Source: Oculina patagonica
Lineage: Eukaryota
Length of the DNA: 64,000 bases
NCBI RefSeq assembly: GCF_052425735.1
Contig: NC_135767.1
Span: 14,260,001 to 14,324,000, forward strand
Reading direction: 5' to 3'
The position numbers were made by a program, and so were the translations under genes. Shown here piece after piece: positions 1-64,000 of this stretch; position 1 is the stretch's first letter; each line of letters begins with the position of its first letter. The notes under the pieces were generated by a model. It saw only the letters and a program-made list of their open reading frames with translations, did no database searches and was not told the origin of the DNA.

Positions 1-68
1 GACCGGACAACGGCTAATTTCGAGCACTGTTGTCATTATTGATCATGGATTCATGAAAAGCAACTTAC

Positions 69-2899
69 AAATGCCAGCAGTAGGTACATGTTTGTTGGGT
101 GCTCCTTGCGTTTAAACATCAATCCAATCAACAGGCCGATTGAAAGGATGAAGGCCACCATCAAAAACTCTGGTCTACAAGAAATATCACAACAACACAG
201 TTAATAGGTAAAGAGTGTCAAAAGAAATAAGATGAACTGAAACAAAACATCAGGTTTTGACATTTTGATGTTTTAAGTCCATGCACCCCAGGGGGGGGGG
301 CACTCCCATACATGAGCTATATAGGTATGTGCCGCTGTGAAGGGTATGGTTTTTAAGCAGTTTAGTCTGGGATAGGGTATAGAAATCAGAGAGTTTTGGT
401 CTAGAAAAGGGTAGCATTTTCCGGGAAACTGATCGACGGTATGACGGATATAGTCCAGAAACTCGGAAGAGAAAGAGGCTTTCCTAAACGTAAATAAAAT
501 CATCGCGGTATCATTGTTCACAGATGGTTTTCCATTAAAACACTGATAATGATATAGTTCTAACAAAATGCAAGTCTGGGATAGGGTAGGGATTTTCAGT
601 GTCTAGTCTAGTATAGGGTTGCAAAAATCAACGTGACAAAATGCCAATTTCCAGAGATTGAAAATTTTTAAATTTGCCTTAGGCCATCCCAATAAAATGT
701 TTCGTTTCCCATCGCCCGACCGACCCATTTTTTCGAAAAGTAAAAAAAAAAAAAAAAAAAAAAAATTCCAGATTCACTAGTACTTCAATTTACAATGACA
801 CGATCTTGTTTTATTAACAATGATTGGTATATGATGTCTTTGTCTTTGATAAACATCGATACTACGTTATTTAACCCTTTCACCGCACTTAACCGGAAAA
901 CCGGGATTCTGTTTTCGCACTGGAACGTACTAAACCGCTTTTCCGGGAATTTGACCGCTTAAGATTTGAGATCAGAAACCTAGGAACTAAGCTCCTAGAG
1001 TGGGGTCTAATATATTGTAAATTGAAAGCACATGGTCAGACTTCAAAATGGCGTCCTTGAATCGTGAAGTGAAGGAAAAAAAAACCGACAAAAACATGAA
1101 GTGAAGATGCGCGAATCAACATTTTCCGCCATATTTTGATTGACTAAGAAGATGCTCTTTCTAAGAGTTAGAATTTTGAGGCCAGTTTTAAAACTTGGAA
1201 GGAATTATTTTCACAATTTGTCAATGGTGAATGGCTCGAGTTATTGAAGACCTCTTCGAACCTCGGATGCCAGGATCAAAGCCGTATGGACTCAAACTGT
1301 CCTACCGTTTTCTACAGTCACGTTTTCCGTGCGGTTGAACAATGCGGTAAGAGTTGTACAAACTTTCCATTAATTTTTTGCTCTTTTTTGAATGAAATAA
1401 ATGTTCTAAGTTATCACAATGTTTTTGTCTTGGATTTTCTTGCTTGTGTTGTAATATTTGGAATACAAAAGCCTATTTAAAGTGCACAAACCCTGTTTAA
1501 AAAATCAAATCATGCTATTTTAGACGGAAAGTTTGACTTAGCTAGAAATTCGCCGTTCGGGAGGTTTTGCGTGCTGGAAATAGAATGGTGAAAGGGTTAA
1601 AGACTGTTTAGACATTTGATAAGGAATAACGAACGAAAAGACCACGTTTTCGAGTTGACTTTGTAATCAGGCTTTCTTACTTAGCAGCCTGGCCTTCTCT
1701 GGGACCCAAGTGTTTTTTTTTTTGCCCGACCGACCGACCCATCATCACAAAAGATGGGGCGATGGGAAACGAAACATTTTATTGGGATGGCCTTATTTAG
1801 TATTAAATTGTTCAGTAGACACTTTGCTAAGTTTTAAGCCACAATTCATAATTTTCCTAACAAAGTAGAGGGTTATACAGCCACATAAGATGCATAGTTT
1901 AATATTTTGTGTGACACTGTTTATTAACTTTGACACATGATGACAGGTGTCAGTCAACATCAGACATTTTTCCGAACACTACAACATAAAGAAAAGTTAT
2001 TAATGAGGTTTTTGTGAAAGTTTGGTAATCATATCTTTAAATCTGAATATTCTACAGATTTTTAGTATTTTAGCACTAGAGAATTTAATTATATTCCAAA
2101 ATAAATTTGGGCTGTAAAGGGCTAACTCAAATGAGAAATAGCTATTGTACATGTACCTTTCTTGAACAAAACCTTTGATGCTTTCTGAGTACATAAATAT
2201 GCCTGCCACAATAATGGTCAGGGAAAGCTGGGCAGTAAGAATACCATAAACCTTCCTTAGAAAACCTGCAATAAAAAAAAAAAAGAAGCAAACACATTTC
2301 AGAATAATCTACGCAAGCAACACATATTTATTAGAGTCAGGTCTTTGTATATAAGCTTATTTCCACAAGTCTTACAGAAATAACATAATATTACTGATGT
2401 ACTTAAAAATAATACGTTTGAACTTTCAGTTTAGTAATATTAATATAAGCTTTAGATATATCATAAACTGACGTACACCCGGAAATCATGTTTTGTTTTA
2501 TTTATATTCAGAATTCAAAACAACAGGAAAAAGTAACAGCGATAACAAAATTTGTTATATCTTGCATTTTATACAAATATTCGAAGTTGTAGTTGTATTT
2601 CAGTCAATGACAGCAATTTGGAATGTGTATTTATAAAAGAGAGGATTTTAAAAGATCAATGGCAAAACAATTCAATCGCGCTAAGCTTACAAAATTGCTT
2701 TCGAAATCATTTTTTGGAGGAAGAACATATTTCCTCATTAACTTCCTCATTAAGGCATTATGAACACTCTAAAATACAAACCAAGTCGAATCTTGATATT
2801 CGTCTGGGCAACTGTGACTCCATAAGTGAAATCGTCCTCCAAACTCGACATTTTTGACCCTCCAAACATAACATTCGATTCACTCTTGCTAGTCGCCAT
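69..2899 (-). CDS. TMBIM4: Protein lifeguard 4 / GAAP (Bax inhibitor-1 family), 5' part; continues beyond the window start
   Basis: Exons 2899-2782, 2265-2157, 174-69 with GT-AG introns and consistent phases give MATSKSESNVMFGGSKMSSLEDDFTYGVTVAQTNIKIRLGFLRKVYGILTAQLSLTIIVAGIFMYSESIKGFVQERPEFLMVAFILSIGLLIGLMFKRKEHPTNMYLLLAF. This matches the recalled TMBIM4 pattern SIEDDFNYG...IRMAFLRKVY...YPLNLYLLF. Confidence 0.93.
682..1792. mobile_element. PIF/Harbinger-type MITE in a TMBIM4 intron
   Basis: 36-bp TIR GGCCATCCCAATAAAATGTTTCGTTTCCCATCGCCC at both ends; TTA target duplication (679-681, 1793-1795). Confidence 0.85.
875..1596. mobile_element. piggyBac-type MITE nested in the Harbinger MITE
   Basis: TTAA|CCCTTTCACC ... 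GGTGAAAGGG|TTAA. Confidence 0.8.
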
Positions 2900-3192
2900 A
2901 TTGGAAGTCTGCAAATCACCTTCGTAGCCAAAAATTAACCCCGAAATAACGGAGCTGCTGATTGGCTGGTTTTAACAATGAAGCCAATCGCGTCTCGTGT
3001 TAGAAATTTCCTTAGAAACCCTTTCCAAATATGGTGGGATAAGTGACTACCTCCGGCTGGAATTATGACGTCAATTTCAATGGCGCCATTTTTGTTGTCC
3101 GTGATTCAGGCAGCGTTTTGAATATTTTAATTTTTCGCAACATTTCTTGCGGTAATCTTAAACGAAAGGCTGTTTCGATGCTCGTTCAAACG
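2900..3192. promoter_or_regulatory. Bidirectional promoter and 5' UTRs of TMBIM4/PPP4R2
   Basis: 293 bp between the divergent ATGs; opposed CCAAT boxes (ATTGG 2961, CCAAT 2984); CRE palindrome TGACGTCA 3066-3073; YY1-like palindrome AATGGCGCCATT 3079-3090. Confidence 0.7.
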
Positions 3193-5071
3193 ATGGAGAA
3201 TAATGAAGAAATGCTTCAAGCCTTGCACGGTAAGTTTGGTAAAGAAAATCGGCGTGTGAGAATAAAAATCTACGCCGAATTTTCTCGATGTATGATTCTG
3301 ATATTCGCGGTGCTTTTGTTACAGAGTTCGAGAACATGACGAATTCGGAGAAAGTCCTTACACAAGAACTGGAGGACATGCTCTCGTACATTGCGAAAAC
3401 CGGCAGAGTGTTGTAAGTGCCGATCTGTCAAATATCTATTTAGTTGCGTTATGTCATTTGAAATGTTATTGCTTGAAGGTCGCATGGATGTAAATTGAAG
3501 GCGATCGAGCTAATCAACTTAACTCGGATCGTTATCAACGTGGCGAATTTAAGGATGTTATAGCAAGATTTTTTCTACACGTTTAGTGATGTTTATTTGC
3601 ACGTGGTTACTGGTCAGTGCTTTAATTTTACTCAATTATTTTGTATAAATTATTTCTTCGTCGTTTTGCTTCAAACGCCGGCCAGCGGTTGCCATCAGTG
3701 GATTGCGCAATTGTTTTTTGGTCAGGCGATGTTATATACTATCCCCAGGAAAGATTAGAGTGGGGTTTTCGATTCCAATGTTGCTATGAGACAGGAAGTG
3801 CCATCGCTGCCCGATGCTTTTTTTTCTCATTGTTTTCCTAGTATACACACGTATGTGTTGGAAATGAGTTTTTGGTTGCACCCATTCAAAACGCTGTAAA
3901 CTACATGTAGAGAAATAATTTCTAGTTAAGTACACGAAGAAGTTATATCCCTAAAGAAGTAAAAACTGTAAACATGTAAAGATGTGCCGCCACCGATTCA
4001 CACGTAAAATTTCATCCTGCTTTATTCGCACAAAAGGTGAATGTCGGTGAAGTCTCACTTTACAATTAAATAAATGCAACAGAAGGCGAAATGTTGGTAC
4101 TTGCAGTGCACTCGTGAGAAATGAGAAACTTCTTGAGAGAAACAAGACGCGTCTCAAGAGAAATGAGATGTGTCTCGAGAGAAACGAGACGTGTCTCGCG
4201 AGATGGTGGTAACTTACATTTGAGCGGCACTGTAGGTCAAATTGGTTTTCAGGTTAAATCTGTTTTCAACCAAGGTTAATATGATAATAGGAGTCAGAAA
4301 CTCTGAGTACTTCAGCGTTTATTTTTCAACATTTGTCACTGAGGATTGCAGGGCTTTCAATAAGCCCTAGTACAGTCAACTCTCGCCTCGCGGACACCCC
4401 GCTACTGCGGACACTCGCTATTACGGACAAAATCCAGATCCCCGGTGAAAGAGGTTTGACTGGAAATGACTCCCGCTATTACGGACTCTCGCTATAACGG
4501 ACACTGAACGGCGTCCCGAGCGTGTCTGCTATAACAAGAGTTGACTGTAACTGCCAGAGCTCTGATGGTAATCATCAGGGTTTTCATTAAGAATTGTAAT
4601 AGCAGGAGGGTAGTGTAAACCGGAGAATGATTCTTAAAGGTTCCACATATTAATAAGAAAATAGGTAGAGGCCTTTGAAACTTAGCCGGAGAATTCTACG
4701 TACTAGAAGGAGAATTCTCCGATCTCCGGTTCCTAATGAACACCCTGAATCATAGCGAATCACCAACTAAAATGAATGCAGCTACCTTAAAAGGTTGGAT
4801 GATATCAGATTCTCATATTGCTATCTAATGGGTGCTGCAGGAGGGCAGCCCCCTGCCATCACATCACATTATGTTTATTTACCCTCAGATTTCAGAGCAG
4901 CTTGTACAGCTAATATCTCCGAGCATTTCAACCGTACACAGCATAATTGACAAAGGCCAGACCACAACACCGGGAACTCCATGCCCTACATTTTACGATA
5001 ATGCCCTACTCTTTGCGCCATCAGACTGAATCATCTGCTTTGGTTTGACTGCGTTCTATTAAAATCAATCT

Positions 5072-5102
<31 letters not shown>

Positions 5103-7632
5103 AACTAGTCAATCAATCAAATGTTTGATTGTGCTTGAAAACATATTAACATAAGTAAAAATTTATGAATTTCATGTATTCATTTCATATCTTCTCCATC
5201 CACGGGTATATTACGAACTCACAAGTGACCAGCTCCCAGTTGGCTTGATAGCTCAGTTGGTTAGAGCGCTGCACTAGTATCGCAGAGGTGATGGGTTCGA
5301 TTCCCGTTCAAGCCTGAATCTTTTTCAGACTTGCTTTTCTCAACTGCTTAAGTTGAGTACATTACTGGGATGATCTTTCATTTGCTTAAAAAAATTGCCA
5401 TTACTCTTATTAGTGATACATGTAGCTTCCCTATTTTTAGTAAATTTTAATACAAAGCTCACAGGGTAGTTATAAATTTAGCCTGAAATACATGTATGTG
5501 CAGAGGGCTATAAAGCTACATGTAGTCAAAAATTAAATTCTTCAACTTTTTTTCATAGGTTTCCTTGGGATTCATTGAAACCTGTGTTTTTGTTCAAACT
5601 TGACAAGGTAAGGCCAACAATGCTGTTAATAATAACATTATTTTACATGGTTTTCTAGGATTGGTTCAAATCACAGACTGAATAGTTAGATGTTTTGAGA
5701 AATTGAAAGTTATTTAAGGGGTTTTACTGGTAGTTCTCCTTGTGTTTCCAACTCCTCGATAATATGAGCCTTTTTGCAACCTTCACATTTTTTTTACCAG
5801 GTAATGCGGGAATTTTTCGAAAGTAGCCCATCCAGGAATGCTTCATCTTCTGAGCCAACTGTTACTGCAGACTTTGAAGTCATGAGGCAAAGACTTTTGG
5901 ACTGCCTGGATTCATTCACAAGGTTTGATACTTTTGTTCCCAGATGCTGTTGAAATGGCATTCTCTTCAGACCATTTTTTGCACCACTGCTTTCAGTCAT
6001 AGATTCAAAAAAAGTGATCACATCATGGTGATGGTGATGATGATCTTGTAACTGATAAAACATCATGTGACTGTCACCATATGGTCAACCCTCCAAGTTA
6101 AGACCATTTTAGTCGCCATCACCTCACCTAGCTTCTTTGTGCCTCGTGGCACATAAGGCCTCCACAGAATGCCTCCAATTTTCTCTGTTGGCTGCAGCTC
6201 TTGCCTCACCCCATGTACAGCATCCCTTGCTGTTCCTCTCTCTTTCTCTCTTTAGTCGCCATGGAGACTAAAATTTTGGAGCTGGCGACTAAATTTGAAC
6301 CAAGGTCGCCAGCCTGGTGACTAAAATTGAGAGGAATGATTGAAGGCATCAGCTTAAGTTGGTGACTAAAATTTTTCACTGGCGACCAAAACTTGAGTAG
6401 TTGGCGGCCAAATATGGCCACTTAGGAAAAAAGTAAACTTGGATGATGAATAGGGCCTAAAAAACAGATGCCTGGCAGCAGAATACCTAACAAGAGTAAA
6501 TGTTTGTTTAATCGATTGAAAGTTAAGTTTCCAGTGATGAGTTAAACAAATCACAATATCTTGGCGCTACTTAAATTATTTTTTTCCAAGAAAATTCGGT
6601 CAAAAGTCGGGGTGCGGCTTATACACGAGTGCGGCCTATACACATGCGAATACGGTATGTTCCTTATTGCACCTTTCAATAACACACAAACTCTGAAGTT
6701 CAAAACCTGACTAATTATTGCAATCATTGTGGCAACATCCAAGGAACCTTGAAAACCAGTTCAAACAAAATGGATCTTATTGAACCAACTCCAATGGTTT
6801 CTATTACTGTAAGAATTAGTATGGGTAATCAAGTGGTGATGAGTGAAATTAGGAAATAATTTCACGTGCATTTTGTCAAAATTCTAAGAATAAGAATTTT
6901 GACAAAATGCGCGTGAAATTATTTCCTAATTTCACGAGTATAACATTTGATTTCATATTAATATCATAGGTGACAATTATTACGCTTGAAATCTTAGGTT
7001 TTTGACTGGTATACTGCATCGGGAACTCTGAGCGTGAAAAGTTGAAAGCATACATGTTGCTTAAGTTCGCAAGTTTTTTAGTCTTTGAAGAAAACCTTTG
7101 TTCGACTCCTTTCTTCTGTTGACAAAAAGTTTCAAATATAGCTGGCTAAGATGAAATTCAAGCGAAAATATACAAAGTTTAAGCTTTAAATCCCGGACGC
7201 CATCTTGCCGCTAACTACGTTGCCGTGGCAATTTTATAATTTCACATGTGAAATTATAAATTTACGTTAAAATTTCGGGCCAAAATTAAGGAGTAATCTG
7301 TCACCTATGATATTATTAACTATACATCATCATAATTATTATTTTATTTGTGCTTGTTCAGTGCACCATTCACAATTCAAAGACTGTGTGAGCTGATGAT
7401 GGAACCCAGGAAAAATTACAGTAACAGCGAAAAGTTCATGAGAGGAGTTGAAAAGGTAAGAGCTAAGCTGCAGCCTGCAGTATTTAAATTTATCCAGCAT
7501 GAAACAACAGTAATTTTAGTCAAAAATCTGTTGGCATTTACAGTCTGGGAGGGGGGGGGTACTCAGGATTTCAAGTGACAGGGATGATCTAACAAGGGAA
7601 AAATATCCCTAGGGCTTCTGACAACCCCCCCC

Positions 7633-7663
<31 letters not shown>

Positions 7664-9665
7664 ACTAACCTTAAAAAATCTCATGCTGAAACATGTTTGT
7701 TTGTACTTTCTTTGCAGAAATATGCACTCGAGGCACTACCATGAATCACAATCTCCTACCCAAATCAAATCTCAGAATAAAAAATTTCAAACCGATAAAA
7801 TCCTTCGATCATCCCCATCACTTGAAATCCTGAGTACCCCCCCCCCCCCATGGGTCTACTTGTACATGTTAGTGTTCAGGGACTACCGCTAGACGAGATA
7901 GGTTAACATTGTTTCTTTTTGTTGCTGTTGTTTTCAGAACGTTCTTGTGGTTAGTACTGTAGAACTCGGCAGAGATGACATTGCTGTGTAAGTACCTTTA
8001 ATCTGTTAGCAATTTCTGTATCTCCATTCAGGGTTTGGTCTCTACATGTTGTCCTTTTGTAGTGTTGCCGAACACTATTACTCAAGTGCTTAGTCCATAG
8101 CAACCTGACAAGATAATTTTTGAAGGAGAGGGAGGGGGGAGGTTAACCTGTAATAAACTCTCTTTCCAGGTTGGAAATGGAGTGTGAGGCAGAGGGAGGG
8201 CAGTTGTAGCAATAACCTTTTTAATACTATAAGTTGCTTGCTGTTGAAATTGGAGTTACCATGTAAACACTGACCTGAAATATTAGGGACACTTACCGGT
8301 ATGTTTAGTGTTCCAAATGCAAGAAGGATCTTGACCCAAAATTAACTGAAAATCCTTGACCACTTTACAACCACTTTACAGTGGTCATACTGTAAACCGC
8401 CCAAGTGAGTCTTTATGTAGAAATATAGCATGATAAAATTTGCATTAACTGAAAAATCTGGAAAAAAATTCCGAGTAGGATTTGAACCCACGACTCTCTG
8501 TGATCTAGTTGGATGCATCACAGATATGCTTTAATGTGACTGCGTGATGCAGTTATGAGTCCTATGTATGTGTACTTGTACTGATTTGACTATGTGACTG
8601 ATTTGACTATATGACTGCATGATGTGGTTCCACATTTCACCCTTGCTCACCATAGAGTCTTCAGTAGCTCAGTGCTAGAGCATCCGACTAGATCACGGAG
8701 GGTCGTGGGTTCAAATCCCATCTGGAACTCGGAATTTTTTTCCGAGTTTTTCAGTTAATGCAAAATTTATCATGCGATACTGTAAGCAAGTCAGATTTGA
8801 TCAACTTAGCCTAAAACATCATCTGAATGTCTGTTTTCTTGTTTCACCAGCTTTAACCTAACAAACAACATTGATGGACAACACATGCTCTCAAATGTCC
8901 CAAATGGCCCAGTTACAAATGGAGTAATGACATTAGCAGTTACTTCTGAAGGGGACTCAGTCACCGACCATGGTTATGACGAACGCCTGTCACCTCATGT
9001 CACGCCAGAAGGTGTGACATCTAGTGTCACGCCAGACACAAACGGACCTACACCTCTAAATGCCTATGAAAACGGGCATGGAAATCAAGAACATTACAAC
9101 GGTGGCAGTTCACCTGCTCTGGGAGCTGCTACCGAAGAAAAATCCTCGGCGCCAGATGCGGCACCTCTGTCAAAACAAGAACTAAGCGAGGAAAATATGC
9201 TCACGAATAAGGAAGAGGAACATGAGCAACTAGAGGAAGCACCAGAAAGGGAAAACACAGATGGTGTCCCTGCAGATAATGCGAGTGAGATTCCTGCAGA
9301 AGAAAAGGAAGCCACTAACTCAAGTAGAGAAGAAGTGGAACAGGTTCCAGCTGCTGATGAAGGTAATTGGACACATGTTTTATACATACATGACGGACTC
9401 CGTGGAAAGTTGGACGTAATATATGAAACAGGAGAGACAGTGTTTCATCGGGGTATCCAAACACAGAGAAGAGAGTTAAAGTACGACGTGTGGCGGAGTA
9501 TTCTTGATGAAATTCAAGGTGTTTGGATAGCCGATGAAGCACTGTCTCGAGTGTTTGATATATCATCTCAATCAAAACGAAAACTAGCAAGTAAGCAGAG
9601 AAATAAAGTTGTAAAAATCTAATAATGCTAATTAAGACTGGGTATCCAAACCTCCTTCACGGTTA

Positions 9666-9702
<37 letters not shown>

Positions 9703-10254
9703 GTTTGAGCAGAATATTTTCCTTGTGAAACAAGCTCCATGCGTAAAGGGGGTCTCAGGTCAAAAAACCTTAGTTAAGCTTCATGACCCGACAAATTAAT
9801 GTAAAATTTGTATGGATTTGGTCGAAGAAGTGAAAATTTAACACGCTGAAAATTATTTGCTTGTCTTTCTGGAGCTTACCCATCAACATGGAAATTTTAG
9901 GATCAAATCGCAAACCTCTCCTTAGCAAGAAAAGAACTAAGCTTACACGTCTTCAGCCTTGCTTCAACCTAAAGATGACACTTTTTCAATGATATAAAAT
10001 AACTTGAATCCATCAAAAAGAAGTAAAATAGTTTGCTATCTTTAGGTTGAAACAGATTAAACTACATGTACAGTAGGCTGGAAACGGATTTAACCTGCAA
10101 CAGAAACACCTCCGTCCGGCTAATGTGCAACTTGTTTTTCTATCTTTTTTTCTTAGCAACAGATTCTGTCGAACAGCAGACAACAGATACATCAAAGATC
10201 CTCGAAACAAGTGAAACATGCCAAGAAGAAGAAGAACCGATGGATGAAAACTGA
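3193..10254 (+). CDS. PPP4R2: Serine/threonine-protein phosphatase 4 regulatory subunit 2 (~349 aa, 8 coding exons)
   Basis: Exons 3193-3229, 3325-3412, 5559-5607, 5801-5922, 7362-7455, 7938-7987, 8851-9362, 10157(or 10163)-10254; all GT-AG, total 1050 nt. Diagnostic motifs [38 protein letters not shown]...[14 protein letters not shown]; acidic tail ending EPMDEN. Confidence 0.95.
4373..4547. mobile_element. Tc1/mariner/pogo-type MITE
   Basis: TA|CAGTCAACTC ... GAGTTGACTG|TA with internal subterminal repeats (CGCTATTACGGAC). Confidence 0.75.
5083..5120 (+). repeat. (ATCA/ATCT)n microsatellite
   Basis: AATCAATCTATC repeated, visible directly. Confidence 0.8.
5242..5315 (+). tRNA. tRNA-Thr(AGT)-like sequence; probably a pseudo-tRNA or tRNA-derived repeat head
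   Basis: Cloverleaf GGCTTGA/TCAAGCC, D arm GCTC/GAGC, anticodon loop CTAGTAT, T arm ATGGG-TTCGATT-CCCGT; T5 run at 5321. There is an A:C mismatch in the anticodon stem and G at position 48. Confidence 0.45.
6844..6934. repeat. Long hairpin within an intronic interspersed repeat
   Basis: GTGAAATTAGGAAATAATTTCACG(T/C)GCATTTTGTCAAAATTCT and its reverse complement, separated by a few bases. Confidence 0.7.
7546..7854. mobile_element. MITE of the GGGGGGTACTC...GAGTACCCCCC family (same family as 20019-20453)
   Basis: GGGGGTACTCAGGATTTCAAGTGACAGGGATGATC / GATCATCCCCATCACTTGAAATCCTGAGTACCCCC inverted ends. Confidence 0.75.
8428..8775. mobile_element. Palindromic element whose ~90-bp inverted arms are tRNA-derived
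   Basis: Left arm 8428-8516 is the reverse complement of right arm 8680-8775. The right side carries A box TAGCTCAGTGCTAG and B box GGTTCAAATCC; the centre has TGACTG(A)TTTGACTAT repeats. Confidence 0.75.
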
Positions 10255-11919
10255 CGCTGTCTTGGGATAATATTGCTGTTCTTCAACAAATTGTTCGCTC
10301 CACAAGTTGCAAAAATGCTGTCATTGGATTCCATCGTTTCTGACTACAGGATCCCACAAGAAAAAAAGAGATTACTGCTGTTTTGACTGAGCTTTTTTTA
10401 CTAAGAAATTCAAAGTATTTGTTTATTTATATTTTCGCTGCTTTTATTTCTTTCGTTCTTTTTCATTCATTGCCTCAGTCTTCTCGTAAATCTTCGTTAC
10501 GCCCTCGGCAACACGCGGAAGATATCCAACCAAAAAACGAGCAGAAACTTCGGCGAAAACACCGATAGTTGTTACGTCACCATTGCGTCACAAGAACAGG
10601 TCACGTTGCCAAGCAACTGACATAAGCTGTGGGCTGCCCTTCTCACTAACTTTATTTTGGCCTCACTGTTTTTTGTCTTTAGACATAAACTCATCTTTCG
10701 TCCATTAGCTCTTTACTTTACTGTTAGACGTGTATACTCTTAGAACTCATCTTTACCCGTCAGCGTTTATTTTTCTTTCATTACCAGCCCTCTTTTAGTA
10801 AATAGTAAATCGCACGTCACTTGAGAGAAGATCTAAAAAGCGTTCTCTAATGATCCCGCGTTGTTGTCCCGCGTGATATTTGACTACATCCCATTCCAGT
10901 CTTTCAGCCTTCTAAACTTAAACTTATAGATACGACTTTTAGATGAGATACGTACCATTTAAGAGGAAAGTGGTAAACTGGACACTTTTTTCCAAATCTT
11001 ATTTTACCTTGTTCATTTTCTCGGCCTTTCTTTTCTTCCAATTTAATTTGAAGTGAAAATTAAAAGGTGGCTCTTGGGACCGATATTAAAGATTAAAATG
11101 AAACTTTCCCGAAGAGGGAAGCTTTGCTTGGTTTTAAGCTTCCTTCAGAAAATGTAGTTCGGCAATTTTAGTCCGTAGATGAAGCCCCTGAAAAGAGGTA
11201 TTTTATCCCCCAAAACGTTAATTGACTATGTAGAAAATCACAATAAAGAATCAAACAAGTCGGGTATTTGAGTAGTCGCTTGTCTCAAAGTATATATTTA
11301 TTTTTATTTATTACAATTTACAGGAAAAAATTCCGAGAAAAAAGTATAATTTTTTTTTTTCAGTTTTAGAATAGATTTTTAGCCAGTAAATGCGGCGGCC
11401 TGAAATGGCCAACGTAGCTTTAACTTTGAACTGAATTTTTGCAACCGATCGCTTGAAAAAAGAAGCACGCTTGGTAAGAGCATGCCAATGAGAGATCTTG
11501 GCCAAATGTCGGTTTGTTGTCTCGAAAGGTCACTTAACGCTTGACAACTTACCGAAGTATAATGACCCAGGAAGCGTGCAAGCGCGTATAGATTCTAGCC
11601 AAGAGCGTGAATAAATGTAGGATGGAGGGGTGGGGGCAAAAACTCGCATTGTATATTTACTATACTCGGCGTCTTGAAGACGGTCCATATTTCAGAAATA
11701 TACCACTATTTGTAGCCCTGGACCATGGGTTTTTTCCGACTTTTTTGCTTGTTTACAAGCAAGAAAAGAAGAATAGTGGAGAAGTTGTTCTATCTCGAAC
11801 CACATTCTTGTAAACTCTCTGCTTTAATTTGTCAAGGGAATACTTTCCGCTGTGGGTGATAAAAGCGCGTGACTTGTTAAGTGTCGCTCTATAGTTTTGC
11901 TTCAACACTTCCGTTGTTG

Positions 11920-12032
11920 CATTCTCGACCCCAGAGCACTTCTCTTTTGCGCATGACTGACGGCGAGACTGACGCCGAGAGACTGACGCCGTCAGTCATG
12001 CGCAAAAGAGAAGTGCTCTGGGGTCGAGAATG
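11920..12032. mobile_element. 113-bp fold-back MITE with 9-bp TSD (Mutator-like)
   Basis: Perfect ~45-bp arms CATTCTCGACCCCAGAGCACTTCTCTTTTGCGCATGACTGACGGC; flanks CCGTTGTTG / CCGTTCTTG. Confidence 0.8.
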
Positions 12033-13055
12033 CCGTTCTTGTAAAAAAAAAAACCGTGACTTGTAAAATTTACAAACGTTATATAACAATTAAAAACGTG
12101 AGTAGCCAAATCTTACGTGACATAACCAATTAAGAACGTGAGGGGTTAGCGCTCGAAGACAACGAACTTTAAAACGATTAAGAACGCAATTTGTACTGGT
12201 ACAAGTCTTAAGCGCTAATATTAATTTAACCTAAAACGATTAACAACGCAAATTTGTACTGGTACAAGTCTTTCACACACTAAAACGTTGCTAATAGTTA
12301 ACCAAAGGGAACTCATTTCGTGGCAATTGATTATTTCTGCTGAGTTGGACAATTTAGAATTGCAACATCATTCAATGCAGGTGTGAAGTGATATTTACAA
12401 GTGTTTTTGTAGCCTGTTGTGAAATACTTCCGGTGGAAGCAGTAAACGCTGAAAAATTTTGCTTCAGAAATTAATGCATCGCCATTAGAAAAAAAACAGC
12501 AACTGTTTTACTGGAAATGTAGTCGTTAGAAATGGCATGTGTAGCCGTAAGGTAAAGAATAACGCGAGGAGAAGCGGCTTTTGATAATATCGATATCCAA
12601 ACGAAAATTTTCTTCTCAATGTGGGGTTAAGATTGCGTGACGAGACAAAAGGTAACTCTGTCGGGTCTGGCCGACCCTGCATTAAGCCGAGTAGAAATCT
12701 TTCTAACTCGAAAGAAAACAACTATTTCGATTAAAGGCAAACGTCAAAGGTTATAATTTTTAACCAAGCCAAAGTATATGAGTCGCAAAGCGCCCAGCCG
12801 TCGCGACTGACAAAAACAGCATTTCCTCCGCGAAAATAAAAAAAAAATGCTTGAACTGATAGACGTTTGAATTCTTCCATGATATGTTCGAACAACAATG
12901 CCCAGGATAAACCTTCTACTCATACTAACTTCATGCAAAAACGTCGATATCTTTAAGAGATCTTTGATTAGATGGGGGTACTACTAGGGCTTTCCACAAG
13001 TTGCTCGGCAACTTTTTGGCAACTTTTCATATTTCGAGCAACTTTTTCCCCTTAA

Positions 13056-13644
13056 CCCTTTTAGGGCCAAATTTCTCCAAAAACAGGGTTTTTTTTACCG
13101 TTAAACTGAATTTTTGGTGCTACGATCCTGAATTTTCCTTAACTTTGCTTAAAAAGCACTTTTCCACAATGCAGCAAGATTTTGATGAAGATTCCATGGA
13201 CAAATGTACAAAATTGTACTTTTGCGCATGCGCATAAGCCAAAATTTTTGCAAAATCGTTTCCATTTTTTTCTCTTGCTCCTTTTCTTTTCGTTTTTCTC
13301 GGCTTTGTTATTTCCACTCCTTTCTACTGTATCCGTCCTTCTTTTAGACCAAAAAAGTTTTGATTAAAACATTGGTAGACCCTGAAAAGAGGACCTCGAT
13401 CTGTTACAGGTGTTTTGGCCTGTTTAAGCACCGATTTTGCACCAAAAAGTGATTGACTTTTTCTCGATCAGCTCTGTCAAGTTGCGACCGATACGCAAAA
13501 TGAATAGTTCTGTGAAAAGGTCAAATCTAGCTCTATCAGATGCATATCACCAAAATCTGCTGACTATCAAATTGATGACGTCACAAGTAGTTCATTGACT
13601 GCTCCTCCAAATGTCGACAAAAGTCGACTTTGGCAGTGAAAGGG
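13056..13644. mobile_element. piggyBac-type MITE nested in the hAT element
   Basis: TTAA|CCCTTT ... AAAGGG|TTAA; the host element sequence resumes on both sides. Confidence 0.7.
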
Positions 13645-14163
13645 TTAAAGCAATGTTTTTTATTTCGAGCAACTTGTTCCATTTTGAGAAATATCTAGAT
13701 CAAAGATCTCTGAATATTGTCCGAGTGTTGTCCGACGGCCATACGAACGTTTCCGAATATTAACGACGTTTGCCGAAGATATTCGTGGAACCTCCGAAGA
13801 AGTTTCGACTTTCGACTCAATCCCCATAAAAACATTACAAAATTAGTCAGCAAACATGACGTCATCGATGTCTTCACGATTTCTCCCGTATCTTTAAGAG
13901 ATCTTTGATTATTAGTATAATTTTCTGTTGCAGTGAAATCACATGAAACTGCTTTGAAATCTTACCTTCAAAGGAAAGTTAGCAATTATTTAGAGAAATT
14001 TTCTTTATGAAATGCAGCGTTTTGTATTTTGGGGCAACTTTTGCATTGGGCAACTTTTTCAATCAAAGGCGACTTTTTTGGATTTTTGGAACATCTTTCG
14101 AGCACCTTTTTCAAAAATTTCAAGCAACTTTTTGAATAATTTCGAGCAACTTCTAGAAAGCCC

Positions 14164-15912
14164 TAGCACAAGCTTAATATGCTGCCTTCAGAAAATATGA
14201 GTTCCATAAGGAACTCACCACCGTAGTAAGAAATAATAATCTAGCACGAGGTTAATATGCTGCCCTCAGATAACATGAGTTCCATTAGGGACTCAACACC
14301 CAAGTTAGACAGAATAATCGATCAAGCACGAGGTTATTATGCTGCACTCAGATAACATGAGCTCCATCAGGAACTCACAACGCAAGTAATTATATAAGAC
14401 ATAATAATCTAGCACGAGGTTAATATGTTGCCCTCAAATGTTATGAGTTACATAAAGAACTCATCACCCAAGTAAGACATAATAATCTAGCACGAGGTTA
14501 ATATGCTGCCATCAGATAACACGAGTTCCATAAGGAACTCATCACCCAAGTTGGACATAATAATCTTAATTGCACGAGGTTAATATGCTGCCATCAGATA
14601 ACACGAGTTCCATAAGGAACTCACCACCCAAGTTGGACATAATAATCTAGCACGATGAGTAATGTGCTGCTCGCAGATGATATTAGTTCTATAAGGAACT
14701 CACCGCCAAAGAAAGACTTAATAATCTTGCACGAGGTTTACATGCTGTCATCAGATAACACGAGTTCCATAAGGAACTCAGCACCGCAAGTAGGACATAA
14801 TAATCTAGCACGAGGCTAGGGGGGTTCATAATTTATGCAGAGGGGGGCTATGATTTTTTCCTGTTAGGTTTTAAGGGGGTTATAAAAAATTTCTTCCAAA
14901 ATTAAATAAGGTATAAGAGGGGTGGATTAAAAAATCCATTAACAGGGACCCACAATTTTGATCGATTATTGGAAGCATTGGAGAAGCTCATAGATGACTT
15001 GTTGGATGCCGATACTGCACGGTCAGTTATAATGCAGTGGTTTGATCAGGATAAATAAATTCTCACCTTTATCACACCCCAGTATTTTTCTCAAACCACT
15101 AACTGCTTTATAACTAAAAAATAAAAAAAAAATATATAAAAATGGCCATGATTGACTCCATTGTACAACCTAAAAGAATTTTTTGAAAGCCTTAAAAGTC
15201 TATTCGTATGATGTTTAATAGCACACTGTGTGTGTATCAACGCATTCTGTGTGCATTTTTCACGTAAAATACCGTAGTGATATTCCGGTTTTATATATTT
15301 TGGTTTTAGCTCTAATTTATTGATTTTAATTGTATCATTATATAATATATATCTAGTGTTAGGACCTCTATGTAAACCACTTTTAGTGATGGAGCTTCCT
15401 AATAAAAGATTGTTATTATTATGATCCCGGTAACTCGAACTCTGAAGGGAAACGAAAAACAGTTCGAGTTAATCAATATGACGTAATAACCTAGCAGCTA
15501 CCCTCAGATAACATGAGTTCCATAAGGAACTCACCACCCTAGTAAGAAATAATTATCTAGCTAATATGTCTAATATGCTGCCCTCAGATAACATGAGTTC
15601 CATAAGGAACTCGCCACCCAAGTAATCTGGCACGAGATTAAAATGGTTCCCTCAGATAATATGAGTATAAGGAACTCACTACCCTAGTAATCTAGCACGA
15701 GGTCGATATGCTGCCCTCAGATAACATGAGTTCAATAAGGAACTCACATCCCAAGTAAGACATAATAATCTAGCACGATGTTTATATGCTGCCTTCAGAT
15801 AACATGAGTTCCTAAGGAACTCACCACCCAATAAGAGATATTATCTTCCACGACGTTAATACACTGCACTCAGATAATATGGGTTCCATAAGGAACTCAC
15901 CGCCCAAGTAAT
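14164..15912 (+). repeat. ~78-bp tandem minisatellite, ~14 units in two blocks (14164-14815, 15492-15912)
   Basis: Unit TAGCACGAGGTTAATATGCTGCCCTCAGATAACATGAGTTCCATAAGGAACTCACCACCCAAGTAAGACATAATAATC, containing the hairpin GAGTTCC-ATAA-GGAACTC. Confidence 0.9.
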
Positions 15913-16795
15913 CCCCAAGAAGATCTCCGAAGATTGTCCGGGTGTTGTCTGAAGTCCATACGAACGTTTCCGAAGATTAACGAAGTTTGCCGAAGGTTTT
16001 CGCGGAACATCCGAAGACGTTTCGACTTACGACTCAATCTCCATTAAAACATTACAAAATTAGTTAGCAAACATGACGTCATCGATGTCTTCACGAGTTT
16101 CTAGTAAGTCAACAAATTTTTGCCTTAAAAAGTTTATTAGCAGTGAAATTTCATGAGACTGCTTGAATATCTTACCTTCAAAGGAAAATTAGCATATATT
16201 TGGAGAAATTTTCTTTATAAAAACAGCGTTTTGGGGCAGTTTTCGAGCAACTTTTTTTATTTTTGGAGCATTTTTCGAGCACCTTTTTTCAGACGTTTCA
16301 AGCGCCTTTTTGAATAATTTCGAGCAACTTGTGGAAAGCCCTAGGCACTACAGGCCAGATTGATTGCAAGAGGGCAGGAGGGCAAGATTTATTTGCCACT
16401 ATTTCAACTAGCAGAGCTAGTCTTCTTCAGGGCCAGTACTAGGCCCCTGTAACACACAGCGCACTAGTTGCATAAAATGATAGGTTGTTGCGGTTGTTGT
16501 TGTTTTGTTATATGAAAGTCTGTCTTTGGGAATCTTTGACGGCCGGGGAGCTCTGCAACGCCTCCACTTGATCACTGGCAATATATATGAGGGTCAGAGA
16601 TGAGGGTCTATAAAGTACTCCCGGGGGGGGGGGGGCACTAAGTTTAGGTGTGTAAAAGGGTAGGGAAATCTGTTATTTAGTTATTTAAAGGGGCCTTTAA
16701 TAAGAATATTTCGAACAGACGCACCTTATGGCTGTATCATTTTAATTTATTAAACGCTACATAAAAAATGAGAATAAGACTTCCTGTTTTAGGTA

Positions 16796-17124
16796 TATCG
16801 TAAAATTCCGGTTATAAGCCTTCCCCCCCGGTTATAGGCCCATCAACCTGGAAACAAAAAAATACATCCGATTATAAGACTCCCGGGTCCCGGATATAAG
16901 CCCCCCTCTGCCGAATGACAGTACTGAACATGGCTAAATGTTGCTTTATTATGCGTTTTTAACTTAAAAACGTATTTTGATAAACACTCCCGTGGCCCGT
17001 TTCGGAACGTTTTTTTATTCCGCTTATAAGTCCTCGCGGATATAAGCCCCTCCACTTATAAGCCCATACAAAACCCCTTACGAAGTTGTATAAGCCCAGG
17101 GCTTATAACCGGAATTCTACGGTA
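16796..17124. mobile_element. TA-flanked MITE nested in a CCCGGGGG...CCCCCGGG element (~16620-17277)
   Basis: TATCGTAAAATTCCGGTTATAAGCC / GGCTTATAACCGGAATTCTACGGTA, with internal TATAAGCCC repeats. Confidence 0.7.
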
Positions 17125-17489
17125 TGCCATGTTATTTAGGTATAAAGGAGTACCTTTTTCAATAAAAGGAATACAAAAGGGGTGCCTTTTCTGTCAAAAT
17201 GGTATATAAAAGGGTAAGGGGTTGGACCTCGGGGCGGAGCCTCCCCGTATCAAACCTTCCCAAGTAGCCCCCCGGGATTATGCTCTGGCGGTTTGGCGTT
17301 TTAAGCTAATTTTGAGTGTCAGTTTGCGGGTATATCCGTATTTATCTGTCGGTTTACGGTCAAGGAATTATGGCGGGTTCGGGTTCGGTCTTATAATCTT
17401 AGGAGAAAACAAAAACAATTTGCGGTCTAGGAACAAAATATGGCGGTTTGCGGACTATACGACGTACCACCTAACGACCCCCCTCCCTA

Positions 17490-17561
17490 TAACCTGCGAT
17501 CAGGCTTTCTTTTTTTCGCGACCCCTCCGCCGCGAGAAAAATAACGCCTGATCGCAGGTTA
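17490..17561. mobile_element. 72-bp mini-MITE with 9-bp TSD
   Basis: CCCTCCCTA|TAACCTGCGATCAGGC ... GCCTGATCGCAGGTTA|CCCTCCCTA. Confidence 0.85.
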
Positions 17562-18152
17562 CCCTCCCTATTCAGTACGGGTTATACAAATTGGGTTGCC
17601 TGTGACGCCCACAAACAAATCCGTCACGCCCACATCTAGCCTCGTTCCCAAAGCATGACATTGTGATATGCACAAGTAGGTGTTGACGTAACGCCATCTT
17701 TGCTCGTTCGATACAGAAGTCTGTGGCTGTAGTGTGCAGGATCAAAGGATCGACTGAATCTTGCAGGTTTGTTTCTGACATTTTTGAGTGTTAACCTTCA
17801 TTTTCTATCGGTAGTGAAGAAATGAAACTCGCGTTTAATCGCATTTGAGTACAGTACAGTCGATAATTTCATGCAAATTTGAATTGAATCGTGTCGATCG
17901 ATCGAGCTTGATTTTAATAAATCAAAATTTCGAATAGTTTTAGAATTAGCAGATTATTCTTAGCTTCCCCATTTTAATTCCTTTGATCGAATTGTGATTT
18001 GGCTGGTGTCATCCGTACCGGTACATGAAAGTCGAATACCTCATTTCAACCCTCATCTTTCGTTGATTTGCATTGAGACGTTCCAAAAATGTTCCTCACC
18101 ACCCGTGGTGGGTGGGCAGATTTTTTGCAGATTCCGACAGGGCTCAGTGTAA

Positions 18153-19021
18153 TGGCCTGTTTACATGGAGGTGAGGGACCCCGGGTAGGTGAGGTAACCC
18201 GCCCAGCCGTGGTCGAAAATTTAATAGCTCGCATTTACATGCAATCTTATCCAGCCCACCACCCCGGAGTGACCTTCTTAGGAGGTTAGCGTAAACAGAC
18301 AAAATGGCTTTGTAGATATCTTTCTCACATTTCTTTCAGTGGTTTCATAGACTCAGTTACTGAACTTCGGAGCTGAATTGGTTTCTGAGAAAATCGAAGT
18401 CTATACAATGACAATTTATAAATTTTCATAAAGAGCAAGCAAGGTCCACCTAGAAAGAAATTTGTAAGTCGCATTTTCTTTTGTAATCTTTTATATTTAC
18501 GGCGGATTTCTCTCATCTTGTGCTTTCAACTGATTAGTTGATTAGGCAAAGTAGTCGAAGCAGTTGACGAAGTCATCGTTGTTTACAGTCGAAGCGCGAG
18601 ACTCTCTCAGGTTTACGTTTGATGCTTCACTTTTACTTTTAATTCTTCAAGCATCTTTTGCACTGTCGTTCCACATTGGGTAGATGAAACTATAGGAAAA
18701 GCTTGCCAGGTTTGTAGCCATATCTGAAGCTGTAGGCAGCCATATCTTGTGTGGTTTGTATTTGGCGCACTTTTAGATTAAACATGAGTCTACCCGGGTA
18801 GGCTGGTTACCCCACCTTGAAACATTCACACAGAAAAAACGCAACCCCGGCTGGGAGGGTTACCCTACCCGACAGGCCGGGCGACCGCCTAGGCCAGTTT
18901 CCCCACCTATCATATAAAAGTGATCAAGAAAAAATGAGAGATTGTGTGGAAAGGTGGGTTACCCTATCTAGGTGGGTTACCTTACTTACCCGGGGTCCCC
19001 GACCTCCATGTAAACAGGCCC
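18153..19021. mobile_element. PIF/Harbinger-type MITE
   Basis: GGCCTGTTTACATGGAGGT...GGGACCCCGGGTA / TACCCGGGGTCCCCGACCTCCATGTAAACAGGCC; TWA flanks. Confidence 0.75.
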
Positions 19022-19844
19022 TTAGTAAAAACTGATTTTGACAGATTCCGAGTTCAATTTTAACTAGATTTCAATAGGGCTGATTTACAAAATTTGTAAA
19101 TTCCTAAGGGCCCAATATGTAGAAAATACCATGGGCTCCTGAAAATACTGACTCCGACAGGTGTGTTATACAGTTCTTTTGTCAAATTTCTCACTCTAGC
19201 AATTCCAATGAGATCTTTTTTCTTCAAATGTTTCTTCTGAATCCCCCATTTATTGGAAAAATTAGAGATTCTGACGGGGTCCATTGGACCATACCAAAAT
19301 ATGCCCTCTGTAAGGAGGTAGGGGGTGCAGTTAAAAAATGGAATGGCCCATTGTAGAACATGCATAGGGCAAGAAGGGGCATTTTATTTGGTTAGTTCAG
19401 CTGTACATGTAAAGCTCGAATAAATGCTCATCAAGTTTTTGCAAGTTAACATTTCCAAAGTCCTTGGACAAATAACCGGGCTAACCGACCGGACTGTTAA
19501 ATACAGTTAATCAGTTAGCCAGTTTTAAAACAAGTTAGAAAATTGGATTTTTGTAAGACCATTATCAATGGTAAATTATCCACTTCATTCCATTTTAGCT
19601 TAGCGACAATTAAAAAAAAGCAAAGTTACATGTATGCATATTAGAAAGAATATGCACTGCAATACCGGGCACAGTTTTGTTGGAAAGAGGGGCTACACTG
19701 TCACCCCCCCCCCCTCCAGTCATAGCACGCTGCAGCAGCCACCCACCCTTAGTAAAGGATAAATCCATCAGGTTGGAGTTCATCTCAGTTTCTGTAGCTA
19801 GCATGAAGCAACTTGGAGTATTTTTACTCCTCTCTGGATAATAT

Positions 19845-20580
19845 GGTAGGCGCAGTGGCTTAATGGTTAGTGTGCTGGACTTAAGGTCAAGTGGTCTGGG
19901 TTCGAGCCCTGGCCAGGGTCATTGTGTTGTGTTCTTGGGCAGGATGCTTTACTCTCATAGTGCCTCTCTCTACCCAGGTGTGCAAATGGCTACTGGCAAA
20001 CTAATGCTGGGGGACAACCCCAGGGGGGTACTCCGGCCTGTAAATGATGGGGATGATCGAATGGAGGCAAAACTCAGGACCCCCAAAAATCCCTTAGTCT
20101 TCCGACATTACCCAAAAAAATCCCTGGACCAAAAATAACCCCCCAAAAAATCCCTTGTCAAATTACCCCTAAATTGCCAGGAAGGGCTGGGGGCAATAAT
20201 ATAACACAAAGAAAATCATAAAAAATTGAACGCTGTTGTGTGTTTATTCATCATACCATAAATACGCCAAGGCCCCGTCAAGGCACTTTAGTTCGTTTTT
20301 AATACTCCCAAAAAATCCCCTATTTTAATCAAGTCACCCAAAAAAATACTTGCCAAATTCTCCAACCCAAAAAAATCCCCGAATCGAAAATTTCAAACCC
20401 AAAAAAATCCTTCGATCATCCCCGTCACTTACAAGCCAGAGTACCCCCCTGGGGGGACAACTCTGCGATGGACTAGCATCCCATCCAGGTGGGAGTAAAA
20501 ATATTTCTAGTCGCTTCATGCTATGGAAAACGGGATAAGCTCTGGCCTGTATGGGCCACTAGGCTCGACGCAGACTTAAC
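19845..20580 (+). mobile_element. tRNA-derived SINE with CORE(MIR)-like central domain
   Basis: A box GTGGCTTAATGG, B box GGTTCGAGCCC, CORE-like TTCTTGGGCAGGATGCTTTACTCTCATAGTGCCTC...AAATGG; 11-bp TSD CTGGATAA(T/G)AT. Confidence 0.8.
20019..20453. mobile_element. MITE inserted in the SINE
   Basis: ~43-bp imperfect TIR starting CCCAGGGGGGTACTC; perfect 8-bp TSD GGGACAAC (20011-20018, 20454-20461). Confidence 0.85.
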
Positions 20581-21250
20581 CTGGATAAGATGCTAGTCCA
20601 TTGCAGTGTAACATTTGCCAGTACCGATTAAAACACCTGGGTGAAGAGAAGCACTGTGAGAGTCATGTATCTTGCCGGAAGAACACAATGCAGTGCTTTG
20701 AACACAGATCACTCAATCCGGAGTTCAGCATGCTCACCATTAGGGCACCATACCTTCCACTCACCCACACACAGGCTGTTATTAGGCAATACACATGTAA
20801 TTAACCGTGTGCAGCCGGTTCATAAATTGGCGGCATGAGATGGGAGATGTAGTGTTTAAATTTTAATTACATACATAGTTTTTAATTACCGGTAGTAGAT
20901 AGTTTTTTTTCTTGGAATATTATTTTTATGACTGGGATTTTGGGCACTTGATTAAGGGCCAATAACCTCTAACATTTCCATTTATGACTCTTTTATGTTT
21001 AACATGTTGTGTTATGCATAAGGTTTTGAACTGCAATCCCTTAGAGTATCTAAAATCATTAGACATACATGCTTACCCCTAATGCCCTTGTTTTTTACAA
21101 GCAAAAGCCAACTCAGCTGTCCCTCATACTACTTGCTCAAGGATAACTTGGGCTTAATTTATCATTGTTAACACTACATTTCTGATTCTAATATCGCTAC
21201 ATAAATACATAATATGTACATATTTATCCCATCCACAGATACGAGTAAAG

Positions 21251-24200
21251 ATGGGTGGAAATCAATCTAACCTACCTCCTCGACCTCTGGGTTTTGAATA
21301 TATGTGTATAGCCATTCGTCAAACAGATAAGATGCGTGTCATTCTTGGTACAGATCGTGAGATAAGCATTATCCGCCAAGTTGTTGAAGAATCATGGCCT
21401 AAAGGTATACAAGAAGAAACTTTCAAAATGAACGGTGTTCATCAGTTCAAGTTGAAAGGGAATCCATTCTCAACTGTTGCATCATCAAGTGAAGCAGTAG
21501 ACTCCAGGAAGATGGCAGCAAATGTACTACACAGGCTCTACCGAGATGGATGGAGACTTCTAATGGCTGGTGACTATACGCAAACGACAGACCTTGCTAC
21601 CTGGATCTTTAAGAAAGACCCAGTTGCTGTATGCCCATCCCTTCCATTTCTCATTGTGGGCCTTAGCAGCTGGGATACTTTAATGGTACTAAATGCACCG
21701 ATGGAGCTTCACCAGATGTTCAAAGATGTTGTAGAGAAGTCCTGGCCAAAAGGAATACAAAAATGGTCTTATGAGGGTGATGTTTTGAAGATCAAATTGA
21801 AAGGCTATGCCTGGCATGCTGATGGAGAGGAAACAGTCCATGCAAGAGTGATTCTCCATACTCTTGTGAACGAGCTTCTCGTCCGACAGTGGAAGTTATA
21901 TGGAAATTCTAACCTTAAAAGTTCTGCAAACACCCTGTTTTTCGAGCATGATCCAAACATTGCGCCTGGGCCGCAGCCTATTCCAGCACACTTCACAATT
22001 AGCTTTAACAGCGAAGACTTGCTGAGGCTGATTGGCAATCCAGAGGGCTTGGTGTCTGCTGTACGAAATGTACTCCAAACTTTTTGGTCCAGAGGCATCC
22101 AAAAAGAAGAACGCTATGCCGAGAGCTGGCAGTTTAAACTACGTGGAACTCCATGGTGGGCATCAGGTGAAGAGGCGGTGGACTCGAGATTTCTAGTCCT
22201 AAAGCTGATAGAAGCCATGCAAGCATATGGGTGGAGTGTTGCTGCTGCTATTGACTGCTCAAGAAAAGACCAAGATAAAAGCAGCCTGCTCTTCAGACAG
22301 TCCCAGCCAAGACAATCTCCATTTTTTTGCATAAGCTTGAATGAGACTGACAAACTGCGACTGATAAATGCACCAGACGATGTCACAAAGGTAAGTGTTT
22401 AATATAAATAAAGCAATGCTCAATGGCTTCCATCTAAATGTTATACTTCAAAGCTGTGCTCTTAGAATAATTGCAGGATACCTGAAGGCCCTGTCCAGCT
22501 TTTAAAAGCTTTCATGAAAGCAAAGTTATACAAGTCGCCCAAAGGCAAAAGTAAGTCACCTGTGGCACCCAGGTTCTGCTAGAGTTCACAGCTCTGCACT
22601 CACGCTCTGGGCATTGTTTCTTCAACCCTTTTTTTTCGGTGTTTGGAAATATGACAAAACACTTCCTCTTGTTGACTGACTCAAGAATTTATTCTAGCAC
22701 TAGGGATAGTTATCACTGCAGCTGCCCCCACTGTTAATTTATATTTTTTTCAGTGCATCCATTACTACAGTCAATTCTTTTGCTCAATATTTTGGCTTTT
22801 CTATTTGCTCAATTGGTTGAAAATCAGTTTTCTGTTTGGCACATTTCAGCTCCTTTCAGCTTATATTAATTCTTGTGATGAGCTGACAGAATATTACATG
22901 GTTTCTGGCCCTCTCTTCTTCAAGATGGGATGAGGTTGGGAAATTTAATCAAACTTTCAGGATGAACTGCTAACCCAAGTGAATATTAAACAAAACAAAG
23001 CATTACAAAGTAAAATATTTTCAAAGATTAATGATCAAGTGAATTTAATTACTAGAACGCAACTGCAATGTCTCGACATCTTTTGCTGTAACGAGTGATC
23101 TCAGTGAGGATCACACTTAGCCCGAGACTAGCACTTTTAAGCCCAACTGTTTGCAAGATATTTGGGCTGGGAACCCAAGCCAGCATACTGACTTCACAGC
23201 TGAGTCAAAAATAATGCCGAAAGATTTTCTCACCTCTGCCAATGCAAAAATCTGTCGTGAGTTTTAAGAATCTCGAGAACTCTTTTAAATTCTCTTACAA
23301 GTGTAAGTTACAGATTTAATTTTATCTAACTCAAGTGTGGCATGTTGTCTGGCAAATCTCTGCCAGTGGTGGACTGATTGTCAATGAGTCTTTTATCTGG
23401 TCAAGTAATGTGTCGGGCAAATGGCATAATCTTGCTTATTGTTAATCACAGACAAAGGTTCTTGGACAAATAAGCACTGTAGTCTGTACCATAGTCAGTC
23501 TACTATGTCTGGAGTAAACTGGTTGTTTACAGCTCACACACACGTGTTACGCACTTGAGTTGTCATCATTATCACCCAATCAGATTACGGATAGTCCAGG
23601 CTCCTCGATCTTACTTGTCTTCACTAATCAATTGTCTGGCAAAAATTTTATCACATCTACCGATACTCCATGCACCCACTCCGGATACCCTGTGCGTGCC
23701 CACTTCTAATCAATCAAATCGAGATTTTTTCTGTATACTAAGGAAATACCTTTACCTGTACTCTATACCTATAGAGGGTAGGGGGGGGGGACTATATAAG
23801 GACGGCTGAAACCCTGCAGGGGCTTTTAAATTTTGCTTTCCTTTCTTATGTCTTTCAGCTTTGCCAAGAAGTTATTCAATCTCAGTATCTCCTTGGGGTT
23901 CAAAGGACACAGCTTTACGGCACCAGTCTTGAGTTCAAACTTATTGGCAACCCATGGAGCTGTGGAATCGATGGTCATGACGGAATCCATGGCAGAAATT
24001 TGATATGCCATTTATTTGCTGCTCTGGCAAGCCGCCACTGGAGACCGGTCATATCAGCAGACGTGTCAGCCAAATACATTCACCAAGACAAAGGCGAAGA
24101 TTACCCATTAGATGTGGATAGTATATTCTTCACATATGACCCCACAGCAGTGCAAGCATCAGCACCCGCTCCGTACCCCCAGCCACCGTCTTATGGCTTC

Positions 24201-24386
24201 CTTCCACAGGGTGGACCCGCACCACCATTTGGCGCTCCCCCACCGGCTGGTGCTCCTTTCCCATATGGTGCTCCCCCACCAGTGGGTGGGCCTCCCCCGC
24301 CTTTTGGTGCTCCCCCACCAGTTGGTGCCCCTCCCCCTCCATTTGCTCCCCCAGCCTATCAGTATGGAGCATATCCACCTCCTTAG
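21251..24386 (+). CDS. Uncharacterised 555-aa protein, copy A: N-myristoylation motif, four ~110-aa repeats, Pro/Gly-rich PPxY tail
   Basis: Coding exons 21251-22390 and 23859-24386 (phase 0, GT-AG); likely 5' UTR exon ends at 17766 with acceptor at 21238. Repeat motif D.hRh..(W..GIQ)..FKL.G.PW...R.h...L...GW.h; starts MGGNQS. Confidence 0.9.
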
Positions 24387-26811
24387 TGAAGCAGCCATGA
24401 AGCAGTACCCAAACAGGGTCTTGTATATAGTATAGTGCCCAAGCAGGGCCTTGTTTTTAATATCAAAACAAGGCTTCACATGTAGTTACTAAACATGGTC
24501 CTGTATATGGTGCACAGACAGGAAATAAAAATTGGTTCCAAGTAAAACCTATCAATAGAGTGTGTTCATGGCAGCCATATTGAAGGAGTCAAGTAATAGA
24601 ACGATTTTCCTTTAGGAAAAAAAATATTTTTATGCAAATAAATTTTGTTTGACTTCTCCAACATGGCTGACATGAAAACACCCTATAAGATTTGATAACA
24701 GATATGTTAGACACATGATGCATAAGAAAAAAAAATGTTTAAAAGTGTGCTTTTCCAGAAAATTTCTATTCCCCTCTTCCAATAAAAGGTTTTGATTTGA
24801 AAACCACCCACCCCTCTGGAAATCCCAGTTTTGGAGATCCCCTATACCCTAGGAATTTTTTCAATGACCTCACATTGGGTGGGTATGGATATTTTTCTGG
24901 AACCACTCATTAATAGCAGTGAGGTGTTATTTTTGCATTACATAAGCAGTTCTTAGATAGGGTTGATAGGTTAAATTATATTAAAGAACCTTAGCATTGC
25001 CTTGTAATTTGTCAGTGGCGAAGCATGGGGGAGGGGCCATGCCTCCCCCCCGCCCCCCCCCCAAAAAAAAAAAATGACTAACACATAATAAAAATATTCA
25101 ATGATTTAAGTCAGTTAAAAATTGCAGGAAAATGCTCTCAGAAGGCTGGAAATGCTATTTAAGAGTGCCCCCCCCCCCCCCCCACCCGAACTCCCCTAGA
25201 AGCTCGCACCTCTGGCACTTGTGATGTGCCCCCAAAAGTTATTTAATCCTGCTACGGCACTGTGTATATAAATATTTTACACCAATAGGGCTTTGTTCCA
25301 AATAGCATTGTTATGTTTTTTTTTTCACTGAAATATATCTAAAACTAGTAACTCAGGTTGCTCACAAGCTAATTGATTTGATTGTACCATTTTTGATTAC
25401 CTTGTCAATCAGTACTTTATATTTAAAGCACTCCCACCAAATTATAGGATCTTTTTCAAATTTGTGCTTAATCTAATGACCAAAATCCATTTGACAGGGA
25501 TTAAACAATGTATCCAGTAAACAATGTCAACAATCAATGAAGCAAAGTAAAACTATATAAGTTAATTTTTCTCAGGGTGGGACATTGAGCTCAAAAGCTG
25601 GTACCCAGAGAGACAAAAAATATGGTACATTGAAATGGGATAAGCTAAAAAGGTTTTTTGAAAAACGTAGTTCTTAGGTAATATATTCCCAAAAATAACT
25701 TGTACTATGCTAGAAGTTGAAATACACGACAAAAACAGTATAGTTAACAGTCTCGTTTTGTCTAGAAGTTTTTGCTCGTGACGCGAGACTTGTATGTCTA
25801 ACACTTGTAGGATTTAATGTCAGATATACGTATGTGTTGTATATCAAGGAAAACGTTTCAAATCATATACATAGAGTGGAGTATATTTTTTTTGTTTGAA
25901 TGAGCAATTCTAAGATGGCTTTCATTCAATTGTGTCCCTCTGAGCTCGCGCGGATACTCGCCATTCTTTGGTCTCGTGTGTGCCCCTTGCACGACATTTC
26001 GATAAAATAGCGAGAATAAATGTCGTTAGGAAAATCGAGTGTAATTTTAATCTTTGAAATAAAAGGAAAGCTAACCTCTTTCATACATTATTCTATCTTG
26101 TTTTCATTCACACAGCTCGCGAGTTTAACAATTGTCGCATACCTCAAAGAAGGATTTTTCACTGCAAAATCTCTGAACCCCCTGCCCCAAATAAACAAAC
26201 AATAAAACAAACGAAACTTCAGGCAATTGAATCACTTAGCCAATTGTCTACCTGGAATTGATTTAAGGTATGAAGGTACTTTCGGTCCAAGGGACTGACG
26301 CTCGAAACGTCAGCATGCGAAATTCTACACAGCGTTTATAACAACTTCACTGAAAAAGACTTGGGCGGTCATTGCTTATCAACGACACTGCCTAAAAAAA
26401 GAGTCTTTATATAAATGATGTTAGCATGAATGGATACCCTGAGAGTTGTAAACGATTTCAAATGATAACTCTTGTTCTGTGTTACATGTAAAAGCAGCGC
26501 CTGTGGAAAACTTATTCGCGCGCAACCGAAAACAAGTGACGGAAAGGTTGGGTGCAGAAATCTAATGGGAACGCAATAGGTCTGTTGACACTCGATTTCT
26601 TCACCTCGGATAAAACTTTAATTCTTTGTTGCGCAAATTCCTGTTAAGTTACAAAACAATCGCCTGCTTCCGAGAAAACAATTCATTTCTACAGAGTTAA
26701 TAGTTTATGAAGCGTCGGCGGACAAGTAAAACACAGTTGATTACTATTGTTAGCACCTTAGCGGCTTCTAATTTTAGCGAATTGGGCCAAAATCGCTAAA
26801 ACATTCTTTAA

Positions 26812-27260
26812 GGTCATTGCCCTGAGATAGAACTGAACACAATTTTTTAACCAAACTTCGCCTACTGGTTTATTACTTTAAGGGAACTTAAATTTTGAAA
26901 TAAAAAAGGGGGGTCACCAGATTCGTTTAGGAGCAGGAAGACCTTGTATATTCCATATAATTACTTAAAATTCCTCTGCGAGTACTAGAAAAGTACACGT
27001 TTTTAGCGATAATTTATTTTTCAAACACAAGAATTGATCTGTTTTCATTTTACAGAAAGAATTTGATCACTACACCCAAAATATGAGAAAAAAATGATAG
27101 GTCACCAGACTCGTTTACGAGAAAGCGACAATTTACTTCTCTCGCGGACTAAGCCACATAGAAAAGCCGCCATTTTGATTATGTGCGCGCGCTCGCGCGC
27201 GCTTAGTACGCGTAAAATTCTGCGCAGTAAGGATGCGCAATGCAATACAGGGCAATGACC
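26812..27260. mobile_element. TTAA-targeting MITE (Kolobok-like ends)
   Basis: TTAA|GGTCATTGCCCTG ... CAGGGCAATGACC|TTAA; not seen in block B. Confidence 0.75.
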
Positions 27261-28254
27261 TTAAAAAAAGGATGCTGGTAACTTTGTTCTTTCTGGCAAT
27301 GCATTAAAATCTGTTTTACACGATATCACTATTTTTCTTTTTAAATTATCGGAAAATAACTAATTAAATAGTCGCTAAATCTTGCTCAGAAAAAATCGCT
27401 AAAATTGTTTGCAGCCTGTAAAGCAAGGCCTGGTTCAAACTAGCGATGTAACGACAAGGTCACACGAATGCAAAAAAAAAAAAAAACACCTAAGTTTGAT
27501 GTTTTATGTAACCAGTGTGAACAACATAACATAACGACATAGTTGGAACATAATGACATAAGCATAACGACATAAGGAAAGAACTGAACTTTACGTTATG
27601 TCGCTAATGTAAGTAAACCGCCTTAGCGAGTTTGAAAACTTTGCCCGACGAAGCCTAACGCTCGGAACGTTAGCTTTTCCAAATTTGCTACGGCGGCTTA
27701 TTTACTTTTATCTGCCTTTATCAAAGGCAAAGTGATAATCAACTAAGCAATTCATATATCCAGACGAATTTATTTCGTTGAGCGTGACCTTTCCTAAGCT
27801 AACATGATAACATCGCACCTCTAAACTTTTAACAAAAGATCATTAGAGGCACTGCGTGTATAATAATTGTCAATTAAGCTTATTGAACTATTATTGTTCG
27901 CGCGTGTCCTTGCGAAGTGAGAAAATGTCACGAGGAAAATTATTCAAACTTTCCAAGAAAAAGGTTTTAAAACATGTCTTTCATACCATTCTGGCGGCCA
28001 CCTATGTAGCTTTCATGTTTCAAGTTGTTTCAAGTTGATTTTTGCCATGTATAGGTAATTACAATATATCTAGTTACGAAATCTGTCGTTAGAAAACAAA
28101 TTTCAATTATAAATTATTTTGATAGAAACTGTGACCCATTTTATGTAAAGACTCTGAACCGAGCTTCCGATCAAGGTTCATTACAAAAAAGATCGAAAAA
28201 AAAAGGGAAAAAGTTCACTTGATGAATCTTTTGTTTTCACACAACACAAAAGAA

Positions 28255-28525
28255 ACAGTTGTTTACAAACTTAATTCAAGCGTGCTTCATTAAAGACAAT
28301 GAGTTTTCATGTTGATCTAATTTATGTTAGTTTACGTTTTGGAAGTGTGACTTCTCGCTAATGTGTTGATTGACAGTTCTATTGTTCCTTTAACGCCCGC
28401 CTACTTGTGAAAAACCATTTAAAAGCAAAGGCGCGCGCGTTCAAAAATAAATCTCGCTTGACTTGTAAACAGAAACAACGTCTGCTTTAGTAACTCAACT
28501 GAAGAAGCGAAGATTGATTTGAAAC
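28255..28525 (+). promoter_or_regulatory. Conserved proximal promoter of the DUX-like gene (paralogous to ~51088-51360)
   Basis: Much better conserved between blocks than the introns; Fox-like TGTTTAC, TGATTGACAG (28367-28376), Sox-like ATTGTT, TATA-like ATTTAAAA. Confidence 0.6.
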
Positions 28526-30362
28526 ATGGTTTTAGGAGAAAACAAAAGGAAACTGAACGTTCAGGAAAGCGGTAAGTGAATTAGCTAAACTGTGTTTAGT
28601 TTTTAATTGACATAAAGTCGATGAGGCAAATTAATTAAAGTTTACTTTTTTATGCGTCAGCCCTTTGTCGAAACAAAAATAAAAAGTATATTCGTTAACC
28701 GACTTGGCGAATTTGAAAAAGTCGATGTTTCGAGCGTAAGCGTGGTAATTTGCTGTGCGGGTTTGTTTCACACATACTAAGTTCGTTCAGATTCTTTCGT
28801 TTAAACTGTTTAAAACAGTAACGCTGTTGAGAAGTTTCGCATAAAATCTTTTACATGACAATTATTTAAAGTAGCTACGTCCCGTGGATTTTGCGGGTTA
28901 GCGTTAGTTTGTCTGCGGTAGTTTGTCTTGTTAATTAAGAACTATGTTTTACCATCAAAATGCGGTATATTTATGTGAAATTTTTCTTTTCCAGGTGATA
29001 GAATGCGTCAGAGACGCCGGCGAACAGCTTTCACTGAAGAACAACTTGATCGCTTGGAAGAATCTTTCATGGAAGAAAAGTTTCCTGGAATCATCATCAG
29101 AGAACAACTTGCCGAGGAGTTAAACATCAAAGAGGATAGAATACAGGTAAGACAGCCTTTTTTTCATAAATCATTATTTGCTGACGAGAGGACCAGGAAA
29201 TCAAAATGGCGCGAAAATTGTTGAGTTAACCGGCCGTATTGAAAAAGCTGCTATAGATAAATCATAATGCCCAGTTGTGCGCGGATAAGCCATAAAGTCC
29301 TAAAGTTTGATAAAGTTGGTAGAACGCTAAAGTGAAGTAAACACTTTAATTTTTACTTAAAAAAAAAGAAATTTAAACTTGTCAAGTTTAAAGTTGATAT
29401 TTACGTACTATATTTAAGAGTTAGGAACTTAATGGCAAGGCGGACGGCAGTACATGTAAAACTACTTCACGTGGTTTTGTTCATTTTAAAATTCTTACCG
29501 ACCAATTCAGAACTTCAGTGTGACGGCTCGTTGAAGATGTCTGAACTTGCTAAAAGTAGATTTTAGGTTGAAGCACGTTTGGGTTTTCGCTGAACAAGTG
29601 TGGTTGTTTTCTAATTCTTCTTTCGAAGTGAGCCCGAAGGAGCCGCAATGGTCTAATAATTATAATCTTATGATAATAAGTTGTATGGCAGAAGAAAGCA
29701 CAACAGAATCGAAAAGGATGAAAATTGATCGAGTCTAAATCTGCGCGCAAGTGGCGAAGCGTCTGCAAAAAAGCGCACGTCCTACAGAATACCTTAAGTT
29801 TCCTAATATTACAATTTTTGTTTAAAACAAACTTTTGCTTTCTTAACGATAACCATTGTCGCCTAGCAACAATACGATCTCTTTATCTTTGATTTCATTC
29901 ACAAGTTAATTCACATGTTTATTTATTAATTCAAAGGTTTGGTTTCAAAACCGCCGCTCAAGATGGCGCAGACATGGGATTAAGAACAAACGTCACGGAA
30001 CTGAAGAAGCTGCATCTTCCATTGCACATGCTCCTGTTTTCCCGCCATTTTGCCGCCGTCCACAGAGTGCCGTGCCAACCTGGACTTTTCCCGCTTCTTT
30101 CATCAGGCCAAGCACTGCCACCGCTTTGGCGCTGAAATGCAAAGCAAAGGACCGTGCAAGCCCTGTGATTGGCTCATCAAGCGGACCACAAGCTGATGTC
30201 ATGGCAACGGGATTCTTAAGTTCACCATCGATGATTCCTACTCAATTGCCTTACAAGCCCATGTTTACAAACTTCCCTTCTTCAATCAGAGAAAGCCGTC
30301 ATTCGTTAGATGAATATGTTGCAGCTGTAACTTTAGCGAGTGGATTTTTAAGAGAACATTAG
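28526..30362 (+). CDS. DUX-like single-homeodomain PRD-class (Q50) transcription factor, copy A, 207 aa
   Basis: Exons 28526-28571, 28995-29146, 29937-30362. HD QRRRRTAFTEEQLDRLEESFMEEKFPGIIIREQLAEELNIKEDRIQ|VWFQNRRSRWRR has the PRD-typical intron at 46/47; FPGI..RE.LA...E.RIQ resembles DUX/mxtx homeodomains. Confidence 0.88.
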
Positions 30363-30821
30363 ACAAGTTAAGGTTAAGGTTTCTCGGCTTTAGTTCAGAC
30401 AGATCTTTCTTTCTGATTTTTTACCCTAAGGTTCGCTAACTACATGTTAATAAAGTTTTAATTTTATAGCTTATGTCCATGAATGTAATAAATAGTTGAT
30501 TTACAGACTTATTTTTTGTTGCTGTGATGATATTGATTGACTCAATAATTTATAAGTTCTCGATATACTTGACTTTAGAAGGCATAAGCTTGAACTCATT
30601 ATACGCTCTTATCAGCACCCACCTCCTTGGCCGATATAGTAAAGCCCCACCGCCCCCCCCCCCCCCTCCACCTTCCTCCCTAACACTTTCTAAAGCTGTA
30701 CCGGAATTATATAGAAGTTCAGTTTCTTTTCCGTTAAGTCGCTTCCATTTGTAAATGCAGTAAGCTTCATAGCTCCACGCTCCCTTACAATGAGGCTATT
30801 TTCTAGTTTTCGAGGACCAGT

Positions 30822-30975
30822 TAGGGCTTTCCACAAGTTGCTCGGCAACTTTTTGGCAACTTTTCATGTTCCGAGCAACTTTTTCCTCTTCGAGCAACTT
30901 TTTTCCTCTCGAGCAACTTTCTTTATTTTGAGAAATTTCCAGACCGAAGATTAACGAAGATTATCCGAAGTTGTC
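30822..30975 (+). mobile_element. Left end fragment of the same hAT family as 12985
   Basis: TAGGGCTTTCCACAAGTTGCTCGGCAACTTTTTGGCAAC is identical to 12985 onward. Confidence 0.8.
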
Positions 30976-31157
30976 AAGCATAGAGGTGACGAGAATACAG
31001 AAATCGACAACGAAGCGATATTGTCTTTTTATTCTGGAGACTGATTTAATACTGTTTATAATTCTGGAGACTTAACATTTCGGGCTCAGGACAGAGAGGG
31101 TTAGAAAAAATAGCTCTCCGTCAGATTAACTTAGCCGATCCGTTTCGTCTTTTTTTA

Positions 31158-32052
31158 CCATATTGTTACTTATTTTCGTGGGAACTTAATTTCGCGAAAA
31201 TGGAACGGGCATATTTCGCGGGACTTAATTTTCGCAAATTGGCCAAAAATGCGTAATTAAGATAAAAACGACAATAAAAAACGTTTAAAATAAACAATAA
31301 AAAACGTTTAACCCCTTTAAACTATAGGCTGGTTCTCATATGATCGCCCCGATCGTTTAACCCCTTTAAACTATAGGCTGGTTCTCATATGATCGCCCCG
31401 ATCGTCTCTGTCGCTTCTGTCGTTTGCAAAGTCTGAGGTGATTGGAGCAAGCAAACTTTTTGAAGCGACAGAAGCGACAGAGACGATCGGGACGATCATA
31501 TGAGAACCAGGCTTGTGTATCCGGAGCAGGAAACCAATATTTTCAATTGTGTTTAAAATAAATGTTCGCGGGTCTTATTTCGCCATTTTTTTGAAAACCG
31601 CGAAAATCGCGAAAACTTAAGCTGCGTTCACATTTAGCCCGAAACATGTTAGAAAACATGCTTGTTATTGCATTGTTCACATTAGGTGTCAGTATCAAAC
31701 ACGTTTCATGCCTGGTGTGTAATTTATGCGGTTTCACGGTTCTTGCATAAATCTTTACACTTTAACCGTAAAAATATAGCTCGAAATTACAATAAAGTTT
31801 CCATTAAATCTTTGTCTTTCTGTCTATTTTCAAGCCCTTCGAACAGACTGACAGTATTGTCAGAATTTGTGCTATCAGTCAATAACAGAAAATTTTTAGT
31901 TTGTGAAGTTTGTTTTTGCATTGCAATGCTGCAATGCTGCTTACTTTTAGCATTGCAGCGTGGCAATATTCTGCCAAATATTCTGCTTTCTATCCATCAC
32001 CGATAATAGGCCATTTTACAGTTGTCTGCTCAGTTACCTGGCCTTTGAATGG

Positions 32053-32083
<31 letters not shown>

Positions 32084-32566
32084 CAGACCTCACTACTTTT
32101 GTTATGTAAATCATGTTGTTCTGATGCTAACTAGTTTGGATTTACATAATAAAGCAGAGAGGTTTGTATCAATGCAGGGTCACCTCCAGCCTCACTACCA
32201 TTCAAAGGCCAGGTCACTTAGCAGTCAACTGTAAAATGGACTATTCATATTGTATCGCTTTATAAGCCAATATTTTAAATAAACATTTGGTCACATAGAA
32301 GGCCTAAATTTGAAGCTTTTCAGGCACTCGCCTCCTTACTGCATGTCCGCCATTTTTAATTTGTTTAGTCTGATCATGATTGAAACTACCTCGTGAGGTA
32401 GTTTCAATCATGATCAGACTAATCATGTTTCAATCATGATTCGCGCAATGCACTGCCTGATGTGAACACTTTTCACAAAAAAACATGTTTCATTCGTGAT
32501 TAGACTAACCATGTTCCGGCCTAGTGTGACGCAGCTTTAGTCTCGCGAAAATAAGTAACAATAAGG
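31158..32566. mobile_element. TA-flanked TIR element containing nested MITEs (~31372-31513; 32005-32245) and a perfect palindrome (32365-32422)
   Basis: CCATATTGTTACTTATTTTCG / CGAAAATAAGTAACAATAAGG ends; inner ~65-bp TIR AATAGGCCATTTTACAGTTG... Confidence 0.65.
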
Positions 32567-35500
32567 TATATGTGTTGGAAATCAGACCAAGCTACACGCA
32601 TTCCGCGTCTAATGTTAATAATATTTAAATTTAAAATAATAAACTTATATTCAGTAAACAACTGATATACTTTGACCGCGCATGCAATATCGGGTTATAT
32701 TTGCCGACAAAACTCAATTCAATTTTGTGGCTGATATCAGTTCATCAAGCGGATAATCAAGGATAACGCAAATCAAAGTTTCTTTCATTACACAGATCCC
32801 GCAACCTATATCAGTATTTTGGTCGAAATACGACATCAGGATTTTTCACGTTTCCCTGCGTTTTTTTTTTAATGGTACTGAAAAATAGCGGAAGGCTTCA
32901 TGTTTCGCAGTTTGGACGAAACCCCATAAAACCGGTAGTTAAAGCCGATTGCAGAAGATCAAACAAGTCTTTATCATGATCGAATGAATGAGAAGGATTA
33001 AGAACCGGAAAAGCTTAAGTTTGTTTTTTAAACAAACTAATAACAAACTTAAAAACTATCTTTTCGGCGAGTAATGCGATTAAATGCAAAGTCTACCCTT
33101 GAAATACCGACATGTCATTGTCAAAGATATAAAGTTTATATTAACATTTGGAGGGCCACAGGTTTGTTAGCTTTGTTATTTAGTGTTACCCTCATTTTAA
33201 ATAAAGTCTTTATTATTATTATTATTATTATATTATTAGACTCTTCGGACAAAGGATTCTGTCTGAAAAAAAAAAAAGAGCTGAGGGTAAATGCATTGCA
33301 GCACAACATTTGACATTTCCGTTGCTATGGCAACAGGTTTATTCGCTTAAATCCCAACAAAGTTAATTAAAGTGATATACTTTCACTTCACGGGAAGAAC
33401 TTTTAATAGGCCAATTGAAAACTAACAAAAAGTACTTCATCTTTCAGAAATCATATACAAGTAAGCTACTGGTTTCGCCGACAAAAGCGATTTATGGTAG
33501 CTAATCACTGATTATTATAAACGCAAATGTTTTGAAAAAGGATTACGACCGGAACTGCTTATAAATCGAAGTTTCAATTGGTTTAGCGTACGTGCTAAGT
33601 CGCTAACTTGATAATCCAAAGAATGAACTTTAGAAAATCTTTGATAAACATATGTGTTTGTTATCTAAAACACCGAGATTTGACCACTGAAAAATTGCAT
33701 TTTTTCTTGCTGTAGAAGGTAGCCAAAACAATTTTTTTGGATTTAGATATAGATAGTACACTGTCGCTTGTGTAAAATTGTTCAGTTGCATAAATACACT
33801 TAGCTCGTAGTAGCAAAGCGCGCGAAACGAGTGCAACACGCGAAACGCGGGTACAATCTCTCCAGCCACGCGTGCAACGCGTGCTCTTTTCTATCACGGA
33901 AATTCTATTCATTGTTAACACAGCAAGAAGCGGGGTGGTTTGGGTACAGATGGATCTTATCGTCAACTTTATATCCGGATGACTTCCCCCAGTTTAACAC
34001 AGCGAGCGAGAGGTGCCCGTTTGGGTTTTGACGGCTAATCGATGTAGAATTAGTACTTAACTTTTTTCCCCTCTAGAACTGTTGTACTTTGAAAGTGTCA
34101 GCAGGGAGGCGAGTCATAAGAATACGTCAGTTAAAAAATACTTGTACTGTATACTGTAAGAAGTTTTTCAGCGCCTAACTTCTCTGCCGAACGCCGCGGT
34201 TCAGACGCAGCAAAAGACTCTCTTCTGCATGGATTCTTGACCGGCCGCCATTTTGGATCAGAAGGACGAACCTTCTGGACTCCAGAACTTGACCAAGTCG
34301 TTTATTTTTTTTCTTTCTTCGCGCTGTAAAGTCAAGATACAAAGAGTTTCTTAAAACATGTAAAGAGTTTTAGTTTTGAACTTTAATAAAATTGCTTTCC
34401 TCATTTATTGCAAGCGGCGAAAATTGAAATCTTTCGTTTTATGAAAAACACCGCTCGTATTCTGAAGTTAAAAAAGGCGGCCAAAATTTCTTTTGAATGG
34501 CAGCAAATTGGCTAAGCAGTATCATTAATTCACTTCTTTTTGTTGCAGCATTTAAAAAAAATCTGAGTTTAACAACTTGGAGCAGCTTATTAATAAAAAA
34601 GTCAAAGCAAACCACAAATGACATTACAGATGGCAATCACAATCGTGCGTTCTTGGCGAAAGTTATAAAATTTTGATCTTGGTACATTTCCTAGCTATCA
34701 TGCTTTGAAAGAACATCAACTTGAAATGAAAAAGAAATAAGAACAACGATTGCGCGCGCGGGTCTTCTAAGAACGCAAAGTCCAAAATTTAACTTTTCAG
34801 GGTATGGCCGCATTTTACTTTCGTATGCCATAAACAGAGCGGTATGCTCAATGAACAGTTGCGCAAACTCAAATAGAAATGATCTGAAAAGAGCATGCCG
34901 GTAATAAAAATTCACGGCGCGGGACAACAGTAACCTTTGCCTTTACGGGCCCGGCGCTACGTTTGAGATCCCAAACGATCGCGCTTCGGGCTCTCTCTCG
35001 CTCGCGCTTCGTGCTCGAACTTCACCTCTCCCTCCCCTTCGGACGCCGGCCACGCAGGCTAGTTAAGTTTATTCGGTGTAGTTTTGAGGACAACATTTCA
35101 GCTTGATTTTAGCGGCTGTACCTTATCCTTTAAATTTTTCGAAAATGAAACCCATAACTTTCTCTTTACTTCATATCTACATCGCTCGCAGACTGAGAAT
35201 TAATGCATACTGTTCTCTGGGTTCTTAGCACAAATATTTCTGTTCTTATTGAGCAATGTTGTATGAAGTTTCCTTCAAGCAGTTTTTTTTTACATTTACA
35301 ACAAAGCTGGGATATGTTCTGTAACTTTCAATAACGATCAAACTTAATTTATTCGTACAATACCTGATACCTTACCAAAAAGACCATAGTTACTAACTAT
35401 GAAAAGACGAGTGATGAGAATTAAAAGAATCGTCACCCATGCGAAATAAATTCTCAAAAGTGACATAAGATAGATAGGAGCTATTCAGAAAAAAAAAAAA

Positions 35501-35799
35501 ACGGTTTAAACAAGAAAATCCAATAATTGATCGGCTAGGGCATTGTGAAACGAGCGGTTACCGCTTAATTCTGTAGCCGCTATTGAGCGGTGAAAAAGTT
35601 TGTTTTAAATTGTTGAATTTCTTTAGTTATCGGCCGACAGTTAGTTTCGTTAGTTATCGGCCGAAAAACCAGTTTTGTCGGACCGCTTTGTTGTTCGTTG
35701 ATTGACGGCTGTCAGTGTATAAATAAGGTTTGGGGTTGTATGGGCTCTTCATTCAGTTTGTGCAGCAGTTACTGTAACAAGTTTATCAGCTCAGTTGTA

Positions 35800-37850
35800 A
35801 TGGAGAGTCATTACTTTAACTCAGTTGTTTCTCTCGTGGATTCTGCGGTTTTACCCAGTCTTCCTGTCCGTGCTCCGTCCTTGGCACCAGTCTTCTGTCC
35901 ATCGCTGACTGACTTCTCCATCAGCAGGATCCTGGGTCTAGAGAATGACGTAACACATCAAGAGCCAACATGTTCTGGTGAGTCAGACTTAAGCAATTCT
36001 GTAAACAAAGATGTTACTAATGCGGTCACTATGTAATACTAGGATGATTCAGAACCAAAAGAGCCGAGGTCACTGACAATTACAAATTAAGTTTCTAGTG
36101 GTATTATCAAGCTGTTTTCTTCAAAATCACCCTCTCAATCAGTTGAAGAAAAGGAATGAAAGGATTTTATTTTAGTAGCGAGAATTCAGGGCCGTAACTA
36201 GCAAGAGGCAACACGAGGCACTTGCCTCGTCTAGAACCAAAAATTAAAACAAGTAAATGTTTAGCTAGGAAAATAAACCACAGTTGAACAAGACTGACTT
36301 TTAAGAAGAGATACCTTGTAAAATTTCTGAAAATAGCGTTAAGGCATCTTGTGGAAAGATGTGTGTGGAAAAAGATACAATTTACGTGTCTCATCGAGTA
36401 AAAGTCTGAGAAAACGATCGAGAAATGCTTTGAGAACACAAGCCGATGGAGCAGCTTTTTCGAATTTTTTCCTTTTATTTCCTTTCATTTCCTTTCTATG
36501 TCCTATTACAAACGAAAGACTACTCAAATTCACCTCCGTGCACATGTTAAGATTACCGGCTGTTAGTTAAAATCTTACTTCAAAAACTGGAGCTATTTAA
36601 AAATGTTAGTGTTTCATTTTTCATCAACAGCACTGGTGGAATGTCGTCACTCTATTCCGACTGCAAGTCCTCAACACAGCTACAGTGATACCAGCCCACG
36701 ATCATCTCCTTATTCCGACAACACAAGTTCCACCAGCGACTGCGACAGCGATCCCGATCAAGTATCGACACATTCCGAGCAGCCACCGAGGAAGAAGCGA
36801 CAGCGAACGACCTTCTCGCCGATTGAGGTGTGGGAGCTGGAGCGAGCGTACAAGCGGCGGCCATATTTGATGAGTGAAGATGAGGAGGAACTGGTTCAGA
36901 GACTTGGTATCCCGGCTAGAAGTTTGAAGGTGAGTTAGATTTAATTATGTTGTGAAAGTCTTGTGCTACTAAAATTCTGACCCCTGAAAAAGTCAATCAA
37001 ATTATTTATGTGCTGCATTTTGACACCCAAATGAACGGTTTAAAACTAAAAACAATGAATTTTTTCCCCATATTTTGAAGACTTTAAATTGTGTGTTAAA
37101 TCTAGACAATAATCCATTAATTGATTTTTTTTTATTTTGTCATCTATCTGTGTGACAATTTATGGATTTTGTTACAAACATACGCAGAGAAAAGTTAACT
37201 TTAGTTATCAAATCAAGTTTCGCACAATATGAAATAAAATTTCCTGTACATGACCAATTTAACATGTTTTGTAATGTTATCGTACTTCGATTAATTTGCA
37301 GTAAAAACACATAGAAAAGGTTTATCGTCGTATAGAATTTTTTATTCATTTCAATAAAAGTAATTTTACTCGAAAATTATTGTAAAACTTTCAAGGCCAT
37401 GTTGATCAGGTTGATTTTTTGTTGAATGCAATTAACAATTTATTTGTGTTTTCGTTCCAGTATTGGTTCCAGAACCGACGAGCCAAATCAAGAAAAGAAG
37501 GAAGAAAGTTCACATCCGTCCGTCAGACCAGCCCGTCAAACCAGTTTGAGCGTCCTGCCACTAGAGTCATGCCTTGTGAGAGAACTCAGTTTCTGATCCA
37601 GTCCCCTTCAGATCACTGGAAGCAAGCTGAACGTATGTCCTACCCAGTGCTGGAAAACCAGTTAGAAGATAAGTCGCGCAGTCGACCAATCACAGCAGAC
37701 TACCATTACTCGTCATTCAAGTCCAACCAGTTTAGAAGCCGTTCATCGTTCCTGGTTCCCATGTTCCACCCGGACCAGTTCAAGAGAAGACCAGTTGAGC
37801 CCGCAAGACTATCGTACAGCCGTGACTTACGTAGATTCAAGCCGTACTGA
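35800..37850 (+). CDS. Divergent homeobox transcription factor with eh1 (Groucho-binding) motif, 288 aa
   Basis: Exons 35800-35977, 36631-36929, 37461-37850 (GT-AG, 867 nt). eh1 TDFSISRILG; HD KKRQRTTFSPIEVWELERAYKRRPYLMSEDEEELVQRLGIPARSLK|YWFQNRRAKSRK; TATAAATA at 35718; C-terminus RRFKPY. Confidence 0.88.
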
Positions 37851-38384
37851 ATGTAGGTTTTTGAAAAAGTTTTAGAAAGAAATGGTCTAAAATACGAAGC
37901 AATTTTCATTTTAAAACCTGTGAATAAAATAGTTTAGGCGTTAAGCTTTGTAGTGAAGAAATGAAACGTTTATGTAAACAGATGTAATTAGAATTAAAAA
38001 TAGAGTCATTTAAAATGTACGTTTACTGCAAAAATAAATTAGTGTGATAATCAGCTGGTAGTATTGTAAATAAACACATTTTAGAGTTAAAAAAGCGTTG
38101 TGTTGTTGTACTAAGTATATAATATTTAACTATTGGACGAGTTTTATCAAAATGTGGTGATTTGTTCGTGGCAAGCAGATCAATTATTGGCCGAAGCTGA
38201 AAGCTGAGGCGAATAATTGGTCTGCAAGACACTGACAAATAACGATTTACAGTATATTGCGGAAACCGAATTCAATAATTGCTTTATCATTCGAAAACGA
38301 GTTGCCATTTTTTCTTCGAATTGGTCACAACTGCACTTGAGCAGAATATTTTTTTGCAAAAATTACTTTCGGATGGTAATGTGC

Positions 38385-38580
38385 ATGAGCAGCGCGCCCA
38401 TTATTTATAGGCAGTTATTTGCAGGTCACGTGGTGGGCTATTGACCAATGAAAAGGAAGGAAAAAGTGCATCGAATAATAAATATCATTCGATGCATTTT
38501 TTCTTCCTTTTCATTGGCCTAGAGCCCACCACGTGATCTGCAAATAACTGCCTACAAATAATGGTCTGCTCACGCGCATT
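38385..38580. repeat. Long inverted repeat (two opposed copies of an interspersed repeat)
   Basis: GGCAGTTATTTGCAGGTCACGTGGTGGGCT...CATCGAAT mirrored around ~38483. Confidence 0.7.
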
Positions 38581-38726
38581 AGCGTCTGACAGTGATATTG
38601 CTACAAATAATATTCTGCTTATGCGTAGGTATGCCGAAGGTACTTGTAGCGAGCATATCAATTATTTGCCGATGCCGAAGAATGAGGCAAAAAATTGATG
38701 TACTCGCCGCCACTGACAAACCACGT

Positions 38727-39490
38727 TATTATTCATTCAAAATATTTCTCTGTTTCTGATTGGCTTTCAATCCCCGGTTAATTCCAGCTAACCGGCTAGC
38801 GCCGACCAAATTTGGAAGAAGGTCCAATTATACGACGATTGACGTCATCGTCCAGTATCAAAAATTAATGGATCGCAACCTCGTTCCCACGGCATTAACC
38901 GATCGCAACCTCGCTCCCAAGGATCGCTGACGTCACGTAACTGAACGGCTTTGCTGCTGAAGCGCGAAAATGGCCGCTAGGTTTAAGCATTACGAAGAGG
39001 TAAAATATTTTAGTTATTAGAAGACAAGGAAAGTCAAAACACGGAAAAAGCAACGAAGGGGAGTCGATCGATTTTGAAAGCGTATCTTCAAGAGGAAAAA
39101 AAACCCTAATCCAGCCACAGCGGAGGACTTTTTTTTTTGAGCAGTTTTACAAAAATTCTACGTCGAAGTAAGCAAGAACGATGGAAACCTGTACTCGAAA
39201 ACATTGCTTTGTGTCATCAGATTTAGCTTTAATAGACACTTCAAGAAGTGCTAAATATCGACATTATAAAGAACAAGAAATTTAGTGAAGGTAACCGAGT
39301 TTTTGAAGTTTAAATCAAATTTAAAAGCGAACGTTGTTGTGTATTTGTGTACTTTGCCTACTGTCAAAACCCTATTAAATTTGTTTTGTGCATTTGGAGC
39401 TCTGAAAATATTTTGAATGAATAATAAAACAATTATTGAATTCGGCTTTCGTATGATATGAAGAATTATGCAGATCTCGGAGGGTGTAAT
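38727..39490 (+). mobile_element. Degenerate Crypton-like (tyrosine-recombinase transposon) element
   Basis: Broken frames at ~38970-39308 give LLEDKESQNTEKATK, VLQKFYVEVSKNDGNLYSKTLLCVIRFSFNRHFK and IDIIKNKKFSEGNRVFE, resembling the Crypton/KCTD1-ZMYM-associated N-terminal region; inverted TATTATTCATTCAAAATATTT ends. Confidence 0.6.
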
Positions 39491-41276
39491 TGTTAGTTAA
39501 CCGCTGTTTTTGTACAAAAAGGTATTCGTACTGAGCATGAGTAGAACATTATTCGCAGCAGCGACTGCAGCAATGTAAATGCCAACGTTGAAAATCAAAA
39601 TAATATTATTGATACAATCACATAAATATAAATAAAATGGAATGCAAATTTCATATAATGAAAGGGCCGAATAACCCCTAAAATTCTAGTAGCAACAATG
39701 GAAATTTCTCTTCAGAAAATAAGAAAAAAGAAACCTATGAAGAATCTAAATAGCCTAAAGTTGTGCTATCCATTCATGTAAGAACCTGTTTTGTCTAACT
39801 TGGGAAAATGCAGGTTCTTGATGATACTCGCGGGGTTTTACTGAATTATGAAGACATTATTTGGGACATAATACTATTGTTCGAGCATCGGGCATAATGC
39901 CGGCATAGTATAGTACGATTTATTTAGGGGGCGGGGGTGGGGGGATTGGGCAAATTACAAAAGAAAATTCTTGCACAAGAAAAATAGGAGAAAAAATCGT
40001 TTACAAGTAAGCATGGGAAAAAAATCAAGAAAGCACCACCTACTAAATAAATCTTGCAGAGGGTTATATTCTTAAAAATAATTATCTTGCAAATAGCAAT
40101 GTTGAAAAAATCTTACTCAGAAAAATTTCCTTACCTCCTCCCGCTTCGAAAAAATTAATGGTCGTGCCTAGTTCACTCACCGAAATCACGTCACCTGTCT
40201 AGCACGTGATCATAGAGACGATATCTTGTTACAGTTGGTGCTGACAGGTAACGCTATATTAGCTTGTTCTGTATTGGAGTCCATAGCTTTGTGCAGCATC
40301 GAAGGACTGGTTGAATCTTACAGGTTTGTTTCTGATACTGTTAACATTTATTCCCCACCCGTAGTCAAGAAATCAGTAGGAAAAAGTCCCATAGCCTTGA
40401 TTATGATCTCGAGTTCAATCGTATTTTATGATTATACTATAATTTATATTCAAGCTGAGCGAATCGAAGTTGAAGTGCAGTTTGATTTTAGAGTTAGCAG
40501 ATTGTTCGTGGCTTTCCATATAACCTACCTTTGACGGGTCTTTGGAGTCGAAGTGCGGTATGGCTTTGTTTCGCCGCTATAACAAGGTCGAACACTTATT
40601 TTATTTGTTAACACATGTACGTGTAACTATATAATGACTGATCAAGTTGATCTCTTGCTTGACGCTAGCGTGATCATACGAACTTGATCTGATTTGACAC
40701 GTAATACTAACGGGCTTTAGTATGCAGTGTAAGTTTATAATTGAGTAGCTTCGTAGCGTGTGGGAATTAGTAAGAAAACTCTTTAGATGTAAGTGTTAAT
40801 TTTCACAGCCGTGTTTGTCGACAGTTTAAAGGGGGCTAGGTCACGGCATAGGTAATTCCAAGGCGGCCCAAGCTCACGATGAGAGTAGTTGAAATAATTT
40901 ATATAATGCTCTTTTGAAATACGCGAAACGTGACTCTTCTAAGCTGTGGAGGGCCGAAATAATTCGAACTGGCATAACTCGCTTAAAACGCCCCGGATCG
41001 GCCTGAGAACCGAGATAATAACAGACATAACAACAAGACATTGATGTAAGTTGATTTTATTGCATAATATCATTATATATAGCTATAAATTCGAAAGCGT
41101 TTTCTCCCATACAAACCTTTATAAATACGAACCGTTGTAACGCAACACTTCCATTTGCCAACAGGCGAGGGTCACGTTTCGCGTGTTTCAAAAGAGTATT
41201 ATTAGCGGAGCTCCCAGCGGCCCGAAGAGCCGCAGAGCAGAGCCCCATACCCAGCAAAAAACAGATGACAGGCCTA

Positions 41277-41686
41277 CCGTATTTATTCGATTAAGCGCCC
41301 TGGGCGTCTATTAAATGTTTGGACCTTGAGAGTGGGCGCTTATTCGAGACTGGGCGCTTATTAAATGTTCACGATTTTCAGCAAATAGTGAGTTTATTTT
41401 TCGTAACAAAACAATTTATAATAATAACAAAACGTTAAGATGTACCAAAGCAGAATTTAACTGTTCATTGAAAGTTTCTGTAAAATACTAAGAAAACTTA
41501 GTAGTACTAGTCAATTTCAATAATTAATACTCCTCTTGTGCACTTCAGTTTTCTGTGGGGTGGGGGGGGGGGGGGGGGGGCGCTTATTCGAGGCTGGGCG
41601 CTTATTAACTTTTCCTACCTTGTGGGTGGGCGCTTATTCGAGGTGGGCGCTTATTCGAGGTTGGGCGCTTAATCGAATAAATACGG
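41277..41686. mobile_element. TA-flanked MITE
   Basis: TA|CCGTATTTATTCGATTAAGCGCCC ... GGGCGCTTAATCGAATAAATACGG|TA; internal GGGCGCTTATTCGAG repeats. Confidence 0.85.
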
Positions 41687-42570
41687 TACACAGACTCCTA
41701 CTTCGTGACATTTGTACAAAGTAAGCCGTTCGGTAGAATTGGATTTGGTCGTCCAATTTATTTTGATGTTTCAAAGGTGTTTAGAAAGGGCACTATGCTC
41801 TGTCAGTTGTATTATAAGGAGGCGATTTTAGGTTAAGTAGAGTCGAAAGAGTGCAGCTCAGCAAATGTGTAGAGGTGAAAGATCGGCACAGTTTCCCGTT
41901 AGTACATTTTGACACCTCCGTATTAATTTTTGCTATTGCTGTTAGTCTTGGCTCATTCATATTCGCAAGATATATTTAAAGCTCTCAAAATGTTCGCTCT
42001 GGAAGGACACAGGTCTTATTTTCCGTGAATATGTTGATTATATACTTGCATTTTATATTTGCAAGGCCGGGCCCGGCTGTTTATGATGTTGCAAGGTGTG
42101 TTGCTTTTCCGTCAGGGATGACATATTTATTTCTGTCCAGTTTAGCCAGAGACTGCGTAGCTTTACTTCGAGAAAGCTATTGCTTTGTTTTAGAGAGACG
42201 TTACTGGGTACAGTCGTTAAGGTTATGTATCTTGCATCAATTTTACCGAGCGTTTAGTCTTTTGAGCTCGATGTTTTAGGTTTTCACCTCAGTCCGTTGT
42301 TCGTTTTGTGACATTCTTGCACCACAGGATAAATGTTAATAGATTTAACAAATATCGATCTACCACACGCAAGTCGGTTGACTTTTTTGCGAGTTGTGTA
42401 TGCCACTGTATATAATAACCTGAATTCTACGCGCATTTTGATTGCTTCTTAGACTTACTTATGATCTATTAGAGTACAGACACATGGATGACGTCACGCG
42501 GTGGAGTGACTCGCGCGCGTGATCAGTACACTTCAACTGAAGTGTACTGAAGTCTTGTGTTATTATATAA

Positions 42571-42757
42571 AACAAATAGATTCCATTTTGCCGTGGGTCT
42601 GTTCAGTTATAGATCACAGAAGACGTCAAAATGTGGTATGAACATCAGTGACCCACTCGCCTACGGCTCGTGGGCCACTTTCCTGTTCATACCACATTTT
42701 GACGTCATCTGTGATCTATAACTGAACAGACGCACGGCAAAATGGAATCTATTTGTT
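42571..42757. repeat. Fold-back repeat with ~74-bp arms
   Basis: AACAAATAGATTCCATTTTGCCGTG...GTGGTATGAACA and its reverse complement. Confidence 0.75.
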
Positions 42758-43315
42758 AAATATTTCATATTTTTCTTGGTCAGCATGGCTAGCGGTATGG
42801 TTCGCGGGCACGTGCGCCCTAGCGACGAGACGATGCGATGTTGCCCCATCATGGCGGCCATACTCCAGAAATAGGTTTAAGGTTAAGCTTATGGTTAACG
42901 TCAGTTTTCATCTTTGATATTGGACATCCATGTCATGGTCAATTGACAGCTGTCAAAACAAGGTATCCGCTGACCGGTATCACATGACCATATCGCGGGC
43001 TCACACATAGAACTCATCAAGGTCGAACTGGTTTACATTGGATCGCGTGCTCAAGTGCTCTATTTTTTCTGTTGTCGGTCAGTAAATTCGGATTTTTGAA
43101 GGGTGAAGTAAATAACCAACTCACAAGTGGTTCAATGACTGCTCCTCCAAATGATGACAAAATCAGCTTTAGCAGTGAAAGGAGTAAACATGTTGTGTTG
43201 CGCAGAGTATAGATAAGTTGGCTTACAGTTAGATTTATTATTGTTAAACGTTACATTTCTGAGATATATCGCAAAATAAATGTATGTTTTATCCCATCCA
43301 CAGACACCAGTAAAG

Positions 43316-45666
43316 ATGGGTGAAAATCAGATTGACCTACCTCCTCGACCTCTGGGTTTTGAATATATGTGTATAGCCATTCGTGAAACAGATAAAATGC
43401 GTGTCATTCTGGGTACAGATCGTGAGATAAGAATCATCCGCCAAGTTGTTGAAGAATCATGGCCTAAAGGTATACAAGAAGAAATTTCCAAAATGAATGG
43501 CGTGCATCAGTTTAAGTTGAAAGGGAATCCATTCTCGATTATTTCATCATCAACTGAAGCAGAAAACTCCAGGAAGATGGCAGCAAATGTCCTACACAGG
43601 CTCTACCGAGATGGATGGAGGCTTCAGATGGCTGGTAACTTTACGCAAACAACAGACCTTGCTACCTGGATCTTCAAGAAAGACCCAGTTGGTGTATGGC
43701 TATCCCTACCACTGCTCATTGTGGGCCTTAGCTGCTTGAAGAGTTTGATCGTACTGAATGCACCGATGGAGCTTCACCAGATGTTCAAAGATGTCATGGA
43801 GAAGACCTGGCCAAAAGGAATAGAAAAATGGTCTTATAAAAATTATGTTTTGAAGATCAAATTGAAAGGCTATCCATGGTGTGCAGATGGAGAGGAAACA
43901 GTCCATGCAACAGTGATCATCCATACCCTTGTGAATGAGCTACTTATGAGACAGTGGAAGTTATATGGAAACTTCAACCTTAGAAGTAGTGCGAACACCC
44001 TGTTTTTCGAACATGATCCGAACATTGCTCCCGTGCTGCAGCCTATCCCAGAACACTTCACAATTAGCTTTAACGGCGAAAACTTGCTTAGGCTGATTGG
44101 CAATACGGAGGTCTTGTTGCCTCCTGTCCGAAATGTACTTCAAACCTTTTGGGACAGAGAAATCCAAAAAGAAGAACGCTACGCCGAGAGCTGGCAGTTC
44201 AAGCTACATGGAACCCCATGGTGGACATCAGGTCTGGATGCAGCGAACTCAAGACTTCTGGTCGTAAAGCTGCTGGAAGCCATGCAAGCAAACGGGTGGA
44301 GTGTTGTTGCTGCCATTGATTGCTCAAAGAAAACGCAAGATAAAAACAGCCTGCTCTTCAGACAGTCCCAACCAAGACAGTCTCCATTTTTTTGCATAAG
44401 CTTGAATGAGACTGACGAACTGCGACTGATAAATGCACCAGAAGATGTTACAGAGGTAGTTCATTGTGAATGTGGTTTTACCCTTACTTCCCCATGTCAG
44501 TTCTCAATTTCGAAATAAACAGAAAGTAGCCTTTAAAGACAAATTATTAGCACAGTGAAAACAATGCTTAGTGGTTTCCATTTAAATGTTACACTCAGGC
44601 TCTGGGCATTATTTTTTTCAACTCTTTTTCAGCGGTTGGAAGTGATGAAAAACTTCTCTTCTTGTTTGATATAGCTTGCAAACAGGCTCCCAATTATGGC
44701 GGCTCCCTCCCTCCCCCCAGGCCACGCGCGGCTCACTTCACTCCTAGAGTTTCGAATAAATATATGTTTAAACTCACTCACAAGACAGAATATCTGGATC
44801 AATTTAGGTTTCTGGGAAACTGCTCACCTACCCCTCCCCAAACCTAACATTAACCCTTACTTATCGCTTTGGGCAAAATGCTAGGTTTGGGGAGGGGTAG
44901 GTGAGCAGTTTCCCAGAAACCTAAATTGATCCGAATATCTTGACAAACCAATTTTTACGCTGCGCACGCAATATTTTCGGCACCAAAACGTGTAGCCTTC
45001 TCCCCCAATTTTTGCTGCCCGCCTGCTCTACCGCCTATAGAGAGGATCACTTGTACATACCCAAAACTTTTTGACCTTGTTAACTGACTCAATATTTTAA
45101 CATTAACACTTTATGCTCATTTATCTTGTGTTATTCAGCTTTGCCAAGAAGTTATTCAATCTCAGTATGTCCTTGGCGTTCGAAGGACACAGCTTTACGG
45201 CACCAGTCTTGAGTTCAAACTAATGGGCAACCCATGGAGCTGTGGACATCATGGTCATGATGGAATCCACGGCAGAAATTTGATATGCCATTTAATTTCT
45301 GCTCTGGCAAGCCGCTGCTGGAAGCCAGTCATATCGATAGAAGTGTCAGCCAAATATGTTTACCAAGACAAAGGTGAAGATTATCCATTAGATGTGGATA
45401 GTATATTCTTCACATATGACCCCACAGCAGCGCAAGAAACAGCACCAGCTCCTTACGCCCAGCCACCGCCTCATGGATTACTTCCACAGGGTGGACCAGC
45501 ACCACCATTTGGCGCTCCCCCTCCGGCTGGTGCCCCTCCACGGCCATTTGGCGCTCCCGCACCAGTTGGTGCCCCTTCCCCGCCACTTGGCGCTCCACCT
45601 CCGGCTGGTGCCCCTCCCCCGCCATTTGCTCCCCCAGCCTACGGAGCATATCCACCACCTCAGTGA
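43316..45666 (+). CDS. Uncharacterised 555-aa four-repeat protein, copy B
   Basis: Coding exons 43316-44455 and 45139-45666, the same lengths (1140 + 528 nt) as copy A; acceptor at 43303; likely 5' UTR exon ends at 40323; frame intact. Confidence 0.88.
44796..44932. mobile_element. 137-bp MITE with 8-bp TSD
   Basis: GAATATCT|GGATCAATTTAGGTTTCTGGGAAACTGCTCACCTACCCCTCCCCAAACCTA ... perfect inverse |GAATATCT. Confidence 0.85.
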
Positions 45667-46816
45667 TGTAATCTGGAACAGTTGTCAGTACCCAGATGGG
45701 GTCTTGTATATAGTATGATGCCCAAGCAGAGCCTTGTTTTTAGTATCAAAACAAGGTTTTACATGTAGTTACTAAACATGGTCCTGTATATGGTGCACAG
45801 ACAGGAAATGCGTTCAAAGTAAAACCAGTCAATAGGATTTGCTGTCAGATATAATAGACACATGATGCATAAGAAAAAAAAAATGTTGAAATTGTGCTAT
45901 TCCAGAAAATTTCCATCCCCCATCCCAGTGAAAGGTTTTGGTTTGGAATCCATGGGCCACCCCTCTGGAAATCCTAATTTCGGAGATCCCCATGCCCTAG
46001 GAGTTTTCCAGGGATTTTTCAATGACCTTTCGTTGAGCCGGTATGGATATTTTTCTGGAACCACTCATTGTATACATGGAGCAGTGGCGTGTTATTTTTG
46101 CATTACATAAGCAGTTCTTAGATAGGGTTGATAGGTTAAATTATATTAAAGAACCCTTGCATTGCCTTGTATAAAAACATTTTACACTAATAGGGCTTTG
46201 TTTTACTGAAAGGCATTGTAATGATGCATAAGGGTTTTTTGTTTTTACTTAAATGTATCCAAAACTAATATCTCAGCTTGTTTGCAAGCTGATTGATTTG
46301 ATTGTACGATGTTTGATTATCGGTCAATCAGTATTTTATATTAAAAGCACTCTGACCAAATTATAGGATCTTTCTCGAATTTGTGCTTTATCTTATGACC
46401 AAAATCCATTTTAATAGGGATTAAACAATGTATTTTATAGTAAACAGTGTCAACAATCATTGAAGGAAAGTAGAACTATATTAATTTTCTCAGGTTGGAA
46501 CACTCAGCTCAAAAGCTGGTAACCAGAGAGACGAAAAATATGGTACATTATTACAGTTTTCAGTGACATTAAATCCTCAACCATCGGTTTACGCTTTTTG
46601 CTGCCGTCAATCATCTTAAATAGTGTAGATAGAATGTCATTATTTTCAATTTTCTTATTTAGGGAAACGTTATAGGGTCAACCTCGTGTTTCCCTTTTCA
46701 AGATGTATTTTTAACATGTTTTTCTTTCATCTTAAATAATTCAACCGGGTTGGTAGTATTTGATCCATTTTGTTTGTTGCAATCTGTTTTTCATGGTTCG
46801 TTGGCTGTCGCCATAA

Positions 46817-48313
46817 GGGACGGACCATTAGAAAAGTGATGGGAGGGGGGGGGGGGAAAGCAAAAAAAAATTCACGCAAGGCGAAATGCCAAGAAAAAAT
46901 TCGTGCAGAAGGAAAGTTACTATTAAGCACTAAAAACACCTGTAATGCTACACTTGATGAGATCAACTTTTCGACGAAATATATCAGGGAGAATGCTAAA
47001 AATAGCATTTCCGAACCTAGAAGTTTCAAAATTTTCTGGGGGAGCATGCCCCCAGGCCCCCTATAGACAAGCGTCTCCAGCGCTCAACTTCTAGTTTCAT
47101 TAAAGCAAATTACATTAAGCCTGGCTCCCAGACAAGCAAAACATTTCTTCCCATACGCCGATGGTTATAGAAAATTCACCAACATTTGTAAGACATTCGG
47201 TATAAATTGCCGTTAACAAGTGCATAGGGTGAAGAAAACAATCAGTATATACTAGTTATGCAACGCTTTCGAGTGGTATACTACGGAATATCCCACGAGT
47301 CACTTGTATTTTCTCGGTATACACACGAGCCTTTAGGCGAGTGTGTATACGAAGAAAATACAAGTGACAAGTGGGATATTCCATAGTATACCACGAGAAA
47401 GTGTTGTGTAACTATTTTATACCATGCCATAGAAAATACGCTTACTAAATTTCATCGAGAATAAGATCGCAGCGCACGATGGGAAGGTTGAGTTGAATAC
47501 CGTCGAATATACAACTGCTTTCCTGTATTCTGATTGGTTGTATTTTCTATGGCATGGTATAAATCATAGTATAAAATAACAGTACATGGCATTTGATTTT
47601 AATCATTCTTAATATTTTTTACAAATATAATGATAAAGATGGCCTTTAAGGGACTGGTCAATATGTGTGTGTGTGGAGGGAGGGGGAGGGGGGGTGTCAG
47701 CCGGAGTAGAAAGGGGGTGGGTCATGTTGTTTTGGTCTTTAACATAGAGGGTGAGGCATTTTAGTGACTTTAAACTGTTATAATCACAAGAAAATCCCCA
47801 GTGGTATTCATCAGTATAAACTGATAAATGTCTTGACGTGAGCAGTTTTAGATGTATTTCTAGCGATTTCAGAAGGCCCAATTATAAAAATTTCCCGGGG
47901 GAGCATGCCCCTAGCCCCCCTAGATGGTTTGTGATCAAAGCATCACTTTTGGTGGGCTCTCTCCAGCTGCCTCTTTTCCAATTGCTCCTACCCACCTCCC
48001 AGTACTTTGATATTGACCAGTCCCTAAAGGATTAAATCAATGAATAACCACATTTTTAGGGAAATATTCAAACTATTTAGCAAATGATTAACAAAGCAAC
48101 ATTCGTCAAAAGCATGGTATAAAGTAACAATACATGGCATCCGGTCTAAAAAACTATTTGTCTAAAAAAAAACATTTGTCAAAAAAAAAAATTCGAGCAG
48201 AGGGTTACACCTGCAAAAAAAATTCCTGCACAAGCAATGGGCGTAAAAAAAAAAATCCTGCAAGACGAAAATCCCCTACCCCCCCCCCTATCACTTTTCT
48301 AATGGTCCGTCCC
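46817..48313. mobile_element. Harbinger-type MITE with a nested Harbinger-type MITE (47650-48024), within a larger block-B-specific insertion (~46548-48400)
   Basis: TAA|GGGACGGACCATTAGAAAAGTGAT...ATCACTTTTCTAATGGTCCGTCCC|TAA; inner TAA|GGGACTGGTCAATA...TATTGACCAGTCCC|TAA. Confidence 0.8.
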
Positions 48314-48763
48314 TAATATTATGATAGACGGCAGCGAAAAACGCATTCGTTAGTTGGATTTTGAATTTTAGAGTTCGCATTTCACTGAAAACCGCAATAA
48401 AATGGTCTAAAATGTGATAAGCTAAAAAGGTTTAAAGAGGTTAGTTCTTAGGTAATATATTCTCAAAAATAACTGATACCATGCTAGAAGTTGAAATACA
48501 CGGCAAAATCAGTATAGTTAATTATCTCATTTTGTCTAGAAGTTTTTGTTCATGACGTAAGACTTGTTTTTGTTGTTTTGTTTCCACAGATTTTAGCTTG
48601 AGTACATAAAAAAGCTGTAGGATTTAATGTCAGATATACATTGTGTTGTATATCAATGAAAAACGTTTAAAATCATATTTAGCTTGGTAAAAGTTTTTGC
48701 TTTGAATAAGCAGATCTCAGGTAGCTTTCATAAATTAATCCATGTTGTTAGGCAAATCGAGTG

Positions 48764-48928
48764 TAGCTTGCGTAGAAGGTAGCCTGCGAACGCGCGAGCA
48801 AGCAGCGAAGCCGCGACAACGAGCGGTGAAGCTGCAAGGGGCCTAGGGAGAAGGAAGGCCCCTCGCGGCTTCGCAGCTTGCTCACACGTGCGCTTTGGCT
48901 CCAACAAAACCGCCAGCTACATAGGCTA
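48764..48928. mobile_element. MITE with 9-bp TSD; empty site present in block A (~26033)
   Basis: AATCGAGTG|TAGCTTGCGTAG ... CTACATAGGCTA|AATCGAGTG. Confidence 0.8.
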
Positions 48929-51360
48929 AATCGAGTGTAATTTTAGTTCTTTAAATAAAAGGGAAGATAAAAAGCTGTGACTTTAAGGAATTATATTAAA
49001 CTCTTTTTATATAACTATTTTAATTACTAAACATTAGCTTTTAACTCTATTTTTATAACTATTTTAAACAATTAGATATTTTATAGTTTTAGAAATTGTA
49101 TTTAGCAGGGCCCCTCTGGAGACCAGCCACTGTGCTGAATGGGCCACCCTGCATAAATAAAGTTTTACTACTACTACTACTTCAAGCAGCTCGCGAGAGT
49201 GATGACTGTGAGAAAATCCCTGGAACCCCCCACCAAAAAACAAACAAACAAAAGCAACCAAACAAACGTTAGGCAATTAAAACACTTGGCCAATTGTCTA
49301 CCTGGAATTGATAACGGTAATTTCGGTCAGAAGGACTGACGCTCGAAACGAAAGCATCGGAAATTCTACACAGCGTTTATAACCTGTCTACACTGAAAAA
49401 GGCTAAGGCGGTTATAGCTCAATGATACTACCTAAAGAACAGGGTAACTGTATATAAGTTCGGTAAGCATGAATCGATTCCCTAAGAGTCGTAAACGATT
49501 TCAAACAACGCCTGTGGAAAATTAATGCACGCGCGCGGCGACCGAAACCAAGTCACCGAAAGGCTGGGCGTGCGAAGTGAATGGAAACACATTGGGTCTC
49601 CTGACACTCGATTTTTTTTAACCTCGCATAAAAATTAAAACCGTTAGTCGATTATTGCCAACGAGGCAGCCGAGCCAAGAGGCGAGGCTGTCGAGGCGGC
49701 AGAATCATAGAGCCGTGTGCGTGTGAGTGTATAGGCAGAGAAAATCTTACGTTCTGCGTAAGGGACTTTTTTTTTGACCATATTTGGGTGTAAGTAAACC
49801 CCATATTTGGGTTGTATTGTTCTTCCCAACTGGTTCCCAGTCTCTCTCTTGTTGCTAAAGAGAAGATGACCAAAATGGCGTCCACGCGGCTCGCTGTTAA
49901 AATTTTCTGTGTGGTCATTCACTCCTTTTACGATAAATACACCTTTATGGAACTCTTAACGGAAAGAGGATACCCTACAGAATACTCTATTGCCGAAAAA
50001 ATGAACATCAAGGTCTCCAAAGCGATGAAATAATCTTTCGACTTTGGAGTCCTTTGATTTCTGAAGAGTGACACGAAAATCAAAAGCGGACTGTTGACTT
50101 CAAATGGAGTTTTCTTGACTTACGAGAATGCCACGGTCGGGTAAATGCTACCTTTATTCGCTTTAAGTGTTGCTTTTGTTTATAGCAATTGTTTAACCGA
50201 TAATTTCTTACGAACAAACATGAATATTTCGCTCGTTGGCACTTACCGATAGGTACAACTAGTTAATTCTTTATTGCGCAAATTTTTGTGAAGTAACAAA
50301 ACAAACAAAGTTTTTAGTTTATGAAGAAACTGTTGTGATGCAGCAAAAGAAGCACCGTTGATTATCAATTGGAAGTTGGATTACAGCCTGTAAAGTAAAC
50401 AAACTGCCGTGGCGAATTTGGAAACTACGCTCCCACGAAGCCTAGCGCTCGAAACGTCAGTCTTTTTAAATTCGGCTAAGGCGGCTTATTTACCTTTATC
50501 AATGAATATCAAGACGAATTTATTTTGTTGAGTGCGACCTTTCCTAGTACTAAAATATGGTTGTTGCTATTTAAACTCCTGTTCTATTTTCAATTTTCAT
50601 TTGCGTTTTATTTACTAGCTTGATGTTTATTTTCTGATCGTATTTGATAACATCGCACCTATGAACATTTAACAAAAGATCAATAGAAGCACTGCGTGTA
50701 TTATAATTGTCAATTAAGCTTATTGAGACATTATTGTTTGCGCGTGTCTTTGCGAAGTGAGAAAATGTCACAAGGAAAAACTTTCAAACTTTCCAAGAAA
50801 AACGTTTTAAAACATGATTGTTTTTTCACCATTCTGGCGGCCACCTAGCTTTGATGTTACAAATCTACACAATGTTTTTTATTATATTTTTGCCATGTAA
50901 GGATAACAAGATATTTAGTTACGAAATCAGTCTTTAGAAAACAAATTTCAATTATAAATTGTTTTTATTTAAATTGTAACCCCTTTTATGAAAGGATCGA
51001 GAAAAGACTAGTCTAAACCAAGCTTCCTCGAAGAAAAAAGTTTACTCGGCAATTTTTTTTGTTTTACATGGCACAAAAGAACACTCGCAGTTGTTTACAA
51101 ACTTAATTCTAGCGTGCTTCAATAAAGACAAAGAGTTTTTTATGTTGATTAAATTTATGTTAGTTTACGTTTTGGAAGTGTGACTTCTCGCTAATGAGTT
51201 GATTGACAGTTTTATTGTTCCTATAACGCCCGCCCACTTGTGAAAAACCATTTAAAACAGAAGGCGCGCGAGTTCTATAACAAATCTCGCTTGACTTGTA
51301 AAGAGAAACAACCTCTGCGTTAGTAACTCTACTGTGAAAACGAAAATTGAATTTGAAAAC

Positions 51361-53462
51361 ATGGTTTCAGGAGGAAACAAAAGAAAACTGGACGAGCAGG
51401 AAAGAGGTGAGTGAATTAAATTTAATATGTTTTAACGTTACCAAAGAAACTTAGTAGGAACTTTCTCAACTAACAACATGCGTCAAGTAATTGCTAGCGC
51501 TGTGCTTAGGTTTTCATTAACAAGAAGTTGATAAGGCAAATTAATAAAGTTTACAAGTTTCTTGAACGACAGCCTGTAAAAGACAAAGTGTAAAAGGTTA
51601 ATTTGCAGAGGGGATTTATTTCTAAGCAGATTTTGCTCAAATTGTTTCAAACAGTTACAGTGTTGCTGTGTCTTGCGTTTAATCTTTTTGCAAGATTGTA
51701 ATACTATAACGCGTGTTTTCGTTATAAGTTCAATTCTTAAACATAAGCTGCAAAAATCTGTCTTAAACAGTTCTCAATGTACCGCGATTCTCTCAAACCC
51801 TCTAAATTAGCGTTGTTAGAAGATTAAGTCTTTACTTACATTTGCGGGTTGCTTCGATACTTAACTTTGGCTTGTTCTTCTAAATAAAGTATTGTTATTG
51901 TTGGTTTCACGAATTCACGGTTTGCAGTGAGAAAAGCAGCATTCTTAATATAAAATTCTCTTTTTTTCAGGTGATATAATGCGTCAGAGACGCCGACGAA
52001 CAGCTTTCACTGAGGAACAACTTGATCGCTTGGAAGAATCTTTCATGGAAGAAAAGTTTCCTGGAATCATCATCAGAGAACAACTTGCCGAGGAGTTAAA
52101 AATTAAAGAGGATAGAATACAGGTAAGGAAATTGTGTTTTTTCATAAATCACGATCATTGTGGGCAATGGGATCAGGGAAATTTTTGGAGTTAATGGTAA
52201 AAACTATTATGCTAGATGCATAGTTTGTTCGCCTATGAGCCATGAGGAGAAGTAGATACTTTAAGGTTAAACTTGTCAGGTTAGAATTGTTAATTACGTA
52301 ATGCGTTTAACGCCAAGGTATGCAGCAAACTGCGAACATCACTTTTTGTTTATTCCAGAAATTGTTAAATAGAAATGAAAATGAAATCTGCAAATTCTGA
52401 ATTTGCCCCAAGTAGATCGTTATGATTTTGTAGGTTGAAGCGGGTTTGAAATTTTTCTCTCAACAAGTGAAGTTGTTTTCGATTAGTTTTCTCGGAGTCA
52501 GCTTGTACTAGAAAGTACGTGGAGGAGCCGCAAAGGTCGAGTAGATTATAACTTACAGATAATAACTAAATTAATATGACAGGAAAAAAACGATGGAATT
52601 GAGCAAGTCTAATTTTGCGCGCAAATCGCGAAACGTCAGTAATCACACGCGCGTCCTACTTAATACCTTTCGTTTCCTTTTTATGTTTTTGTTATCATTT
52701 AAAACGAGCTTCCTAATTCATATGATAGTCTTGTAATTTATCTGAAACAAGGGCTGTACGCTTAGTAGACCTTTTTAATTTTAATTACACGATCGTGTGA
52801 TGTTCTTTATAGAATTGCATCTGTATCAAGCTTAGATAATTATGATTTAATTTTAACATTAAGTAGCTGTAATGTCACATGGTTTGATATGGGGACACAA
52901 ACAAAACAAGCAATTTCCAATAACTTTTCATTTCCGCGCTTTTATTCCCCTAGAAACAAATGAAGTTAATTTTATTTTTGATTAATTCACAAGTTATAAT
53001 ATTAATACTTTATTAATTCACGGGTTCTTTTATTAACAGGTTTGGTTTTAAAACCGCCGCTCAAGATGGCGCAGACATGAAATTAAGAACAAACGGCACG
53101 AAACTGAAGAAGCAGCATCTTCCATTGCACATGCTGCTGTTTTCCCGCCATTTTGCCGCCGTCCACAGAGTGCCGTGCCAACCTGGAGTTTTCCCGCTTC
53201 TTTCATCAGGCCAAGCGCTGCCACCGCTTTGGCGCTAAAATGCAAAACAAAGGACCGTACAAGCACTGTGATTGGCCCATCAAGCGGACCACATGCTGAT
53301 GTCGTGGCAACGGGATTCTTGAGTACACCATCGATGATTCCTACTCAATTGCACAAGCCCATGTTTACAAACTTCTCTTCGTCAATCAGAGAAAACCGTC
53401 ATTCGTTAGATGAATATGTTGCAGCCGTAACTTTAGCAAGTGGATTTTTAAGGGAACATTAG
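51361..53462 (+). pseudogene. DUX-like homeobox copy B with a nonsense codon at homeodomain position 50
   Basis: Exons 51361-51406, 51971-52122, 53040-53462; GTT TGG TTT TAA (53049-53051) versus GTT TGG TTT CAA in copy A; the rest of the frame is open. Confidence 0.85.
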
Positions 53463-53613
53463 AAATGTAATTAGTATCTAGTTGAAATGCAAGGTTTTCC
53501 AGCTTAAGTGTAGACCAGTCTTTCATTGCGATTGTTACTCTAAGATTCTGTAACTGAATGTAAGTATATTTTAGTTGTTTCGCTTATGACCAGCAATGTA
53601 ATAAAACTGTTAA

Positions 53614-55642
53614 AGTGCCTATGAAGTAAAAAATAACTTTGCTCAATTTGCTTGTTTATGTCTTAGTTAGCACGAATATGCGTGTTTAAGATATCAAAAG
53701 CGCTTTTTTCTAGTATTTTTTGAGCCTCGAAGTTTGGATTTCGCAATTTGAAGTGGGCCCTTTTCGCGCGCGGCCAAACGCTCCAGTTTCACCGGAAATG
53801 ACGTACTTAGTGGTTCTAAAGACACCATGATTATGGCGTAAAGAGAGCAAAGAGGGCTGGCGAAAGCTATATTTCGGCTTTTGAGTCAAACAAAGGCAAT
53901 TGCACAAACGAAACTGCATCAAATACACTTATTTCCTTTGGTGAAGCTTCGCAGAGTAAATGGAAGCGAAATTTCAATGTGTATTAGTATAGTAAAGCTA
54001 TTCGTTCTGATGAAAACGCAAGAAGAAACGAATTCTGTTCCGTTGGCAGTTCGAGGATCGCTGTTCTCAGCAAAAGCTCTTCCTTGCCACAAATGAAACG
54101 ATAAAGTCATGAAGCGAAGAGGAAATTTATCAAAAGAGTTATCTCTGTAAAGGATATGGTGGTCTCTCTATATCATTCTGCCCTGACTAGCCGAAGAAAG
54201 ATTTAGCAGTCGCGCCAGGAGTTTACAATATGTTACACAGCTGGGTTCAGTATACGTGTTATTCTTTTATTATGAGACTTTGTTCCTCAAAATTTAATTT
54301 GTATGGTTAGTAGATCGTGTTATCATTCGTAAGGTAGCAGTCGTTTCCTTTCCCAAACACTTGAAACGATCGATCGCCAGACGCAAACGAATGCATCTGT
54401 GAAAGATGCAAAAATATGGAATGTAAATTCGACTTGAGTGCCGGTTAGAAATGCTTTTTTTTTTTTTTTCAAGTAGCGCGCTTCGAATGTTGTCATTCAC
54501 GTCTGCATTTACGGTAGTATTCTATGGCGAATGCACTTTTAAACAATACACTGAGATCTTGCAAAATCTTGGACAAATTTTACGGCTCCCTTCGCCGGAA
54601 TTATTTGCTGATAAACACGCACTGTAATTTAAATCAGGATTTATCGTATCCGGATAAAGAAGTCGACGGTTGAAAATATACCGTAGAGCTAACGAACCAT
54701 TAAGAGCCAACAACTGCAGTTCTGTTTATTCTTGAAGAGGAAATTTTTGGTTTCGTTCAAGTCAAAAAGTGCTAATCTTGAGTTTGAAGAAGTGTTATCT
54801 TGCCGTGTTGTCAAGTTTAATTATGTCACTCTCACGCTTCGGAGAAATATGTCAGTCCACTGTACTTTCCCACACAAGAACACAATCAAAATGAAAGCGA
54901 GCAACTGATCGCTACTTGTATTAAAATCACCAAATCGTTATATAATACCGTACCGTACCGTAACCTGAATTTACACATTCGACAAGCAAGAGAAGCAAGC
55001 AACCTCGGCGCGGCAAGCAGCGCTCGTGTCAATTCCGAAGCACATTGCGACACTGCGAAACCACTCACAAAATCAAAGCCCGTCGATGTATGTGCTTTTG
55101 GAAACAATAAAAATTCTAGTTATTCATTTTTTATAGGGAATTTCTCATTTGAATCTGCTTCGCCGAACTTCGATCGTCCTCGTCGACCAGCGCTTTGTGT
55201 GAAAGAGCGCTTGATCGGCTTGCGGCGGTTGGACAGGTCCAACTAGCTACTTCAGTCCATTTAGTGTCACGATATTTCGTTGTGCGATTCATTTCTGCTA
55301 GAAACCCGCTCTGCCAAATTCGCAGATGGCAACATATCGTTCTTGTCGGACAAGATTTCGATTTATCAACGAAAAAGCAGCAACAATCTCAGGTGAAGTA
55401 GTGAACTTCACTGTGTATCAACAAAATCTAAGTGTAAACTGATCCGTGGAACCACTAACTACGTCATTCGAGCCAAATTCGTGTCCAGTCTCCGGACCCA
55501 CTGTTTTGTCTTACCGAGGGCACTTTAGGCGGCAAAAAGTCCGATTTCTCTCTCTTTGACATTATTCTTTTTTTAACTTTTCGGAAAGTAGACATAATAA
55601 GCTACCAAAAAAAGCAAAAAAGTTTTTTACTTCATAGGCACT
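53614..55642. mobile_element. 2-kb TTAA-targeting TIR element (Kolobok-like), no intact ORF
   Basis: TTAA|AGTGCCTATGAAGTAAAAAA ... TTTTTTACTTCATAGGCACT|TTAA; block A similarity resumes after it. Confidence 0.8.
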
Positions 55643-57162
55643 TTAAACTGAGCGACACTTGAAGTTCTCGATGTACCCGACTTTTAGATGTCATGCGCTT
55701 AAACTAATTAATGGCTACCTTCAATGATTGAATTTAGGCAATCTCAAACATTATCGCATTGGGATCCAATGAGACAAAGGTCCGGTTGTTCAAAGAACGA
55801 TGGAGGTGCCATTTTTTCTCGAATAAGCGCAAACCTCCTCGGTCGAAATAGCAGCCCCCCCCCCCTCCCCCCACATCCCCCACACTTTCTGCAGCTGCAT
55901 CAGAACTAATATAGAAGTTCAGTTTCTTTTCCATTTGTAAATGCCGTATACGTCCTAGACCCACACCCTCCGGTTATATCATGTTCTAGTCTGCGAGAGC
56001 CAGTTACCTTTTTCATTATTAGTTACAGCTCGTTGAAAGAAAAACATAAGCGCTCCCTCCTTTTTGGATACCCCCTTCCACCCGGTTTTCGGGCGTAATT
56101 CGGCGCATTTTGAGGAAATTCGTTAAATTGGTTGAAAATTGCTGTTGTTGCACTTTCTTTTTTCACTACGGTCGCAACTGTAAGAAGCATTGAAAAAAAT
56201 CGTCTTTTTTATTACGCTATAATTATTCTTGAATCCTCTAGATGTCCTTGTGCTCTTAATTTACGATGTTGTTAATCTTGTTTTCTTAATTATTCTTGGG
56301 ATATATTAACAAACCTTCGTTTTTTCCCGCAAAGATGCAAACTATTTTTGCTTGTTCCTAAATACATTTATTTCTTAAACTGAAAATTAAAATACTTACA
56401 GTGGAACTACTTCCGTATACAACACCACAGTATTGGACATGAATTATTGAAACTTGAAGCTTTACTCATTGCACTGCACGGATGAAAGCTAGAAAAATCA
56501 CGAGTTATATTGAGCGACAAACCCATTTTCGGCAGAACACCAGTTAAATTAAAATTTCCTAAAATATAAAAAACATCATATTTTTTTAACAAAAAACATC
56601 TCATTGTTCTTAGTCATATTTGATCGATTAAAGTTTTATTTCAAACACAAGCTGTCAAATCTTCCTTAACCTGTGCTCTGACTGACGTCTTTCTCACTTT
56701 TTCTGAATATTCATTTGAAAAAAAGCTAATACTCCAGCAACCTTAGAACGACATCTGTCCATGTACCTGCAAAAATGTTAAATAGAAGACATCGCCCACA
56801 GCGGAAACCCTAACATGAAATGTATTCTTTTCACATTAATACACTGCTTCAAAGTTAAAACATCGTAGAACGAATCACTAAAGAGAATTTGAAATGCGTT
56901 TTGGTCTAGTCGCAGAGATCAGTTAAATAAAATGGCAATTAGGTACCTTTTCATGCCTAACTATTATATAACACCATGACAATTCTAATAAATTAATCGA
57001 TCTAGGATGTTTAATTTCCGGCCACCAAGCTTTCTTAACGTTTCTCCGTTTTTTTTTTAATTTGCACAGTCCCAACAACAGCCTGATAGGACTGATCGTC
57101 TGTTCTCATCGCCGCACACAATGTTTGACACCAATCCAAATCCATTCTATTGCACGGCGATC

Positions 57163-58937
57163 TGAGCTGATTTACAACAGTTTAATTGTTTGATCGTTTC
57201 CTTCGCTGCTTGTCGTACTGTTCCTCCAGCAGTAAAGAATCGGGTTTAGAGACGAATTAAGATAGGTGAGAGTTGCTGTAAAGTAGAAAGCAATTTCAAA
57301 GTTATTTCCAGACATCTGGCCATAATTCATCAGCATAACTACGACAATAAACGGAACATAGCAAGTAACTAATGCCAACTGCACCCATAATACGCTGGAA
57401 ACTGACTTCTTGTATCGTGCGATATTCAGTAGGATTCTTCCTCCGTTAGGTTGTCCCTGGGGGACATGAACTTGAAGTTGATGATGTCGCAGCTTTCGAT
57501 AAATTTTCGTGTAAGAGAGCATTGAAGTTCCTAGAGAAAGTAATGTAAGGGCAAAGGCTACAGTAAAGGCAATTTGTCTATTCCAAAGGTACATCGATCC
57601 ACATGAAACAGCAATCAGCCAAAAGCAAATTATAACTGAACGGACGCGCCTCGATTTTACAACGTGTCTGTTTCTCAGCCCCAACAACAGGGCGAAGAGT
57701 CTGTCCACGCTTATTGCGCTGGATGTGAAGACCGATACATCGCATAAAATAAAGCTCGAAGCATTATAGACTTTGTAAACGAAGTATATAGCTTTCGAGT
57801 TCATTCCAGTTGTTACAAACGACATTAGGGCTACAGCAAATAGTGGTTGGGAAACAAGTCCAATGCAAAGATCAGTGACCGCCAGATATCGGAACAGAAG
57901 TTTGGTTGGAGGGTGAATAGAAGTCTCTTTGTGAAGAGCAACGAGGATTAGAACATTGCCCAGTGTTGCGTAGCCTGAATTTCAGACATCCCTCTGTGCT
58001 CGCCTGCTCACCAGAAGAGACGTCTGAACACATTTGGCTCTAATGCCGTCCGGTGACGTCACTACACTTTGGTTTTAATTCATGCGGAAAAGTTTCTGTC
58101 GAGGCCATGAAATTGTGAAAGAAAAATCGCTTCAATAAAGGATTACAGGGTAACAAATTGTTTTAATAGTAAACTACTGAAGACTTGAGACAAATGAATG
58201 AGATTTTAATCGACTACAGTCAGGCGCTATTCTTTTACGGAACCGATTTAATCTGAACTGATTTGCTTTATCTAGCGATCAAAATAGCGGACAAATACAA
58301 CACACTCGTAAGTACTTAAATGAATCAATTTAGACGGTTAGAGAGGCATCAAGAAACGGAATTCAATACAAAAATATCCTACTTGACCGTGGGCACTGAG
58401 TTCAGAAATCACTGGCTCATCGAGGCTGCAGGACATAAGCGTCGAGCGGCTTTGTTGACAAAACAAGAATATGTATAAATTTGGCAAAACACTGCATGTC
58501 GAAGCGACGAATGCCGCCAACTTAAAACCTACCGGTTTCCATTACTATTATTCATCCGTAGGTTAACTAATAAAGTAATAAACTCAAGGTAAATGACGAA
58601 TAAATTCATTTCTGGGAAGGTGAACTCTTTCGAAACTCTTCGCAAACGTTTTCAAATTACAATCCTCGCGCGGTAAAATGTAGTCATAATTTCACATAAT
58701 TATGCAAATAATTTTTAAATCAACCAATCAGAATCACTACCCGGTTTTCGGGTAGTGACGTCACCGGACGGCATTAGAGCCAAATGTGTTCAGACGTCTC
58801 TTCTGGTGAGCAGGCGAGCACAGATGGATGTCTGAAATTCAGGCTAAGTGTTGCGGAGATGGATAGAAAAATGTTTAAGGCTGAAAGGAAAGAAAAAACA
58901 CCCGTTAGCCATATATAGATGCGCTTGTTTGGTTCAT
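57163..58937 (-). pseudogene. Disrupted class A GPCR, tandem paralogue of 60866-61759
   Basis: ATG at 58937; +2-nt frameshift after MNQTSASI; 876-bp TIR insertion in TM1; 5-nt deletion after NPILYCWR. Confidence 0.88.
57971..58846. mobile_element. Mutator-like non-autonomous element inserted in the GPCR CDS
   Basis: 95-bp TIRs (57971-58065, 58752-58846; one mismatch) starting TAGCCTGAATTTCAGAC; perfect 9-bp TSD AGTGTTGCG. Confidence 0.9.
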
Positions 58938-60865
58938 CTTGGTTGTGTAGTGTCCGTCCACAGTGCCTGCACTTACTGAACCGTCTTGTCGACTTGTAGC
59001 TTTCTTATTGCGTTGGGAAAACAAACCTCACGAGACCGGATATAGCACCTGTAAGCAGCTTGTGTTTCTAGAAATGATAACCGATCAATCTACTCTATTA
59101 TATTTTTCTTCTGCCAAACGTCGAATAACCGACTCGCTTAATAACTTATTCCTATTTTCTGCAATCTAGTTTAAAACTTACAGCGATACACAGAGCAGAG
59201 GACTAGTCAATGGAAAATTAAATTGACTTTTTTTTATATAGAGCTGTTTTGGCTGTATAGATCTGCGTTTTTAATCATACCAAGCTAAGTAAAATGCACG
59301 AGAAACTCTTTGAAGTCGTGTTATCGAACAAGCTACTTTATTCTCATAGTGCCGACAACAGCATCCCCTACTTTTGCAACCATTTAACTTTCTCTTATTC
59401 AAATGTTTGGCGAGATGTTTATCAGACATGTATTTAGCAGATGTGGTAACATCATAGCTACAAATGTATTTTTAAGCTGGGCGTTTTTTTCTGTTTTTGT
59501 TTCAGTTGTCTGCAAATGCCAAACAATATACGTAACATAGAGTTTTTCAAAGACACCACATTGAACCTATTTGTTGTACAAACTGCTGCAAATTTGAAAA
59601 CGACATCTGCCACTCCATAATCTGGATATTATTTTTCATATGTAAATCCAGAGCGGAAAGACATTTGAGTCCATATGAGTCCATCATCTTTTTAAAAAAA
59701 GATATTTTATTTTGTAGGGAAAACGCGTGGTCTCGCGTGACCGGATAAGCACCTGTAAGCAGCTTGTGTTTCTAGGAATGATAACAGATTAATTAACCTG
59801 TTAAAAATTTCTTTTATTTATTTATTTTCGATGTTGGTAAAAACATTATAGCATTGGACATGAATTGTGGAAAAGTTTTGAGCCTAACTCATTGCACCTC
59901 ATGAGTGCGAGAAAAATCACAAATTGTTGAGCGACTGAAATACACCACTAAAAGAAGACGTTCCCTAAAAACGAAAAATATCTTATTTTTTTAACAAAAA
60001 CAAAGCTCCATTTTTCCTCATAAACTGTTAACTGTAGGTTCTCAAACTATTGCAACCAACTGTTCATTTTTGCATGTTATAAATACATTTTTTTCTGTGA
60101 ACTGAAAATCTTTTCGGAGGAACCACTTCCTTACACAACAGCACAGTATTGGACATGAATTATGTAAACTTGCAGCTTAATACATTGCGTTGATATAAGC
60201 TAAAAACATCACAGGTTATATTAAGCGACTGACCCATTTTCAACAGAACATCACTTAAATAGAAAGTTCCCTGCAAAATTATATTTTTTAACAAAACATC
60301 TCTTTGTTCTTATTCATATTCGATCGACAGGTATACGCTAATTAAAGTTTAATTTCAAATACAAGTTGTCAATTCTACTTTCACCTGTGCTCTGACTCAC
60401 GTCTTTCTCACTCTCCTGAATATTCATTTGAAAAAAAGCTAATACTCCAGCAACCTTAGAACGACATCTGTCCATGTACCTGAAAAAATGTTTTTAAAAT
60501 AGGGAGACGTCAGCGGAAGCGTTAAAATGAAGATTAATTTTTCACATCAATACACTGCTTCAAAGTGAAAACAACGTACAACGAATCATTAACGACAATT
60601 TGAAATGCGTTTTGGTATTCTCGCAGAGATCAGTTACATAAAATGGCAATTAGCTCCTCAGGTCTAACTTTTATATGATAAAACCGTGAAAATGTTAATA
60701 CATTTATTGATCTAGGAGGTTTCTACCAAGCCTCCTAAACGTTGTCCGGTATCTTTAAAAACACACACAGTCGCCAAAACAGAGATGGGACTGTTTGTCT
60801 GTACCCATTGCCGCACACAATGTTTGCAAAGACACCAATCCACATCCATTCTATTGCCCGGCGAT

Positions 60866-61759
60866 CTAGCCTGATTTACAGCAGTTTAACTGTTTGATGG
60901 TTTCCTTCGCTGCTTGTCGAACTGCTCTGATCCTCCAGCAGTAAAGAATCGGGTTTAGAGACGAATTTAAGAAGGCAAGAGTTAATGTAAAGTAGAAGGC
61001 AATATCAAAGTTTGTTCCAGACATTTGGCCATGTGCCGCTGGTATAGCTATAATAAGCCACGGAACATAGCAAGTAACTAAAGCCAACTGCACCCATAAT
61101 ACGCTGGAAACTGACTTCTTGTATCGTGCGATATTCAATGGAATTCTTCCCCTGTTTGGTTGTCCTTGGTGGACGTGCACTTGAAGTTGATGATGTCGAA
61201 GCGTGAGATAAATCTTCATGTAGGAGAAGACCGAGCATGCTATAGAAATTATTCCTAGGACAAAGGCTGCAGTGCGGGTAATTCTTATATCCCAAAAGGC
61301 CATCAATGCACATGAAACAGCAATCATCCAAAAGCAAATTATAACTGCACGGACTCGCCGTAATGTTAAAACGTACCTGTATCTCAGTCCCACCAACAGG
61401 GCGAGAAGTCTGTCCACATTTATTGCGGTGGATGTGAAGAGCGATACTTCACATAAAATAGCGCTTGAAGCTTTACGTATCTTGTCAATGTAGTAGATAA
61501 CTTTCCAGTTCACTACATTTGTTACAAAAGACATCAGAAAGGCCGCAAAGAGTGGCTGCGTAAAAAGTCCAACGCAAAGATCAGTGACCGCCAGGCATCG
61601 AAACAAAAGTTTTGTTGGTGGATAAAGAGAAGTCTCTTTATGAAGAGCAACAAGAATTAGAACATTGCCCAGTGATGCGGTGATGGATAGAAAAATGTTC
61701 AAGGCTGAAAGAAAAGAATAAACGCCCGTTAGACATATAGATGTGCTTGTTTGGTTCAT
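60866..61759 (-). CDS. Intronless rhodopsin-family (class A) GPCR, 297 aa, melanocortin/adenosine-receptor-like cnidarian-expanded type
   Basis: Seven hydrophobic segments; GN (TM1), LAVTD (TM2), VDRLL (DRY variant), CYVP (TM6), NSSLNPILY (NPxxY). Confidence 0.9.
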   Translation of the reverse strand: MNQTSTSICLTGVYSFLSALNIFLSITASLGNVLILVALHKETSLYPPTKLLFRCLAVTDLCVGLFTQPLFAAFLMSFVTNVVNWKVIYYIDKIRKASSAILCEVSLFTSTAINVDRLLALLVGLRYRYVLTLRRVRAVIICFWMIAVSCALMAFWDIRITRTAAFVLGIISIACSVFSYMKIYLTLRHHQLQVHVHQGQPNRGRIPLNIARYKKSVSSVLWVQLALVTCYVPWLIIAIPAAHGQMSGTNFDIAFYFTLTLAFLNSSLNPILYCWRIRAVRQAAKETIKQLNCCKSG

Positions 61760-64000
61760 CTCAGTTGTTTAGTTTCTGTTTACAGTGCTTGCACTAACTG
61801 AACCGTTATGTCAATATTTAAAATTTAATATAGCATGTTTATTGGGAAAGAAAAACATGTCTCATGTGACCGGATATAGCAGCTGTGATAACTTATTCCG
61901 ATCTCACATCTTTAATTTGTCAATAAACATTTTAAGAACTGGCTAAGATCCAGTTTAAATGGTACATTTTACATGTGCCGAATCTAATTCATGCACGTGA
62001 AGTTTGACGTTTGAATATCATTTAAAATCGGCAGATTTGAATGAAATGCGACGTCTACCGCATCTTCGACTTGGCTAGTAGAATATTCGACAAAAGTTCG
62101 ACAGTTGCTTTATACGTCGAACTTCACATGTGCCAAATTGATGTATTTGCCTTCGACGAAAGAGATCGTATACTGATCGTTCTTTTTTTTTTCGAAATCG
62201 AAATAAAATAGAAAGGAATTAAAACAATAATTAGGCGCGCAGGTCTTCTTAGAACGCAATGTCCAAAATTCAACTTTTCAGTGTATAGCCGCTTTTTACT
62301 TTCGTATGCCATTAAGGACGGTGCCTACTAATAACAAAGTATTTTTTCCCGGCCAATGACTATACAAGAAATGTAGATGTTACCAAGGGCTACTAAAATT
62401 CAAAAAAAATTGGGGGTAGCCACGCAAATTTTCGAGATAATTAGGTTTGAAATCTGGAAAAAAGTGCTGACGTGGCATTTTAAAATAAAGTAAACTTAAA
62501 TAGAATTTCCTTGCAAATTCCATTTGAAATTGGTTTTTCATGAACAAAATCAACATTAAATATAACAACATTTACAATAACTAACAAATAATTTCTTCGG
62601 AACTGCGTGATCCACGTTTTTATTAACAAAATAATTGCGTTTGAGCCATTTTTGACTCTAGCAGCTCTCACTGCACTTGCACGGCCAGAAAATCGGCCTA
62701 AATTTTTTTTCACTTAATGAAAAATTAAACATGTGCTCTATAGACTTACCACTTATATTTTATAAATAAAAACTAGGGGTCACCACGCGTTTTTAAAAGT
62801 TATACCAGTTGTTTTCAGGGTCTATGAAATCGCTTTTGGGGTCTGTTACATTTTTTTTATCCCCTCCCTAGCGAGTTGAATATTTGCATCTCGCGCGTGC
62901 ACTACGCCATTTGTCACGGTTAGCAGTTTGCGGGTAACGTTTTAGCGCTTAGCGATTTGTTTTTAAGAGTGTGTCCATAAGAGGACCAGGCAACAGGTGA
63001 TACAGCTCATATCACCGATTTCGCCCAAACTTACCATAAATGCTGGGTATGGTGAGCTATTTACTGTGACAAAACATCAGCTTAAACTATTTTATTCCCT
63101 TCAAGTTATGGCACCTTTTGCAAAAATGGCCATTTTTCACTAATTTATGCATATTTAATTAGCTGACTTTGATTGACCAGTTCCACAAGAAAAAAAGACT
63201 TCTGAAAATAAAATTCACTGCATTATATTCTGTGGTTATTAGGCTTTAAGTACAATAATTCACTTCAACCGTCTGATTTGATTTCTTCTCTTCAAACGGT
63301 CTTTTGGAAGGTACACATTTCGTACTGTTGGAAATAGCCTTTAGCTAGTGCCCAATATCTCCCATGAGCAACAACTTATATACATTATTCTTACATGGGT
63401 AATGAAATCCATCTCTAAACTTCACAAAAATGCCACAAAATGTCTGGGGACTTCAATATTTTATTAGTATTGAGGAACTAAACACACGTAACTTAACGAT
63501 TTCTTGCTATTTCATCAAAATTCACCGAAACACAGAAGCCATTTATTTTCCTCAATTTGGCATAAAATCGGTACGAAATAGCTAATCAAGCATAAATCTA
63601 TAGATAACAATCAAAATATTGGCGAAGAAAAGGCAGTTAGGACATTTTTCGGAGCGTTTTCAGAGCCGATATAATTCGGCAATGTTGTGATAGCAAATGT
63701 AAAAATAGCAGCGAAAGATTTTCTTCAAAAGCTCGCTCAATTCAACATTTAGGCACATCAAAGTTAAGAAACAAGAAAGTAATACTACATACATGCCACT
63801 TATCGACACACAGATGCTTTCTTTTGAAGGATTTGTTCTTCCTCGCTGCACTTCGATCCTTCGATCGATCTCAATTGACATGTACTGTTGCTTTGAGGCG
63901 CGATGAACTTAGCCAATACATCGTGGTTCATTCTTCGTGAAAGGTGTAAACAGGTTGTAAATAAAGTCATTCAAAGAGCTGTTCAAAGTTCACGGAAGGA

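Follow-up and report, generated by a model that had tools for sequence, protein, structure and literature searches.

The interval 21251–24386 on the + strand of the Oculina patagonica DNA analysed here (64,000 nt, referred to as the window) contains one real two-exon coral gene, which encodes a four-repeat protein with a conserved myristoylation pattern at its start and a PPxY-bearing tail at its end. With slightly better than even confidence, we favour the explanation that this protein is N-myristoylated and forms a pseudo-tetrameric ring from a single chain, with a PPxY tail recruiting Nedd4-type ligases, which would make it a membrane-proximal adaptor. Its family spans over 1000 sequence clusters from a wide range of eukaryotes, and has neither a Pfam model nor a studied member. 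The 'undescribed system' proposed in a preliminary description of this DNA thus holds for the family, which is to all appearances unnamed and unstudied, but not for its fold class, nor for the arrangement of four blades in a single chain, both of which have precedents.

Gene model, repeats and neighbouring genes

The gene model was read from open reading frames (ORFs) and splice sites, with all features on the + strand. Exon 1 (21251–22390) starts with the ATG at 21251 and contains 380 codons (1–380), which cover the N-terminal signal, blades 1 to 3 and 26 residues at the start of blade 4, up to a GT donor at 22391 (GTAAGT). The intron (22391–23858, 1468 nt, GT...AG, phase 0) has a pyrimidine-rich tract before the AG acceptor at 23857–8, and exon 2 (23859–24386) contains codons 381–555 and the stop codon (24384–24386), and encodes what remains of blade 4, followed by the Pro-rich tail. 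The spliced product of 555 aa is identical to P0001, an NCBI prediction annotated as 'uncharacterized protein LOC144629028 [Oculina patagonica]'. The splice junction K380|L381 was independently supported by P0007, a homologous 522 aa ORF with 77% identity, as this ORF is uninterrupted and aligns across the junction without a gap. P0007 was found in the contigs (L001) into which the reads of sequencing runs ERR9592193 and ERR9592189 had been assembled, and judged from its 77% identity the source organism is presumably a related coral.

The protein contains four tandem repeats (blades) of 106–122 residues each. Blade 1 (21290–21622, aa 14–124, ββαββαββ) and blade 2 (21641–21958, aa 131–236) were delimited using the AlphaFold2 secondary structure and repeat alignment A2, blade 3 (21980–22309, aa 244–353) was modelled alone and used as query in the fold searches, while blade 4 (22313–24146, aa 355–476) is interrupted by the intron and carries a conserved insertion (SADVSAKY...YP.DV.S.FF). 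Comparison of the protein with itself by BLASTP gave the identity match only and did not detect the repeats. The off-diagonal tblastn alignment of the protein, shifted by one repeat, with its own exon 1 reached E 4.7e-33 (27% identity over 339 aa), and the repeats are thus far beyond chance. The MGGNQS start, the four repeats of ~110 aa and the ~80 aa tail with PPSY and PPAY listed in the preliminary description were all found where it had placed them.

Several copies of the family are present in Oculina, including a paralogue within the window (43316–45666, + strand; exon 1 43316–44455, exon 2 45139–45666), which is also 555 aa in length, is 82.5% identical and shares the intron position. Further along the window, two ORFs on the − strand (57172–57825 and 60866–61759) matched the rhodopsin-family GPCR model 7tm_1, with E 1e-16 and 6e-21, respectively; each is partial over the model, and they may represent exons of one gene or fragments. 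The ORF at 37419–37850 (+ strand) gave a weak partial homeodomain match (E 0.0024) to the last 13 model positions.

Predicted fold, relatives and blade number

The AlphaFold2 model of the whole protein, based on a 55-sequence alignment, had a pLDDT of 86.8 and a pTM of 0.83, and displayed the order β β α β β α β β in each of the four repeats. Given that this pTM was reached with some 80 disordered residues among the 555, the model positions the four blades as a single rigid body. A separate model of blade 3, built with 144 blade sequences, gave a pLDDT of 93.9. Predicted Atlas models of homologues superposed on blades 1–3 at 1.6–1.8 Å, and for AlphaFold DB models of homologues that are ~20% identical, ~500 residues were superposed at 2.9 Å; the predicted inter-blade geometry recurs in the models of homologues. 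Foldseek with the whole model gave mainly MurA and anthranilate synthase from the PDB, which were rejected as meaningless global matches (TM about 0.1, rmsd about 20 Å). The last hairpin of blade 4 (aa 446–472, about 24054–24134 in the window) contains a unique insertion, SADVSAKY(I/V)HQ..G.DYP.DV.S.FF, with S446, D448, S450, K452, D465 and S468 among the positions that are 82–91% conserved across four-blade homologues, and this insertion may be a ring-closing element or a binding site.

Single-blade searches with blade 3, using Foldseek against the PDB and VIA-align against 48,161 chains, returned their matches in identical order. The predicted blade could be superposed on the Q4D6Q6 structure 6XYB, with which it has the ββαββαββ fold in common, and structure comparison showed that it also has the fold of the KCTD C-terminal domain and of GFRP. 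When the blade was compared with the Swiss-Prot models, KCTD C-terminal domains and GFRP accounted for most of the top 30 and for all high-probability matches. The GFRP/KCTD-CTD-like fold anticipated in the preliminary description is therefore supported by the AlphaFold2 blade and the structure searches; however, the nearest relative is Q4D6Q6 rather than GFRP. There was no Pfam match to GFRP (PF06399) with either the whole protein or single blades, even at E 10, identity to GFRP was 7–10%, and no BTB/T1 domain was detected in the Pfam search of the protein. We read the relation of the blade to GFRP and to KCTD C-terminal domains as one of fold. Remote homology of the blade to Q4D6Q6 is probable from sequence profiles: Q4D6Q6 was the sole match of the 144-blade profile in the PDB (E 0.1), and hhalign of the blade profile with a Q4D6Q6 profile of only four close trypanosome sequences aligned 63 columns in the second half of the blade (probability 93.3%, E 2.7e-7). 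The reciprocal search of the blades with Q4D6Q6 gave weak matches with an in-register alignment.

Q4D6Q6 and Q586B2 were described as propeller-like homotetramers of ββαββαββ monomers that are confined to trypanosomatids and bodonids, with Q586B2, the T. brucei orthologue of Q4D6Q6, being reported as a secreted immunomodulator (PMC10899635). The relatives described here suggest that this "kinetoplastid-specific" virulence-factor fold extends far outside the kinetoplastids. The UniRef name of the T. cruzi Q4D6Q6 cluster is "paraflagellar rod component", and a preprint describes a "paraflagellar rod component" as resembling the KCTD C-terminal domain (10.1101/2024.06.14.599007). Pentameric members of the fold class include the chains of 6SGA, which are mt-SAF24 of T. 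brucei (PMC13759221), as well as the KCTD1 C-terminal domain and GFRP, which have fold and pentameric assembly in common (PMC7618933).

An exhaustive phmmer search identified relatives in 1062 clusters at E ≤ 1e-3, and in 528 at E ≤ 1e-10. Their named sources include stony corals, Hydractinia and the jellyfish Sanderia among the cnidarians, a springtail and a copepod among the arthropods, ascomycete fungi, and, of the protists (alveolates, diplonemids and Provora), Perkinsus, the diplonemid Lacrimia and Ancoracysta; Atlas clusters added flatworms. No above-threshold Pfam family was found for the whole protein, for single blades or for 55 homologues, there was no sequence match of the single protein in the PDB, and no reviewed Swiss-Prot protein, including those of human, was seen as a family member when the blade was compared with the Swiss-Prot models. 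That the family has no name and no Pfam model is probably due to its absence from the reviewed proteins of human, mouse and yeast that were searched. Weak Pfam matches to zf_topless, Spo0A_C, DUF488-N3i and DUF4177 were all far below the thresholds of these models and were discarded; the DUF4177 matches occurred in 5/55 family members (alignment A1, best E 7e-4), and may represent a distant blade relative or noise. A search of a 5.8-billion-protein set with the blade-alignment profile returned coral fragments only.

The number of blades per chain, as counted with a blade HMM in 263 collected proteins, was 1, 2, 3, 4 or 8, and never 5, 6 or 7. The three-blade class was considered as counter-evidence to a four-fold unit but proved to be an artefact of ORF calls on unspliced DNA or of fragments, as most of its members end at least 28 residues past blade 3, which is the conserved intron position in unspliced coral DNA, and the rest are fragments. 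The true repeat numbers in the family are thus 2, 4 or 8, which together with the single blade of the solved tetramer fits a closed four-blade unit. The eight blades of P0137 (Perkinsus chesapeaki, 1038 aa) are in a single chain and could form two rings. The single-chain pseudo-oligomer put forward in the preliminary description fits the Q4D6Q6 homotetramer, these repeat numbers and a four-blade propeller modelled for human Raftlin-2 (see below), from which we infer that the ring of the coral protein would be closed. Its placement in the fold class of Q4D6Q6, KCTD C-terminal domains and GFRP gives the family a testable architecture, in which chains with one, two or four blades can build a four-fold ring.

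The N-terminal signal and the Pro-rich tail

The N-terminal sequence MGGNQSN (21251–21271, + strand) fits the N-myristoylation pattern G-{EDRKHPFYW}-x(2)-[STAGCN]-{P}. In 55 four-repeat homologues, with identities down to 23%, M1 is invariant, G2 is 95% conserved and S6 is 87% conserved. Complete four-blade proteins start with MG in 70/88 cases, compared with 10/53 for two-blade proteins. The coral protein is thus probably N-myristoylated on Gly2, while the MGC or MGxGC starts of some homologues suggest dual acylation. No hydrophobic segment of the strength of a signal peptide or membrane helix was detected in the protein. Myristate alone gives weak membrane binding, and with a single basic residue in its first 20 positions and no Cys ahead of C19, the protein would require another signal for stable membrane anchoring. 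The paralogue in the window starts with MGENQI, with Glu at position 3 and Ile at position 6, and two other Oculina copies (P0002 and P0005) start with MGENQT; these MGENQ(I/T) starts depart from the N-myristoyltransferase pattern, and such copies may constitute a subfamily without the lipid, as part of a lineage-specific expansion.

The C-terminal tail (24147–24383, + strand; aa 477–555) consists of 79 residues rich in Pro, Ala, Gly and Tyr, of which 42% are Pro. Most of it is predicted to be disordered, with AlphaFold2 pLDDT values below 50 for residues 479–525 and 541–555, and contains a PPSY motif (24183–24194, aa 489–492) and a PPAY motif (24348–24359, aa 544–547). PPxY motifs are standard ligands of the WW domains in Nedd4-family HECT ubiquitin ligases. 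A PPxY was present in the last 60 residues of 30/88 four-blade homologues, and as it also occurs in tails which are not rich in Pro, the motif is not a mere by-product of composition. Loss of Gly2 and PPxY in orthologues, which the preliminary description had named as evidence against its proposal, was therefore not what we found. The ALG-2/ESCRT-type tail that it had also suggested found no support, since a regular-expression scan of the protein gave no PTAP, P(T/S)AP, YPxL, PPYP...YP or PxPGF motif. Most non-animal four-blade homologues do not have a PPxY tail, and thus the fold cannot have the recruitment of ligases as its core function.

Proposed function and comparison with known systems

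In the explanation that we favour, Gly2 would be N-myristoylated during translation of a cytosolic protein, and the four ββαββαββ blades would pack into one closed four-blade pseudo-tetramer, forming a single-chain version of the Q4D6Q6 homotetramer with the layout predicted for Raftlin-2. The lipid would put the ring on a membrane, where the ring surface may bind a partner, as KCTD rings do with Gβγ and GFRP with GTP cyclohydrolase I, and the disordered tail would offer its PPxY motifs to WW domains, thus bringing in a Nedd4-family ligase. Such an adaptor would parallel the KCTD proteins, which combine this ring fold with a BTB domain that recruits Cullin-3. The conserved lipid signal and the PPxY tail make membrane targeting and ubiquitin-ligase recruitment accessible to simple experiments in cnidarian models.

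Alternatively, the protein may be a deep homologue of vertebrate Raftlin. It would then be a lipid-anchored four-blade propeller with a role in organising membrane microdomains or in endocytic and vesicle sorting, and the PPxY tail would have been added in a lineage-specific manner. This reading overlaps with the adaptor explanation but puts the core function in membrane organisation and not in ligase recruitment, and we consider it possible, if tentative. It draws on the same preprint, in which human Raftlin-2 is modelled as a single-chain four-blade propeller with KCTD-CTD-like blades (10.1101/2024.06.14.599007). This layout and an N-terminal Gly2 lipid anchor, as in Raftlin-1/2, are also what is predicted for the coral protein. 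In Raftlin, G2 carries a myristoyl and C3 a palmitoyl group, which drives sorting into vesicles, and the MGC and MGxGC starts of some homologues of the coral protein match this arrangement. By language-model features Raftlin was the nearest named family, ranking first to third and accounting for 11 of the best 100 named Atlas clusters, although the score of only 0.37 makes this a lead only. Nearly all taxa recorded for the Raftlin clusters are chordates, while no reviewed Swiss-Prot protein was seen as a member of the family of the coral protein, so that the two distributions are complementary. The family could be an evolutionary origin for Raftlin. However, there was no similarity at the level of HMMER, as the Raftlin Pfam model PF15250 matched 0/55 family members, even at E 10, and Raftlin was absent from all structure searches run, including those of AlphaFold DB, the Swiss-Prot models and the Atlas. 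A broader proposal, in which the family is a pan-eukaryotic stock ancestral to both vertebrate Raftlin and Q4D6Q6/Q586B2, with its lipid-anchored four-fold rings acting as substrate adaptors for HECT (Nedd4-type) ubiquitin ligases and thus as the membrane-bound equivalent of KCTD-Cullin-3 adaptors, which have this ring fold too, we regard as unlikely.

A third reading is that of a regulatory ring which senses a ligand or ion and exerts allosteric control over a partner enzyme, with the lipid and the tail setting location and turnover only. There are models for this within the fold class, since GFRP senses phenylalanine and biopterin, and both KCTD1 and Q4D6Q6 have ions in their central channel. 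Both the Raftlin-like and the sensor reading are compatible with the architecture and differ in the part that carries the core function, but the sequences contain no GFRP signal (no Pfam match, 7–10% identity) and the present data point to no partner enzyme, making a sensor improbable. Most improbable is a soluble or released factor, with a functionless MG start and PPxY, as although Q586B2, the orthologue of the closest solved relative, was reported to be a secreted immunomodulator (PMC10899635), the coral protein has no signal peptide, G2 (95%) and S6 (87%) are conserved down to 23% identity, and the C-terminal PPxY recurs even in tails without Pro richness.

Among known systems, Q4D6Q6 of T. 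cruzi (PDB 6XYB/6XYD) is a single 116 aa blade that assembles into a homotetramer, whereas the coral protein has four diverged blades fused in a 555 aa chain. Q4D6Q6 also lacks the MG start and the PPxY tail, both of which are present in the coral protein, and it was described as kinetoplastid-restricted, in contrast to the distribution of the coral protein's family across eukaryotes. GFRP occurs as a free homopentamer and has GTP cyclohydrolase I as its binding partner, and at 7–10% identity its sequence similarity to the coral protein is not detectable. The arrestin-related adaptors and Ndfip are PPxY adaptors of Nedd4-family ligases, and retroviral Gag is a myristoylated, PPxY-bearing protein; they resemble the coral protein in membrane association, which is predicted for the latter, and in having PPxY in a disordered region, but their folded domains are unrelated and the coral protein does not have the PTAP and YPxL motifs. 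The KCTD C-terminal domains (KCTD1/15, 5, 6, 8/12/16) and mt-SAF24 are like the coral protein in fold class and in ring assembly, the latter being predicted for the coral protein, with the difference that the KCTDs and mt-SAF24 are homopentamers while the coral protein has four fused blades. KCTD proteins pair their ring with a module recruiting a ubiquitin ligase, the N-terminal BTB domain that binds Cullin-3, whereas the coral protein has no BTB domain and pairs its predicted ring with a PPxY tail as putative recruiter, which would direct it to HECT ligases.
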